Of a stretch of DNA of 64,000 nucleotides, positions 1-64,000 are shown piece after piece. This stretch comes from Sedimentisphaerales bacterium. Lineage in GTDB: Bacteria > Planctomycetota > Phycisphaerae > Sedimentisphaerales > Anaerobacaceae. The stretch is taken from positions 3,040,001-3,104,000 of the forward strand of contig OY970194.1 in assembly GCA_963708075.1 (NCBI GenBank), given 5' to 3'. Under the pieces are notes generated by a model. It worked only from the letters and a program-made list of their open reading frames with translations. It was not told the DNA's origin and made no database searches. Position 1 is the first letter of the stretch; each line of letters begins with the position of its first letter. The position numbers were made by a program, and so were the translations under genes.

Positions 1-621
1 GAGGCCGCCAAAGCCTGGCCAGGGTCGTTCTTCGATCAGCGACGCGCCCTGCGGGCGCTGGTCGGCGGCAAAGGCAACAAGAAGAAAGTCTTTTACACCG
101 TCGATAAGCACCTCAAGGGCCTGTTCATCTCGGCCTACCAGTCGGACCTGTTCAATCGCGTGCTCGCCGCCCGCATGCCGCACATCGAAAAGATGCTCCT
201 CGGCGATATGGCCTATAAGCACGTCAACGGGGCGTGCTTCCGCGTCGAGCAGCCGGAAGTGGAGCAGCCCCGCTGCGACAGCTTCGAGATCAGCCCCACC
301 GGTCCCCTGCTCGGCGGGCGTCTCACCCGGCTCACGGGCCCCGCCGGCGAGATCGAGAACCCGATCCTCGACGGCGAGAATCTAAGCGATCTGGACATGC
401 GACAGATGAAGCACTTCGGCGCCCGCGGCGGCCGGCGTCCCTTGCGATTCCAGCCCCGAAGCGCCGCCGTCGTGACCGGCGAGGACGACTTGGGGCCTTA
501 CCTGGAGCTGGCCTTCGAGCTCGACTCCGGCTGCTACGCCACCGCACTGCTGGCCGAACTCACCAAGGACCGCGCCACGGAAGCCGCCGAGCCGGAGGAA
601 GGAAACGAGCACAATACATAA
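1..621 (+). CDS. truD: tRNA pseudouridine(13) synthase TruD, C-terminal part (5' truncated by window)
   Basis: FISAYQSDLFNRVL, ISPTGPL, GGRRPLRF and LAFELDSGCYATALLAEL match the TruD C-terminus. Confidence 0.9.
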   Translation, partial: EAAKAWPGSFFDQRRALRALVGGKGNKKKVFYTVDKHLKGLFISAYQSDLFNRVLAARMPHIEKMLLGDMAYKHVNGACFRVEQPEVEQPRCDSFEISPTGPLLGGRLTRLTGPAGEIENPILDGENLSDLDMRQMKHFGARGGRRPLRFQPRSAAVVTGEDDLGPYLELAFELDSGCYATALLAELTKDRATEAAEPEEGNEHNT

Positions 622-836
622 GACTTTGCCCGTGCGTTCGTGCTCCACAATCAACCAACCTGCAGATTATTCTACCCTTGCGGCATAGCGAAGCGCAATC
701 CGATGGCAGGGATCTCAGCCCTGTCGCCGAAGCATTCATGGTGCGACACAATCCTGTCGATAAATGATGGATGCGCCCGGTTCTCGGGGCCCCGTACAAC
801 CGACAAAGACGCGTAAAGACTGTGGAGATAGCATAG

Positions 837-1262
837 ATGATCAAAGCAAGCGCGATCATGAAGACGGATGTCATTACCGTGACGAAGGGTGAGGACATCC
901 ACGAGGCCATACGTGTCATGGTTCTGAACAACATCACCGGCCTGCCCGTCGTCAATGGTGACGGCACGATGGCAGGCATCCTCACGGAGAAAGACGTCCT
1001 GAAACTGCTTCACAGCGGCCAGGACAAGCCCGGCACGGTCGAGGAGTTCATGACGACGAGCGTGGTTTGTTTCGAGCAGGACGACAATCTCACGGACATC
1101 GTGGACTGCCTCATGCTGAACCGCTTCCGCCGGGTCCCCATCCTCAACAGGGGCAGGCTCGTCGGCATCATCAGCCGCAAGGATCTCATCCGGCACATCA
1201 GCAATCCCAAGCAGGGTGTCAAAAGCTCCCAGAAGAAGGACGTTGTGGAGATTGTATACTGA
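837..1262 (+). CDS. CBS domain pair protein
   Basis: Two CBS motifs (ITGLPVV..GILTEKDVL; FRRVPIL..LVGIISRKDL); GGAG SD upstream. Confidence 0.9.
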   Translation: MIKASAIMKTDVITVTKGEDIHEAIRVMVLNNITGLPVVNGDGTMAGILTEKDVLKLLHSGQDKPGTVEEFMTTSVVCFEQDDNLTDIVDCLMLNRFRRVPILNRGRLVGIISRKDLIRHISNPKQGVKSSQKKDVVEIVY

Positions 1263-1382
1263 CGGCCATCTGCTATAATCAGGGATAATGCCGGCCGGTC
1301 AGAAATGTGCCGCCCGGAGGAAGAACACCAGGACGACCCGAAGCTTCACGCAAAACACTCGGTCGCGGAAGGAGTGGAGGAT

Positions 1383-3287
1383 ATGTCGCGGCAAGCCGTT
1401 GTCTGGATCGTCGTCGCGTCCGTTCTTGTCGCCTTTTGGCCTGTCCCTGTAACAGGTGAATCCCTGCCCGCGCATACGGGCACCCGCCTCCTGCAAAGCG
1501 GCGGCCTGATGGTCGAGGTCGGTGACCCCGACTTGCCCGAATGCAAATGGAACAGAGGACTGCGGTTCTCGCCCGTGGCCAACGTGCTTCGCGTGCAACT
1601 CGACGGCCGGGAGTTCCTGTATTCGCCCGTTGGCGGCGGGGCTTTGAGCTATCTCGGCGGACTGCCGATGGAGTTCGATATCGGCCAGGAGGCGTTTCAG
1701 CCGGACCCACCGGGCTACAACGAAGGCGTGAACGGCGACCCATTTCTCAAAATCGGCGTCGGCATCCTGCGACGTGACACCAGCGCATACAATTTCTCCA
1801 CCAATTACCCGGTAGTCGAGCTGGCCCGCTCGACCGTGACGTGGGAACGCGACCGGGCCCATTTTATCCAAACGCTGTCCGGAAGTGCGAAAGGCTACTC
1901 CTGCCGGCTCGAGGAGGACCTGATCGTCAAGAATGACCGGCTCATCATGAGCTACGTGCTGCGAAACACCGGGACGAAGCGGTTCACGACAGAGCAGTAT
2001 ATCCACAACTTCGTGTGCTTCAGCGGCCACACGGTCGGCCCGAACGTAAAGATTTCGTTCCCGTATGCCTTCACGGCCTCGCCCGACGTGACGCCCTGGT
2101 CGCCGCCGGGCAAAGTGAGGGCCCTCCTGCCCGCCGCTGCGCCGGATGTAGTGCGCATTGGGAATGCTGTCGTTTACATGAACAAGATCTCCAGCGTTCC
2201 GAAGATCTGGATCTATAAGCCGCAGGACTATGCGGGCCCAGACTTGTTCGCGGCCGAGCACACGGAGACCTTGCAGCGATTGATCATCGACGCGTCAATC
2301 CCCGCCGCGTACGTGGGAATATGGACCACGGATTACCAGGTATCGCCCGAACAGTTCCTCCAAATCACCCTGGCGCCCGGCGAGGAGGCCAGGTTCACAC
2401 GGACGTACAGCTTCCGCACCGGCGACTCGGTCGCCGAGGACTGCACAGGTGATGGCACAGTGGATGGCAACGACCTGTCGCTCATGTCGTCCGCCTGGCT
2501 CAGCGGGCCCGCCGGCGCCCGATGGCAGCCATCGTGCGATCTCTCGCCGGCGAGTCCCGACAGAATCGACCTGTACGACCTGAGCGTCTTGGCAAGCCGC
2601 TGGCAACAGGAAGATGGATTGGCCTCGCCGACTGTCCATTGGCGGCTCGATGAGACAGCGGGAAGCACGGCTGTTGAGGAACAGGGACGGCGCAACGGCC
2701 TGCTGCACAACTTCCCTGATGATGGCTCGCAGTGGGTCGAGGCCGTGAATGGTGGCGGGCTGCGCTTCGATGGGATCGATGATCTCGTGGAAATCAGCAG
2801 CAATTCGGAAATCTATGGCACGCGTCCCCGCGCGGTGACCGCCTGGATCAAACTGACCGATAAGCCCATGGACAATCAGACGATCCTCGTCTGGGGCACG
2901 CCGGAGCCCGGCCGATACTGGCAGCTCGAAGTCGATGCGAATCGCAAATTCCGATTCTCTTGCGGCCCGGGCTCCGCCGTCGCATCCGGCAAGCTGATCG
3001 GCGACACTCAGTGGCATCATATCGCCGCTGTGCTCGACCCTATCGATCCCGGCAACCCGCACGTGAGCGACATACGGCTCTACGTGGACGCCCAGCCGCA
3101 GGCTGTCCTGGAACTGACTGAGCACCCGATCGATACAGCCAACATCGGCAACCTGAGGATAGGCGCCTCCTATGACCCCAGCGCCCCCCACTACTTCAAC
3201 GGCATCCTCGACGACGTGCAACTCTTCGATGCTGCCCTGGGCCCTGCCGACATTCAAGCACTGTACAGACAGGCATCCTCCAAATGA
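1383..3287 (+). CDS. Secreted protein: N-terminal beta-supersandwich-like domain, dockerin/EF-hand-like repeat, C-terminal LamG-like domain
   Basis: Signal peptide after GGAGG SD; DCTGDGTVDGNDL/DRIDLYDL dockerin-like motif; HWRLDE, LRFDG, QWHHIAAV, FNGILDDVQLFD LamG motifs. Confidence 0.75.
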   Translation: MSRQAVVWIVVASVLVAFWPVPVTGESLPAHTGTRLLQSGGLMVEVGDPDLPECKWNRGLRFSPVANVLRVQLDGREFLYSPVGGGALSYLGGLPMEFDIGQEAFQPDPPGYNEGVNGDPFLKIGVGILRRDTSAYNFSTNYPVVELARSTVTWERDRAHFIQTLSGSAKGYSCRLEEDLIVKNDRLIMSYVLRNTGTKRFTTEQYIHNFVCFSGHTVGPNVKISFPYAFTASPDVTPWSPPGKVRALLPAAAPDVVRIGNAVVYMNKISSVPKIWIYKPQDYAGPDLFAAEHTETLQRLIIDASIPAAYVGIWTTDYQVSPEQFLQITLAPGEEARFTRTYSFRTGDSVAEDCTGDGTVDGNDLSLMSSAWLSGPAGARWQPSCDLSPASPDRIDLYDLSVLASRWQQEDGLASPTVHWRLDETAGSTAVEEQGRRNGLLHNFPDDGSQWVEAVNGGGLRFDGIDDLVEISSNSEIYGTRPRAVTAWIKLTDKPMDNQTILVWGTPEPGRYWQLEVDANRKFRFSCGPGSAVASGKLIGDTQWHHIAAVLDPIDPGNPHVSDIRLYVDAQPQAVLELTEHPIDTANIGNLRIGASYDPSAPHYFNGILDDVQLFDAALGPADIQALYRQASSK

Positions 3288-3378
3288 CCTCAATGAGGCC
3301 TTGACTGCGTGCCTGTTCGGGACGATATAGTAAGGAAGACTCGACCTACTGATGATTTGACTTCTCGGAGACGCCGCG

Positions 3379-4137
3379 ATGGGGAACAGGCACAGGGGTT
3401 TCACGCTGATCGAGCTTCTGGTGGTGATCGCGATTATCGCGTTGCTGATGGGGATTCTCATGCCGGCCCTGAGCAAGGCGCGCAAGCAGGGCCGCGACGT
3501 GTACTGCCTGAGCAACCTCAAGCAACTTGGAATTGCACTGCAGATGTACGCGCAGGAGTACGACGATTTCATCCCGCGGGCCCTCGACAACAAGCAGGCA
3601 AAATGGGTTTTCGTCTTCATGCCCTTTCTCGGCGAGAAGTACCGGTCCCTTGCGGATTATCGCGAAGTCGATATCTACCAGTGCCCATCCTTTCCTCGCA
3701 CCGGCATCGGATCGAACAACGCCCGCAACGCCGAGCAAACGGTGGATTACGTGGTCAATGCGTGGGACATGGACAAACCCGGCCTGACCACCGGCAACAA
3801 GGGTCAGCAGAAGGATGACCCGACCAAGCTCCACTCCGTCAGGCAGACATCGCAACGGATCTATCTGGCCGACAATGAGGCGGGCGACTGGCGTCCCGTC
3901 GTCCGCGACAAGGACGAGCTGAATCTCCTGTCGAACCTGAACCTGCTGGACGTCTGGTCGACGACACACCTGCCCGCGTCGGACCAGACCGTTCGAGGCA
4001 ACAACCTGCACCGGCGAGTCGCCCAGGACCGCCATCGCAACCGCGGCTGCAACAACTTGTTCTTCGACGGCCATGCGGAATGGCTCAAAGCCGAGGACAA
4101 CACCGCTTTCTACTGGTGCGGCGTCAATGTCCCCTGA
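3379..4137 (+). CDS. Prepilin-type N-terminal cleavage/methylation protein with H-X9-DG domain (DUF1559-like)
   Basis: [26 protein letters not shown] and C-terminal [15 protein letters not shown]. Confidence 0.9.
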
Positions 4138-5437
4138 GCGCGCACATCGTAGCACCAGAGGCTATCGTGGTAACGGAGATAGAGCCAGCCGTCAAGTAGG
4201 ACGGGGTGGGCCCAGGCGTCGCGGACTCGCTCGGTGACAAGCTGAAACTGGCCGACAATCTCCAGGCCCGTCGCACCGGGCTTCAAGAGGGCGACAGTGC
4301 TGCGCTCGTCGAGGCAGTAAAGCCGGCCGTCGGCGTGGATGGCCGAGCCCGTGGTCAGGTCCTTGAACTCGTATTTCGTCCGGCCGCTCTGCCAATCGAT
4401 CGCGAGCCACTATTTGCACTCGCGGTAGCCCGCGGCGAACAGTGTGCCATCCACAAGCACCGCCCCGCCTGTCACGGCGTCGACGGGCGATGTCCACACG
4501 TGCTCCGCAGAGATCGCCCCGCCATCCGGGCGAAGGCGGTACTGTCGGCCATGCTCGGCGTATGGCGTCATGAAGAACACGCGGCCGGAGTCAAACACCG
4601 GCGTCGAGACGTTCACGCCATGCGGATTTCGCAGTGGGACCGTCCAGAGCAGCTCGCCCGTATCGGCGTCCACGCCAAAGCCGTGAGCCGAGGAGCAGTT
4701 GGCGATCATGCGGCGCCCGCCGTATCGGAACAGGATCGGCGAGCTGTGAGACGTGTTGTCCTCATCAAGCGGCTTCGTGGTCCATAGCGTCTGGCCTGTC
4801 CGCTTGTCGAGCGCTGCCATCAGGGCTTTTGTACCGCCCGGCGTGACGATCACGCGGTCGCCGTCGATCAACAGGCATTCACTGACCGCCCAGGTAATGT
4901 TCCTGCCCCCGAACTGCTCCAGGACGTTGAGGGTCCAGAGTTCATTGCCCGTGGCGGCATCGAGGCAGGTCACGCGTCCATGCGCGTTCATGTGATACAG
5001 CCGGCCCTCCGAATACGCGCAGCATGCCCGCGCGCCGGGATAAGGCCCCTTCCACGCCTTGCCGTTCTTCGCCCGCCAGATCGGCTTGCCCCCGAGATCG
5101 AACGCGAACACAATCAGATCGTCGCCCACATCGCCGGTAATGAACAGTCGGCCTCCCGTAATGATCGGCGAGGACCAGCCGGCGCCAAGACCGTCGATCT
5201 TCCACAACAGCTTCGGACCACCCTCGGGCCAAGCCGGCAGGAGATTCTTCTCGTCGGACATGCCATCGCGCCGCGCCCGCGCCACTGCGGCCAACCCGAC
5301 TCTGGCGAAGCCATCAATCCATCCACAGTCACAGGACCCGCCTCCACACCTGCCGCGACACATGACAGCGAAAGCACCGCGGCGATCACGCACCGTAAGA
5401 GGCGATTTGCTCTAATTTCGTCCGCATATACCGTCAT
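4110..5437 (-). pseudogene. PQQ-binding-like beta-propeller protein, broken by a frameshift (~5275) and an in-frame TAG (4410-4412)
   Basis: Signal peptide and WPQWRG in one frame continue as RRDG...GAGWSSPII in another; after the TAG the same frame continues WLAIDWQSG...AWAHPVLLDG..LYLRYHDSLWCYDV. Confidence 0.75.
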
Positions 5438-5551
5438 TGTTATTTCCAAGCCAATCATGCCAAGCAGATTCCGGGACACATCATAGCGCAGGCCGCAGGC
5501 CTGTTCAATAGACTTGCTCGGTTCTTGCTGCACCGAAAATGCGATTGTCGG

Positions 5552-6211
5552 CTATTTCACGTAGAAGCTATAGGTGTGCCTGCAGGTGTCACACAGGAAT
5601 GAAGTTCCGCCGAGAGGCTCGAAGTGGTATGGCGTGAACCGCTTGAGGGATTGAACCTGATCGAGAGGAACGGGGACAAGATCAGGCGTGTCGTTCCAGC
5701 CAAGCACGAAGATGCCTCGCGGATTGAGAATGACGTGGACCGCGGCGAATGCCGTTTCGATAGCGTCCCGGTCGTTCAGTCCCCAGCCGAACACGCCATT
5801 CATCAGCACGAAATCAAAGTAGTCCTCGGCAAAATGGTTTGTCAGATTCGCGGCGCTGTCGGTGATATGATCAGGGGCGCCAAAGCGGGCTCTCTGTGCA
5901 TCCCAATCCAGTGTCCAAAGCTCCCGGCCCTCGAAGAACTCGTTATAGAAAGCTTCGTACGGCTCTCTACCAATATCGAGCACCGTCTCAGGCTCGAACC
6001 GCGATAAGATGAAAGGGATGATGATCTGCTCGAGCACGTTTCTGTCCTCATACGCCGACCTCTCGGCAGCCACATGCCTGGCGACCACGTTGCGGGCAAA
6101 CCTGCGGTAGTATGCATCCCGAGCCGCCTGGATTGACCGGTTGTCTACGGAGCCTTCAGCAAATCGGGTTGCCATCTTCTCGCGAATTCTCGTTTTCGCA
6201 GTCTGTATCAA
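5552..6211 (-). CDS. Class I SAM-dependent methyltransferase-like protein
   Basis: VLDIG motif I, FDFVLMNGVFG, ILNPRGIFVL; start overlaps the upstream hydrolase stop. Confidence 0.7.
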   Translation of the reverse strand: MIQTAKTRIREKMATRFAEGSVDNRSIQAARDAYYRRFARNVVARHVAAERSAYEDRNVLEQIIIPFILSRFEPETVLDIGREPYEAFYNEFFEGRELWTLDWDAQRARFGAPDHITDSAANLTNHFAEDYFDFVLMNGVFGWGLNDRDAIETAFAAVHVILNPRGIFVLGWNDTPDLVPVPLDQVQSLKRFTPYHFEPLGGTSFLCDTCRHTYSFYVK

Positions 6212-7386
6212 CTCTCTCTGACTTCATCGAAGAGCGGCGTAGAGCCCTGGCGGACGCACTCGGCGGCATAGATGTACAGGGCGGCCGACCAGGTCTGCCA
6301 GTCCTGACCCTTCGGCTGACCGGTCTGGGCCTGGTGCCATTCATTGAATCCAAATGCCAGGTCCGGGTTCTTCGCTTGGCGGACCAGTTCGGTCAGGACC
6401 GCCAGTTTCTCTTCAGCCAGTCGCTTCTTCCCAGCCGCCACGATCGCCGCCACGTAGAAGCCGCAGATGAAGGGCCATACGCCGCCATTGCAGTAGCATC
6501 CCGGCGGATTGAACCGCTCGACGCGGCTCAGATAGTCCGGATCGCCATGACGCATGAAGGGAAACAGGCACGGGGGCAGATCGACCGCCAGCTCTCTGTG
6601 CTTCCGCAGATGCTCACATTCCTCCTCAATCCACGCCACCATGTTCTCGGCACGGCTGGGCGAAGCCAGGCCCGACAGGATCGCCAGGCTGTTGCCCATC
6701 AGATCAAAGCGCTCGCTGCCGTACTCCTTGAAGGCCCACAGGGCGAAGTAGGGTTTGTGGGGCAGGAGCAAGCCGCGATGCACGTGCCCATGGCTCTCCG
6801 CGCTGGTCACGGCGAAGCGATGCATGAGGTCGTACAACTCCGAAGCCTTCTTGCGCTCGCCGAACAGCTTTAGATAGGTATAGACCAGCGCATTGACGTA
6901 CAGCCCGTAGCCAGGCACCCACTGCTCGTCGCGCCAGTCGGTGGTCGGTTGCTGATCTACCATGACGCGGTTCTCGGGACTGCGATAGGCCATCCACGTC
7001 AAGGCCTTCTGAGCCGCCTGCTCCAGGAAGCTCTTCTCGCCCGTAACGCGCCGGTACATCGCCACGGCCACCAGGAACAGAGGCGTCGTATCGCTTGCTC
7101 CCAGGTGCTCAGAACTATGCGCAAGCGAGGGTATGTGCCCCAGAGGCGTCTGATTGTCGGCCAGGCTCTTGAGCACCTGCCGCAGGGAGGTCATCAATTC
7201 CTTGTCTTTCGTCACCAGGGCAGCCAGGCTGGAAAGCAACAGATCGCGCGTGTAGGGCTCCGGATAGCCCCAGGCAGCCGTCCGCGGCAACCCGTGGTAG
7301 TTGCCGCACATGTTGTTATAGAGCACCTCCCGGGCGGCTTGCACGGCCTCGTCCACTGCCGGCCAGATGTCGGTCATCGTGCCCAT
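6208..7386 (-). CDS. (alpha/alpha)6 glycoside hydrolase, GH100 invertase / amylo-alpha-1,6-glucosidase-like
   Basis: YTRD, GHIPS, DTTPLF, DWRD, YCNGGVWP, FNEW, QTWSAALY motifs. Confidence 0.75.
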   Translation of the reverse strand: MGTMTDIWPAVDEAVQAAREVLYNNMCGNYHGLPRTAAWGYPEPYTRDLLLSSLAALVTKDKELMTSLRQVLKSLADNQTPLGHIPSLAHSSEHLGASDTTPLFLVAVAMYRRVTGEKSFLEQAAQKALTWMAYRSPENRVMVDQQPTTDWRDEQWVPGYGLYVNALVYTYLKLFGERKKASELYDLMHRFAVTSAESHGHVHRGLLLPHKPYFALWAFKEYGSERFDLMGNSLAILSGLASPSRAENMVAWIEEECEHLRKHRELAVDLPPCLFPFMRHGDPDYLSRVERFNPPGCYCNGGVWPFICGFYVAAIVAAGKKRLAEEKLAVLTELVRQAKNPDLAFGFNEWHQAQTGQPKGQDWQTWSAALYIYAAECVRQGSTPLFDEVRES

Positions 7387-7642
7387 AGGCTCTCAAACAT
7401 AAGAATCATCTCTCATGTACCCATCAGAACTACCTCAAAAACACTCCTACGGAAGGCAACACAGCGTCAGGATCAGCAAATCTCGCATTTGCCCGCGCTA
7501 CAATGCTTAGAACACCTGATCGAGCGAGAGCAGACCGAGCCCCGCCGGCATGCCAACCCTCCGAAAAGAACGATCCGAGGGACCGCCGGGGGTGTGGTCG
7601 GAATTTGGTGGCGGCGTGTAGCCGCCGTGTGCGGACAGCGCC

Positions 7643-7925
7643 TCTTTCGTCCCTTACGGGACTGGCTTCTGTCCTCGGCCCCGGTTCCCCAGCGATGAAT
7701 CGCTGGGCTATTCTCTATCGCCCTGCGGGCTTGAACTGCGCCTGGACGGGTTGATCACTATCCCACAGGCGTTGCGGCTATTGGCTATCGCCCTGCGGGC
7801 TTGGACTTCGCTCCAGTCCTCTTGCGTCGGCCCGTCCGCCCCACGGGGGCGATCGACACTAGCCCACCGTTTCAACGGTGGGTACGATAGTCAATCCTAT
7901 CTCCAAGCCCCGTAGGGGCGAAAGA
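7643..7925. repeat. Composite REP/REPIN-like palindromic element: two inverted units plus a partial unit
   Basis: TCTTTCGTCCCTTACGGGAC...CCCAGCGATGAATCGCTGGGCTA...TCGCCCTGCGGGCT (7643-7731) mirrored by GCCCCACGGGGGCGA...TAGCCCACCGTTTCAACGGTGGG...GCCCCGTAGGGGCGAAAGA (7838-7925). Confidence 0.7.
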
Positions 7926-8037
7926 AGACTGGGCTGCGCTCTTGTGTCGGCTGGAATCCGAATCCGCCACCGTATGCCGACCGCACCCACCGCCGGAATC
8001 CAAGGATTATCCTGTTGCACACCGCCTCAATATATGG

Positions 8038-8053
8038 TTAAATGTACATTTAA
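8038..8053. promoter_or_regulatory. Perfect 16-bp palindrome, candidate operator
   Basis: TTAAATGTACATTTAA is its own reverse complement; starts 17 bp after TTGCAC (8015-8020), upstream of the ORF at 8098. Confidence 0.5.
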
Positions 8054-8097
8054 TGGGGGTAACCACCGTATCATGGGTTTTAGGGCAGTATGGAATC

Positions 8098-8358
8098 ATG
8101 AACAGGAAGGTTTGCCAGCAAAGGCGTCAGTACCGGGAAACCATCCCGGGCGCAGACAAGGCAACGTATCAGAAGAAGTATGACAAGGCGATGTCCGGAC
8201 GTGATCCGAAGGCGGCGATCGCGGCCAAGTGCCTGGACTGCATGCACTGGCAACGGACGCGGATTCGCGAGTGCCCCATCGCATGTTGTCCGCTCTGGCC
8301 CTATCGTCCCTTCGTGGGCAACGCCGAGGCCGCGGCGGACGCCCTGACGAAGATGTAG
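8098..8358 (+). CDS. Small Cys-rich hypothetical protein (phage/MGE-type putative Zn-binding)
   Basis: AIAAKCLDC-x10-CPIACCPLWPYRP motif. Confidence 0.6.
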   Translation: MNRKVCQQRRQYRETIPGADKATYQKKYDKAMSGRDPKAAIAAKCLDCMHWQRTRIRECPIACCPLWPYRPFVGNAEAAADALTKM

Positions 8359-8579
8359 CGGCTGATGCAGTCATAAAGGGGCACTGCTCCGGAGGCCGCA
8401 CCCTTTTGGGGTTATGGTCGGAGCAGTGCCCCAGTCCATCCGTGGACCCTGATTCTCCCGGCCATCCGTGGTTCTCCGATGATACCGAGGATGACCCTCG
8501 ATATAGAGACTGAATCCGTCATGGCCGCCAACACTCCGGCGGGTAGACTATGCTTAGATGACCACCTCCATCCGGCTGA

Positions 8580-8852
8580 TTATGTGTTTGTCATGGCCGC
8601 CGGACAGGCAAACCAGCGAAAGATGCTTTTCATGCGACGACGGGAGAGAAATCCATCAGAGAGCCAGCTCGTGCGATCATCCGCGGCCGGCGTCAATGCG
8701 ACTCGTGCACGACGAAACGAAACACCACCCTCACTCTGCAACAGACGCCCTCCTGCCTCGGTCTCTCCCGACAGCAGACCAAGAGCCCCGATACTTCTAA
8801 AGAAAAACCGCTGCCCATCCAGGAATGGCTTGCGGTCAGTGATCCTTGCCAT
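8580..8852 (-). CDS. Candidate small orphan protein (90 aa) or gene remnant
   Basis: Strong SD AGGAGGAG 5 nt before the ATG; downstream of a consensus promoter; no recognisable domain. Confidence 0.35.
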   Translation of the reverse strand: MARITDRKPFLDGQRFFFRSIGALGLLSGETEAGGRLLQSEGGVSFRRARVALTPAADDRTSWLSDGFLSRRRMKSIFRWFACPAAMTNT

Positions 8853-8989
8853 CTACACTCCTCCTGAGCTCGAGAGCAAACCATCGGGCCCGTCCCATCC
8901 ATCCGACGAGCCACCCTCCCGGCTTTCCTCACCGTGCCTTCTCATTGCCCGATGCAGCCGTGTGACCACTGCATCGACAACTGAGTGAC

Positions 8990-9017
8990 ATTATAGGTCC
9001 CGTTGTCGGTTTGTCAA
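8990..9017 (-). promoter_or_regulatory. Consensus sigma70 promoter
   Basis: Minus strand TTGACA-N16-TATAAT, both hexamers perfect. Confidence 0.7.
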
Positions 9018-9228
9018 TCGGGGAGATTGCCTAATTCTGTGCATGTGGCCACGTGAAGGCATCACAAGGGCAGCGACGTCACGCCTCGGGAAACGAACAG
9101 GTGATGCTGCAGCAAATGCTATGTCGCGCTCTCATCGGCAGTTATGTTTTCAATACCGGAGCAGCCGTGTCGAAAGCCCCGCACACAGGCCGCCAGGGCC
9201 GGCAGGCAAAAATTTTTTCGCAAGGCGT

Positions 9229-11895
9229 CTACCAGATCGGAAATTCAATATCATCGATCCACGCCGCATCCGCGCCTTCGGCTGTAGTATAGTTTTTGCC
9301 ATACGTCCAGGTGAACGTATGCGTTCCGGGCTGGACGGAGAAGGCAAACTGTTCCCAATCATGCTCTCCGCTCCATTCACACATCATCGATCCATCGATT
9401 AAGAACTGGAATCTGTCGAATCCTTCCTCCGTGGATACTTTGCGCCAAAACCTGATCGACCCGCCGTCTACTTTGATGCTGATCTCCAGCGTGGTCTTTT
9501 GGCTGTTTCCAAGAATGCCCGTCCTCGCGCTATACGCCCCCTGGTGCCGGACGTCGGGCGTGACAATCCAGCGCACATCGGTTGGATGCATCCAAGCGAA
9601 GGCACTGAAATCACTCGTCTCGAAACCCTCCACTGCCGTGGAGGGGCCCAGATATGGGAACGACATACCATTATCGCTGAAAAGCCGTATCATCTCCTTG
9701 GCGTAGGTGTATCTCTCGAACCAGGCGTTCCAGAAGCACTTCATGTTCTCAGGTTTGCTCTCATTCAGCACCGTCCAGATCTTCGTGAGCCCTGTATCGC
9801 TCAACGTATCCCGGTTGTCCACGCCATCACAGTTGTCATCGAAGATGTCCCATAGCGTACTGGCGTTCATGTTCTCATAGAATTCCCCGGGCCGCCTGTG
9901 GTAGCCTGTTTCCTTCTCCAGATCAAGCGTGAACCTCGTTCGCAGCTTCTCATCATAATCCTGGTATTTGACATCCCCTGAATAGCAGTACCAGGTATCG
10001 CCATATTGTGTGGCGATACTGAACAGCGTAGCCCAAGCCTCACGGAAGGCCAGGTTCCTCGCGTGCTCCTCAATCCGGTTGGCAGGGCTGTATCGAAGAT
10101 CGATATTCCAGTAGTGCATGGGGTGGTCGCCGACAGCACCTTGGGCGAAATTGGCCAGTTGCGCCACGAAATGCCCGTACTCGTGCATGACCACGTCTCG
10201 GTCGCCCCGGTCTCCCTGGGCAATATGGATGCCGCTGTTCGGATCGTAGTACGTTCCGTTATCCGATGAGGGCCAATATGTGGTGATTTCGTTCGGCTCG
10301 ATGCCAAAGAACGTCTTGGCCTTGTGAAAGCCCTCGATTACGGAGTCGTATACCATGAACTCCCCGCCCTGTGTGGTCATGCTGGCCGTAAGCGATGCCT
10401 CCTGCGGATGCGGATACAGCGGGCTCTTGAGCGAATAGACCTGGTGAAGGACATCATCCTGGACGGAGCAGATCCTGCTCGTAGTTCCAGCATAGACCCC
10501 CGGCACAGCCTGCGTGAAGGCCTTGACGTACACCTGCCGGCCGCTCTTTTCATCCATGAGGATGAGAATGCTGTAGTTCCCGTCTTGATCCGTGTACGTC
10601 TCTCCGACTACACGGTCATCCAGCGGGTCGTTGTCCCCATCCACATCATACACCCTGACCAGAGCGTACCTCACGGGGTGCACCCAATTCTCCAAATCCC
10701 GGTACGTGATCCGCCCACAGACATAGCCGGGTGGATGCATCATCGTTACGGCTGTGCCGTCCACCCCGCAATCGTTCTGCGGGTTCGGGTCGCTAGGGCA
10801 AGTGATTATGGCCCCTATGTAGCACTTGCCTTCCGGGGAATACAGGGGGAGTTGACAGGTGATGCCACAAGCACGCTGTTCACCCGGCGCCAGGGCAGCC
10901 AAACTCTCAGAACCTATGCACGGATCCCGCGTCGTGACGGTGGTATCCAACGATACATAATAGTGAACAACATAACCGTCAGAAATCCTGTCCCCAACAT
11001 TCTGAACTACACTATGAACCAGAATCTGCCCGCCGGACATACAGGTACCATCCGCGGCATCTACTGATTGTACGGCCAGATCCGAGAACGGCCCTACCCA
11101 CACCAAGGCACCATCATAGCCTGTGTCGTTGCCGGGATTGACATCACCGGAACAGGCAACCTTTGCACAGATGAAATACTTGCCTTCCGTCATGTCCAAC
11201 GGGAATTGGCAGGTCGTTGAAACGGTCTCTTGCTGGGAACGATCCAAAGGATTCCCACCAGCAGTTCCCAAGCGATAACCGCTTGTCATGGTCGAAGGGC
11301 TTATGGCAGCGTAGTAATCAATGGAATAGCTTCCCGAATTCAGGTTCCCAACGTTCCTCACGATGCTGGTGATCGCCACGGAATCGCCGGGTCGGTAACA
11401 GTCACCTGAGGCATCCACTAATCGGACCGACAGGTTGGGGTGCGGTATGACCACTTCGAGCGGCCAGTACATGCTGTCCCAGTTGTCAGACGGATCATCA
11501 TCATTAGAGCAAGTAACCGTCGCTTTGATCTCATAGAGGCCCGCGGGTATGTTCAGCGGCAGCCTGCACCTTACCCCAATCTGACGCCACTCCCCCGCAT
11601 TCATCCCAGTTCGAGTCGTAGAACCCACATAGTATTCCTTCGGGTTGTACAATCGGTCTTCCACTGCGTAACAATCGACGGTGAAATCGTTTGATCCCTC
11701 ATGCCCGTGGTTCTCCAAGTCAACACCGTAGAATATCTCGCCTCCAGGAAAGTACTCCTCATCAAGCGGCAGATTGAACAAGTCGACGCTGGTGACGGCC
11801 AGGTCTGCATGGCCCAAGGCAATTGGGGCCGGGAAGAGAATGACGCCAACGATCCAGAGAACACCACGTATCGAGCGAAATGGGGACTTCTCCAT
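9229..11895 (-). CDS. Secreted CARDB-repeat protein with putative zinc metallopeptidase domain
   Basis: Signal peptide; three CARDB-like units (DLAV/NLSV..V.N.G...N..ND); VVMHEYGHFV zincin motif with downstream AFREAWA; C-terminal beta-sandwich (EGFE...WIDDIEF). Confidence 0.7.
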   Translation of the reverse strand: MEKSPFRSIRGVLWIVGVILFPAPIALGHADLAVTSVDLFNLPLDEEYFPGGEIFYGVDLENHGHEGSNDFTVDCYAVEDRLYNPKEYYVGSTTRTGMNAGEWRQIGVRCRLPLNIPAGLYEIKATVTCSNDDDPSDNWDSMYWPLEVVIPHPNLSVRLVDASGDCYRPGDSVAITSIVRNVGNLNSGSYSIDYYAAISPSTMTSGYRLGTAGGNPLDRSQQETVSTTCQFPLDMTEGKYFICAKVACSGDVNPGNDTGYDGALVWVGPFSDLAVQSVDAADGTCMSGGQILVHSVVQNVGDRISDGYVVHYYVSLDTTVTTRDPCIGSESLAALAPGEQRACGITCQLPLYSPEGKCYIGAIITCPSDPNPQNDCGVDGTAVTMMHPPGYVCGRITYRDLENWVHPVRYALVRVYDVDGDNDPLDDRVVGETYTDQDGNYSILILMDEKSGRQVYVKAFTQAVPGVYAGTTSRICSVQDDVLHQVYSLKSPLYPHPQEASLTASMTTQGGEFMVYDSVIEGFHKAKTFFGIEPNEITTYWPSSDNGTYYDPNSGIHIAQGDRGDRDVVMHEYGHFVAQLANFAQGAVGDHPMHYWNIDLRYSPANRIEEHARNLAFREAWATLFSIATQYGDTWYCYSGDVKYQDYDEKLRTRFTLDLEKETGYHRRPGEFYENMNASTLWDIFDDNCDGVDNRDTLSDTGLTKIWTVLNESKPENMKCFWNAWFERYTYAKEMIRLFSDNGMSFPYLGPSTAVEGFETSDFSAFAWMHPTDVRWIVTPDVRHQGAYSARTGILGNSQKTTLEISIKVDGGSIRFWRKVSTEEGFDRFQFLIDGSMMCEWSGEHDWEQFAFSVQPGTHTFTWTYGKNYTTAEGADAAWIDDIEFPIW

Positions 11896-11897
11896 GC

Positions 11898-12725
11898 TTA
11901 TATCCTTCCAGACCCAAGCTGCACCTGCTTGTCCTCGCTCACGCCGGCAGTCTCCTCACGAACCTCCGCCGGGCGTTCGTTCAGTTCCAGGATTCTGCGG
12001 GCGACATCAGGGTCGGTCGCTTTGAGCTCGGCGATCTTGCGGTCAAGGAAGCCGGGATCGGCGGCCTCCAGGCGGGCCAATTCGTCATCGACGGCTTGCT
12101 CGCCGGCGATATGGAGCCCGGGCCTGTAAGTCGCGAGGATGCGCCGCTCCAGTTCCCGTCGCAGCTCCAGCCGCTGGATGTGCTCGAATGACACAGTGGA
12201 CGAGAGAATGCCGGTGTCTCTGACATCAAGGTACAGGGACTGCGAAATCGCGATCTTGTCGGCGTCCTCCCCCTGCGGCGTAAACTCGAAGGCGACGGTA
12301 AAGCAGTACCGGCCGACCGGCAGTGCGTCCACCGTGTATACGGCGCTCTCGGTTACGAAATCGGCCGGCGTCCCAGCCCAGAGCACCTCCGTATGGTTGG
12401 ACTCAGCACCCACATTCGGCACCATCAGCGTGAGGACACCCGAGTCAACGGGCACCAGGGAGGACGCAGCCACTGTAATCGTGATGGCCTCCCCTGCGCT
12501 GTCCCCTTGCCCTAAACCGATCGACAGTTCCGCGGGAAGCTCGATCTTGCTGTATGGGTGATACGGTCGATTCTGATGCACGCTCGCTCCGCCGGTCGGC
12601 GATAACTGAGAGGGCGGCCCCTTGCGGACCATGCGATCCTGCCCACCCCCGAATCGAACCACAGCCGGCGTGAAAACACCTGCAACGGCTGCCCACAGGA
12701 TAAGTACAGACACTCGATGCATCAT
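11898..12725 (-). CDS. Secreted hypothetical protein, co-oriented and 2 bp from the CARDB gene
   Basis: Long ORF with N-terminal hydrophobic signal; start uncertain. Confidence 0.6.
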   Translation of the reverse strand: MMHRVSVLILWAAVAGVFTPAVVRFGGGQDRMVRKGPPSQLSPTGGASVHQNRPYHPYSKIELPAELSIGLGQGDSAGEAITITVAASSLVPVDSGVLTLMVPNVGAESNHTEVLWAGTPADFVTESAVYTVDALPVGRYCFTVAFEFTPQGEDADKIAISQSLYLDVRDTGILSSTVSFEHIQRLELRRELERRILATYRPGLHIAGEQAVDDELARLEAADPGFLDRKIAELKATDPDVARRILELNERPAEVREETAGVSEDKQVQLGSGRI

Positions 12726-13080
12726 GGCATGCCCTTCCACAGTGTCACTGCCACCATCTCTCGTCCGGGTAGACCTCCAACCCGTGGCGGCGAATATGCC
12801 AATTCACCGCCCATCCCGGCCCTCCAACGGCCGAACGCTCATCCTCGTTTTACACAGGGTCTTGAGAGCCTTACGCGCGTCACCGCGTGAATCAGTCGGT
12901 GCCAACCAGCCGCAAGGTCTCGATCCCTCTATCCTATCAAAGTCCGATATAAATGTCACGGGAAATCCCTATCAGCTCGGGGTGATTCGGTGGCTCGGCG
13001 CGGGCGATGGGACGCAGAAACCCGAGAGGAATCTGGCTCGACGCGCGGTGACATCCGTAGCGGACAAATGGCAACAACAA

Positions 13081-13974
13081 TCAACCTGCGAACCGTTCGT
13101 CGCCGGAAGCAGCCCTGATAGCCTTCAATGCGCTGGTTTCTTTGTCTTTGATCTCCAGCATGATGTCGAAATCGAACGGTCTGCTATCACGAAGGAATGC
13201 TCTAAAGGCCCTGGTCTCGATGGATTGCGTATGTGATCCGACAGGCTTGCCAATGGCCTGGCTGCTATAATCGACCATCGGGATGCCGTCACGCTGGCTC
13301 CATGTGGCGCCAGCCCCTTCGAGGCACGTGTGCACGTCCTCGCCGTGGTTGAGAATGGAGTGGTGAAACACATCAAATAGCACGGGCACACCCGTCCGGC
13401 CGTGGATCTGCAGGCAGTCCCGCAGACGGTAGCTTCTCTCGTCGTTCTCAATGACCAGCCGGCGTTGAATTGCCGGGTCAAGCTGCCCGAAGCGTTCGAC
13501 AAACCTCCGGATACTCTCCGCCTTGTCACCGTAAACGCCGCCCACGTGAATCTGTATCTTGGCCGTCGCGTCGAGGTCCATCGCATCGAGCACTTGAGCG
13601 TGGTAGAGCAATTCCCTGCGGCTGCGCTCGAAGATCGCCTCGTCCACCGAGTTGATCAGGGTGAACTGGTCCGGATGCATCGAGATCCGAATGCCGTGCT
13701 TTTTGATAAAGTCGCCGATCCGCAATAACTGCTCACGGAAATGACTCTGCCAATCGAACCGGCACACCGGGTGCGACGCAAACGGCACGAGGTCGGAACT
13801 CAGCCGAAAGAACAGCACCCGCCTCTCCACATTCCACTGCAGAATCGCCTCCAGACAGTCAAGGTTGTTCGCGACTGTCTCGATCAGCCGGAGCTCGGAG
13901 TACGACTTGAGCCGAAACGTCCGATTCGCCTTGCACCCGATTGTCAGGTTGATGCATGGGTATCCGATCTTCAT
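13081..13974 (-). CDS. uvsE: UV DNA damage repair endonuclease UvsE
   Basis: KIGYPCIN, FFRLSSDLVPFASHP, RISMHPDQF, IHVGG, LVIENDE, FDVFHH, IMLEIKDKE. Confidence 0.95.
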   Translation of the reverse strand: MKIGYPCINLTIGCKANRTFRLKSYSELRLIETVANNLDCLEAILQWNVERRVLFFRLSSDLVPFASHPVCRFDWQSHFREQLLRIGDFIKKHGIRISMHPDQFTLINSVDEAIFERSRRELLYHAQVLDAMDLDATAKIQIHVGGVYGDKAESIRRFVERFGQLDPAIQRRLVIENDERSYRLRDCLQIHGRTGVPVLFDVFHHSILNHGEDVHTCLEGAGATWSQRDGIPMVDYSSQAIGKPVGSHTQSIETRAFRAFLRDSRPFDFDIMLEIKDKETSALKAIRAASGDERFAG

Positions 13975-14085
13975 ATGCATAGCTACGCGGCATCGAAAAA
14001 GGAGTGCATTTCGGAGCGTGCGGGAGTATTCTGAACCGAATACAGGCCCGCGTGGGGCAGGTCATTCACTGGGAGGTTTCGGAGC

Positions 14086-15359
14086 ATGAAGTCGATCATA
14101 TCGAGCAGAATGCGATGGGTGCTTTCGGTTCTAGCGATCTCATTCATCGAAGTCTCTGCGGCAAAAGCCGAGGATTGGCCCTGTTTTCGCGGGCCGGGCA
14201 GGCAGGGAATCTCGCAGGAGAAGAACCTGCCAACGCAGTGGAGTGCTACGACGAATATCCGCTGGAAGACGCCTATTCCCGGTGAGGGCTGGTCGTCGCC
14301 CATCGTGTTCGGGGACCAGGTGTTCGTGACCACGGCTGTCGATAAGGGCACTTCGCTCCATCTGATCTGTTTGAGCCGCGCGACCGGGAAGATCGCCTGG
14401 GACAAGGAACTTACGCAACAGGAGCTCAAGTACAAGCAACAGCCCAATTCCTATGCCACGTCGACGCCTGTCACCGACGGCCGGATGGTGTATGTGGTGG
14501 TCTGTGACGGGCGGATCCTGGCGGCGGACATGGACGGGAAGGTCGCTTGGACAAACAGCGAGTTCGACTACTACAGCCAGCATGGATTGGCTGTCTCGCC
14601 CGTGCTGTACGAGGATCTCGTCATCGTTCCGTTCGACTGGAGCAGCCCGGGGCCCAACAAGAGCGTGGGTTGGCAGACTCCGTGGGACAAGGCGGTGATT
14701 CTGGCTGTGGACAAGAACACGGGAAACACGCGATGGAAGGGTAGCCGGAGCAGCTCTCAGATCGCCCATGTCACGCCGCAGATTGCCGGCGTGGACGGCC
14801 GCGATCAGCTCGTCAGCGGCGCCGGCGGTGTCGTGCAAGGGTTCAATCTCAAAACGGGCGAGCGGCTCTGGACCGTGTCCAGCCCGGGTGAAGGCGTCGT
14901 GCCCTCGGTCGTCGCCGGCGATGGCATGGCGTTCACGGCGTCGGGTTTCGGTGAGGAAACCATCCTCGCGGTCCGGCTTGGCGGCAGCGGCGACATCACC
15001 CAGACGCACGTCGTATGGCGGGTGAAGGACGACGTTCCCCACGTTCCATCGATGCTGTACGTCTCGCCTCGCTTGTACTCGATCACCGAGGCCGGGACCA
15101 TCAATTGCCGCCAGGCGCCACCGGCGAGCTCCTTTGGCGCGAGCGGCTGCGCGGGCCGTTCTCCGCTTCGCCCGTCTGGGCCGACGGCAAGGTCTACTTC
15201 CTCTCCGAAAAGGGAACGACCACCGTGGTCGAGGAGGGCCCGCAGTTCAAGGTCGTGGCCACAAATGAGCTCAGTGAGAAATGCTGCGCCAGTCCCGCCA
15301 TCTCCCAGGGCAATGTCTTCATCCGCACGGAAAAGACCCTCTACTGCATCGGACAGTAG
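14086..15359 (+). CDS. PQQ-binding-like beta-propeller protein (single frameshift ~15115)
   Basis: EDWPCFRGP, GEGWSSPIV, YATSTPVTDG; C-terminus TGELLW...ASPAISQGNVFIRTEKTLYCIG lies in the adjacent frame. Confidence 0.8.
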
Positions 15360-15362
15360 GTG

Positions 15363-16950
15363 TCATTCGCGAGTGGACAGGTAAGGCTGAGTGGCGGGAG
15401 CGGCTTTCGGACTGGCCGTCGTGATGGGGAGTTGGACGGAGATCTTATCCGAGCTTCGCACCACCCGGCCCAGGCTCTCCTTCGTCACTTGCACAGGGCT
15501 GGTCACCAACTCGGGGACGCTGTAGGTCCACAGGCACGAATCGTAATGCGTCGGATCCTTCTGGGGCAACAGCAACGGCTTGCGGGCGGTGCCATTGGGA
15601 TCGACGTAGCTGAGCCAGGTCCTTGTAAACACGCCGCTTCCCCGCTTGCTGCTGAAGGCAATCCACCGGCCGTTGCTGGACCAACTGTGCCAGCTCTCGC
15701 TCTCGTCACTGTTGATGTCCAGGCGGCGGTACTCAAAGCGGCCGGTCTGCTTCGCCGCCTCCAGGTCGATCATATACAGGTCACTGCTGCGCTGGTAAAC
15801 GGGAAAGCACCCATACTCGCACATGCAAAACAGCAGCCATCGTCCATCCGGGCTGATCCGCGGCAGCAACACGGTGCGGCCGGCATCCTGCGCGGACACC
15901 ACCGTCTCCAGCGCGCCCCACTCATCCCGATCCGGGTCATACGCGATCCGCATCAGATCGTATCTGACCTCTTTGTATTCCGGCGGAATCGCAGTGCGGT
16001 CAGTCCATGTCAGCGGAGCGCTGCAGAAGTACAGGAATCGCCCGTCCGGCGACCACGTCGGATACGTTTCAAGCCGGTCCTTGCGCAAGGTTCGGCGCCG
16101 TCTTGATCGTCTGCGAGCCCACCACGTAGTAGGCGATCAGCGAATCGAGGTCCATCACATCACGACTCTCATCACCGACGGAATGATGGAACAGAACGAC
16201 CTTGTTCATGGAATACGTCAGAATCTTGCCGCTCGGATGCCAGGAGGAGTACCCGAACGTGGCCCCGACCTTCCGGGCCGTGCCGTCTTCGACGATGATC
16301 GCGGCGCTCGTGTACTTCTCGGTCCGAGTGCTGATCAGCATCCGGTCGGTGCGATTATTGCAGAACGTGTGACAGTTCACACAGCCTTCGTTGAAGTACC
16401 CGCCGGTCAAGACCGTGGACTCGTCAAAACCTCCCAAGTCCCGCTGATAGATGCCCATCTCGCGATGAACCGCGTGCACCGGATGAATCCTGCGATAGAC
16501 CAGGTATTTGTCGATCTCCTCATTCGCAATCGTGCAGCGAACCGTGTCGAATCGTTGCCATTGGCGTCCCCCGTCCTTATTATCGGTTTGCACGAAAAGC
16601 TCGAAGACGAGTCTCTTTCCGCGATTGGCAGCCAGCAATTCGTGCCAAGGCTTCTCGGGGATCGTGATCACGCCGGTGCGGCTCAGGACCTTAATGATCC
16701 GGCCCTGGTCCGCGCGGATTCGCACGAAATAGCGGGAGCCTCCCTCTTCAACCACGAAGTTCAATGGTGCTATGTTCGGAGGGATGACAGTATCCGAGTA
16801 ATCCGGGTGCACCTTCGCAGCACGACCCACTGCTGGCGCGCTATTTGGCAATACAACTTCAAGAAGATGGAACCCCCTCAGGCACAGACTACCCGTCAGC
16901 AAGGCGGCCGCCGCGAGAACGATGAACAGATGTCGATTGTGTTTGTCCAT
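15363..16950 (-). CDS. TolB-like (PD40 repeat) protein with CxxCH motif (frameshift ~16085)
   Basis: PDYSDTVIPPNIAPLNF, CVNCH, SWHPSGK; second part ETYPTWSPDG, PRISPDG, HSWSSNGRW. Confidence 0.8.
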
Positions 16951-16956
16951 TATAGG

Positions 16957-18984
16957 TCAAAACGCGTAAATGTAGTAAAAGAGATAGCTGTTGCGATAAC
17001 TGTCAGCCAACTCGGCCATTGCGGCCGCCTTGTCCCTCTTATATCTGTTGAAAATGCGACTGAAGTTCTCGAAACGCGAACGCACTTCGGGGCTGATGGG
17101 ATAGTCGGCAGCCTTATTCCTGGGGTAAGCATAGATCGCCAGAGCCTCCTGATACAGCGGCGGGATCGCGGTGTACCCGAACTCGCCCAGCCGCCCGATG
17201 CTCTGGACGAACTTGTCCAACTGACGAGTCTGCATGTACCACGCCATGAGGTACTCGAAGGCCATGCGATTGTGATTGTCCTGGGCCGCCAGGGCGGCGA
17301 GCATCTCCTCCCTCGCATAGAACAGGGCTGTGTTGTCCTTCCTCAGGCACCGGGTGCGCAGGTCCTGAATCTCGCGATCGCCGGCCAGATTCGGGTCGGT
17401 CTCAAGACGCGACAGGTAGTCCCTGGCCCAACTGCCGTGGAACAGGGTCTTGCTCAGGGCCCCGAGATAGATGCGAGCCGTGTCCATGCTGCCCTTGACC
17501 ATGTTCACCATCGCCAAACGCTGCAGAATCATGGGCTGCTCACCGAACGTCTCCATGCACTCGGTCAGGTGCTTGTCCGCGACGCTCGGGAGCCCCAGGT
17601 CGATCTGCGTATCGAACTTGTTCCAGTACGCCAGAACCCGGTCGTCGCCCGTGTGCAGCAAGGCGTCAGGGTGCTGGGGATACGAGAACATGTCCCGGGT
17701 GAGCCGGCCGGTGTGCCATAGGGCCCGATTCACGGCGTTCATCACGAAATAGTCGCTGGGGTGCCGCCGGGCGGCCTGGAGGACCTCGGGCCACATCTTC
17801 TGACAGGCGTACCAGTGGACTTCCAGCCGGACCTGCTCCCGTTCGTCGAGACTGCCAAAGGCAACCACACCAGCAGCGGCCAGCAGAAGCAACGAGCCGA
17901 TTGTCCCCTTGACGACCGGAGCACCCATCCAGCGGCGAAGCAAGGGCAGCAGCGTTTTCGTCGGTTTCGCGTGGCGCACTCGTCCGTGTGCCTCCGGCGG
18001 CATTGCTTTTGCGTCCTTCTTCAATCCAGCCACAAGCCGCCACAAGCCGCCTACCAGCGCGCCGACGATTGGGACGAGGTAGAGAGCATACACGACCGCC
18101 ACCATCTGCTCTCGCGTCCCCCGGCCGTGAATTTGGGGCGACAGCGGCAGCACATCCGTATAGGCATCGATCACGCTGACGCCGAAGAGCAGAACCCCTC
18201 CAACATACGGAGCGACAGCACCGAACGCGAGATAAGCCAAACCAATCCCATATCGACGCCGGTGCAGAAGCTCGTATATCGCACATAGTGCGGCGAATGG
18301 CAGGACCGCCGCCGCGCCAACCACGTACACGACTGCCGAGAGTACGACGAAGATGGCCAGACCTATCGAGTGCGGCGTGCGGAATGCGGAGTGCGGAGTA
18401 CTGCTGGGATCCGATTCCGCATTCCGCATTCCGCATTCCGCATTTCCTGCACCGCCGGCAAGGCTCACATACAGGCACGCCGCGAATAACGCCGCCAGGG
18501 CTCCCATGATCGTGGGCAGGTGGTAGGTGTACCGGGCATAGGTGGCCAGCACGAGAAGTGCGGGGACAAACCGCAGCCAGCGGGCCCCCGGCACGCCGAC
18601 GGCCCGGAGAAACCAACTCGTGCATGCGGAAAGCGCCCAGGCCTGAACTGTTATGACAATCGCCCCGGCCCAGGAATAATAGAACAACTGCGAGAGCAGA
18701 GCGGAGGCGTACCTGAGCAGCCCCCCGGGGCGCGACATGCTCTCCTGGAAGAACGCCCAGCCCCTATAGAAGATGGGGAAATTCGTGATCGTCCCGCAGC
18801 TATAGATGAGACACGGCTTCACTATGAGCCAGAGGTACAGGTAGCACAGGGCGAAGAAGAGAACCGTCCGCGTCGCGTCGCCCAGCCGGCTGCGCAGCCA
18901 TCGGCTCACAAATGTAGGGGCGGGTTTGAAACCCGCCCGTACGGCGACGACGCTCGTCGACGGTTGCCGGAGCGAGTGTGGCAT
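16957..18984 (-). CDS. DUF6057-like multi-pass membrane protein
   Basis: PGGLLRYASALLSQLFYY N-terminal TM region; NRMAFEYLMAWY, PPLYQEAL, SYLFYY C-terminus; paired with the TolB-like gene; start placed at ATG 18984. Confidence 0.75.
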   Translation of the reverse strand: MPHSLRQPSTSVVAVRAGFKPAPTFVSRWLRSRLGDATRTVLFFALCYLYLWLIVKPCLIYSCGTITNFPIFYRGWAFFQESMSRPGGLLRYASALLSQLFYYSWAGAIVITVQAWALSACTSWFLRAVGVPGARWLRFVPALLVLATYARYTYHLPTIMGALAALFAACLYVSLAGGAGNAECGMRNAESDPSSTPHSAFRTPHSIGLAIFVVLSAVVYVVGAAAVLPFAALCAIYELLHRRRYGIGLAYLAFGAVAPYVGGVLLFGVSVIDAYTDVLPLSPQIHGRGTREQMVAVVYALYLVPIVGALVGGLWRLVAGLKKDAKAMPPEAHGRVRHAKPTKTLLPLLRRWMGAPVVKGTIGSLLLLAAAGVVAFGSLDEREQVRLEVHWYACQKMWPEVLQAARRHPSDYFVMNAVNRALWHTGRLTRDMFSYPQHPDALLHTGDDRVLAYWNKFDTQIDLGLPSVADKHLTECMETFGEQPMILQRLAMVNMVKGSMDTARIYLGALSKTLFHGSWARDYLSRLETDPNLAGDREIQDLRTRCLRKDNTALFYAREEMLAALAAQDNHNRMAFEYLMAWYMQTRQLDKFVQSIGRLGEFGYTAIPPLYQEALAIYAYPRNKAADYPISPEVRSRFENFSRIFNRYKRDKAAAMAELADSYRNSYLFYYIYAF
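18371..18442. repeat. Heptamer-repeat hairpin inserted in-frame in a CDS
   Basis: 4x TGCGG(CG/AA/AG/AG), a 16-nt loop, then 4x TTCCGCA; translated NAECGMRNAESDPSSTPHSAFRTPH. Confidence 0.8.
18914..18942 (+). repeat. GTAG-type REP palindrome
   Basis: GTAGGGGCGGGTTTGAAACCCGCCCGTAC. Confidence 0.75.
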
Positions 18985-19096
18985 CGGTCGTTTCCAAAAA
19001 AGCACTGTTCGCCGGAGTCCAAGACCGGTATCGAGACGCACCGCGTGGAACCAAGGATCGACCCCCCAAAGCACATCCCACGCACTGCCGGCGGCG

Positions 19097-19125
19097 AATA
19101 TGGCCCATCCCAGGGCATTTGTCAA
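19097..19125 (-). promoter_or_regulatory. Sigma70-type promoter for the DUF6057/TolB operon
   Basis: TTGACA-N17-CATATT on the minus strand. Confidence 0.6.
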
Positions 19126-19151
19126 GCTGAATCCCCGGACTCTGCACGGTG

Positions 19152-20685
19152 GTGTGCGACTACATTTCGTGGGGTCAGGCGGGTATCTTGCGTTGGATGT
19201 CCCAGTAGTTATGCCATAGATGGCTGGAACGCACTGACGCCAGGGCCATCATGGCCTCAGCATTGGGTTTGTCCCAGCGCATCCCTGGGCCTTTGAGCCG
19301 GACCGTCAACGTCTTGCAGAAGGCCTCTGTCGGGCCCGAGCCGATCTCATAGCCGGCCGCTTTGAATTGTGGATACTGCGTCATCTCCTGGCGGACATCA
19401 ATGAACTTGATCAACTGCTCCAGGGCTTTGCGTTTGTCGGCGGCTCGAAGCGTCTTACGCAGGGCTTGGATCTGCTCCAGGGCCTGCTCGGGGCCTTGCT
19501 CTAAGAAGCAGCCACAGATCTGCTCACGCCAATGCTGGCTTTGCACACTGCCTTGGCCATAGACGCTTTGACTGGCCTTGATCACGTTGTCCCGCAGGTG
19601 ATAGTAATCCAGGATGTTGGCCTTGAGCATCGGCAATTGGAGGTGGTATTGCTTGCGAATCCACTCGGCCCCGTCGCTCACCGAGTAGGCCAGAGCGGCT
19701 TGATCCAGCTTGAGTTGGCCGGCGTGCTGACGCATCAACTGGCCCAGCGTCTGGGCATTGCCGCTGGTGCCGATGGCATATTGGTGCTGTTTCGAGGGAT
19801 CGTAGAACGCCACGATCTTGAACTCCTTGTACGGCAGATCACTGCCGGGATGCATCGGCCGACGCTTGGGCTGGCCCTTACGGCGACGGGCCCGTCGCTT
19901 GCGGCGTTTCTCTTTCTCCACCTGGGTGACCAAGGGCACCTTAACCCCATCGGCTCCGGTGATGATGCAGGTGGATTTGTTCGGTCCGGACCGGCAGTCC
20001 TCGGCCGCCCAGTCGGGGCCCAGAGCCCCCGAACGCTGCTGCGTCAGGACTTGCCGGCCCTCACCCTCGACAAGGCCGCGGACCGTCTCATGGCTGATGT
20101 GCAATTGACCGACGTAGGCCAGATTCTCGGCGGCGGTGCGAAAGTCACTGCCGACCGCCGCCCGGCAGCATAACTGGCGAACCCCCACGCTGTAGCGACT
20201 GTGGCTCATGCCCAGCCATTGATCCACCGGGGTGATGGAGCCCTTGCCGCGATTCCAATAGACCCGGCGGCGGATCTGAACAGGACCATTGACCGTCAGA
20301 TACTCAATCGAACGGCAGCCTTTACTCTCATACCTGGGGCCGTCGTCGCTGGGCACCGGGGGAAAAAGCCGCCTCACTGTGCTGCTGGCGTAATTGAAGG
20401 GCTCTCTCATAGAGACGCTGGCGAAACAACGCACTGGCCTGGCGAACGAGTTCTTCGCTATCGGCAATGATGCGTCCGGCCTGGGCCTGATTGACGGCCT
20501 TGACCACGTCCTCGATCAAGGTATCGACCTCTCCCCTCATCGCCTTTTTCAACTGTGAGGCAGTGAGCTTCTCGTGCATGAGTACTTCCTTGCTGTATGA
20601 CTGAATGACTGAATAATTCCATTCTCATCATACGCTGTCCAACTGCCCACAGGCCATACGATCCCCACGAAAATTAGTCGCACAC
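19152..20685 (-). mobile_element. Complete insertion sequence, ISKra4/Mutator-like (p-MULT) type, 1534 bp
   Basis: TIRs GTGTGCGACTACATTTCGTGGGG / GTGTGCGACTAATTTTCGTGGGG (21/23 match); 8-bp direct repeat GCACGGTG at 19144-19151 and 20686-20693. Confidence 0.9.
19175..20579 (-). CDS. ISKra4/UPF0236-like DDE transposase, two ORFs joined by a +1 frameshift at TTTTTCCCCC (20358-20367)
   Basis: GADG, SDGAEWI, LDYYH, IGSGPTEAFCK..RLKGPGMRW; orfA reads EAAFSP while orfB reads LFPP at the same site. Confidence 0.85.
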
Positions 20686-20715
20686 GCACGGTGCGTCTTG
20701 GGCCTTAGCAGGCCA

Positions 20716-22465
20716 TCAGCGCACGCGTGAGACGATCTTTGTGACACGGACGTCCTTGATCCAGAAGTCGCCGGAGGTTTCGTTCTGGCAGGCGAAATTC
20801 CAGCCCCATTTATTGACGAAATGGGCGTTGTCAAGGGTGTAGGTTTTCTGATGCCACCCCGGACCCGCCGGAATGGTCCACCACTGCCCGAAATTGACGT
20901 AACCGGCGGTGGATTCATAGGTGAGGTTCATGCCGGTGTTCACCGCGGGATCGACCCGGCGGGCCGTGATCGTGATTTGCAGCTTGTGGTCACCATAGCC
21001 GACATAGGCATCATCCACATCGAAGACCACGCTGCGAAATTCCGACTTTGTTCGCGCAGGCGTCCGGATCGCCCATTCTCCGTCAACTTGTCCGGGTATG
21101 ACCCGGCCAAAGGCATTGAGTTGACACAAACCCTTTTCAACAGGCGTGACGTCGAAAACCACAGTGGCGGCGCCCGAGCCGCTGTAGGTCGACCAGGGAA
21201 ATTCCTGGGAAAGGTGATCGGCGGCATCTGCCGGCAGGGCCGGAGATAGTCCGGTGATGAATTGGGGCGTCCCGGTGAGTGTGACCTCCTGGCCGGCAGG
21301 GATAGACCGACTGGATCCATTCAACTCCGTAAGGGTGACGTCAAAGGGAAGGCTCAGCCGATCGCTGCTCCTGGCCCAGATGACCAGCACCGGCTGCGCC
21401 GGGCCATTGAAGATGAAACCGTAGCTTTGGTCTGTCAGACTCAACCATCCCCCATATACAGGATGGCCTCCCAGCAAGCTAGTCATTGTATCCAGGGCAT
21501 GGTACGACGGCCGCTTGCTCCAATCGCGGCGAAAGAGAACCAAAATTGCCGTCCGGGTAGTCAGGACCTTTCCCCTCGAACCAGAAAACCTTGTCGATCC
21601 CCTGGGCAAAACCCAAGGTATAGAGCTTCACCAGGGACTCTGCCTGCAATTGCTCGTCCGAGGCATCGCCCGGTCTCGCCGGATCGCCGCATTCCGTGAT
21701 CCAGATTTCCTTGTCCATCGGCAGATGATGAGCCCTGAGCATCTCCAACACCATCTTGCGGATATTGAGGAACGCCATCACACGTCCGTCCTGCACCAGC
21801 GTGCTGAAGGACTCGTAAGGATGAATGCAGATAAAATCAAAACAGTCGCCCGCCCCGCCGGCAATTACCTCCTCAAAGAAGGCGATATCCACGCTGGCGC
21901 AACTGATCCCCACCCGGCAGTTCGGATCGGCCTGCTTGGCCGCATGATAGGCATGCTGCAGGAGCTGAACGTAATCGGCGGCTTTCCCGCCCTTGCCGAA
22001 TGCACCGTTGAATTCGTTCCAGCATTCCCAATACTTCACTACCCCACGGTAACGTGACACCATGGTACGGACGTAGTCGGACCAGTCATTCATGTCCGTT
22101 ATAGGAAACCGTCCATTGGTGGAGGCCCAGTTTGTCAGATACCACAGACCTCCGACCAACTCAATCTGGTTGTCCGTGGCGCTTTGCAGCAAGGCATCAC
22201 ACTCACGCCAATTCCATTGGGCTCGCCCCGGTTGGATTCGCCCCCATTCAGGCCAGGCCCGCATGAGGGTGACCCCGGCCTGTTTCAGCTCCGGATACAG
22301 GGCCGCATGCTCGCCCCGCGATTCCGCACTGGTGGCCATGCCGAAGGCCGTCCCCCCTCTACTCTCTTCGGCCGACACGCCCTGAGGCAGCGCAAGGAGA
22401 GACACGAGCAACCAACAGGTCATAGCGAGCACCTGGCGAATGAATGGTGGATCTGGCAGCATCAT
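20716..22465 (-). CDS. Secreted clan GH-A glycoside hydrolase (GH39/GH5/GH10-like; frameshift ~21520)
   Basis: Signal peptide, WECWNEFN acid/base motif, FDFICIHPY, IWITECG nucleophile motif; C-terminal beta domains in the adjacent frame. Confidence 0.7.
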
Positions 22466-22694
22466 ATATAGATATGGTACCAGCGAGAGCGTAAGGGTTC
22501 AAGAATCCAGCTCGGAGGCAGAAAATGCCGGTTGGGCGGGCCGAGATCGCGACGGGCGGGAAAGACCGGTAAGATGCTGTGAGGATAGTCTGTGAGTGAG
22601 CGGGGTTTTCTCTTGACTCCCGCAATGGCATAGGCGATAATATGGCTAAATTGGCTGTTTTGGGAGATGCCCTTATTATCCGAGGAGTTTGCTG

Positions 22695-24296
22695 ATGCCG
22701 CCGACCAAAAGACGTCAAAGCAATGACATGCTTTACACCTTGATCGTTCTTATCGGTCTTTGCATTGTCGCGACGACCGTTGCGGTCATTTTCTACATCC
22801 GGGCGGAGGACGCCCGAACGACGGGCCTGGCGCTCCAGGATAAGATCAAGAACCTGGCCAGTGACGAGGAGATCCGCACGCTCGGGACCATCGTCGGGAC
22901 GAAATTGCCCCGCGAGAGCCAGATCGGGACCATGGCCACGCACCTGGAACGAATGGTCCGGCTTGTCAAAGGCCCGGCCCAGCCCACCAGTGCGGAAGTC
23001 AAGGTTGCCGAGACGATCAGGACGATTCAGCCGCTGCTGGCCAAGGCCCAGGACTACATCAGGCTGCCTGTGACCGAGCCTAATACGGCGGATGCAAATG
23101 CTGTCGCGACTGCCGCCGATCCGAATGCGCCCAAGCCCCCTGCCCCCGATCCGAATGCTCCTGCGACCGCCGCAGCGGACCCCAACGCTCCGGCAGCCGT
23201 AGCGGCAGGTGCTGACGCCTCCACGGGCGCGGTCATCGATCCGAACCGAATCGCCCTCGCAGCGGTCATCAACGAGCTGCTCGTGGAATTGCAGCATACC
23301 CTCGATCAGAAGAAGGCCGTCGAACAGGTGTTGGCGGATACACAGAATCGATTCGACATGGCCGTGGCGGACATGCAGAAGACAAAGGAGGATCTCAACG
23401 CCAAGGTGGGCGAGTATCGCCAGCAGGTCGATCAGATCAATGCCGATTACAACGACTTGAAGCTGCTCGTGCAGCGGAACTCGGATGAGCAGATCAAGAT
23501 CCTGCTGGACCGGGTGGAGAAGTCAGAAACCAGTGCCAAGCAACTCCAGGCGGACCTGCTCAAGAACCAGGCCGAGCTGAACGTAGCCCAGAACCGGCTG
23601 CAGGAAGCTCTGACCGCGGTCGGCAAGATCAAGCCGGTACCGGACCAGGAGGCGGCCGCCTTCAGACCCGATGGCAAGGTCATTCTGGTGGACGACTCCG
23701 CCGGCGTGATTCGCATCAATCTGGGGGCTGACGACCGGGTGTACCGCGGCCTGACGTTCTCCGTGTACGACAAAGCCGCCGGTATCCCGCGGGACGGCAA
23801 GCCCAAGGCGGAAGTGGAAGTCTTCGCCGTCGATCAGAAAGTTTGTGCCGCCAGGATCCTTTCGGGACAGGCGAAGAACCCGGTGAGCACCGGCGATCTC
23901 ATCGCCAATTTGATCTGGGACAGCGACAGGGAAAACAGCTTCGTGATCGCCGGCGAATTTGACCTGGATAACGACGGCAAGCAGGACTATGACGCGCCCG
24001 GCAAGATCGAGGCCCTCATCCGCAAATGGGGCGGCAACGTCACCCAGGACGTGTCGGCCAGAACCGACTACATCATTCTCGGCACCGAGCCCCGAGTCCC
24101 GCCGGAGCCGACCCTCGAAACCCAGACAGCCGATCCGACGCTCGTGGATAAGTACAACGCCGCCCGCCAGAGACTCGAACGCTATGATCAGATTCGTCAG
24201 CAGGCACAGACACTCTGGGTTCCCATTTTCACCTACGAGAGGTTCCTCCACTTCACCGGCTACGCCAGCCAGGCCGGCAAACCGGGGGCCTTTTGA
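22695..24296 (+). CDS. Membrane-anchored coiled-coil hypothetical protein with C-terminal BRCT-like domain
   Basis: N-terminal TM, ADPNA low-complexity repeats, long coiled coil, PDGKVI..INLG..G.TF.V, LIRKWGGNVTQDVSARTDYIILG. Confidence 0.65.
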   Translation: MPPTKRRQSNDMLYTLIVLIGLCIVATTVAVIFYIRAEDARTTGLALQDKIKNLASDEEIRTLGTIVGTKLPRESQIGTMATHLERMVRLVKGPAQPTSAEVKVAETIRTIQPLLAKAQDYIRLPVTEPNTADANAVATAADPNAPKPPAPDPNAPATAAADPNAPAAVAAGADASTGAVIDPNRIALAAVINELLVELQHTLDQKKAVEQVLADTQNRFDMAVADMQKTKEDLNAKVGEYRQQVDQINADYNDLKLLVQRNSDEQIKILLDRVEKSETSAKQLQADLLKNQAELNVAQNRLQEALTAVGKIKPVPDQEAAAFRPDGKVILVDDSAGVIRINLGADDRVYRGLTFSVYDKAAGIPRDGKPKAEVEVFAVDQKVCAARILSGQAKNPVSTGDLIANLIWDSDRENSFVIAGEFDLDNDGKQDYDAPGKIEALIRKWGGNVTQDVSARTDYIILGTEPRVPPEPTLETQTADPTLVDKYNAARQRLERYDQIRQQAQTLWVPIFTYERFLHFTGYASQAGKPGAF

Positions 24297-24334
24297 GAGC
24301 CTCTAAGAGCTCCGAATAGGATGAGTTTCCCTAT

Positions 24335-24405
24335 GTCACCCCCGCGCAGGCGGGGGTCCATGAACGCGCGATGACCCTCTGGATTCCCGCCTGCGCGGGA
24401 ATGAC
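24335..24405. repeat. REP-like inverted doublet (GTCA..CCCGCGCAGGCGGG..TCCA family)
   Basis: GTCACCCCCGCGCAGGCGGGGGTCCA ... TGGATTCCCGCCTGCGCGGGAATGAC; between convergent genes. Confidence 0.8.
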
Positions 24406-24485
24406 ATGCGGGTGATAGGCACCTATGCTCTCGTTATGAAGGCTCAACGGAGACGGCGGATCAGAGCTCTTAAGCCTCCAAGTGC

Positions 24486-25187
24486 TCAGACCATTCCCGG
24501 AGGTTCGACACCAATGGAGGCGATGTACAGCTCGCCGATATAGTTGGCCGCGTTGGGGGAGGCAGTGAAACCCTTCTTGACGGCGACAAAGGTCACCGTA
24601 TAAGCCGCTTTGATCGCGGTTCCGAGCACCTGGCCGGTATCGCAATCGAGGCCGGAGGGAATGTCCACAGCCAGCACGGGCCGGCCCAAAGCATTGATGG
24701 AATCGATGAGCGAGCGATAGGGCTCGCGTAACTCGCCCTGCAGGCCCGTGCCAAACAGGGCGTCCACAATCATGTCCGCATCGCCGGCCAGAAGACGAAT
24801 CCGTGAGGCGAGGCCGCCGGCTGTCATGTCCAGTTGCTCGACGGGTTGGCCCAGTCGCTCCAGGATGTCGAGGTTGACTTCCGCATCGCCACGGATTTTC
24901 GTTCGCTCGCTGCAGAGGATGACCTTCACGTGGAAGCCCGCGTTGAGCAGGTGCCGGGCGATCACGTACCCATCGCCGCCGTTGTTGCCCGCGCCGCAGA
25001 AGAGGCAGATCCTGGGATGGTCCAGCCCGGCGAGCTTATCCTTGATAAGCTCCGCACAGCTTCGACCGGCGTTCTCCATAAGCACGACGCCGGGCACGCC
25101 GATCTGGCTGATTGCCCAGGCATCGACCGCGCGGACCTCGTCGCGGCTCATGACCCGATACTTCTTGTCCGGCGTGTATCTCTCCAT
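24486..25187 (-). CDS. nnrE: NAD(P)H-hydrate epimerase (YjeF N-terminal)
   Basis: LMENAG, CGAGNNGGDG, IVDALFGTG, AVDIPSG. Confidence 0.9.
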   Translation of the reverse strand: MERYTPDKKYRVMSRDEVRAVDAWAISQIGVPGVVLMENAGRSCAELIKDKLAGLDHPRICLFCGAGNNGGDGYVIARHLLNAGFHVKVILCSERTKIRGDAEVNLDILERLGQPVEQLDMTAGGLASRIRLLAGDADMIVDALFGTGLQGELREPYRSLIDSINALGRPVLAVDIPSGLDCDTGQVLGTAIKAAYTVTFVAVKKGFTASPNAANYIGELYIASIGVEPPGMV

Positions 25188-25271
25188 GGAATTCTTATAC
25201 AGGCTCGGCGGTCCGCCCGTCAAGGTCGCGTAATCTTCATACCAGGGCAAACACAAAATCGCGCAAGAGAT

Positions 25272-25365
25272 GGGTGGCAGCGGCAAGCGGAGCCCGCGGA
25301 GCTTGCCGATGGTGTTTCCCAGTACTTGGCAGCCATCGGCGAGCGTGCACTTGCCGCTGCCACCC
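25272..25365. repeat. Nested inverted-repeat element (REPIN-like), copy 1
   Basis: GGGTGGCAGCGGCAAG ... CTTGCCGCTGCCACCC (16-bp perfect IR) with inner GCTTGCCGATGG/CCATCGGCGAGC; second copy at 50563-50656. Confidence 0.75.
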
Positions 25366-25379
25366 GGGCTTGCTACAAT
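25351..25379 (+). promoter_or_regulatory. Candidate sigma70 promoter of the surE operon
   Basis: TTGCCG-N17-TACAAT with extended TG. Confidence 0.5.
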
Positions 25380-25476
25380 ACCCGGCATGCGTGGCGCCGA
25401 ATGCTATCGTGGGCGGCACTGTGAACGATGCGGGACTCCATGCCCGGCAACACTGATGGGATGATACTTCAGTCTT

Positions 25477-26232
25477 ATGCGAATACTTCTGACGAACGAT
25501 GATGGGATTTTTGCGCCGGGCCTTGCCGCCATCTACCGACGGCTGGTCGCGATCGGCGAGGTGATGGTGGTGGCGCCCGTGGACAGTTGGTCCGGGGCCA
25601 GCCACTGTATCACGTTTTTTGAGCCGCTGGCCTGCAACAAAGTGGATATCGAGGGCCTCTTTAGCGGCGGCTTCGGCGTCAAGGGCTCGCCGGCGGATTG
25701 CGTAAAACTCGCCTGCATGCAACTCCACGAGGGCCCGATCGACCTGGTCGTGGCAGGCGTCAACCACGGCGCCAACGTGGGCATCAACGTGTACTATTCC
25801 GGGACTGTGGCGGCGGCGATGGAGGCGGCGTTCCTGCGCATTCCCTCCGTGGCCATCAGCGTCGCCTCGGAGTCGCACATGGACTTCGACAAGGCCGCGG
25901 AATACGGATTTGAAGTACTCAAGAGGCTGCTTCCCCTGCACAGCGGCGATGTGATCAACATCAACATCCCCATGCTGTCACGAGGCGAGCCCCGGGGCAT
26001 CCGCGTCGTGCCACAGGCGACCTCCGGATTCCACGAGTACTACATCCCTCAGGGCAACGGCGGGAGCGAAACGGTCTTTCAGCTCGCCGGCGGCGACCAT
26101 CGCGATGAGAAGGCCCCCGCCGACACGACGGCCCTGGCGGAAGGGTACATCACCGTGACCCCCCTGCTGCCCGACATGACCGACCACCAGAAGACGGACG
26201 CCCTGCGGGCCCGACTCAACGAACAATTGTGA
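25477..26232 (+). CDS. surE: 5'/3'-nucleotidase SurE
   Basis: MRILLTNDDG, GSPADCV, GVNHGANVG, YSGTVAAA. Confidence 0.95.
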   Translation: MRILLTNDDGIFAPGLAAIYRRLVAIGEVMVVAPVDSWSGASHCITFFEPLACNKVDIEGLFSGGFGVKGSPADCVKLACMQLHEGPIDLVVAGVNHGANVGINVYYSGTVAAAMEAAFLRIPSVAISVASESHMDFDKAAEYGFEVLKRLLPLHSGDVININIPMLSRGEPRGIRVVPQATSGFHEYYIPQGNGGSETVFQLAGGDHRDEKAPADTTALAEGYITVTPLLPDMTDHQKTDALRARLNEQL

Positions 26233-26320
26233 AAAGAAATGGAGCTCTGTAAGATGGATGTCGGGTTGTCGGTGTGCGATGCACACCTTCCCTTGCTCCA
26301 AGAAAAACTTTGAGGAACCC

Positions 26321-26611
26321 ATGGCGGAACCAAGAGCAAGCCAGATTTGTATTGTCACCGTCACCGGCGCGGACCGGGTGGGTATCATCGCGCGGCTGTC
26401 CACCGCGATGGCCAAAGCCAACATCAACATCGTGGACGTGAACCAGAAAATCCTGGAGGATTGTTTCGTGATGACGATGGCGGTCGATATCGCCCAAGCG
26501 ACTCTGGACATCGGCCAGATCAAAAAACAGTTTGATCGCATCGGAAAGGAGATGGCCCTCAAGATCACCATCCAGGACGAGAACATTTTCAAGGCTATGC
26601 ACAGGGTCTGA
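26321..26611 (+). CDS. ACT domain protein (UPF0237-like)
   Basis: IVTVTGADRVGIIA..NINIVDVNQ..IQDENIFKAMHR. Confidence 0.85.
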   Translation: MAEPRASQICIVTVTGADRVGIIARLSTAMAKANINIVDVNQKILEDCFVMTMAVDIAQATLDIGQIKKQFDRIGKEMALKITIQDENIFKAMHRV

Positions 26612-26614
26612 TTC

Positions 26615-27976
26615 ATGCGGATTTCCGTGGAAGAAGTCTTCGAAACCGTCGGGATGACGCTGGATCATCACTTCGATATCCGCACCGTCACCCTGGGCAT
26701 CAATCTGAAGGACTGCATCGACCGGGACCTGGAGTGGTTCACCAAGCAGGTCCAGGCCCGGATCGTCGAGAAGGGCCAGTTGCTCAATCACTGTGCCGAC
26801 GCGCTCGAGCAGAAGTACGGCATTCCCATCACAAACCGTCGGATCGCCGTCACGCCGGTGTCACTGCTTCTGGAGCCGCTGCCCCACAAGACGATCACGG
26901 CCGTCAAGTTCGCCAAGGCACTCGACTGCGCCGCGAAAAAGGCGAGCATCGATTTCCTCGGCGGCTTCGGCGCCATGGTCCAGAAAGGCATGACGGCGGC
27001 CGAGGAGAACCTCATCGACGCGATTCCCGAGGCCCTCTCTGAGACGGAGCGAGTGTGCGGCTTCCTGAACCTCGCCTCCACGGCCGCGGGGATCAACATG
27101 AACGCCGTGGTCAAGATCGGCCACATCATCCAGGATCTCGCCCATCGGTCGCCCAACGGGATCGGCTGCGCCAAGCTGGCCGTCTTCGCCAATGTCCCCG
27201 AGGACAGTCCATTCATGGCCGGCGCTCACCACGGTATCGGCGAGCCTGACTTCTCCCTGAATATCGGCATCTCCGGCCCAGGCGTCGTTCGCAGCGTCGT
27301 GGCCCAGAACCCCGACTGCGACCTGACGCAGCTCTCCGAGGTCATCAAGCGGACCGTGTTCAAGATCACCCGGGCGGGCGAGCTGATCGGCCGGGAGCTG
27401 GCGGCGACCATGAAGGTCGACTTCGGCATCGTCGACATCTCCCTGGCCCCGACGACTTCCACCGGCGACTCCGTAGCCGAGATCATCGAGGCGATGGGCG
27501 TCGGCCGGATGGGAGCGCCGGGCACGACCGCCGCACTGGCCCTGCTGATTGATGCAGTCAAAAAGGGCGGCGCCATGGCCTCCGGAAACGTCGGCGGCCT
27601 GTCAGGCACCTTTATCCCCGTCAGCGAGGACGCAGGCATGATCCGGGCCGTCAGGTCCGGGGCCCTGAGCCTGGACAAGCTCGAAGCCCTTACCAGCGTC
27701 TGCTCGGTAGGGCTGGACATGTTCGCCGTGCCGGGCGATACCCCGCCCGAAACCATCTCCTCCATCATCGCCGACGAATTGTCCATCGGGGTGGTGAACA
27801 ATAAGACCACGAGCGTCCGCATCGTCCCTGTCCCGGGGGCCAAACCCGGCAATATCGTGCATTTTGGCGGCCTTCTGGGCTCAGCCCCGGTGATGAAAGT
27901 GGCCAAGTTCTCCTCCGCCAGGTTCATCGAGCGGCGGGGCCGCGTGCCCAGTCCAATCCTCGCCCTGCGAAATTAG
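26615..27976 (+). CDS. PFL family protein (DUF711/UPF0210)
   Basis: FDIRTVTLGI, PFMAGAHHG, GGLSGTFIPVSED, SVCSVGLDM; follows the ACT gene as usual. Confidence 0.9.
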   Translation: MRISVEEVFETVGMTLDHHFDIRTVTLGINLKDCIDRDLEWFTKQVQARIVEKGQLLNHCADALEQKYGIPITNRRIAVTPVSLLLEPLPHKTITAVKFAKALDCAAKKASIDFLGGFGAMVQKGMTAAEENLIDAIPEALSETERVCGFLNLASTAAGINMNAVVKIGHIIQDLAHRSPNGIGCAKLAVFANVPEDSPFMAGAHHGIGEPDFSLNIGISGPGVVRSVVAQNPDCDLTQLSEVIKRTVFKITRAGELIGRELAATMKVDFGIVDISLAPTTSTGDSVAEIIEAMGVGRMGAPGTTAALALLIDAVKKGGAMASGNVGGLSGTFIPVSEDAGMIRAVRSGALSLDKLEALTSVCSVGLDMFAVPGDTPPETISSIIADELSIGVVNNKTTSVRIVPVPGAKPGNIVHFGGLLGSAPVMKVAKFSSARFIERRGRVPSPILALRN

Positions 27977-28249
27977 CAGGCGCCATGCTTACGCAAGCAT
28001 ATTCGGCACCGGATCAGGCATGTCTCCGCAAGTGCAGATATGGCGCCTGGCAAGGCAGCCACCCGGAAACACATCGGTGGAACCCCCGCCGGAATCGGCA
28101 TTGCCCGCAATTGTCCCCCGCCAATTACTTAGTTTCACAAATTTCTTTTGACAGATTCTTATCGGATGATGTATATTCGTGGTGTGAGGTAAGGTGTCTC
28201 CTCCGGAACAACCTTCTCCAGCCTGAACGACCGGAAAGGGAGAATAGAG

Positions 28250-29027
28250 ATGGCAAGGAGAGGACTGACGCTCATTGAGCTGCTGGTGGTGGTGGGTGCA
28301 ATCTCCCTGCTGCTGGCATTGTCACTTCCCGCCCTGATGCGAGCTCGCAATCAGGCCCAGACGGCGGTCTGCGCAAAATCAGAAGACCCTTTCGCTGGCT
28401 TGGCTGCTCTACAAAGATGACAACGACGACCGCGTGGTTGGCGGCTATGTGGACACCGCAGGCAAGCGCCTTCACGCCTGGGTCCAGGGGCGCACAGGGG
28501 TCGGCACGGCCATCGACCGCCAGAAGGAAGGCATTCGCCAGGGGACTCTGTTCCGCTATGTCGGCAGCAAAGTTGAAGTCTTCCGCTGCCCGGCCGACCA
28601 GAAGAAAGCTGATCCCGGCCAGGTCGTCTATCGAAGCTATTCCATTGCCGACGGCGCCAACGGCGAGGGCCGGCAGGCCACCTATACGCCCGCTCAGAAA
28701 TATTCTGAAATCTCCCAGCCCGCCATGAAATATGTATTCGTGGAGGAGGCCGATCCGAGAGGCAAGGGCTCATGGGTAATCAATCCCCTGGGTGAATCGT
28801 GGGTGGACCCTCTGGCAGTCTGGCACAGCGGAGATAGAAGCACGCTCGGCTTTGCCGACGGGCACGTGGATATCCACCACTGGGTGGACCCAAGCACGGT
28901 GGAGATGTCCGAGAACCAGGTGTTCTTCTGCCCCGTACCGCCGGACGAGGGCTCGGACCTGCGATTCATGATCGGCGGCTTTCCCCAGAAAGCCAAGGAT
29001 GCGCAGAAGAACGGCCAGGTCGGTTGA
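28250..29027 (+). CDS. Prepilin-type/H-X9-DG protein (frameshift ~28375)
   Basis: [12 protein letters not shown]-terminus; FRCPAD; WHSGDRSTLGFADGH in the next frame. Confidence 0.75.
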
Positions 29028-29218
29028 GTTGACGCCTGAAGCATTTTTCGACATCCCATCATCTCGCAGGAGATCCGCGGCGACGATTGTTGGGGAACAC
29101 TTATCATTATCCAGGCATCTTATCCATAATTCAGGCTGGATCCCACCCGGTGGATCGAGGCATGGGAAATAGCAGCCAATGCCAGTGTACGAATAGGGAA
29201 GGTGAAAGGACCGGAAAT

Positions 29219-30016
29219 ATGAAGTCCAGAGCTTTTACTCTGATCGAGTTGCTTGTCGTTATCGCGATCATCGCCCTGCTGATGGCCATCCTGATGCCGT
29301 CACTGCGCCTGGCGAAAGACCAGGCCCAGCGAGTCCACTGTATCAGCAATACGAAGACGCTGGCCCTCGCGTGGTTCATGTACAAGGACGAGAACGACGG
29401 CAAAATTGTAGGTGGCAGTTCGTTTCAGATTGATGACGAGGTGACCCGCAAGCCAATCCCCCCGTGGGTCCGTGGCGAGACGACAGGCACCTGGGAGCAG
29501 CAGAAAAAGGAGATCAGGGACGGCGCACTATTCACGTACACCGGCAAGTCTGAAGACATCTACCGATGCCCGGGCGACCGACGAAAGGAGAGTTCCTCAG
29601 GCACCCAGACTGCTTTCAGGACCTTTTCCATTGCCGGCGGGGCCAACGGCGAGAGATGGGGATCGTACGACCCGGTCAAGTTATATACGGATTTGAAGAA
29701 TCCTGCGATCCGATACATCTTCGTGGAGGAGATGGATACCCGCGGCGCCAACCTCGGCTCATGGCAGATGCACCCGAGGAAAAACGGCCCGACGTGGGTA
29801 GATCCGGTCGCCATGTGGCACAACAAGAAGAGCACCCTGGGCTTTGCCGATGGCCACGCTGAAATGCGTGAATGGCGAGACCAGAGCTTCATCGATTGGA
29901 ACCTCAGAGCCATGAATAGCCCGGCGTCATTCCAGTTCAGTATGACCCCTCCAAGCGATGAACGCGAGGACATTACGTACATGGCGAAAGGCTTCCCGTA
30001 CCTGCGGCTCAAGTAG
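29219..30016 (+). CDS. Prepilin-type/H-X9-DG protein, paralog of the upstream gene
   Basis: [37 protein letters not shown]. Confidence 0.9.
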   Translation: MKSRAFTLIELLVVIAIIALLMAILMPSLRLAKDQAQRVHCISNTKTLALAWFMYKDENDGKIVGGSSFQIDDEVTRKPIPPWVRGETTGTWEQQKKEIRDGALFTYTGKSEDIYRCPGDRRKESSSGTQTAFRTFSIAGGANGERWGSYDPVKLYTDLKNPAIRYIFVEEMDTRGANLGSWQMHPRKNGPTWVDPVAMWHNKKSTLGFADGHAEMREWRDQSFIDWNLRAMNSPASFQFSMTPPSDEREDITYMAKGFPYLRLK

Positions 30017-30105
30017 GCCCTTTCCTCTCACCCCTTCGAGCGTCTATAATGCCCGCGTGTGTAGTATGCAGACATTGGCGACTGTAATCTGCGCGAGGCA
30101 AAAGC

Positions 30106-30723
30106 ATGTGGGATTTCTTCGATCAACCCTGGACGTTGTTAGCTGCGGCGGTAATCGTTCTGCTGGGCCTTTTGACGTTTCGCAGCGTCTGGCCTGAGAA
30201 ACGCCGATGGTGGCAGTGGCTTCTGCCGGCAGGCGTCGCCATTCTGGGGCTGGGCCTCGATCTAGTTGTCGCGACAGACCTGGAGAAGATCAACCGCATC
30301 GGCCAGATCGCCATGAGGGCAGCGGAGGAGGAAGATTGCAGCGCCCTTGGCCGCCTCATCGCCAACGACTACGAGGATTCATTTCACAAGGACAAGCAGG
30401 CATTCCTGGGTCGCTGTCGGGCCCGGCTTGTCCCGCCAGCCGTCGAGCGGGTCCGAAAGATCGGCATGGCCGTCGATATCAAGTCACGCGACGCAACCGT
30501 GACACTCACCGCCAGCGTGAAGCTGGAGGCGGAGAGCTTCTGGGTCCGCAGCTACGGCAAGTCCGCCGCCCTGGTCAAGGCGCAGTTCTGGCTCCGCAAG
30601 CAGCCGGACGGAAGCTGGCTCGTCACCCGCATCGAGATCCTCGAAGTAGACAAGATCCCCACAGGCTGGGGCGTGGCAAGGGATTGCCCAGGCGACACCG
30701 AACTGTGCAGGCTTTTGACATAG
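30106..30723 (+). CDS. Membrane-anchored hypothetical protein (two TM plus possible NTF2-like domain)
   Basis: Two hydrophobic helices, then LIANDYED and a terminal DGSWLVTRIE strand. Confidence 0.6.
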   Translation: MWDFFDQPWTLLAAAVIVLLGLLTFRSVWPEKRRWWQWLLPAGVAILGLGLDLVVATDLEKINRIGQIAMRAAEEEDCSALGRLIANDYEDSFHKDKQAFLGRCRARLVPPAVERVRKIGMAVDIKSRDATVTLTASVKLEAESFWVRSYGKSAALVKAQFWLRKQPDGSWLVTRIEILEVDKIPTGWGVARDCPGDTELCRLLT

Positions 30724-30736
30724 GATGCGTTAAGTT

Positions 30737-30801
30737 GTCACCCTCGCGAAGGTGGCAGTCCGTGCGGCGGTTTCCTGGATTCCCGCCTGCGCGGGAATGA
30801 C
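30737..30801. repeat. REP-like doublet, same family as 24335-24405
   Basis: Identical right arm CTGGATTCCCGCCTGCGCGGGAATGAC; degenerate left arm. Confidence 0.75.
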
Positions 30802-30858
30802 ATCAGGGGGTCTTTGACCTCGTTGCACCACAGGCTCGGTCGCGTGCGCCAGGCAGGT

Positions 30859-31617
30859 CTATGAGGTCGCCGGGCCGGCGGTTAGTTGGGAAGCTACCGT
30901 GGCTGTGGCGGCACGGAGTTTCTCCTCATCGGCCAGGTAGTAATGTCCCTGGGCTTCGAGGTTGTTGTCCAACTCGTACACGAGTGGAATGCCCGTGGGG
31001 ATGTTCAGCTCCGTGATCTCGGCGTCGCTTAGGCCGTCGAGGTATTTGACCAGCGCACGAATGCTGTTGCCGTGGGCGGAAATGAGGACCTTCCTGCCCT
31101 GCTTCAGGACAGGGACGATCGCCTCGTGCCAGTAGGGAAGGACCCGTTCCAGCGTCGTCTTGAGCGACTCGGTGGCAGGCAGCAGCTCCCGGGGCACTTC
31201 CGCGTACCGGGGATCGTGCCGGGGGTGTCGCGGATCATTGTCGGGCAGCGGATCAGGGGGAATATCGTAACTTCGCCGCCAGATCTGGACCTGCTCGAGT
31301 CCAAACTTTTCGGCCATGTCCCTCTTGTTCAAGCCCTGAAGCACGCCGTAATGCCTCTCGTTCAACCGCCAGGAGCGACAGACGGGAATCCACATCAGGT
31401 CCATATCATCGACGATGATCCACAGCGTGCGGATCGCCCGTTTCAGGACAGACGTGAACGCGATATCGAATACATAGCCTCCCCGGATCAGGGCGTCGGT
31501 CGCCTCGTGCGCTTCCCGCACCCCCTGCGGCGACAGGTCAACATCGGTCCAACCCGTGAAGCGGTTCTCCAGATTCCACGTGCTTTGCCCGTGCCTGACG
31601 AGCACCAGCTTGATCAT
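30859..31617 (-). CDS. gpmA: 2,3-bisphosphoglycerate-dependent phosphoglycerate mutase
   Basis: [40 protein letters not shown]. Confidence 0.95.
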
Positions 31618-31664
31618 AAGGTCACCCCCTTCTGCCGCACGTATCTTCGTCCAGAGACTCGGAT

Positions 31665-31850
31665 CTACAGGTCCACCGGCTTGCAGAGGTTTTCCTTTTG
31701 GGCGGCGACACGGCCGCAGACTTTGCACATGTACTTGGCGTCGCGTACGAGTTTCTTGTACTCTTCGGGATTGCTGATCTGAAAACCGAGGTTATTCAGG
31801 TAGCACAGATGTACCTCATGTCCGGGATGGGGTATTTCTACTTTAGCCAT
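31665..31850 (-). CDS. Small Cys/His-rich hypothetical protein (61 aa)
   Basis: AGGAG SD; HEVHLC...[17 protein letters not shown]. Confidence 0.7.
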
Positions 31851-32138
31851 GGTTCTCCTGCTTTCCAAAGCTCCTGCAAGCCCGTTCGGGACCGTCGGCT
31901 CCATTGTCTCTCAGGCCATCCACGGGCTCAGTTCTCTACTCTATGTACCGCCCTCGTACCCCCCCGGTTCATCCCCGTGCGCGATCTCCGGGGGCAGCCT
32001 GCCGCGGTCCGGGTGCGGCAATTTGGGCATAGAATCGCGGAACATTTTCTCGACGGGTGCGTTCCGTTCGGCTATATTCATGCGACAAGTAGTACATAGT
32101 ACCCAGCACACTGACAACCGTACATGGAGAAGCAGAAG

Positions 32139-32904
32139 ATGAATTATCGCAGAGTGATTCCCTGTCTGGATGTCAAACACGGCCGCCTGGTGAAGGGCGT
32201 GAACTTCATCAACCTGGCGGATGTCGGCGACCCCGCCGAGACCGCTGCCGCGTACAGCCAGGCCGGCGCAGACGAACTGGTCTTTCTGGACATCACGGCG
32301 ACAGTGGAGGGACGCAAGACGCTTCTGGACGCCGTCAAGCGGACGGTGGAGCGAACCTCCGTACCCCTGACCGTCGGCGGAGGTATCAATAGCTGCAAGG
32401 CCATCGAGGAACTGCTGGGCCTCGGTGTGTCTAAGGTCTCAATAAATACGGCCGCCGTGCGCAGCCCAAGCCTGGTCAAGGAATCCGTCAAGACCTTCGG
32501 AACGGACAAGATCACGATCGCCATCGATACGGCCAAGAACCCCGACCTGCCTTCGGGTTTTGAGGTAATGATCAAAGGCGGAACGGCCGGTACGGGCATC
32601 GACGCCGTCGAGTGGGCCAAAAAGGTCGCGGGCCTTGGCGCCGGGGCCATCCTGCCCACAAGCATGGATACCGACGGCACCCAGGGCGGCTACGACATTC
32701 CCATGACGCGGGCCATTGCGGACGCGGTTCTCCCTGCCGGTAATCGCCTCCGGCGGCGCGGGGACCCTGGATCATCTATATGAGGCCGTAGTCGATGGGC
32801 ACGCCGACGCCGTCCTCGTGGCCTCTATCGCCCATTTCGGCAAATATAGCATCAAGGAGATGAAGCAATACCTTGCCGAGCGGGACATCCCCGTCAGACT
32901 CTGA
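32139..32904 (+). CDS. hisF: Imidazole glycerol phosphate synthase subunit HisF (frameshift ~32728)
   Basis: [48 protein letters not shown] in the next frame. Confidence 0.9.
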
Positions 32905-33300
32905 GCCGATACGGCGTTATCGCCCCTTGCGAGTTTCGCCATCCCGGGCAACCCTTAAGTAACCTGCTCTTTGCCTCCCCGGCAAAAGTTGGACCCCGGA
33001 TTGGCCGATAGGGAGGAGGGTGACAGTCCATGATTGTTTTGATGGCGGTATGTGCGTGAGCGTATGTTCGGCTGGCTGACAAAAGACAAATTCCTCCTGA
33101 AGGCCAAACTCTTCACGATTCGCTGGTATCCCAGCAGCCGCAGTTGCCTCAAGCTCGCCGATAAGAAACGCCCCCCCCAGCAGATGCCGCCCCTCATGGT
33201 GCGCAAACCCGAGTGGCGCCGATAAAGAACCAGGGCCTGCGTCAAGCGAAGCAGGCCCCAGTCACATGATCCATTTCCAGCGACATCCATCGACCGCCGA

Positions 33301-35169
33301 CTATTCCTTTGCCGGCGCCGATTTGGTCAGGTAAATGTCATCGAAGTAGAGCGGTCCTGTGCCACCTCGTACCGGCTTGACCCGGTCGCCGACACCTATG
33401 AACATCTTTCGTACGGCTGCAAGGTTCACGCCCGCGTTGGTGAAGTCGCTGAGCGGGACCTTCCACTCGACCCAGGTCTTGCCTGTCAGGACTTCCGGGT
33501 CGGGATGCGTGACGACACCCGTGTGGTTGGAGGCATCCCGCAGCGCGACGTACAGCCGGTCGGCCGCGTTCACTGTTGCTTCGTCGATTCGGGCCGTGCC
33601 CCACGAACTGGGAACGTGAGCGATCCCATGCCAGGCAACCTGTGAATCACGGTTTCCGCCGTCGTCATCGTCGTTGATCATCACGTCAATCCCGACCAAC
33701 TGGCCCTGGCGCGGCGACCCGCCGATTACCACGGACCACGGCAGTTGGATTTCATGGCGGTACCCGGAAGCGGTCGTGACCACCGCGTATTTTACGCCCA
33801 CCAGGCTATCCGGTGAACGATACCATTCGACAGGCGTCTCCACTACCGCGTGGTTCCAGCGGAAGCAGTACTGACAGTCCTTCGTGGTATCCTGAGCGGC
33901 GTCCTTGCTGTTGTCCCCATCGGTGAAGACCTCGATGCGATCGTCCAGCCATCCCTGGGCGGCATCCGAATCCTGCACCAAGGCCTCGTCGTTGACATCG
34001 ACCAGCAGGTAGAGATACGCGGAATCGTACATGGCTCGAAAACTGCCGGAGGAATCCTGCGGGCCACTGGCCTGACCGTCTACCAATGTGCTGATATACT
34101 GCACCGATGCCTTGGCCCAGGCTTCATCCATGTTGCCGTCGAGCACCGGCGGCGTCGCTGCCTGCGGGATGTCAAACTCCCGTGACTGACCGTGGACGTA
34201 GAGGGTCAATGTATCCAGGCCGTTGAGCATCCAATCCTGTGACGTCGTCCAGGTCCGCTCCGCCTCCGAGTAGAATGGCAAGTTAATGTTGTTGTAGTCC
34301 AGCGGCATCGATTGCATGCCGCCATGTACGGTTTTGGTTTCGGCAATGGTAGTATACGGGGAGCCTGCCGCCCAGATGTCGTGCCCGACAGAGGCGCCGG
34401 TGTCATTGCCCGGATCGCCCGGAGCGGGCTCCGTGTAGCCCCAGCCGTCGACCCAGGTCTGGAAGATGCGGCCTGTCACTTCATCCGTATAGCTCTCGAA
34501 GTCATCTACGAGCAACATCGTCGAGAAACTCCACACGAGGCCCGGCACCACGGTATCGTCATAGAGGATCCCGTCCACGCGCCAGAAGTACGTTGTGGCC
34601 GGCAGCAGCTCGGCGGGAGCATAGTTGGGGTCTGTCACAATCCCCTTGTCCGCCTCCGCGGTCCCATCGACAACTGCGGCTTTATTGTCACTCAAGTACA
34701 CATGGTGCTTGCCGGCGCCCTGGCCGGGAAGCCATTTCAGGTCCGGCGTAACGGAAACTGTGTTGCTCCCGTCCACAGGGTCAGGCAGGTACGCCGTCGT
34801 GGCCTGCACGGTAAAGACCCACACGTCGCCCTGGACCACCGTCACCAGATCATTCTCGATCTCATCGACTCGCCAGTAGTAGGTCATTCCAGGCACGAAA
34901 CCACCCATGTGAATATAGGCTGTCGGCAGCCTCGCCAGCTTGGCAGCGACGACGTCCGCCGGGCCAAGCTCCGGGCTCGTACCGAGATACACCCTATGGA
35001 AGACCGCTGTGCTGCCTGCCTGCCATTGCAGAACGCCAATCGGTCCAGACGGCGCGTCTACCCGCCCGTCCACCGGATCGGGAGTATGGGCCTTCTTCTG
35101 GCCCCACGAGACGCCACACGCACTCAGCAGTATGGCCGCGATAATCAGATACCCTGCTCGTCTACGCAT
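33301..35169 (-). CDS. Secreted protein with Fn3/Ig-like repeats and a CBM9-like sugar-binding module, paralog 2
   Basis: Signal peptide; Y(Y/F)WRVD repeats; DDFESY; PVLDG..DEAW, YD..YLY, IGIDV.INDDD-type CBM9/DOMON motifs. Confidence 0.8.
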   Translation of the reverse strand: MRRRAGYLIIAAILLSACGVSWGQKKAHTPDPVDGRVDAPSGPIGVLQWQAGSTAVFHRVYLGTSPELGPADVVAAKLARLPTAYIHMGGFVPGMTYYWRVDEIENDLVTVVQGDVWVFTVQATTAYLPDPVDGSNTVSVTPDLKWLPGQGAGKHHVYLSDNKAAVVDGTAEADKGIVTDPNYAPAELLPATTYFWRVDGILYDDTVVPGLVWSFSTMLLVDDFESYTDEVTGRIFQTWVDGWGYTEPAPGDPGNDTGASVGHDIWAAGSPYTTIAETKTVHGGMQSMPLDYNNINLPFYSEAERTWTTSQDWMLNGLDTLTLYVHGQSREFDIPQAATPPVLDGNMDEAWAKASVQYISTLVDGQASGPQDSSGSFRAMYDSAYLYLLVDVNDEALVQDSDAAQGWLDDRIEVFTDGDNSKDAAQDTTKDCQYCFRWNHAVVETPVEWYRSPDSLVGVKYAVVTTASGYRHEIQLPWSVVIGGSPRQGQLVGIDVMINDDDDGGNRDSQVAWHGIAHVPSSWGTARIDEATVNAADRLYVALRDASNHTGVVTHPDPEVLTGKTWVEWKVPLSDFTNAGVNLAAVRKMFIGVGDRVKPVRGGTGPLYFDDIYLTKSAPAKE

Positions 35170-37195
35170 GTCTTTCCTCCTTCAAAATAGAACTATACCC
35201 CGCGGACGCCGGAACATGAACAACGGGAGCCTGCACTATATGGTGCAGGCCCCCTGCCGCATAATCGCTGTCGTCCCTGTGACCGGTTCACTGCCACGCA
35301 TATCAGCTTCGTGACTACTCCGTTGCCGGCGCCGGCCTGGTCAGGTAGATGTCATCGATGTAGAGCGAGCCGGCGGCGCCCTTTACCGGTTTGGCACGGT
35401 CGCCGACACCAATGAACATCTTCCGGATAGCCTGCAGGTTCACGCCGGCATCGGTGAAGTCCTTGAGCGGGATCTTCCACTCCACGAATTTCGTGGACGT
35501 CAGGATCCCCGCGTCAGGACTCGTGATCACGCCCGTATGGTTGGCGGCATCCCGCAGGGCAATATACAGCGCATCGGCTCCGCCCGTGACCTCCGGGACC
35601 GCGACCGCTGCCGTGCCCCAACTGGCGGCGATTTGCCAGTCGTCGCCCGACAGCGAGTGCCACGAAACCTGCGCCTCACGAGTGTCCCCGCCGTCGTCGT
35701 CGTCATTGTAGAAGCAGTCGATCCCAATGAGCTTGCCGGTCGGCACTGCCGAGCCGATCAGCGTCTGCCAGGGCAACTGGATCTCGATGCGCCATCCGGT
35801 GGCGGTGTTGACCTGGGCCATTACGACATTCGTGATATCCATATTCGTCCCCTGGATATCGGTGGCCGTCCACCCGAGGGTGTACTGGCGGTTGTGACCC
35901 GACAGCGGGGACGGACCCTTGGTGTTCTCTCCGTCGATGTAGAACTCGACGCTGTCATCCAGGTAGGCGGAGCTGGAGTCATTCCGGAGGTTCTCGTCGT
36001 TGATGTCGACCAGAGCATAAAGGTTTTGAGCATCATACAGCACGCGGAACTGGCCGGATGCATCAGCCGGGTTGTTCACTATGCCGACGATGGCGCGATT
36101 GACGGGCAGCACCACCGCCTGCGCCCAGGCTTCATCAGGCTGGCCGTCGATCACTGGTGGCGTCGCCACTTTCGCCATGTCGAAGTCCCTCGCCCGTCCC
36201 TGAACGTAGAGGGTCAGCGTGTCAAGGCCGTTGAGCGTCCAATCCTGCGACGTCGTCCAGGTCCTCTCCGCCTCTGAGTAGAACGGCAAGTTGATGTTGT
36301 TGTAGTCCAGCGGCATCGATTGCATGCCGCCATGCACGGCTTTGGTTTCGGCAATGGTAGTATACGGGGAGCCTGCCGCCCAGATGTCGTGCCCGACAGA
36401 GGCGCCGGTGTCATTGCCCGGATCGCCCGGAGCGGGCTCCGTGTAGCCCCAGCCGTCGACCCAGGTCTGGAAGAGGCGCTGGCCGACTTCGTTGCTGTAG
36501 CTCTCGAAGTCATCTATGGGCAGGATGGTGGTGAAACTCCACACGAGGCCGGGTGCCACGGTATCGTCAAAGAGGATCCCATCCACGCGCCAGAAGTACG
36601 TTGTGGCCGGCAGCAGCTCGGCGGGAGCGTAGTTGGGGTCTGTCACAATCCCCTTGTCCGCCTCCGCGGTCCCATCGACAACTGCGGCTTTATTGTCGCT
36701 CAAGTACACATGGTGCTTGCCCGCGCCCTGACCCGGCACCCACTTGAGGTCCGGCGTAACGGAGACTGTGTTGCTCCCGTCCACTGGATCAGGCAGGTAC
36801 GCCGTTGTGGCCTGCACGGTAAAGACCCACACGTCGCCCTGGACCACCGTCACCAGATCCTTCTCGATCTCATCGACTCGCCAGTAGTAGGTCATTCCAG
36901 GCACGAAACCACCCATGTGAATATAGGCCGTCGGCAGCTTCGCCAGCTTGGCGTTGACGACGTCCGCCGGGCCAAGCTCCGGGCTCGTACCGAGAGACAC
37001 CCTATGGAAGACCGCTGTGCTGCCTGCCTGCCATTGCAGAACGCCAATCGGTCCGGACGGCACGTCTACCCGCCCATCCACCGGATCGGGAGTATGGGCC
37101 TTCTTCTGGCCCCACGAGACGCCACACGCACTCAGCAGTATGGCCGCGATAATCAGATACCCTGCTCGTCTACGCATGTCTTTCCTCCTTCAAAG
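34196..37195. repeat. ~990-bp near-identical direct repeat (34196-35187 and 36204-37195)
   Basis: Offset of 2008 bp; covers the SD and the 5' half of both paralogs. Confidence 0.85.
35315..37177 (-). CDS. Secreted protein with Fn3/Ig-like repeats and a CBM9-like module, paralog 1
   Basis: 5' half nearly identical to 33301-35169; divergent CBM9-like module. Confidence 0.8.
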   Translation of the reverse strand: MRRRAGYLIIAAILLSACGVSWGQKKAHTPDPVDGRVDVPSGPIGVLQWQAGSTAVFHRVSLGTSPELGPADVVNAKLAKLPTAYIHMGGFVPGMTYYWRVDEIEKDLVTVVQGDVWVFTVQATTAYLPDPVDGSNTVSVTPDLKWVPGQGAGKHHVYLSDNKAAVVDGTAEADKGIVTDPNYAPAELLPATTYFWRVDGILFDDTVAPGLVWSFTTILPIDDFESYSNEVGQRLFQTWVDGWGYTEPAPGDPGNDTGASVGHDIWAAGSPYTTIAETKAVHGGMQSMPLDYNNINLPFYSEAERTWTTSQDWTLNGLDTLTLYVQGRARDFDMAKVATPPVIDGQPDEAWAQAVVLPVNRAIVGIVNNPADASGQFRVLYDAQNLYALVDINDENLRNDSSSAYLDDSVEFYIDGENTKGPSPLSGHNRQYTLGWTATDIQGTNMDITNVVMAQVNTATGWRIEIQLPWQTLIGSAVPTGKLIGIDCFYNDDDDGGDTREAQVSWHSLSGDDWQIAASWGTAAVAVPEVTGGADALYIALRDAANHTGVITSPDAGILTSTKFVEWKIPLKDFTDAGVNLQAIRKMFIGVGDRAKPVKGAAGSLYIDDIYLTRPAPATE

Positions 37196-37571
37196 CAAAC
37201 GCCCACAGTCTTGGCCTGGCCACACACCAGGCGTCGTTCGCACACACTCATGGCGCCGGGCACAGAGATATCACGTGGGTACATCGCGACAGGACCGGCG
37301 TCGTACACTCGCACAAGGCACAGTTCGTAGATTGGTCCCCCCTGCTGTGTTCTCTCACCTCCTTCTCAGACACGCTGCTGATGGTGCGATTCGTACAGAA
37401 AACGGGAAGTAATACAGCAGAGGTGCACAAACCGCTCCACAGATCTTGTGTGACAACGTCCACATAGACCCACACTCCACGAACGCGGGGAGCATGATCC
37501 ACAGGAGCCCGCACAGCAGATCCGCTGCTCCACATGGCGTCGGAAGAAGTGACACAGTCACTTCTTCGGTC

Positions 37572-37600
37572 ACTGTACCACGCATCAAGCCCCTGTGCAA
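37572..37600 (-). promoter_or_regulatory. Candidate sigma70 promoter with an adjacent 11-bp inverted repeat (37543-37567)
   Basis: TTGCAC-N17-TACAGT with extended TG; GAAGAAGTGAC-ACA-GTCACTTCTTC at the predicted start site. Confidence 0.55.
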
Positions 37601-37926
37601 GCGAAATCCCGTCTTTATGGGGCGATAGAGCCACGACCCGGCAGATCGACTGTCACCCCCTGTCTTTATAGGACTACTGCGTCGTGCTCCTGTCTCTCAA
37701 GAGAAAACCGCCCTTTCTCAGTCACCAGAGGCTAAATACCCAATCCCTAGTGAAAACAAGATTCCCACTCGCCCATAGTTATCCATTTTGCCTCAAGATT
37801 TCCCCGCAGGCCTTCCGATACTACCCTCATGCAAGTTTCCCAAATTGACATTTGGAGCCTGAAGGAATGCAAGGTTCGCAGGCAATCGCACGAAGCCATC
37901 AACTCTGGTCAGTGAAGGAGACATCT

Positions 37927-38655
37927 ATGGTCAAGGAACAAGCTATAGCCAAGTACCTGGAAGCCCTGTTGCGTGGAGACCGCAGGATGTGTCGCAGCGT
38001 CGTCGAGGAGACCCTCCAGAGCGGCATCCCCGCCAACTCGGTATACCTGCACCTGATCTGGCCGGTTATGGCAGAGATCGAGCGGCTGCTGCGAACGGAT
38101 AAGATCACGACGATCCAGGAGCACCTGGCGACCCGCATCAATCGGACACTCGTGGATCAGTTGCAGAATAAGCTGCCCCGCCGCCCTGCCAAGCACAAGA
38201 AGGCGGCCGTCTGCTGCGCCCGCGAGGAGTTGCAGGAACTGGGGGCACAGATGATCGCCGACCTGTTCGAGAGCGACGGCTGGGAGGTCCGATTCCTCGG
38301 CGGCGGCCTGAGCAATGACGATATCTTCGGATACATCAATGAATACGCCCCGGACGTGCTGCTAGTCTACGGGACAACGCCCAAGCAGGCCCCCGACGTA
38401 CGGCGGCTGATCGACCGAGTCCGCGGCGTCAATGCCTGGCCGGACATGCGCATCGTCGTCTCCGGCGGGCTCTTCAACCGGGCAGAGGGTCTCTGGGAAG
38501 AGATCGGCGCCGATGGGTTTGCCGCGACCGCCGCGGAGGTCCTGCAAGTGGCCGCCGATGATTCGCAGGTGGCCAACCCGGACCGCAGAACCGTGAACCG
38601 GCGCAAACGCAAGTATCAGGCCCTGCCGGTAGAAGAGGCCAGTGTAACGCTATAA
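37927..38655 (+). CDS. Stand-alone cobalamin-binding-like protein (cap + Rossmann domain)
   Basis: IWPVMAEI..ITTIQEHLAT cap; GAQMIADLFESDGWEVRFLG; IVVSGG; IGADG. Confidence 0.8.
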   Translation: MVKEQAIAKYLEALLRGDRRMCRSVVEETLQSGIPANSVYLHLIWPVMAEIERLLRTDKITTIQEHLATRINRTLVDQLQNKLPRRPAKHKKAAVCCAREELQELGAQMIADLFESDGWEVRFLGGGLSNDDIFGYINEYAPDVLLVYGTTPKQAPDVRRLIDRVRGVNAWPDMRIVVSGGLFNRAEGLWEEIGADGFAATAAEVLQVAADDSQVANPDRRTVNRRKRKYQALPVEEASVTL

Positions 38656-38859
38656 CAAACGTCCGTCGGCGGGTTGCCGCTCACTGCGGTGACCCGCTAC
38701 GGCGGCTGGCACGCTATTCCTCCTGATCCTGTCCAAGCGTTGCCGATGGTCCGCTCCTCCCCAATCGCCGGGGCCCCCGGCCCGTGACGCTGCCACGCAT
38801 CCGTGTAGTCTCCGGCGACCTGATCTCAAGAACGCGGGATGTTCTCCGTCAGTGCGACA

Positions 38860-40422
38860 TCACTGTGAGTTCTTCTGGAGCTTGTATTCGACGCTATCCA
38901 CGAGGGCGAGCCAGCTTGCCTCGATGACGTTCTCCGAGACGCCCACCGTCCCCCAGACCGCCTGCTTGTCGCGCGACTCGATCACGACGCGGACGCGGGC
39001 CGCTGTACCGGCATGTGCATTGACCACGCGGACCTTGTAGTCGATCAGGTGCATGTCCTGAATATGCGGGTAGAACCGCTCCAGCGACCTGCGCAGCGCC
39101 GCGTCCAGCGCGTTCACGGGGCCGTCCCCCTCGCCGACAACGTGCTCGATCCCGTCGCCGACCTTGAGCTTGACCGTCGCTTCGGTGACAATCTCCCCGG
39201 TCCTGCGTTTTTCGACATCCACGTGATACTTGATCAACTCGAACGAAGGCTTGAAGGTTCCCAGGGTCTTCTTGATGAGCAGATCGAAGCTGGCGTTGGC
39301 CGCCTCGAATTGATAGCCCTCGTTCTCCAGCTCCTGCACCCGCTCCAGGATCTTCCTGGCCAGCTTCTTGTCCTGCGTGAGCTTGGCCTTCTCGAGCTCG
39401 GCGAGGATATTCGATTTGCCGCTGAGCTCCGAGATCAGGAACCGCCGCTCGTTGCCGACGAGTTCAGGCTCGACATGCTCGTAGGTCCGTTTGTTCTTGC
39501 GCAAGGCATCCACGTGCAGTCCCGCCTTGTGGGCAAACGCGCTCTCGCCCACGTAGGGCAGATTCATCACAGGCAGGATGTTCCCGATCTCAAAGATAAA
39601 TCGCGAGGTCTCGGTGAGCATCCGTATCTTCTCCGGCTTGAGGGTCTCCATGCCCATCTTGAAGGCGAGGCCCGGGATTACGGCACACAGATCGGCGTTG
39701 CCGCACCGCTCGCCCAGGCCGTTGATCGTGCCTTGCACGTGACGGACCCCGGCGCGCACCGCAGCCAGCGAGTTGGCGGTCGCACAATCCGCATCATTGT
39801 GGGTGTGAATCCCGATCGTGACGGAGCCGAAAGTCTCGCAGACGTTTCGAGTGATCTCATAGATTCGTTCGGGCAGCGAGCCGCCATTGGTGTCACAGAG
39901 GACCAGGGCATCCGCGCCGGCGTTCGCCGCGGCGGCGAGCACCTTCATGGCATACTCCGGGTTCTCCCGGTAACCGTCGAAGAAGTGCTCCGCGTCGAAG
40001 ATCGCCTCCAGGCCCTTGCTCTTGAGATACGCGATGGAGTCCGCGCAAATCGTCAGATTCTCATCCAGCGAGCAACCGAGCACCAGTTTGACGTGCAGAT
40101 CCCACGTCTTGCCCACAATCGTCGCCGCCGGCGTCTTGCAGGCGAGAATCGCATTGAGCGAGACATCGTCGGCAACGCAGCAATCGGCCCGCCGGGTGCT
40201 GCCAAACGCGGCGATTCTCGAGTTCGTCAGGCCCAGGCCGGCCACCTCCTTGAAGAATTGCATCTCCTTGGGGTTTGACGCCGCGTAGCCGCCTTCGATG
40301 TAATCCAAGCCCAGGCTGTCCAGCCACTGGGCAATGGCCAGCTTGTCCTTGAGAGAGAAGCTTACGCCTTCCGCCTGCATCCCATCGCGTAACGTCGTAT
40401 CGTACAGTGCTACTTTTGTCAT
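38860..40422 (-). CDS. cimA: Citramalate synthase (LeuA/CimA family)
   Basis: YDTTLRDGMQAEG, FDAEHFFDG, GIHTHND, AFAHKAGLH, GDGPVNALD, DYKVRV. Confidence 0.9.
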   Translation of the reverse strand: MTKVALYDTTLRDGMQAEGVSFSLKDKLAIAQWLDSLGLDYIEGGYAASNPKEMQFFKEVAGLGLTNSRIAAFGSTRRADCCVADDVSLNAILACKTPAATIVGKTWDLHVKLVLGCSLDENLTICADSIAYLKSKGLEAIFDAEHFFDGYRENPEYAMKVLAAAANAGADALVLCDTNGGSLPERIYEITRNVCETFGSVTIGIHTHNDADCATANSLAAVRAGVRHVQGTINGLGERCGNADLCAVIPGLAFKMGMETLKPEKIRMLTETSRFIFEIGNILPVMNLPYVGESAFAHKAGLHVDALRKNKRTYEHVEPELVGNERRFLISELSGKSNILAELEKAKLTQDKKLARKILERVQELENEGYQFEAANASFDLLIKKTLGTFKPSFELIKYHVDVEKRRTGEIVTEATVKLKVGDGIEHVVGEGDGPVNALDAALRRSLERFYPHIQDMHLIDYKVRVVNAHAGTAARVRVVIESRDKQAVWGTVGVSENVIEASWLALVDSVEYKLQKNSQ

Positions 40423-40684
40423 ATCACATCCTGGCTCTATCTGGGACCATCCGACACAGGGACCTGTGCCGGCAGGAGTCCTCACAATGAGAAACGTGCC
40501 TGATTCTACACACTCGGCACCTTCTGTAAAGACCCAAGTCCGTCAACCACAGCATCGGGCCCGTCCGGCAAAGAAATCGTGCCGGAGAAGCAATAAAGGT
40601 CTTGGCAATATGGCGATGCGCGGGTATACTCCCCCGTTTGTATTGAGGTGCTTGCGGTCTGATATCGTTTTGGTCTCTTGTACC

Positions 40685-41143
40685 ATGATGCTAACTCGTA
40701 TATTGCAGCCCACGTGCATTAAGGTCCCCTTGACCGGCACGGATAAAGACTCGGTGATCACGGAGTTGGTGGATATTCTCGCCGAAAACGGCTTGCTTGG
40801 GAACAAGCAAGCCGCCCTGGATGCGGTGTTTGCGCGGGAGCGAACCCGCAGCACGGGAATCGGTGCAGGCATCGCCATTCCGCACGGCAAAAGCAGCGCC
40901 GTCAAGGAACTCGTCATGGCGTTGGGAATTGCTCAACAACCGGTGGACTTCGAGAGTATTGACAGAAAGCCGGTGTTCATCGTGATTCTGCTCGTTTCGC
41001 CGCTTGACCAGACAGGCCCGCACATCCAGGCCTTGGCGCGCATCAGCCGACTCATGCTCGACAGTGAGTTCAAGAACGCGTTGGAGAAGGCTCCTTCGGC
41101 CCAGGCGGCTTATCAGCTCCTGAGCGACCGCGAGAACGAGTAA
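40685..41143 (+). CDS. PTS IIA (fructose/Ntr-type) domain protein
   Basis: RERTRSTGIGAGIAIPHG, HIQALARISR. Confidence 0.9.
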   Translation: MMLTRILQPTCIKVPLTGTDKDSVITELVDILAENGLLGNKQAALDAVFARERTRSTGIGAGIAIPHGKSSAVKELVMALGIAQQPVDFESIDRKPVFIVILLVSPLDQTGPHIQALARISRLMLDSEFKNALEKAPSAQAAYQLLSDRENE

Positions 41144-41174
41144 CGCCCTGATTCGGGCTTTGCCCGGCTATGCC

Positions 41175-43775
41175 TCAGCTTTTCTCCCAGAGCACCAGCC
41201 CGTGCTCGTAGGCGTTCACCTGGTCACGGTGGTTCGGCAGGACTCTCACGGCGACCCCGTGCTGGCCGGTCATCTGGCAGGCCATGCGACCGGAGAACCA
41301 GTGCCCGCCATCGTCCCCGGCCTTCTTCTCATGCACCATCCGAACGGTCGCACCGTCGTGGATATGCCCCCATGAGTCTGTGGGCCCGTGATACAGTTCC
41401 ACGCAGACATCCTGAGGCTGCATTCGCCCGATCTTGATGAGCGCCCGGATGGTCAGCTCGGAGCCGACCTTCAACTGCGGCTGGCGAGGATTGAGCGACT
41501 CGCCGTCTTCGCCATTGTGGGCACGCATCACGACTTCGCAGACAGCGAACTCCGACCAGGCCTGCCGGATCTCCGACTTCCAGCGAGCCAGGGCTTTCAC
41601 CCGGCTCATCGCATCGTCGGTCAGGTATCGGTACCGGGTCGCCGAAGGATTGTAGAACCGGCGGGTGTATTCGCCGAGCATCCGCTGCGTGTTGAATCGC
41701 GGCGCCACGGATTTGATCGAGGCGCGCATTTTCTGAATCCATGCGCGAGGCAGATTGCCCACGGACCGCGAGAAGAACATGGGCACAACCTCATTCTCCA
41801 GGACGCTGTACAGAGCCTGGGACTCGACCGCATCCTGATACGCGGGGTCATCGTAACATTCCCCGCCGCCGATGATCCAGCCGTTCTCCGGGGTGTAGCC
41901 CTCGCACCACCAGCCGTCGAGCGTGCTCAAGTTGATGACGCCGTTGGCCCCCGCCTTCATCCCGCTGGTTCCGCTGGCTTCCATGGGTCGCCGCGGGTTG
42001 TTCAGCCAGACATCGACGCCGCGCACGAGGACGCGGGCCACATCGATGTCGTAGTCTTCGAGGAAGATGATCCGCCGCCGCACGGCCTCCTGGGAAGCGA
42101 AATGGCTGATGTGACGGATGATCTCCTTGCCGCCGTCGTCCTTCGGGTGCGCCTTGCCGGCGAAGATGATCTGGACCGGGCATTCCGGGTTGTTGACCAG
42201 CGCGGCCAGACGCTCGGCCTCTCGCAGGAGCAGGTCGCCTCTCTTGTAGGCGACGAACCGCCGTGCAAAGCCGATCGTCAATGCCTCGGGGTCCAAGACC
42301 TCCTCGGCCTGTTTCAACTCCGTCAGGCACGTGCCGCGACGCTGCATCTGCGTCACCAGCCGCTTTCGGGCAAAGACAACCAACTGTTCCTTGCACCGCT
42401 GATGGGCGCTCCACAGCTCCTCATCGGGAATCTGCTCCACCTGCTCCCACACGGATTTGTCGAACGTCGTCTGGTTCCAGGCGGGTCCGAGGTATCGCTC
42501 ATACAGAGAGGCCATCTCATCCGCCAGCCAAGTTCTGAGGTGAATCCCATTCGTGATGGAGGTGATTGGCACTTCCCGGGTGGGCAGGCCGGGCCAGAGC
42601 GAGCCCCACACCTCGCGCGACGTCTGCCCATGCAGCTTGCTGACGCCATTGATATAGCTGCTGAGCTTGATGGCCAGGACAGGCATCTTGAACGGTTCAT
42701 TCTCGTCGTCCGGCAGAATCCTGCCCAGCGATAAGAACTGACGCCGGTTGATGCCCAGGTGCGGGAAGTAGCCGCCGAAGTACTTATCCATGAGCTCGAC
42801 GCTGAACTCATCGAGGCCGGCCTTGACGAGTGTATGCGTCGTGAATACATTGCCGGCCCTGGTGGCCTCGACGGCCTCCTCGAAACTCATGTTCGTGGTG
42901 GCCCGCAACTGCCGGACGCGCTCCAGAGCCATGAAAGCCGCATGTCCCTCATTCATGTGGCAGACAGTCGGTGTGATGCCCATCGCCGCCAGGGCCTTCA
43001 AGCCCCCGATGCCCAGCAGAATCTCCTGGCGGATGCGCAGCTCGCGGTCGCCGCCGTACAGGCTGCTGGTCGTCATACGGTCGGCCGGCGAGTTGGCTTC
43101 GATATTCGTGTCGAGCAGGTACAGCTTCACCCTGCCCACGGAAACGCACCAGATCTGGGCCTGCACGCAGCGGCCCGGATACTCCACGCTGATGATCAAA
43201 GGTCGGCCGCTGCTCTTGCACACCAGATCGACGGGCATGTTGTGCGGGTCGTTGTCCGCGTAGGCCTCCTGCTGCCAGCCATCGACGTTGAGGTATTGGC
43301 GAAAGTAACCTTTCTGGTACATCAGGCCGATGCCGACGATGGGGATGCCGAGGTCCGATGCGCTCTTGAGATGATCGCCCGCGAGAATTCCCAGTCCGCC
43401 TGCATAGATCGGCAGGCTCTCGTGGAGCCCGAATTCCGCACTGAAATAGGCGATAACTGCCTCGCGATTATCGCTGCAAACCTTCTCGAACCAGGAGGGC
43501 GCCTCGATATATTCCTGCAGGGTGGCCGATGCCCGCTTCAACTCGTTCAGGAAGCTCTCGTTGGTCGAAAGCGCCTCCAGCCGCTCCTGCGGGACACTGC
43601 CCAGCAGCTTGACCGGGTTGTGTCCGCTTGCGACCCATAAACCCGGATCGATCCGCCGGAACAGCTCGGAAATCTGAGGATTCCAGGACCAAAGCAGATT
43701 ATTGGCAAGGACATCCAGTTCCCTCAATGACTCGGGCAGCGCTGGCAACACGGTGAAGCTACGCACACTCGGCAT
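41175..43775 (-). CDS. glgP: Alpha-glucan phosphorylase
   Basis: AYFSAEFG, GGLGILAGDHLK, HMNEGH, GFARRF, EASGTSGMK. Confidence 0.95.
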   Translation of the reverse strand: MPSVRSFTVLPALPESLRELDVLANNLLWSWNPQISELFRRIDPGLWVASGHNPVKLLGSVPQERLEALSTNESFLNELKRASATLQEYIEAPSWFEKVCSDNREAVIAYFSAEFGLHESLPIYAGGLGILAGDHLKSASDLGIPIVGIGLMYQKGYFRQYLNVDGWQQEAYADNDPHNMPVDLVCKSSGRPLIISVEYPGRCVQAQIWCVSVGRVKLYLLDTNIEANSPADRMTTSSLYGGDRELRIRQEILLGIGGLKALAAMGITPTVCHMNEGHAAFMALERVRQLRATTNMSFEEAVEATRAGNVFTTHTLVKAGLDEFSVELMDKYFGGYFPHLGINRRQFLSLGRILPDDENEPFKMPVLAIKLSSYINGVSKLHGQTSREVWGSLWPGLPTREVPITSITNGIHLRTWLADEMASLYERYLGPAWNQTTFDKSVWEQVEQIPDEELWSAHQRCKEQLVVFARKRLVTQMQRRGTCLTELKQAEEVLDPEALTIGFARRFVAYKRGDLLLREAERLAALVNNPECPVQIIFAGKAHPKDDGGKEIIRHISHFASQEAVRRRIIFLEDYDIDVARVLVRGVDVWLNNPRRPMEASGTSGMKAGANGVINLSTLDGWWCEGYTPENGWIIGGGECYDDPAYQDAVESQALYSVLENEVVPMFFSRSVGNLPRAWIQKMRASIKSVAPRFNTQRMLGEYTRRFYNPSATRYRYLTDDAMSRVKALARWKSEIRQAWSEFAVCEVVMRAHNGEDGESLNPRQPQLKVGSELTIRALIKIGRMQPQDVCVELYHGPTDSWGHIHDGATVRMVHEKKAGDDGGHWFSGRMACQMTGQHGVAVRVLPNHRDQVNAYEHGLVLWEKS

Positions 43776-43934
43776 GTATACTCCTTACAACGTAAAATCT
43801 CTGTGCGGCGACGCCTACTCCGGCGCGGCGAACCGCTGACAAGCCGCATAGAGCCAAACCAGGTCCTTGACCCTGTATCGGCAGTTCCTTCCACCTGCTT
43901 AAGCTCGAAAGGCATAGGCGCAGACCCGAGCCCC

Positions 43935-44024
43935 GGAAGTGAGGAAGGCGGGGAGGTAAGAGGATAAGAGGGGAGGAACTCGTATCCTGCCTTCTTGTGC
44001 TCTTCCCTTCTTGCCTTCTTGTCT
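43935..44024. repeat. Degenerate ~8-nt periodic purine tract followed by a complementary pyrimidine tract
   Basis: GGAAGTGA GGAAGGCG GGGAGGTA AGAGGATA AGAGGGGA ... CTTCTTG repeated. Confidence 0.5.
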
Positions 44025-44091
44025 CCGCACCGTGCCTCTTGATGGGCAGACAATGGGCCGTTTAACCGACTACAGATGAAGATCAGCCACC

Positions 44092-44190
44092 CCAACTGAC
44101 AACTTGACCACCAACTACCGGTTATCAGTTGTCAGTTCCCGGTTCACAGTTGTTGAGAACCGAGAACTGCCAACTGTCAACTGACAACTA
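44092..44190. repeat. Heptamer tandem repeats in alternating orientation
   Basis: CAACTGA-type / CAGTTGT-CAGTTCC-CGGTTCA-CAGTTGT / GAACCGA-GAACTGC-CAACTGT-CAACTGA units. Confidence 0.7.
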
Positions 44191-45315
44191 TTTGTACACC
44201 CGGCCCAGGCATTCGACGACAGCCTTTTTCACAGCCAGGGGTTCAATCGTCCCCAGATGGCGGTAAGCGACCTCGCCACCGGGCTTGATCAACAATGTAT
44301 AGGGGATCGCGCCGGGCCACTTCGGGTCCACGGCGTCGATGAGGGCATAGACATCGCCGTCATAGACGTGGTTCGTGAAAGACGCCTGGTTCTTCTTGAG
44401 GAACGAGAGCGCCCTGTCCTTCGCTTCGCTCCCTTCGACGTTGATGCTCACCATCTTGAACTCACGCCCGCGATACATGCGATTGATCTCGATGAACTCA
44501 GGAAACTCGGCGACGCAGGGTCCACAACGGGTAGACCAGATATTGACCAGGCACACGTCGTTTGAGTCGTTCTTGAGTATCTTCTTAACCCCTGCCAAAT
44601 CTATCGTCTGGAGATTGACCGGCTCTTGAGCCCATTTTTCAAAAGACTGCTTCGCAGAGGCACGTTTATCTGACCATTTGATGGAGCAGCCGAAAGTCTT
44701 GGTTTTTTCCAGCGGCACAGGCCGCCCGGCCAGCAGGGCTTCGATGGCGTTACGGGCATCGGGCGAGGTGACCTTGTCCGGCTGCTTCTCATTGTTGTCC
44801 ACTCTGCCGACGTAGCGCAGCTTTCGCTCGCTGTCGAAGATGAACACGTGGGGTGTGGTCATCGGGCCGTAGGCTTTCGCGGCCTCCTGCTTGTCGCCGT
44901 CATAGAGATACGGGAAGTTGAAGTCCTTGTCCTTGGCACGGATCTTCATATCGGCCAGCGAGTCGCCCAGGTCGGTATAGCCCAGCTCATCCAGCCGGAC
45001 CGCCTGTGAATCGTTCGGCGAGATCGCCACAAGCGAGACTCCCTTATCCTTATAGTCCGCCGCCAAAGCCTTGATCCGCTCCTCATACGCCTGCGCGGTT
45101 GGGCAGTGATTGCACGTGAACACGATGGCAAGCACCTTCGCCTTTTTGTAGTCCGACAGCTTGTGCTTCTTCCCATCCACCCCGGGCAGCACAAAATCCG
45201 GCGCCGTCGCCCCAATCTCCAGCGTCTTGATCTCCTCCGCCGCGGCTGAAATCCCAGCGACAATCAGGCCAATAACGAGGGCAGAAACGATTGCTTTGCA
45301 GGTTAGTCCGTTCAT
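44188..45315 (-). CDS. Redoxin-domain protein with two thioredoxin-like domains
   Basis: Signal peptide; APDF.LPG, FTCNHCPTA, TPHVFIFD, GCSIKW; second domain VNIWSTRCGPC. Confidence 0.85.
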   Translation of the reverse strand: MNGLTCKAIVSALVIGLIVAGISAAAEEIKTLEIGATAPDFVLPGVDGKKHKLSDYKKAKVLAIVFTCNHCPTAQAYEERIKALAADYKDKGVSLVAISPNDSQAVRLDELGYTDLGDSLADMKIRAKDKDFNFPYLYDGDKQEAAKAYGPMTTPHVFIFDSERKLRYVGRVDNNEKQPDKVTSPDARNAIEALLAGRPVPLEKTKTFGCSIKWSDKRASAKQSFEKWAQEPVNLQTIDLAGVKKILKNDSNDVCLVNIWSTRCGPCVAEFPEFIEINRMYRGREFKMVSINVEGSEAKDRALSFLKKNQASFTNHVYDGDVYALIDAVDPKWPGAIPYTLLIKPGGEVAYRHLGTIEPLAVKKAVVECLGRVYK

Positions 45316-45334
45316 CAGTTCTCTCCTATCAATC

Positions 45335-45355
45335 GTGGGGTGGGTTCAACCCACC
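45335..45355 (+). repeat. GTAG-like REP (single)
   Basis: GTGGGGTGGGTTCAACCCACC, similar to the REP at 46844. Confidence 0.55.
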
Positions 45356-45379
45356 ATTCCCCCGTAGTCTACCCGATCC

Positions 45380-46816
45380 TCAGTCTTGATGCCAGCCAAG
45401 GGCCTCGATTCGTGCGAATTCCGTCTGGATGTCGTCGCCCTCGTAAAAGGAGAGCCAGCCGTGCAGGCGGCGCGTCTGCCCCGGCTCCAGGTCGGGAAAC
45501 TTCGGGTCGGAGTGGAAACACGGGCACTGCTCGTTGCCCCAGGGCCGATTGCAACTCTCCCAGGCCGTGATGATCCAGCGTTTGCCGTCCTCGGACCGGC
45601 AGGCAACATAGGGATTCGTAAAGACCTTGTTCTCATTCGTCTGCGAGGCAAACCCCACCGCCATCTTCGTCATCACGCAAATCTGCACCCGCAGGTCCGT
45701 CAGTTTTTGATCGGTCCCATTCCTCAGCCACATCTCCATCCGCACTGCCTCTTTCGTCGGCACCGCTTTCACACCGAACGCGATCCCATTCGGCAGAACC
45801 CGCTCGATATCCAGGCTGCCATCAGCCCGCCGGTTCCATTCCAGTTTTGGCAGCTCAATCCCCTGCTTCGTCCAGATCGTGTCGATGTGCTTGTGCGCCA
45901 GGTACGTCAGCCCCAGGTTCGACCAGATCGCCTCCGGCACATCCACCACAACATAGCTGTTCGGGTCCCACGGCGTGAACACGCTGAACTTCGTCTCCCG
46001 TTGCGGGTCGATGGCCCCCTCCAGAAACCCAATCCGAGGATGCCTTCCCCCTGGATACGGCAGGATGAGCAGCGGCGCATCTTTTTCCCTTCGGGGCCGA
46101 TTGGGCAGATAGATTTCGTTCGTCTTCTGGGCCGCATAGATCGCCTCGGGCTTGAGTCCCGTCGCCGCCTGCACGTCGCGGGTCCCGAACCGATGATACC
46201 AGATCATGTTCTGAAGCCAGTACTTCACATTATCCGGCGTTATCGGGCGGCGGGTGTTAGCCGGCATCAAATCCGCTATCCCCTCGTCGGCCTTACCTTC
46301 CCATCTCAGGCGAGGGATCTCCTCTGTCTTGATCGACCTGACGCTTCCATCCACGAACAGCACGTTGCAGCGCTGGTCCTGATGGTGCTTTGTCGTCAGA
46401 AGCTCCGCCCCGCCGGCCAGATTCCATCCGCCGGTACTCTCAAAGAGCAGAACAACATCCGGTGCACTCTGCGCGTCGGCACGCGGATTCATGGCATAAT
46501 CGCATCGCCCCTTCCCTCCCGTCGGGCATTTGAAGGCCCTCTCTGAAGCATTTGGACTGACGAGCCCAACGAGCACATCACACCACTTGTCCGCAGCCGG
46601 ATATGCTCCACCATGCTCCTCCGCATAGAGGCTCAACCCCACGCCCAGCGTCCTCAGATTCGCCAGACAGACGACACGACGAGCTCTGGTTCGCGGAGGC
46701 CTTGTGAGAGAAATGAGGTAAGCCAGAATCAAGATGCCGATAAGGACTCCCAAGACAATTCGCAGCGGCAAGAAGGTATGACCACGATCAGGTTTTTTGT
46801 TTGCCGGCTCGCTCAT
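45380..46816 (-). CDS. Fusion: pseudopilin-like/H-X9-DG N-terminal domain + uncharacterised C-terminal domain
   Basis: TM helix, CLANLRTLG, FKCP, HHQDQRCNVLFVDG; then LPYPGGRHPRIGFLEGAIDPQRETK...CFHSDP. Confidence 0.7.
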   Translation of the reverse strand: MSEPANKKPDRGHTFLPLRIVLGVLIGILILAYLISLTRPPRTRARRVVCLANLRTLGVGLSLYAEEHGGAYPAADKWCDVLVGLVSPNASERAFKCPTGGKGRCDYAMNPRADAQSAPDVVLLFESTGGWNLAGGAELLTTKHHQDQRCNVLFVDGSVRSIKTEEIPRLRWEGKADEGIADLMPANTRRPITPDNVKYWLQNMIWYHRFGTRDVQAATGLKPEAIYAAQKTNEIYLPNRPRREKDAPLLILPYPGGRHPRIGFLEGAIDPQRETKFSVFTPWDPNSYVVVDVPEAIWSNLGLTYLAHKHIDTIWTKQGIELPKLEWNRRADGSLDIERVLPNGIAFGVKAVPTKEAVRMEMWLRNGTDQKLTDLRVQICVMTKMAVGFASQTNENKVFTNPYVACRSEDGKRWIITAWESCNRPWGNEQCPCFHSDPKFPDLEPGQTRRLHGWLSFYEGDDIQTEFARIEALGWHQD

Positions 46817-46843
46817 TCTGTCGTCCTCGCACGCATCGCTTAT

Positions 46844-46916
46844 GTAGGGTGGGTTCTCAACCCACGCGTCAATACATGTATGCCAGCCAACCGCGTGGGT
46901 CAAGGACCCACCCTAC
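46844..46916. repeat. Inverted GTAG-REP doublet (REPIN)
   Basis: GTAGGGTGGGTTCTCAACCCACGCG ... CGCGTGGGTCAAGGACCCACCCTAC. Confidence 0.8.
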
Positions 46917-46932
46917 GAATTCGGCAGATGGA

Positions 46933-49900
46933 TCACTTATTCGCGGTCGCGAACGTCTTCTTCATGAAGCGAAGGAGGGTTTGGGGCTCGAAGTAGGGTT
47001 CGGGGAGGCGCAGGTGGATGGTCTTGGGATCGGGGATTCGGACGGAGCCCTTGGTGTTGGCGAAGAGGCGGTTGACGTTCTTGCCGGGGTCGTTTCTGAA
47101 GGAGAAGATGAGGTCGCCCGTGGGTCGGCCGCCCTCGTAGGGGATGTCGTTCGAGGACATCTGGACGATGATGCTGCGGATGCCCCATTTGGCGGCGGCG
47201 ATGCGCAGCTCGGCGATCTCGATCAGGACTTTGACCTCGTCCGGGACCGGGCCGTAGACGTCGGCCAGGCCGGCCTGTATCTGCTCCAGGTCCGCCGGCG
47301 TCCGCGCCACGGCGATCTTGCGGTAGGCGTCCATGCGGTGACGCTCGAGGGGAATGTAGTTCTTCGGGATGAAGGCGGGAAAGCCGAGGTCGATCGTGGT
47401 CGTCGGCAGGGGCTCGACCTTCTCATTCTTCATCTCTCGCACGGCATCGGCCAGCATCTCGCAGTACATCTGGTAGCCGACCATCTGGATGTGGCCGGAC
47501 TGCTCGGCGCCGAGGATGTTGCCCGCCCCGCGGATTTCCAGGTCGCGCAGCGCGATGCGAAAGCCCGCGCCGAGGTGCGAGTATTCCTCGATGGCTTTGA
47601 GCCGCTTGGCGGCGATGGGCGAGACCGGCCGGGTATTGGGCAGGAGCATGTAGGCGTACGCCCGGTGCTTGTACCGCCCCACTCTGCCGCGAAGCTGGTG
47701 CATCTCTGCCAGGCCGAAACGGTCGGCGTCGTTGATCAGGATCGTGTTGGCGTTCGGGATGTCCAGGCCCGACTCGATGATCGTCGTGCACACCAGCACG
47801 TCCGTGTGGCCGAGCACGAAGTTGATCATGGCGTCCTCGAGCTCGCGCTTGCTCATCTGGCCATGCGCGATATCGACTCTGGCATCGGGCGCGAGATTGC
47901 GAATCTCCAAAGCCTTTCTGTCGATGGACTGAACGCGGTTGTGCAGAAAGAAGACCTGGCCCTGGCGATTGAGCTCGCGATAGATGGCCTTGCGGATCAA
48001 CTCGGGATTGTAAGCGGTGACGCTGGTGACAATACTGCGGCGGTCCAGCGGCGCGGTGGTCAGCGAGCTGATGTCACGCAATCCGAGCAATGCCATGTGC
48101 AGCGTGCGCGGGATGGGCGTGGCGGTCATCGTCAGGATGTCCACGTTCACCCGCATTCGCTTGAGGCGTTCCTTGTGCTCAACGCCGAATCGCTGCTCCT
48201 CGTCGATGATGAGCAGGCCCAGGTCCTTGAAGGCGACGTCGCCGCTGAGCAAGCGGTGCGTGCCGATGAGAATATCCACGTTGCCCTCGCGTGTGCGGGC
48301 GAGGATTTCCTTGGCCTGTCTGCCGGTCTTGAAGCGGTTGAGGACCTCGATGGTGATGGGGAAGTCGGCGAACCGCTCGGTGAAGGTGCGGCCGTGCTGA
48401 ACGGACAGGACCGTCGTCGGGACGAGCACGGCAACCTGCTTGCCGCTCTCGACGGCCTTGAACGCCGCTCGCATCGCCAGCTCGGTCTTGCCATAGCCGA
48501 CGTCGCCGCACAGGAGGCGGTCCATGGCGGTAGGTTCCCGCATGTCGGCCTTGATCTCACCGACCGCCGTGATCTGGTCCGGCGTCTCCTGGTACGGGAA
48601 CGACTCCTCGAACTCCATCTGCCAGCTCGAGTCCTCGCCGTATGCGATGCCGCCGATCGCCTGGCGCTTCGCCTGAACCTCCAGCATCTCCGCCGCCAGG
48701 TCGCGGACGGACTCGGCGACTTTCTCCTTCTGCTTCTGCCATCGTTTCGAGCCGATTTTGCTGAGTGTCGGCCGCTTTGGGCTCGTGCCGATGTACTTCT
48801 GGATCAGCGCGATGTTCTGGACGGCTACGTGGATCTTGACACCATCGGCGTACTCGATGGTCAGGTATTCCACCTTGGCGCCCTTCTCCTCGATGGTCTC
48901 TGTGCCCTGGAATTTGCCGACGCCGTAGGAGGCGTGGACCACGTAATCGCCCGACTGCAGGTCGGCCAGCGTATCCACCGGGGCCGTCGTGTGCGTCGCC
49001 CGCTCACGGCGGCGAAGGGCATATTGCCCGAATAGTTCATGATGGCTGACGACGATCGCGTTGAGCGGCTCGACAAAGAAGCCCTGGTGCACGTAGCCGA
49101 GCGGCAGGTGAAAGTTGCGCGGCACCTCGCGGTCGATTTCCTTGATGATCTCGGTGACCCGCTGGACCTCGGCGGGGCTCTCGCAGTACAGGGAGACGCT
49201 GTTGCCTTCTTTCGCCCGCTGGATCAACTCTTCAAGGGCGGCCTTGTGTCCGGCCCAGAGGGAGGTGGCCTTGCGCTCGAACTGCTGAACGCTCTTGACG
49301 GCTAGCCGCAGGAATTCTTCCGGCTCGCCTGTGGCGAATCGGCAGACGTGCAACTGCGTGAACCGGGCCATGGAGTTGTAGATATCCGCCCACGGATAGA
49401 GCCGGCCGGCCTTTTCCACGCGGGCCAGGAACACGCTGGCGACCTCCTGGACCTCGTTCGGCTCCTCCAGGATGACGATGGTCTCCTGCGGCAGGATGTT
49501 CGTGAACAGCTCCCGCTGCTCCACGACCACCTGCGACGCGGCGGCCACGATGTTGATGCTCCGAATCTCGTGCGTGGAGCGCTGGGTATCGAGGTTGATC
49601 CGGCGGATGCTCTCGATGGTATCGCCGAAGAACTCGATCCGGATAGGCTGTGCCTCCTGCTCCGGCTGCTCCGCGTCGCGGGGGTTCAGCAGGACCTCGC
49701 CGCTGGTCAGAGGGGCATAGATATCGATAATCCCGCCCCGGCGGGCGAACTGGCCGGGCAGGTCCACCGCATCGACCCGCTCGAAGTTGTTTCCTACCAG
49801 CCACTCGACAACCGCATCGGGGTCGATGGTTGCGTTGTGCTTGAGACGCAGGGAGCTTTCCTCCAGCGCCGTCGGCTTGGGAATTGGCTGGCAGATCGCC

Positions 49901-50258
49901 TGAATGGGGGCCGCGATGACAAGGTCGCGGTGTCGCGAAGAGTCGGCCAGCCGCGACACGACCCGCAGCCTTTCCGCCCGAGTCTCGTCCGTCGCATCGG
50001 CCAGATCCTCCTCGCCCTCCCACGCGGGCAGAAGCTCGACGTGAGTAGCCCCGAACGTCTTGAGGTCATCGAACGCCCGGTCGGCGTCATCGATGTGTGC
50101 ACAGAGGTACAAGACAGGCCTGTGAAGGGTCTTCGAGGCTTGAGCGGCCAGCAGGCGCGAAAAGATCCCCACGTCCCCTCGACTTTCACCGGCCCCTGCG
50201 GGGAGCGGCTCAGTCGGGAGAGCACCTGAGAAACCACCATGTCTCCTGCCAGATCCAT
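46933..50258 (-). CDS. mfd: Transcription-repair coupling factor Mfd (frameshift ~50160 near the N-terminus)
   Basis: RRGGIIDI, GDYVVH..YGVG, DRLLCGDVGYGKTE, IIDEEQRFG, TATPIPRTL, QLRGRVGR, DLEIRGAGN. Confidence 0.95.
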
Positions 50259-50562
50259 AGTACGGTTCTGCCACGGGCAGTATAACAGACGGGGATACCG
50301 AGGGCGAGCAAGATCCCTCCGAGCGCCCACGGACCGTATCGCCTCCACGCCGGACCCGGTTCATTCACACCGGGCCGGGCATCCCTATTACTATCCGTTG
50401 GCAACAGGAATTGTTCGCTGCGGCGGAGCCGGCTCCGGCGAGGGGGTCAAAACTGGGCTGGGGCTTGCAGCGACAGGCCCCAGCCCAGAACATGAACGCC
50501 AGGCTGCTTCTCTATAATGCTCCGCCCACCATAAACGGCGATTAGAGAGCATCGGCTATGAT

Positions 50563-50656
50563 GGGTGGCAGCGACAAGCGCCAGCTTGCCGATGGCTCGC
50601 GTCTATGGCTGTACGCCATCGGCAAGCTCCGAAGACTCCGCATGCCGCTGCCACCC
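50563..50656. repeat. Nested inverted-repeat element, copy 2
   Basis: GGGTGGCAGCGACAAGCG..GCTTGCCGATGG...CCATCGGCAAGC...TGCCGCTGCCACCC. Confidence 0.75.
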
Positions 50657-50686
50657 GGTATCCACCAGACTAGCGTAGTCGGAGTA

Positions 50687-51361
50687 TTAGAGTACTCGGC
50701 GTCGTCGCAGCAAGCCAATCAGTCCGACGCCCAGGGAGCCAAGTGCGATAGCGGCAGGCGCCGGGATGGGAGTAGCCAGGTTGACAAACGACGCGGGGCC
50801 GCCGGTGGCGAATGCCTCCGTCTGGAGACCGATGCGAAATTGCCCTGCCTGGATCTGCTGCAGGAGCTGCGCCGTGGTTGTGTCCGGGCTCAGATTCGCC
50901 CTCAACTGCAGCGCCTCGCCCGGATTGATGCCTTGGGCGGCCGATTCTGTGATCAACGAGAAATCGGACGACGTCACGAAGGCCGGCGTCAGGGATGTCC
51001 CGCCGGGAAACTCGACCGCCGTTGTAGGCCGGTCAAAGTCGACACCCGTGCTGGTGAACGTGGTGTCGTCCAGGCCTGCAAGCATGGGAGTGGTCAGGTC
51101 ATCAAGGAAGACGCCCGTGACGGAGGAGGGGAGGGTTCCGGCGTTCTCGACAGTGAACAAGACCTGATCTGCCGGAAGCTCCGCGACATTCATGACAAGT
51201 TGATCCCGGCCGATCACCGCGTTCCCGATATCGCTGCCCGGGACATCGCTGAAAAGAAACGTCGTGCCGCTCGTGAATTCGGCATACGCCGCACCTCCGT
51301 ACATGCCGAAAGCAAATACGGTAACCAGTGATACGCGCATAACCACGTCATGTAACCTCAT
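50687..51361 (-). CDS. PEP-CTERM-like surface protein (IPAP variant)
   Basis: GGAGG SD, signal peptide, C-terminal IPAPAAIALGSLGVGLIGLLRRRR. Confidence 0.8.
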   Translation of the reverse strand: MRLHDVVMRVSLVTVFAFGMYGGAAYAEFTSGTTFLFSDVPGSDIGNAVIGRDQLVMNVAELPADQVLFTVENAGTLPSSVTGVFLDDLTTPMLAGLDDTTFTSTGVDFDRPTTAVEFPGGTSLTPAFVTSSDFSLITESAAQGINPGEALQLRANLSPDTTTAQLLQQIQAGQFRIGLQTEAFATGGPASFVNLATPIPAPAAIALGSLGVGLIGLLRRRRVL

Positions 51362-51992
51362 TGCTGCACCTCCATGATTTGTGCTGTCGTTCCGACCAGC
51401 AAGTTCACGATCCATCACGAATCCCTGCACAAGTACATGAAAGACCTCGCACCGGCGTCGGGCAAAACGCCCGTGTCGGAACCGCGAAGTCCTGCTCTCC
51501 CCTGGTGAGGCCCGCCGCTCTCCCCTGCGGGAAGGCGAGGCCATGTGGCGGTTTGTTCTCCGGTCCATCCCTCCTTTCTTGTTGACTTGTACTCTGATAG
51601 CGGCGCCGGTTGACAGCCAACCCGACGGTCCGGTTATCCTGCAGACTCCCTGAGGTTTGCAGAGGATGATTGGAGGCAGGGCGCCGCGCGCGTTGTTCAT
51701 CTGGATGCGCATCCCCGCCGTACTATCCCCCATGCAACTCGTGCTTAAGCTCAATCCTATCGGCGCAGCGCCACCGCCATTAGGTGTGGTCCCTGATTTG
51801 TTCAAGCAGGTTACGCAAATACGGTACATCCCGCCGTCAAGGCGCATCTGCCGCCCTACGCCTCGTTAGGTGATGCGCCCACGTGTATGCGAGCGAAGCA
51901 GAACGCTGAACCGGACGATAGACATTCCCCGGGGGCGGAAGGGCCCGGCCCGTATGTCTTCAGTAGATGGTGGAGATCGATGCCGCAGGCGG

Positions 51993-54020
51993 CTATTCCT
52001 GCTCCTTCAGCTTCTGCAGGCTGGCTTTGGCCGCCTTCACGACGTTGTCTGTCGTGATTCCGAATCCCTCGTAGCAGGTCTTCCAGGGGGCGGAGGCGCC
52101 GAAGCCGCAGAGGCCGACGAACTCGCCGTACTCGCCGAGCCATTTATGCCAGCCGAAATCGGTGGCCGCCTCGATGCCCACGCGAGCCTTGACCGTCGGC
52201 GGGATCACGGAACTGCGGTATTTTTCATCCTGTTTCTCGAACAGCGTCCAGCAGGGCATGCTGACCACCTGCGACGGAATTCCCGCGGCGTCAAGCTTGT
52301 TGGCCGCTTCCATGGCGATCGCAACCTCCGAGCCGCTGGCCAGCAGGATAACCTCGGGCTTGCCCCGGCTGGTGATGACATACGCACCCCGGCTGAGGTT
52401 GACGGCCGAGGCGTATTTGTGCTGATCGAGCACGGGAATGTTCTGGCGGCTCAACAGCAGCGCCACGGGCTGGTCGCGGTTCTCCAGGATGTACTTCCAC
52501 GCCTGCGCCGTCTCGTTGGCGTCGGCCGGCCGGATCACGAGCAGGTGGGGAATCGACCGCAGTGCGGCGAAATGCTCTACCGGCTGATGGGTCGGGCCAT
52601 CTTCGCCCAGCCCGATGCTGTCGTGAGTGAAGATGAAAATTGTCGGGTATTTCGAGAGCGATGCAACGCGAATCGCGCCGCGCATGTAGTCGGAGAAGAC
52701 CAGGAACGTCCCGCCGTAAGCCCGCAGCAGGCGGGACACGGAGATGCCGTTCATGATCGCGCCCATGGCGTGCTCGCGGACGCCATAACGGATGTATCGG
52801 CCCTGCAGCGCGTTCTTCTGGAAATCGGCCGCGCCGGCAAAGCGGGTATTGTTGGATGGCGTCAGGTCGGCCGAGCCACCCAGAATCAGCGGCAGCTTGG
52901 GCATGAGAGCATCGAGCACCTTGCCGGAAGCCACGCGAGTGGCGACGGCCTGCCCCGCCTCGAACTTGGGAAGGACTTCGTCGAGGTCAATCGGCAGATT
53001 CTCCTCGGCGGCCGCCTTGAACTGCTTCGCCAGATCCGGGTGCTTCTTCGCGTACTTGGCGAAGAGCTTGTCCCACTCCTTCTCCGCCTCCTTGCCCCGC
53101 TCGACGGCCTCGCGCATGTGGGCGAGGACCTCCTCGGGGACATGGAAGTGCTTCTCGGGGTCCCAGCCAAACCGTTTCTTCATTTCCCGGATTTCCGGCT
53201 CGCCGAGCGGTGCTCCGTGAGCCTTGGCGGTGTCCTGCATGGTCGGCGCGCCGTAGGCGATGTGCGTGCGGAGTTGGATGATGGAGGGCCGGCCGATCTC
53301 GCTCTTGGCGTTGATCAGGGCCCGCTCGAACGTCTGCATATCGTTGCCGTCGCCTTCAACCTTCTGGACGTACCAGCCGTAGGCCTCGAAGCGTTTGGCC
53401 CGGTCCTCCGTGAAGGACAGTTCCGTCGGGCCGTCGATGCTGATGTGGTTGTCGTCGTAGATGACGACGAGGTTGTCCAGGCCCAGATGTCCGGCGAGCG
53501 AGCATGCCTCGGAGGACACGCCCTCTTGGAGGTCACCATCGCCGACAGTGACGTAGATCTTGTAGTCGAGGATGGGGAAGCCCTCGCGGTTGAAGTAGTT
53601 GGCGAGGTACTTCTGGGCGATGGCCATACCCACGCCGTTGGAGACGCCCTGGCCGAGCGGCCCGGTCGTGGCCTCGATGCCGAGATCAGGATGGTACTCG
53701 GGATGTCCCGGCGTCTTGCTCTGCCACTGCCGGAATTGCATGAGGTCTTCCAGCGTGAGGTTGTAGCCGGTCAGGTAGAGCAGCGAGTAGAGCAGCATGC
53801 TGCCGTGCCCGCCCGACAGGACAAAGCGGTCGCGATTGTGCCACTGAGGATTGGCCGGGCTGTATCGCAGATGTCGCGTCCAGAGGACATAGGCGGCCGG
53901 GGCCATCCCTATCGGCATGCCCGGATGCCCGGACTGCGCCTTCTCCACCGCGTCCACCGCGAGAAATCGAATCGTATTTACGCACAATTCATCAAGTTCC
54001 GACAACCCCGGATGACTCAT
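51993..54020 (-). CDS. tkt: Transketolase
   Basis: SGHPG, RDRFVLSGGH, TGPLGQG, GDGDLQEG, GSADL, GEDGPTHQP. Confidence 0.97.
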   Translation of the reverse strand: MSHPGLSELDELCVNTIRFLAVDAVEKAQSGHPGMPIGMAPAAYVLWTRHLRYSPANPQWHNRDRFVLSGGHGSMLLYSLLYLTGYNLTLEDLMQFRQWQSKTPGHPEYHPDLGIEATTGPLGQGVSNGVGMAIAQKYLANYFNREGFPILDYKIYVTVGDGDLQEGVSSEACSLAGHLGLDNLVVIYDDNHISIDGPTELSFTEDRAKRFEAYGWYVQKVEGDGNDMQTFERALINAKSEIGRPSIIQLRTHIAYGAPTMQDTAKAHGAPLGEPEIREMKKRFGWDPEKHFHVPEEVLAHMREAVERGKEAEKEWDKLFAKYAKKHPDLAKQFKAAAEENLPIDLDEVLPKFEAGQAVATRVASGKVLDALMPKLPLILGGSADLTPSNNTRFAGAADFQKNALQGRYIRYGVREHAMGAIMNGISVSRLLRAYGGTFLVFSDYMRGAIRVASLSKYPTIFIFTHDSIGLGEDGPTHQPVEHFAALRSIPHLLVIRPADANETAQAWKYILENRDQPVALLLSRQNIPVLDQHKYASAVNLSRGAYVITSRGKPEVILLASGSEVAIAMEAANKLDAAGIPSQVVSMPCWTLFEKQDEKYRSSVIPPTVKARVGIEAATDFGWHKWLGEYGEFVGLCGFGASAPWKTCYEGFGITTDNVVKAAKASLQKLKEQE

Positions 54021-54185
54021 CGGTCTTTCCTATTCACAGCCGTTATCATTCACCTGTCCGTCACGAAAACAAGTGTCACAGCATACCAGCCCCGCCCCCC
54101 GTTGGCAACCCCCCTTTGCCGGAGCGGCAAATCCTTGTGAACTTCTTGCGTTCGGGCGCATCTGTCTGTACGACAGGACGAAGAT

Positions 54186-54725
54186 ATGATGAAACCGGAT
54201 GCGAAACTCGCCGAACACGTGCTCATCACCCGCTGCCAGCTTCGCGACAGGCAGGCCCTGGCGGAGCTGATCGAGCGGTATGAGCGGCCGGTCCGCTACT
54301 TCATACGCCGGCTGGTGGACAATGCGGACCTGGCGGATGAGTTGTTTCAGGACACATGGTTGACGGTCATTGCCAAGATCCACACGCTGGGCAATCCCGA
54401 GCGATTCACCGTGTGGCTCTATCGAATCGCCCGAAACCGGGTGTATCAGGAGTTTCGGCGAAGGAAGCAAGTTGTGGAGCTCGACGACTCGATGGAGGCC
54501 CCGGACAATCCCGAAGAGGAGATTCTGTCCTTCGAGGATGTCGCCAGGCTCCATCAGTGTCTGGGCGAGCTCAAGCCGTTCCAAAAGGAAGTCCTGGTGC
54601 TTCGATTCATCGAATCGATGTCCTACGAAGAAATTGCCGAAGTCCTGGACTGCAATGTCGGGACCGTTCGGTCTCGAATTCACCACGCAAAACAAGCCAT
54701 CAGAGAGAAACTGGAGAAACCATGA
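54186..54725 (+). CDS. ECF RNA polymerase sigma factor
   Basis: DELFQDTW, FTVWLYRIARN, MSYEEIAEVL..GTVRSRIHHAK. Confidence 0.9.
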   Translation: MMKPDAKLAEHVLITRCQLRDRQALAELIERYERPVRYFIRRLVDNADLADELFQDTWLTVIAKIHTLGNPERFTVWLYRIARNRVYQEFRRRKQVVELDDSMEAPDNPEEEILSFEDVARLHQCLGELKPFQKEVLVLRFIESMSYEEIAEVLDCNVGTVRSRIHHAKQAIREKLEKP

Positions 54726-55132
54726 TGACCGCTGAAACGAATATCAGAGATGAACTGCTCAAGCAGAACGGCGAGGGTGCGCAGAAGATGCAGGAACTTC
54801 GGGACAAGATCCTGGCCCGAGACGAGGCGAGGGTCCTAAGGTTGAAGAAGCTGACAATTTTCACCTGGGCGCTGGTTGTCGCGGGTCTGGTGGGAGCTCT
54901 TGTCATCCGGCCCATGTTGCCAAATGGCGGACACCCTGACTCCCAAGCGGCGTCGTACATGTATCAATATTTCTCAGGGATCTTCATCGGGGTCATGTGG
55001 GGTCTGACCACGATCGCGGCGTTCTTCACGATCTCGCTCTACATCCGGTCGAGGTCTCTGACCATGCGTCAGATTCAAGCCCGGCTGACCGGGATTGAGG
55101 AGCAACTCAGGAGATTGTCGGAAAAGGAGTGA
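54722..55132 (+). CDS. Small two-TM protein, putative anti-sigma factor
   Basis: ATGA overlap with the ECF gene; two hydrophobic helices. Confidence 0.6.
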   Translation: MMTAETNIRDELLKQNGEGAQKMQELRDKILARDEARVLRLKKLTIFTWALVVAGLVGALVIRPMLPNGGHPDSQAASYMYQYFSGIFIGVMWGLTTIAAFFTISLYIRSRSLTMRQIQARLTGIEEQLRRLSEKE

Positions 55133-55538
55133 ATCAACGAACCTGATGAAAACGTCGGCCGGTCCAGGTCATCCCTCGGCGAAGCATCCGTGCACTGCGT
55201 GCGATGACCTGGAACCTGCCGATCTTATCGCTTCTCCCGCTCCAGTGCCGAACACCCATCCACGGGCCCCCAACCACTGGCTCCCATCTTCATGCCTGTA
55301 CGATAGACTGGACCGGGCCGGGGTACGTTCACCCAGAAACGAGAGACCTGCGAGTGAGAGTAAGGAGAGATATGATGCTGGGTTTGTCGAACGAAGTCCC
55401 CGGCGTACGGCCCAATCGTTTGTCAAAGAAATCCGGCAGTCTTACAAACCACCGGCAATCGTACTCACAAGCACGTAGTAATTACTCTTAGTGCCAAAGG
55501 CGTGTTCTGAGAATTCTGTGGTGAAATACGGAAATTGA

Positions 55539-56447
55539 TTATGTGGACTCGATGATGTCCGGTCCGAGCGGGTGATGGGGTGGCTTGGTTTCGGGGCTCT
55601 GTGTGCCATCAGGCTCGGCGGCAAGCCCCGGCGACGCCTCTGCTTGCGGGCTCGCGTTCACGGCAGGAGGCTCATCCCGCAGACGCAGTTCTTCCAGGAT
55701 TTCGCTTGCCAGAGCCCTGTAGTCGGCGGTCCCGCGGCTGCGAGGTGCATAGGTCAGGACCGGCTTCCCAGCCCCGGGAGCCTCGGCCACGCTGGTATTC
55801 CTGTGAATCACCGTGTTCAAAACAAGTTGGCCGAACGCTTCCCGCACCTGCTCCTGCACCCGCTGACCGAAGGCGCCTCGATCATCCACGAACGTGAACA
55901 GCAGGTGAATATGCTCCGCGGCATGTGATTGCAGACGCTCCCGGATGATCCGTATGCTCTCCAGCACCCGCTTGAGCCCTTCTACGTTGCAGGAGTGCAC
56001 CTGGACCGGAATGATGATATCCATGCTGGCCATCAAGGCATTCAGCGTCAGCACGCCCAGCGACGGCGGGCAATCGATCACGCACAGGTCATACACGTCG
56101 CGAACACTGCGAAGGCATCGAGTGAGCAGCAGTTCCTTGCCGGGCGCATCCGCCAGTTGCACTTCGACATTGCCCAGCAGCATGTTGCACGGGGCCAGAT
56201 CCAAGCGGGCTATCCCGGTCTGCACAATCGCATCACGCACAAAGCCATCGGGCTGTATGAGAACGTCGTAGATGGTCCTATCGAGGGAATCCGGATCATA
56301 GCCCAATCCAAGGGCCACATGGGCTTGCGGATCGAGGTCGATCAGAAGGACCCTTTTGCCCAGCTCCGCAAACGCGGCCGCGGTATTGACGGCCGTCGTG
56401 GTCTTGCCGCATCCGCCCTTCTGATTGATGATCGAAATCGTTCTCAT
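55539..56447 (-). CDS. ParA/Soj family ATPase
   Basis: NQKGGCGKTTT, LIDLDPQA, IDCPPSLG, IIPVQ, AEAP..GKP. Confidence 0.9.
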   Translation of the reverse strand: MRTISIINQKGGCGKTTTAVNTAAAFAELGKRVLLIDLDPQAHVALGLGYDPDSLDRTIYDVLIQPDGFVRDAIVQTGIARLDLAPCNMLLGNVEVQLADAPGKELLLTRCLRSVRDVYDLCVIDCPPSLGVLTLNALMASMDIIIPVQVHSCNVEGLKRVLESIRIIRERLQSHAAEHIHLLFTFVDDRGAFGQRVQEQVREAFGQLVLNTVIHRNTSVAEAPGAGKPVLTYAPRSRGTADYRALASEILEELRLRDEPPAVNASPQAEASPGLAAEPDGTQSPETKPPHHPLGPDIIEST

Positions 56448-56584
56448 GATATAATCCATTCCCCACAGCACAGACTGCATCCACGTGACCGTCTGCGCTG
56501 TGATCGGCATACTCTCTATTTCGACTCACCGAGAGAGTCAATTTACGTCAATGAGTGGAGTCCTGCAAAACTCCACAAATAGAA

Positions 56585-56609
56585 AGACCGGCCACTTGTG
56601 GGCCGGTCT
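56585..56609 (-). terminator. Candidate intrinsic terminator after the PDZ gene
   Basis: AGACCGGCC-N7-GGCCGGTCT stem followed by a T-rich run on the minus strand. Confidence 0.55.
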
Positions 56610-56648
56610 CGGAAGTGAACACGTAAAATGCCGTGGGTGACAGCGATT

Positions 56649-57647
56649 TTACACGGAGGGTTTCTCTTTTTGACTGGGAGACGACACGGACGGCGAGGTC
56701 TTATCGGACTTCGGCTCCGCATCGCCTTTTCGGTTCAGAAGCTTCTCTTCAAGCAGCCTCATGCGTTGCTGGAGCTGCTCCATCTCCTCCCGCAGTCTCT
56801 CAATGGTGCGATCTTTCTCTTCGGACAGGCGTTGCACGTCGATCTGAGGCAGCTTGCGGATGAGGTCGTTGTACACCTGTGGCTGGGGCATCTCGGGCAG
56901 TTGGAACCTGCGGGTGAAGCGGAAATCCGTCTTCGCACTCTCCACAGCCTGCTTGGCCGGCCCTTGATACTCCTCGGGCAGCTTGTCCATCTGGCCCACT
57001 GTGGCGCTATGTTCCACGCCCCCAGCCTGCACTGTTACCTTCGTATCTTCCTCGCTCGGACTGCCCTCGATCGTGACCGTGCAGTCCTCGCCATCCACCG
57101 TAAACTTATAGGTGTATTTCGTCGTGAAGTACTGCCGTATGTCAAAATTGCCAAAGTCAGGGAGCTGGTCCAGGGAAATCTGGAATTGCTTGCCGTCCGG
57201 CCCGATCTTGAAGATTCTGCCCGGCCGGCTGACAAACCCAACCTCCGGCTCCTGCGGATATTTCCATTCCATCTTGCCCAGGGGCTCCAGTTGGAATTCC
57301 ACGGTCTTTCGCTGACCCAGATGAATCAGTTCGAGCGACACCTTTGCCCCCACGCCCGCCTTCTGCATGGCCGCGATGAACTCGTTCGGGTCGGTCACCT
57401 TCTTGCCTTGAAATGCGACGAGAATATCATCGCGATCCAGCCCGATTCTCTCGGCCGTAGAGCCGGCACTGATGTTGACGACCCGCAATCCCTCCCCGGG
57501 CTCCAGTCTCAGGTGCTTCGTCAGCAGCTCCGGCAGAGGCGATTCGTCCAGAAGGACGCCGAGGAAGGGCTGCTTGTCCTGGGCATAAGATCCCGACGCC
57601 AGGATCAACGCAGCCGCACAACCCAGTAGAATCATCTGCTTACGCAT
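56649..57647 (-). CDS. Secreted PDZ-domain protein
   Basis: Signal peptide; PFLGV, GLRVVNISAGSTAERIGL..DDIL; C-terminal coiled coil; no protease domain. Confidence 0.8.
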   Translation of the reverse strand: MRKQMILLGCAAALILASGSYAQDKQPFLGVLLDESPLPELLTKHLRLEPGEGLRVVNISAGSTAERIGLDRDDILVAFQGKKVTDPNEFIAAMQKAGVGAKVSLELIHLGQRKTVEFQLEPLGKMEWKYPQEPEVGFVSRPGRIFKIGPDGKQFQISLDQLPDFGNFDIRQYFTTKYTYKFTVDGEDCTVTIEGSPSEEDTKVTVQAGGVEHSATVGQMDKLPEEYQGPAKQAVESAKTDFRFTRRFQLPEMPQPQVYNDLIRKLPQIDVQRLSEEKDRTIERLREEMEQLQQRMRLLEEKLLNRKGDAEPKSDKTSPSVSSPSQKEKPSV

Positions 57648-57671
57648 TACCTGTCTCCATTTCACGGATTC

Positions 57672-58254
57672 CTACATTGGACGCGGTCTGCCGCGATAAT
57701 CGGCGGTCTTCACCAGTCCCTCGCGGACCCCCTCAACCAGCCATTGCTCACCGCTGGGACTGGTGAAAACATACCAATCCACTTCCCCCGAGAACCGAAC
57801 GCAGCCCCCCCTGCTTCACCGGCACGACGGCCGGCGCAGTTGCCACGCCCGCAAGATCCTTGGCGACCACGGCGGTCTCAGGTCCCTGCATCGGGGCTTT
57901 GGAATCCCCCCAGACAGCCACAAAATGAAGGGCCAGACCAAGAATCAATCCGGCGGCCAGACCAACCGCAAATCGCATGCGGCCGTCGATCCGGAGAATC
58001 CGCCGGTAAGTGGACCTTGTATGCTGCTGCCAGGCCCGCTCGAAAATCTGGTCTGCAGAGGCCCCCCCAGAAACCTCTGCAGCCACTGCCTGATAGCTCT
58101 GTTGACGAAGACTGCGCAACTGCTCCAGCAACTCCCTTGCCTGGCTGTTGGCATCGAGTTCTCGTTCCAGGATCTTCCGCTCGGCCGGCGAGATCTCGCC
58201 ATCGACGAGCTTGCCGATCAGTATTTCCAGCCAATCATTGGTCTCATTCATCAT
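57672..58254 (-). CDS. Putative anti-sigma factor (frameshift ~57790)
   Basis: LVDGEISPAERKILE N-terminus, single TM; C-terminus VDWYVFTSPSGEQWLVEG in the adjacent frame. Confidence 0.65.
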
Positions 58255-58825
58255 TCAAGCACCTGCTATCGGTCTTGCCTATCACCTGATTCTGCACCAT
58301 TCGTCTGGCCCGCACGAGGCGGATCTGCATGGTCGTCATCGGCACCTCCAGCACCTCGGCCATCTCGGCGTAGGTCAGCTCGCCCGTGTGCGCCAGCACG
58401 AATACTTCGCGATACTTCTCGGGCAAGGTCCTGACCGCATCGAGAATCCGGCCGCATAACTCGCTCTTCTCGACCTCGTCCAGAGGGTCCCGAACATATC
58501 CATCCAGCTTGAGCGAAATCATGCTTTGATCCACCTGCATATTCCTGGGCGTCCGTCGCCGGTAGTGCTTCAGGACCTCCCGGCGGGCCACCGCAGCCAG
58601 CCAGGCCCGAAACCGCTCCGGCTCACGCAGCGTGTGAATCCGCGTAATCACGCGAAGGCACACCTCCTGAAGCACGTCATCGAGGTCCTGTGCATCGGCC
58701 AGCACGCTGTATACCAGGCCCTTGAGCCAGCCCCAGTTGCGCTTCAGGAGCAACTGCAGGGCTTCTTTGTCGCCCCTTTGGGCCGCACAGGCCAGTGCCG
58801 ATTCGTTTTGAGCCGTTACTTCCAT
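58244..58825 (-). CDS. ECF RNA polymerase sigma factor
   Basis: DDVLQEV, FRAWLAAVAR, LPEKYREVFVL, LTYAEMAEVL, RLVRAR. Confidence 0.9.
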   Translation of the reverse strand: MEVTAQNESALACAAQRGDKEALQLLLKRNWGWLKGLVYSVLADAQDLDDVLQEVCLRVITRIHTLREPERFRAWLAAVARREVLKHYRRRTPRNMQVDQSMISLKLDGYVRDPLDEVEKSELCGRILDAVRTLPEKYREVFVLAHTGELTYAEMAEVLEVPMTTMQIRLVRARRMVQNQVIGKTDSRCLNDE

Positions 58826-59033
58826 CAATGGCCTCTTTACAGATATAGATGCCGGGGAGAAACCCTCTCATACATCTTTCCCGACATTTTTTTAACGGGG
58901 GACCATGACTGGTCGCACAATTGCATTATCGGCCGAAGAGCCCGGCCCGATTACCCGTGAATTGACGCCAGACCCGTAAACAGGGCCATGTCCCCGCTCG
59001 CGCAGGCACGCCTTAGCCGGGTGCCCGCCCAAA

Positions 59034-59514
59034 TTGGCTTTGTTTCGCACGCCGGGTCGGCTACCATGTAGCCCAGCCGCCCTCGGCTGGGATCACCCCC
59101 GGGGGCGGGGGTGCTACTTGCCACTTCACACTTCAGACTTGAAAACCTCCTCCTCCAAATTGGCTTTGTTTCGCATCATCGCACAATCAACCACAACCCC
59201 TTTTCTGCAAATGACTTAGCATTAAGGCATCCGGTCAACATTGGCTTTGTTTCGCAAAGTCATCCACGCGATCTCCTCCGGCCTACGGCCTTCTCCCAGC
59301 AGATTGGCTTTGTTTCGCACACCCGCACTTGCCACCGAAGGTGTGTCGCAGCGCTCTTCTGCTCTTCACTCCGCACTCCGCAATCCCCAATCCGCAATCG
59401 CCGCCCACGGGCCCCGGAATTGGCTTTGTTTCGCACACCCGGACCTTCCACGCAGCCTGTCGTATTCGCCTTCCCCAAATGCCCCATCGCTCCCAAGTTT
59501 GGCTTTGTTTCGCA
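59034..59514 (+). repeat. Array of six identical 16-bp direct repeats with variable spacers
   Basis: TTGGCTTTGTTTCGCA at 59034, 59160, 59241, 59304, 59420, 59499. Confidence 0.9.
59068..59117. repeat. GTAG-REP doublet inside the first array spacer
   Basis: GTAGCCCAGCCGCCCTCGGCTGGG...CACCCCCGGGGGCGGGGGTGCTAC. Confidence 0.65.
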
Positions 59515-59851
59515 CAAAACATCGTGGCGAGGCCACAGGGCCGAGCGACGAGGGAACACCTCCCCGGCCCCACCCTCCGTGGAGAACCTACGTCATCGCG
59601 GGCAAAAAGGTGAGATTTCCTTCCCTCCTCTTGTACGAGCATCTACCTTCAGTCACGAAACTCGCCTACTGGAAACGGCAATAGCTGGCCTGCACCTGAT
59701 CGCATAAGTCTTTATTTGTCAACTATTAACCCTTGTGGCGCAAGGACTTACGAGCACCCTGTTTGGACCAAAAATCCGTGTGTCGCTGGTTCAGGTCCAC
59801 GTGTATCGCTGATGCGCCCGCAAGAAAACTCGGCCAGATTGGTTTTTATTG

Positions 59852-59897
59852 TTGACTCCTACGACAACATGTCGTATATCAACGACAAGCTATCGTA
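59852..59897 (+). promoter_or_regulatory. Promoter with tandem BlaI-type operator dyads
   Basis: TTGACT -35; TACGAC-N5-GTCGTA (59860-59876) and AACGAC-N5-ATCGTA (59881-59897), directly upstream of the BlaI-family gene. Confidence 0.7.
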
Positions 59898-59926
59898 GGT
59901 CAACGTGAATACTGAGGACCAGGCAA

Positions 59927-60316
59927 GTGAAATCACAACCACTGGCTAATGCGGAACTGGCTGTCATGGAGTTGCTGTGGCAGAACGATCACCTGACGGC
60001 CCGCGACATACGCGAGCGACTCTACCATGATGCGACCAAGGCCCAGCATGGAACCGTTCAGAGACTGCTGCAGCGTCTGGAAGACAAAGGCTATGTCAGG
60101 CGCGACCGCAGCCTGTTCGTCCATCTGTTCTCGGCTGCGGTCTCCCGCCAAGCCTATGCGGGACAACAACTGGAGTCCCTCGCAGACAAGCTCACCGCGG
60201 GATCCTTCGCACCGCTGATCACGCATCTTATCGAGCACAAGAAGATCTCCTGGCGCGAGATCGACAAGATCAAGGCCCTCCTGGATGGGAAGGAAGTCGA
60301 GGCGGACCCAAAATGA
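59927..60316 (+). CDS. BlaI/MecI/CopY family transcriptional repressor
   Basis: AELAVMELLW, TVQRLLQRLEDKGYV, GSFAPLITHL. Confidence 0.9.
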   Translation: MKSQPLANAELAVMELLWQNDHLTARDIRERLYHDATKAQHGTVQRLLQRLEDKGYVRRDRSLFVHLFSAAVSRQAYAGQQLESLADKLTAGSFAPLITHLIEHKKISWREIDKIKALLDGKEVEADPK

Positions 60317-62112
60317 TAGACCTCCTTCTCCAGATGGGCTTGAGCAATGCCTGTTTCGCGTTGGCCTTGGCGGTCGTGGCTGTGGTGGCAGGGAGAAGGG
60401 CCACGCGCCCGCATTTGGCTCACCTGCTCTGGTTGCTGGTCTTCGTCAAACTGGTGACGCCGCCGCTGGTGACGATTCCCGTGGGTCTATTCCCACAGCA
60501 GCCGGACCATGCAGCCGCGAATGCGGGTGCGTTCCGTCCCAACCAGCTGTCTGCGGTGGCGGAAACGGCTCTGGAGTCCGCCCTGCTGTCCAGCATCGCA
60601 CCCATGTGGAATCGGGCCAAGTCATGCATAGCTACCCTCTGGTTGCTGGGGAGCGTGGTTGTGTTTGTCTGGTCGATGGCCAGAGTATGGCGCTTCGGGC
60701 GCCTGTTGGCCGCAGAATCTGACGTCGCGTCACAGGAATTGCAGGAGAAGGCAGACAGGATGGCCCGGCAGCTCGGGCTGGCCACCGCCCCGACGATCCG
60801 GACGACCGCGGCGTGTCTGTCACCCCTGGTCTGGTGGACGGGGGGACAGGTACGGATTGTCATTCCCAGGGCGTTGCTCGACGAAAGGAGAGTTCAGGAC
60901 TGGCAGTGGATTGTGGCCCACGAGCTGGCGCATGTCCGGCGGCGCGACTATCTCGTCCGCTGGGTCGAGTGGCTGGCGTGCGTCTGTTTCTGGTGGAACC
61001 CCGTGGTGTGGTGGGCCCAGCGTAATCTGCGGGCCCTGGAGGAGATCTGTTGTGACGACCTGGTGCTCTCCACCTTGCACCCGAAACCGAAGTCCTATGC
61101 GGACTCCCTGTTAGCTGCCGTGGAGTTTCTTGCCCGACCGGCTGTGCGTGCCCCGGCGATGGCAAGTGAGATCAACAGCGGTGGAAGCCTTGAAAGAAGA
61201 TTCAGAATGATCGTATCCGGCAAGTCCAGCCAAGCGAGCTCTCGTTGGTTGCGGATGTGTGTGCTGGCGTGCGCCGTGGCCGTGCTGCCCCTGGGCCTGG
61301 CCTCGGCGCAGAACTATGAGTCCGTCGGCAAGCGGCTCCAGAGATCCGTAAAGAGAGGCGAGATCACGCAACAGCAGGCTGACGCGATGATGGGCGTCCT
61401 AAAGAAGGAGACCGACAGGAAGGACCAGGACACGGACAAGGCGACGGCCCATCTGATGAAGCTGAAGAAGGATCTCGGTGCCGCGGTCGAGGCCGGCAAG
61501 ATCAGTAAGGAAGACGCCGCCAAGAAGTACGAGGTCGCCGCGAAGGGCCTGAAGGAGAAGCCGGCTGCCCAGAGGGAGGACAGTACCGACCTGCAGGCCG
61601 CCTGGAAGAAGCTGCAGGACAAGGTTAAGGCGGGCGAGCTGACCAAAGAACAGGCCCTCGCCAAGATGTCGTCGCTCAAAGAGGCGGCGGCCAAGAAAGA
61701 CCTCCAGAAGAAGCCGGCCGCCAAGGGGCAGGGCTATATTGACCTGGACGCCGCCTGGAAGAAGCTGCAGGCCAAGGTTCAGGCGGGCGAGTTGACTCAG
61801 GAGCAGGCCCAAGCTCAAATGGCCGCCCTCAAGAAGGAGAATGCCCGGAAGGACCAGGATGCGGACAAAACGATGACCGCTCCGATGAAGATGAAGAAGG
61901 ACCTGGGCTCAGCAGTCGAGGCCGGCAAGATGGGCAGGGAAAACGCCCCCAAGAAGGACATCAAGAAGAAGCCGGCGACCCAGCCTGATTACGACGCCAT
62001 CGGCAGAGATCTCAAGGCGGCCGTGCAGGCAGGCAAGCTGACGAAGGAGGAAGCCAAGGCGAAGTGGGAGGCGCTTAAGAAAGAGGCCGCCCCAGACAAA
62101 GGTGAGAATTAG
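60313..62112 (+). CDS. M56 family metallopeptidase (BlaR1/MecR1-like) with C-terminal helical repeats
   Basis: AHELAHVRRRD, WWNPVVWW, EICCD, LERRFRMI; six AVxAGxxTxExA-like repeats. Confidence 0.9.
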   Translation: MIDLLLQMGLSNACFALALAVVAVVAGRRATRPHLAHLLWLLVFVKLVTPPLVTIPVGLFPQQPDHAAANAGAFRPNQLSAVAETALESALLSSIAPMWNRAKSCIATLWLLGSVVVFVWSMARVWRFGRLLAAESDVASQELQEKADRMARQLGLATAPTIRTTAACLSPLVWWTGGQVRIVIPRALLDERRVQDWQWIVAHELAHVRRRDYLVRWVEWLACVCFWWNPVVWWAQRNLRALEEICCDDLVLSTLHPKPKSYADSLLAAVEFLARPAVRAPAMASEINSGGSLERRFRMIVSGKSSQASSRWLRMCVLACAVAVLPLGLASAQNYESVGKRLQRSVKRGEITQQQADAMMGVLKKETDRKDQDTDKATAHLMKLKKDLGAAVEAGKISKEDAAKKYEVAAKGLKEKPAAQREDSTDLQAAWKKLQDKVKAGELTKEQALAKMSSLKEAAAKKDLQKKPAAKGQGYIDLDAAWKKLQAKVQAGELTQEQAQAQMAALKKENARKDQDADKTMTAPMKMKKDLGSAVEAGKMGRENAPKKDIKKKPATQPDYDAIGRDLKAAVQAGKLTKEEAKAKWEALKKEAAPDKGEN

Positions 62113-62170
62113 GGCGGGGAAATGTCGGACGAGATGAGTTGTGGCAATCAGAAACGGAAAGGAGCAAAAG

Positions 62171-62984
62171 ATGAAAATGGGAAAGACATCATTGATGGTC
62201 GTCGGCGTGGTTCTCCTGGTTCTGGGCAGCCTGGCGACGGCTGACGAGGGAAAGAGTGCCCCGGACAAGAGCGCCGGCTCTGACAAGACCGTAGTGAAGC
62301 CAGAGTCGAAGGAGTCGGGCGAGCCCGGCGGGTGGCTCCTGTCGCTGGCCTGGTGGCTGGATCTCACCAAGGAGCAAGTGGCGCTGATCCGGGCGATTGT
62401 GGAGGAGGCGCAACCGCAAGCCAAAGAAGCGGCCGCGGTGGTGGATGCGGCGCAGGCTGCCTTGCACGAGGCGGTCATGAACGGCGCCAGTGAGGAGGAC
62501 ATTCGCGTGGCCGCCGAGGCGCTGGGTCTTTTGATCGGCGACCAAGCGGTCCTCCGCGCAGACGCTGGCGGCGATCAAAGCAGTGCTGACGGAGGAGCAA
62601 CTCGAGCGTTTCGATCAGATCAAGGCGAAGCTGCCGCAACTGGTGCAACAGATGCACAATGCGAAATCCCGCGACGCGGACGTGAAGTCTTCCAAGTCGT
62701 CGGACAAGACGGCCAAGGGGGACACCGGGGACAAAACTGCCACGGGTGAGAAGTCTTCCACCGGTAGCAAGACCGGTGCGGGTGATAAGACTGCAACTGG
62801 TGGCAAGACGTCCACGGGCGACAAGACTGCCGCTGGTGGCAAGACTTCCGCGGAGGATACGGCCCTAGTGCTGGTGACGATCTTCAAAGCCGCCGACACG
62901 AATAAAGACGGCGCGCTGACCATGGATGAACTGAATGCCTATCTGAAAAGCACGGAAGGCGATCAGTCGGCTCCGAAGAAATGA
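62171..62984 (+). CDS. Secreted Spy/CpxP-like protein with 6-aa repeats and EF-hand (frameshift ~62560)
   Basis: LDLTKEQ and VLTEEQ (LTxxQ) motifs; GDKTAT/GGKTST repeats; DTNKDGALTMDEL. Confidence 0.65.
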
Positions 62985-63116
62985 AGGGGGCAGAGGAGCG
63001 AACCATTTGGGAGAGTTGCCGCCTCCGAAAGGGGAATCCCACGCCGCCTGCAACGGAGAGTCAACACTTGACACAGGACAGGTGCGTCCTGATTCGTAGG
63101 GGAACAAGGTGACGAG

Positions 63117-64000
63117 ATGAAAACGACGCTGGTAACGATGTTAAACCTGTCTCTCCTGGCTCTCATTGCTTCCGGTGGCTCGGTGGTGCGAGCGCAGGCG
63201 ATGGCTTCTCCCGGCTGGGTTATGGCCGGGGCCAATCCGCAGCGGACCTCGTGGGTGCCTGACGCTGCCCCGGGGCTGCTGAAGCCGATCTGGGTCAAAC
63301 CCGTTGAGCCGTATATCTCACAGAAGGTGCAGATCATCACGGCGTCGGGAAAACTGTTCCTTTCGACCGCGCGGGGACTGTACGCCTTCGATGCGGATAC
63401 GGGCGCGGATCTGTGGGTGTATCCCACCGAACTCCCTCTGGGTCACTCCCCGACCTACGCCGACGGCCGGGTCTACGTGGCCGGACTGGATCGCAAGATC
63501 CATGCCATCGACGCCGACACCGGCCAGGGGCTGTGGACGTTTAATGCCGCGGGAGGATTCCACACGAGTCCGCTCGTGGTCGGGGGGCTCGTCTATGCCG
63601 GCAGCCGCGACGGGTGCATGTACGCCGTGGATGCGGGCACCGGAGAGCTTGTGTGGAAGCATCGAACCGAGGGACAAATCCTGCAGTCTGCCGCTTACCA
63701 GGACGGCGTCATCTTCTTCGGTTCTCAAGATGCGCGAGCCTATGCCCTGGATGCCCGGACGGGAACGCAGGTTTGGCGATCGGACAAGCTGCCCGGCATG
63801 GGCTGGCACTCCTGGTGGCCGGTGATCTACAAAGACGTCGTCCTGTTCACCCGGACCGAGGTCGAGAAAGGCCTGGTGGGATTCCAGAACGAATGGGTCT
63901 TCTCGAAGAACAAGACTGCGAAGAACCTGCCGGGAGTCCGGGGAACCGAGCCGGGCGACTGGACGGCCGGCGAGCCTACCGTCGATATTCGCACCAACGC
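63117..64000 (+). CDS. PQQ-binding-like beta-propeller protein (3' truncated by window)
   Basis: Signal peptide, WVMAGANPQRT, repeated YA(F/I/V/L)DA.TG..(L/V)W. Confidence 0.85.
   Translation, partial: MKTTLVTMLNLSLLALIASGGSVVRAQAMASPGWVMAGANPQRTSWVPDAAPGLLKPIWVKPVEPYISQKVQIITASGKLFLSTARGLYAFDADTGADLWVYPTELPLGHSPTYADGRVYVAGLDRKIHAIDADTGQGLWTFNAAGGFHTSPLVVGGLVYAGSRDGCMYAVDAGTGELVWKHRTEGQILQSAAYQDGVIFFGSQDARAYALDARTGTQVWRSDKLPGMGWHSWWPVIYKDVVLFTRTEVEKGLVGFQNEWVFSKNKTAKNLPGVRGTEPGDWTAGEPTVDIRTN

Follow-up and report, generated by a model that had tools for sequence, protein, structure and literature searches.

Introduction

Nucleotide repeats that lie inside bacterial reading frames are known from Rickettsia, where palindromic elements are inserted in frame into genes, and PE_PGRS-type families combine a conserved N-terminal domain with polymorphic repetitive tails. 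CRISPR repeats, for their part, measure roughly 23-50 bp and are set apart by spacers of regular length. The closest described counterparts of the array reported here are the NIME arrays of Neisseria, dRS3 repeats separated by RS elements (PMC1797815, PMC11893778). As given there, dRS3 is a 20-bp sequence, ATTCCC-N8-GGGAAT, with 6-bp terminal inverted repeats (PMC1797815), and the Neisseria repeat is read by trans-acting proteins, namely a phage recombinase and the ssDNA nuclease Ssn (PMC1797815, PMC11893778). A second system is ccaF1-CcsR1-4 of Rhodobacter sphaeroides and its relatives ('cuckoo' RNA), in which a DUF1127 protein of 71 aa accompanies the CcsR motif CCUCCUCCC, which occupies the hairpin loops of distinct sRNAs released from a 3' UTR (PMC8034643).

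The family analysed here resembles NIME in that a short repeat of near-invariant sequence forms long intergenic arrays with many families of modules of ~20-200 bp, in the differing unit number of syntenic arrays between relatives, in the insertion of other repeats and IS, and in a copy number that varies by orders of magnitude between related species. Unlike NIME as portrayed there, the motif is asymmetric and unrelated in sequence to dRS3, and the arrays are strictly one-directional and tied to a multi-copy gene whose intact copies translate the array as a C-terminal tail. With ccaF1-CcsR, it shares a small gene from a large family that long lacked an explanation, the gene being followed by same-strand tandem units with a conserved short motif, and loci that duplicate and reorganise. 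However, the family protein has neither DUF1127 nor another known domain, the units are translated in intact copies, and the fillers are unconstrained. The likeness to Rickettsia palindromic elements and PE_PGRS families lies in a nucleotide repeat inside ORFs and in a conserved N-terminal domain with a variable repetitive tail in many paralogues; here, in contrast, two frames read one and the same nucleotide motif, which also survives under constraint in non-coding descendants. No description of this gene-plus-array family was found in a literature search whose wording was not exhaustive.

Layout of the six-copy array

The window, the whole 64-kb stretch of DNA that was analysed, contains six exact copies of the 16-mer TTGGCTTTGTTTCGCA, all on the + strand, at positions 59034-59514 (chance expectation, 0.41). 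None of 100 shuffled window sequences reached six copies, and no seventh copy with up to 3 mismatches is present in the window. The spacers are 110, 65, 47, 100 and 63 nt long, and an A precedes five of the six copies. The array occupies a gap of 1098 bp between an ECF sigma gene (Pfam Sigma70_r2/r4_2) and a repressor gene (Penicillinase_R), and no reading frame spans it on either strand; on the minus strand, the three frames contain 2, 5 and 6 stops. In all of these points, the mismatch-free copies in one orientation, the spacer lengths and the preceding A, the gap of ~1.1 kb and the lack of a single frame through the array, the original prediction was borne out by recounting. The minus strand is the gene strand of the family described below, and on it each unit reads as TGCGAAACAAAGCCAA followed by a G-rich module. 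The features of the locus are as follows.

58244..58828, - strand: ECF sigma factor gene (context; Sigma70_r2/r4_2), 205 bp beyond the array and on the family's gene strand
58974..59033, + strand: boundary module preceding copy one; its orthologue bounds the array of the sister species G021 (48/62 identical)
59034-49, 59160-75, 59241-56, 59304-19, 59420-35 and 59499-514, + strand: six-copy array, with five modules between the exact 16-mers
59050..59159, + strand: module 1, a 52-bp GTAG-type hairpin repeat (59066-59117) and a heptamer-run segment; relatives in 9 other arrays
59320..59419, + strand: module 4, a heptamer run and a short GC hairpin; relatives in 16 other arrays, G021 orthologue 80/101 identical
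59726..59762, - strand: weak remnant of the 5' box of the head (profile A positions 16-52, E=8.9e-4), the remaining head being absent
59927..60316, + strand: BlaI-type repressor gene (context; Penicillinase_R)
60313-62112: BlaR1-type M56 peptidase gene (context), after the BlaI-type gene

The family gene is absent from this locus, which is gene-less like 31 other arrays. A comparison with Rfam 15 gave three weak matches, all far under the gathering score; a tfoR-like match at 59513-59636 (E 0.0086, under gathering) was treated as chance. A scan of 58700-60000 returned no promoter-like sites; the one terminator-like hairpin in it (59537-59523, minus strand) was weak and within chance.

A genome-wide family of mosaic arrays

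The genome (G000) is a single contig of 7.5 Mb, and it carries 285 copies of the 16-mer if as many as 2 mismatches are allowed: 126 are perfect, 105 differ at one position and 54 at two. The reversed 16-mer, searched as a control, has 0 matches. The copies fall into 41 clusters of 2-12 copies and 13 singletons, and the orientation is uniform inside each cluster. Alignment of the copies gave a conserved core of ~19 nt, AAA + 16-mer + C, with sharp edges and with flanks that are C-rich on the + strand of the target.

The spacers had originally been regarded as unique and mutually unrelated sequences, which was not borne out. Genome-wide, they measure 17-359 nt (n=231); 115 belong to one similarity component, several smaller families exist, and 85 are singletons at the threshold used. 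In a spacer-only BLAST (E<=1e-3), target spacer 1 is related to 9 other arrays and spacer 4 to 16, and spacers 2, 3 and 5 have no relatives at that threshold. When compared at the region level together with their flanking motifs, spacers 2, 3 and 5 also show 66-85% identity to further arrays of this genome. Since the target spacers recur in other arrays, they are mosaic modules rather than unique inserts, and what had been proposed as a self-standing new repeat-spacer system is one of 41 arrays. Tandem units of 87 nt also occur among the arrays. A phage or plasmid origin of the spacers, which the original prediction had suggested checking, found no backing, as a BLAST of the target array against phage and plasmid collections gave no match, and no terminus of a known IS or MITE family was found for the motif.

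The gene context of the arrays was determined with a simple, purpose-written gene caller and is accordingly crude. Arrays occupy gaps of 517-3584 bp and lie close to the gene at the motif's 5' side, which points away from the array in 30 of the 41 cases. The 40 neighbouring proteins scanned against Pfam are unrelated housekeeping proteins, including SHMT, EF-G, BipA, ClpX and a PBP, with no neighbour common to the arrays among them. Nor do the arrays show a replication-strand bias (25/41, p=0.21).

The associated gene and its promoter-like head

In nine arrays, a gene encoded on the strand opposite the motif lies at the motif's 3' end and runs into the array; the copies are 54-93% identical, and one is frameshifted. 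The conserved part of the encoded protein is ~170 aa and is predicted to be all-helical (pLDDT 82). The protein had no match in Pfam, NCBIfam, PHROGs or PADLOC; even at E<=1, Pfam gave one chance-level hit only. Structural searches were likewise uninformative: the best E was 0.32 with a PDB sequence profile and 0.47 with Foldseek, VIA-align reached a best Z of 8.1 with generic helical hairpins only, and the ESM Atlas yielded unnamed clusters only. In databases the family is large, with 736 relatives of near length and 286 longer ones, all unnamed and the family thus entirely unannotated. Among the 120 matches listed per search, none of the relatives carries a Pfam domain, and the longer ones are without a fused known domain.

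The gene is preceded by a conserved stretch of ~220-280 nt, referred to here as the head, which contains a TATAAT-like box, a heptamer-rich 5'UTR and an RBS. A profile search of the genome with this head gave 23 strong matches (E<=6e-14), all at the same end of an array and reading inward. Nine of these heads are followed by the gene and 14 are not; the remaining 18 of the 41 arrays, the target included, are head-less. At least six head-only arrays and the G021 array share one deletion junction, at which a few leading codons abut a motif copy, in differing frames. By this common junction, the head-only form is a non-coding, gene-less derivative that spread.

The heptamer runs of the 5'UTR (AAATCAA and AAATCGT types) stand directly before the RBS, for example at L015:1860-1900, and weak copies are scattered in the genome.

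Intact arrays as translated tails

In seven of eight gene-bearing arrays, one stop-free frame on the gene strand extends across 247-700 nt of array, and the other two frames contain 1-9 stops; the open frames that include the gene measure 264-530 aa. In most gene-less arrays, none of the three gene-strand frames is free of stops. Over 38 arrays, the gene strand holds 364 stops vs 512+-21 in dinucleotide shuffles, and the other strand 289 vs 297+-17. Spacings divisible by 3 make up 22/37 in gene-bearing, 41/94 in head-only and 38/100 in bare arrays. The database homologues present the same picture: their tails have a median length of 129 aa, the motif peptide is present in 139 of the 158 tails that reach 60 aa, and a common C-terminal peptide follows the last AKQSQ in 18 of 204. 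On the evidence of these open frames, the array of intact members is an in-frame C-terminal tail of the gene.

Within the open frames, the motif is read 35 times as AKQSQ, 8 times as CETKP and never in the third phase; the counts for 166 database homologues are 191, 137 and 2. The motif is invariant at the third codon positions of both frames. Given this reading in two frames and the invariant third positions, it is the nucleotide string that is conserved and not a peptide, and the protein does not explain the motif. The original prediction had allowed for a conserved translated protein as the explanation of the motif. Of this, translation stands, as an in-frame tail, for intact members; it does not account for the motif, and the target encodes nothing of the kind.

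Collectively, the comparisons identify the target array as a gene-less, head-less and frame-broken member of this mosaic family. It is likely, from the same sequence evidence, to be the leftover of the repetitive translated tail of a multi-copy gene, after loss of gene, promoter and frame.

In the otherwise avoided third phase, the motif and its flank would read R-N-K-A-N-Y-G-P (arrays at G000 3676846 and 862912; L015:1800-1855), which resembles the conserved N-terminal box of the protein, R-R-N-A-x-K-S-T-G-P. In head-only arrays, the first motif lies roughly where that box would fall. The likeness may be due to chance, or it may reflect homology behind the deletion of the N-domain.

Relatives and the orthologous locus

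Within the genus, all 23 further genomes contain the motif, in numbers from 1 to 535; in a sample of 300 other genomes from across the phylum, only 6 have it. The range from 1 to 535 copies among the species of one genus constitutes a natural experiment on repeat expansion. The gene is present in 22 of 24 genus genomes, and its copy number tracks that of the motif (Spearman 0.64, among genomes that are kin and not independent). In five of five sister loci fetched, 1-2 motif copies follow the gene. In G000, one full unit separates two genes that adjoin each other in 8 relatives, indicating that whole units insert; the junctions and the target-site duplication of this unit were not placeable, as the flanks were too diverged.

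In G021, the ECF sigma gene and the boundary module of the target recur beside an array of seven motif copies that is likewise gene-less. The G021 array keeps a full head (E=4.7e-34), of which the target has only a 37-nt remnant (E=8.9e-4), and exactly two extra whole units are present in G000. The blaI gene is not beside the array in G021, and the blaI orthologue of G022 has no motif within 1.5 kb upstream.

Constraint and concerted change of the motif

Between the orthologous arrays of G000 and G021, the motifs are identical at 46 of 48 positions vs 161 of 210 (77%) for the modules (Fisher p=0.002; one locus, three motif pairs), and the orthologous modules have diverged by 21-30%. Fourfold-degenerate sites of two neighbouring genes are identical at 64/84 and 38/63 (60-76%). 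Because the modules are about as similar as fourfold sites and the motifs nearly unchanged, the modules of this single locus appear to evolve near-neutrally and the motif to be constrained, in arrays that encode nothing. Together with the sharp edges of the core, this upholds the earlier proposal that the motif is under selection while the spacers vary.

The motif also changes in concert. One position is occupied by G in all tails detected in G014, G001, G010, G004 and G017, and by A in nearly all tails of G000, G013, G019, G012, G016 and G018. In a tree of the N-domain, the groups of A- and G-type species are not separated and 3 changes are needed, with one A-type gene inside a G-type clade at 99/99 support; the AU test rejected a single clade (p=0.004). 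The motif variant thus follows the host genome and not the gene lineage.

Exact motif copies account for 43% in gene-bearing, 51% in head-only and 42% in bare arrays (chi2 p=0.67). Judged by these frequencies, upkeep of the motif is independent of promoter, gene and coding.

For bacterial repeats, this is an unusual trio: a motif that is invariant though translated in two frames, that is constrained in non-coding descendants amid neutral fillers, and whose variant switches in concert across old within-genome paralogues. The combination points to a sequence-specific reader or correction process.

Discussion

Near-invariant as it is, unlike the filler, the motif is likely to be read by some factor. 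We tentatively favour, at somewhat less than an even chance, a NIME-like mosaic array in which the motif is a candidate site of recognition and exchange at the DNA level. A genome-specific trans-acting factor, conceivably a recombinase, a nuclease or the family's own protein, would read the motif on DNA; whole units would be gained, lost and exchanged between arrays at the motif; and this reading would both drive array turnover and keep the motif invariant, with the target array having no coding role. Reading at the DNA level is preferred because all rearrangement footprints end at the motif, among them the two-unit difference between G000 and G021, the tandem 87-nt units, the deletion junction in six head-only arrays and G021, and the unit inserted between two otherwise adjacent genes, and because upkeep is independent of promoter, gene and coding. 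Several points weigh against such a site. The motif is without the inverted symmetry of most recombinase sites, and RecA-type recombination usually needs identity longer than 16 nt. Turnover alone leaves the per-site conservation of old orthologous copies unexplained and would call for a fitness-relevant reader or short-patch correction. An enzyme or binder of the motif was not found, and the family protein has neither a match to a named family nor an informative fold match. Finally, in 23 of 41 arrays the units are strictly co-oriented with a head that bears a promoter, and this, like the spread of the gene-less derivative of promoter and array, fits a role as RNA at least equally.

That RNA role, the main alternative, which we regard as possible, if doubtful, would make the arrays many-sited platforms: gene-strand transcripts would display the A-rich UGCGAAACAAAGCCAAU between structured, G-rich filler to an RNA-binding reader, possibly the basic N-terminal domain of the family, which would serve sequestration, processing or autoregulation. 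Its nearest known analogue would be a gene with 3' sRNAs, as in ccaF1-CcsR (PMC8034643). The conserved head, with its RBS and TATAAT-like box, leads into 23 of 41 arrays and is never reversed, and the non-coding head-plus-array derivative stands at no fewer than six loci and also in the G021 array orthologous to the target. Predicted pairing of the GAAACAAA core on the gene strand is 0.11-0.40 vs 0.64 outside the motif, with no such dip on the opposite strand (predicted, 0.58 vs 0.59), although the unpaired state of the core is largely an effect of composition. The constrained motif amid neutral fillers and the genome-specific variant would also suit an RNA reader. On the other hand, the motif is equally kept in the 18 head-less arrays, the target among them, and its translation in intact genes is awkward if protein and RNA are to form a stable complex there. 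An Hfq sponge of the CrcZ type is unlikely, since no match to the Hfq family was found in the single-contig genome (92.8% complete by marker genes), where control genomes matched as expected. Somewhat more doubtful is a self-recognising element, in which the product of the multi-copy gene would read the 16-19-nt motif repeated in its own tail, protein and motif would co-evolve per genome, and the arrays would serve as multivalent DNA or RNA platforms. If true, this would be a new protein-repeat partnership, with a logic like that of RAYT-REP or ParB-parS and unrelated to both.

We consider it unlikely that the array is a functionless relic, a decaying pseudogene tail whose motif is kept uniform by concerted evolution (inter-array conversion and turnover) and has no reader. 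The target, with neither gene nor head and with stops in all frames, would be just such a tail; the modules drift at a neutral rate, the motif variants are homogenised within genomes, and IS and hairpin-repeat insertions are tolerated. Yet modules diverged by 21-30% lie beside motifs identical at 46 of 48 positions, homologous recombination would hardly yield conversion tracts confined to 16 nt where the fillers on either side are unrelated, and bare arrays are not more decayed than gene-bearing ones. The position of the array between two divergent regulatory operons, and of its G021 orthologue upstream of the same sigma gene, might suggest six binding sites for a regulator of the ECF sigma or blaI-blaR genes. 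This is very improbable, as arrays of the same motif flank 40 unrelated genes, blaI has its own palindromic operator-like sites (~59850-59900), and blaI is accompanied by the motif neither in G021, where it is not beside the array, nor within 1.5 kb in G022. Hardly credible at all are sigma-54-type promoters on the + strand, by likeness to -24 GG and -12 GC, or a CRISPR-like array acting in trans. The GG and GC dinucleotides are roughly ordered and the locus has a repeat-spacer look, but the motif is GG-N9-GC, and in the sigma-54 consensus GG and GC are separated by N10; moreover, conservation covers the whole T-rich middle, and the arrays are coding tails of the opposite strand. As the original prediction had already held, the array is not CRISPR: the core is 16-19 nt, spacers measure 17-359 nt and are shared among arrays, the target array matched neither the phage nor the plasmid collections, and a Pfam scan of 40+3 flanking proteins detected no Cas-type protein.

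The DNA-level reading and its alternatives aside, the family bears on genome annotation. Gene callers run these genes on through the arrays, and an orphan array like the target is to be annotated neither as CRISPR nor as a lone regulatory RNA.

Other elements in and around the arrays

Two near-palindromes of the TACGACA...TGTCGTA type lie at 59850-59900, just 5' of blaI, and are likely the repressor's own operators; an Rfam miRNA match near these positions was weak and was considered noise. Also 5' of blaI, a stretch of ~110 bp (59684-59794) overlaps the weak head-box remnant. It recurs at 73-83% identity at 2.10 Mb and 4.09-4.18 Mb of the genome and in several relatives; as none of its other sites adjoins an array, it was rejected as an array-linked conserved element.

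Two solitary exact 16-mers, at G000 1222685 and 6234456, stand apart from any array, in short intergenic gaps of 234 and 120 bp. One array is split into two pieces by a DDE transposase gene (DDE_Tnp_1 + DDE_Tnp_1_assoc; L028:945-2123, G000 about 4779100-4780280), indicating that arrays tolerate IS insertion, and a DUF772/DDE transposase neighbours another array (L017:3434-4777). A palindromic repeat of ~95 bp is lodged between gene and array at L015:1205-1301 (G000 2509118-2509214). It occupies dozens to hundreds of genome sites in both orientations and constitutes a separate, abundant repeat family. The GTAG-type hairpin repeat of module 1 (59066-59117) has many copies of 85-96% identity in most genomes of the genus, also outside arrays. 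Since it is also frequent in genomes with few 16-mers, it appears to be an independent REP-like element that landed in arrays.
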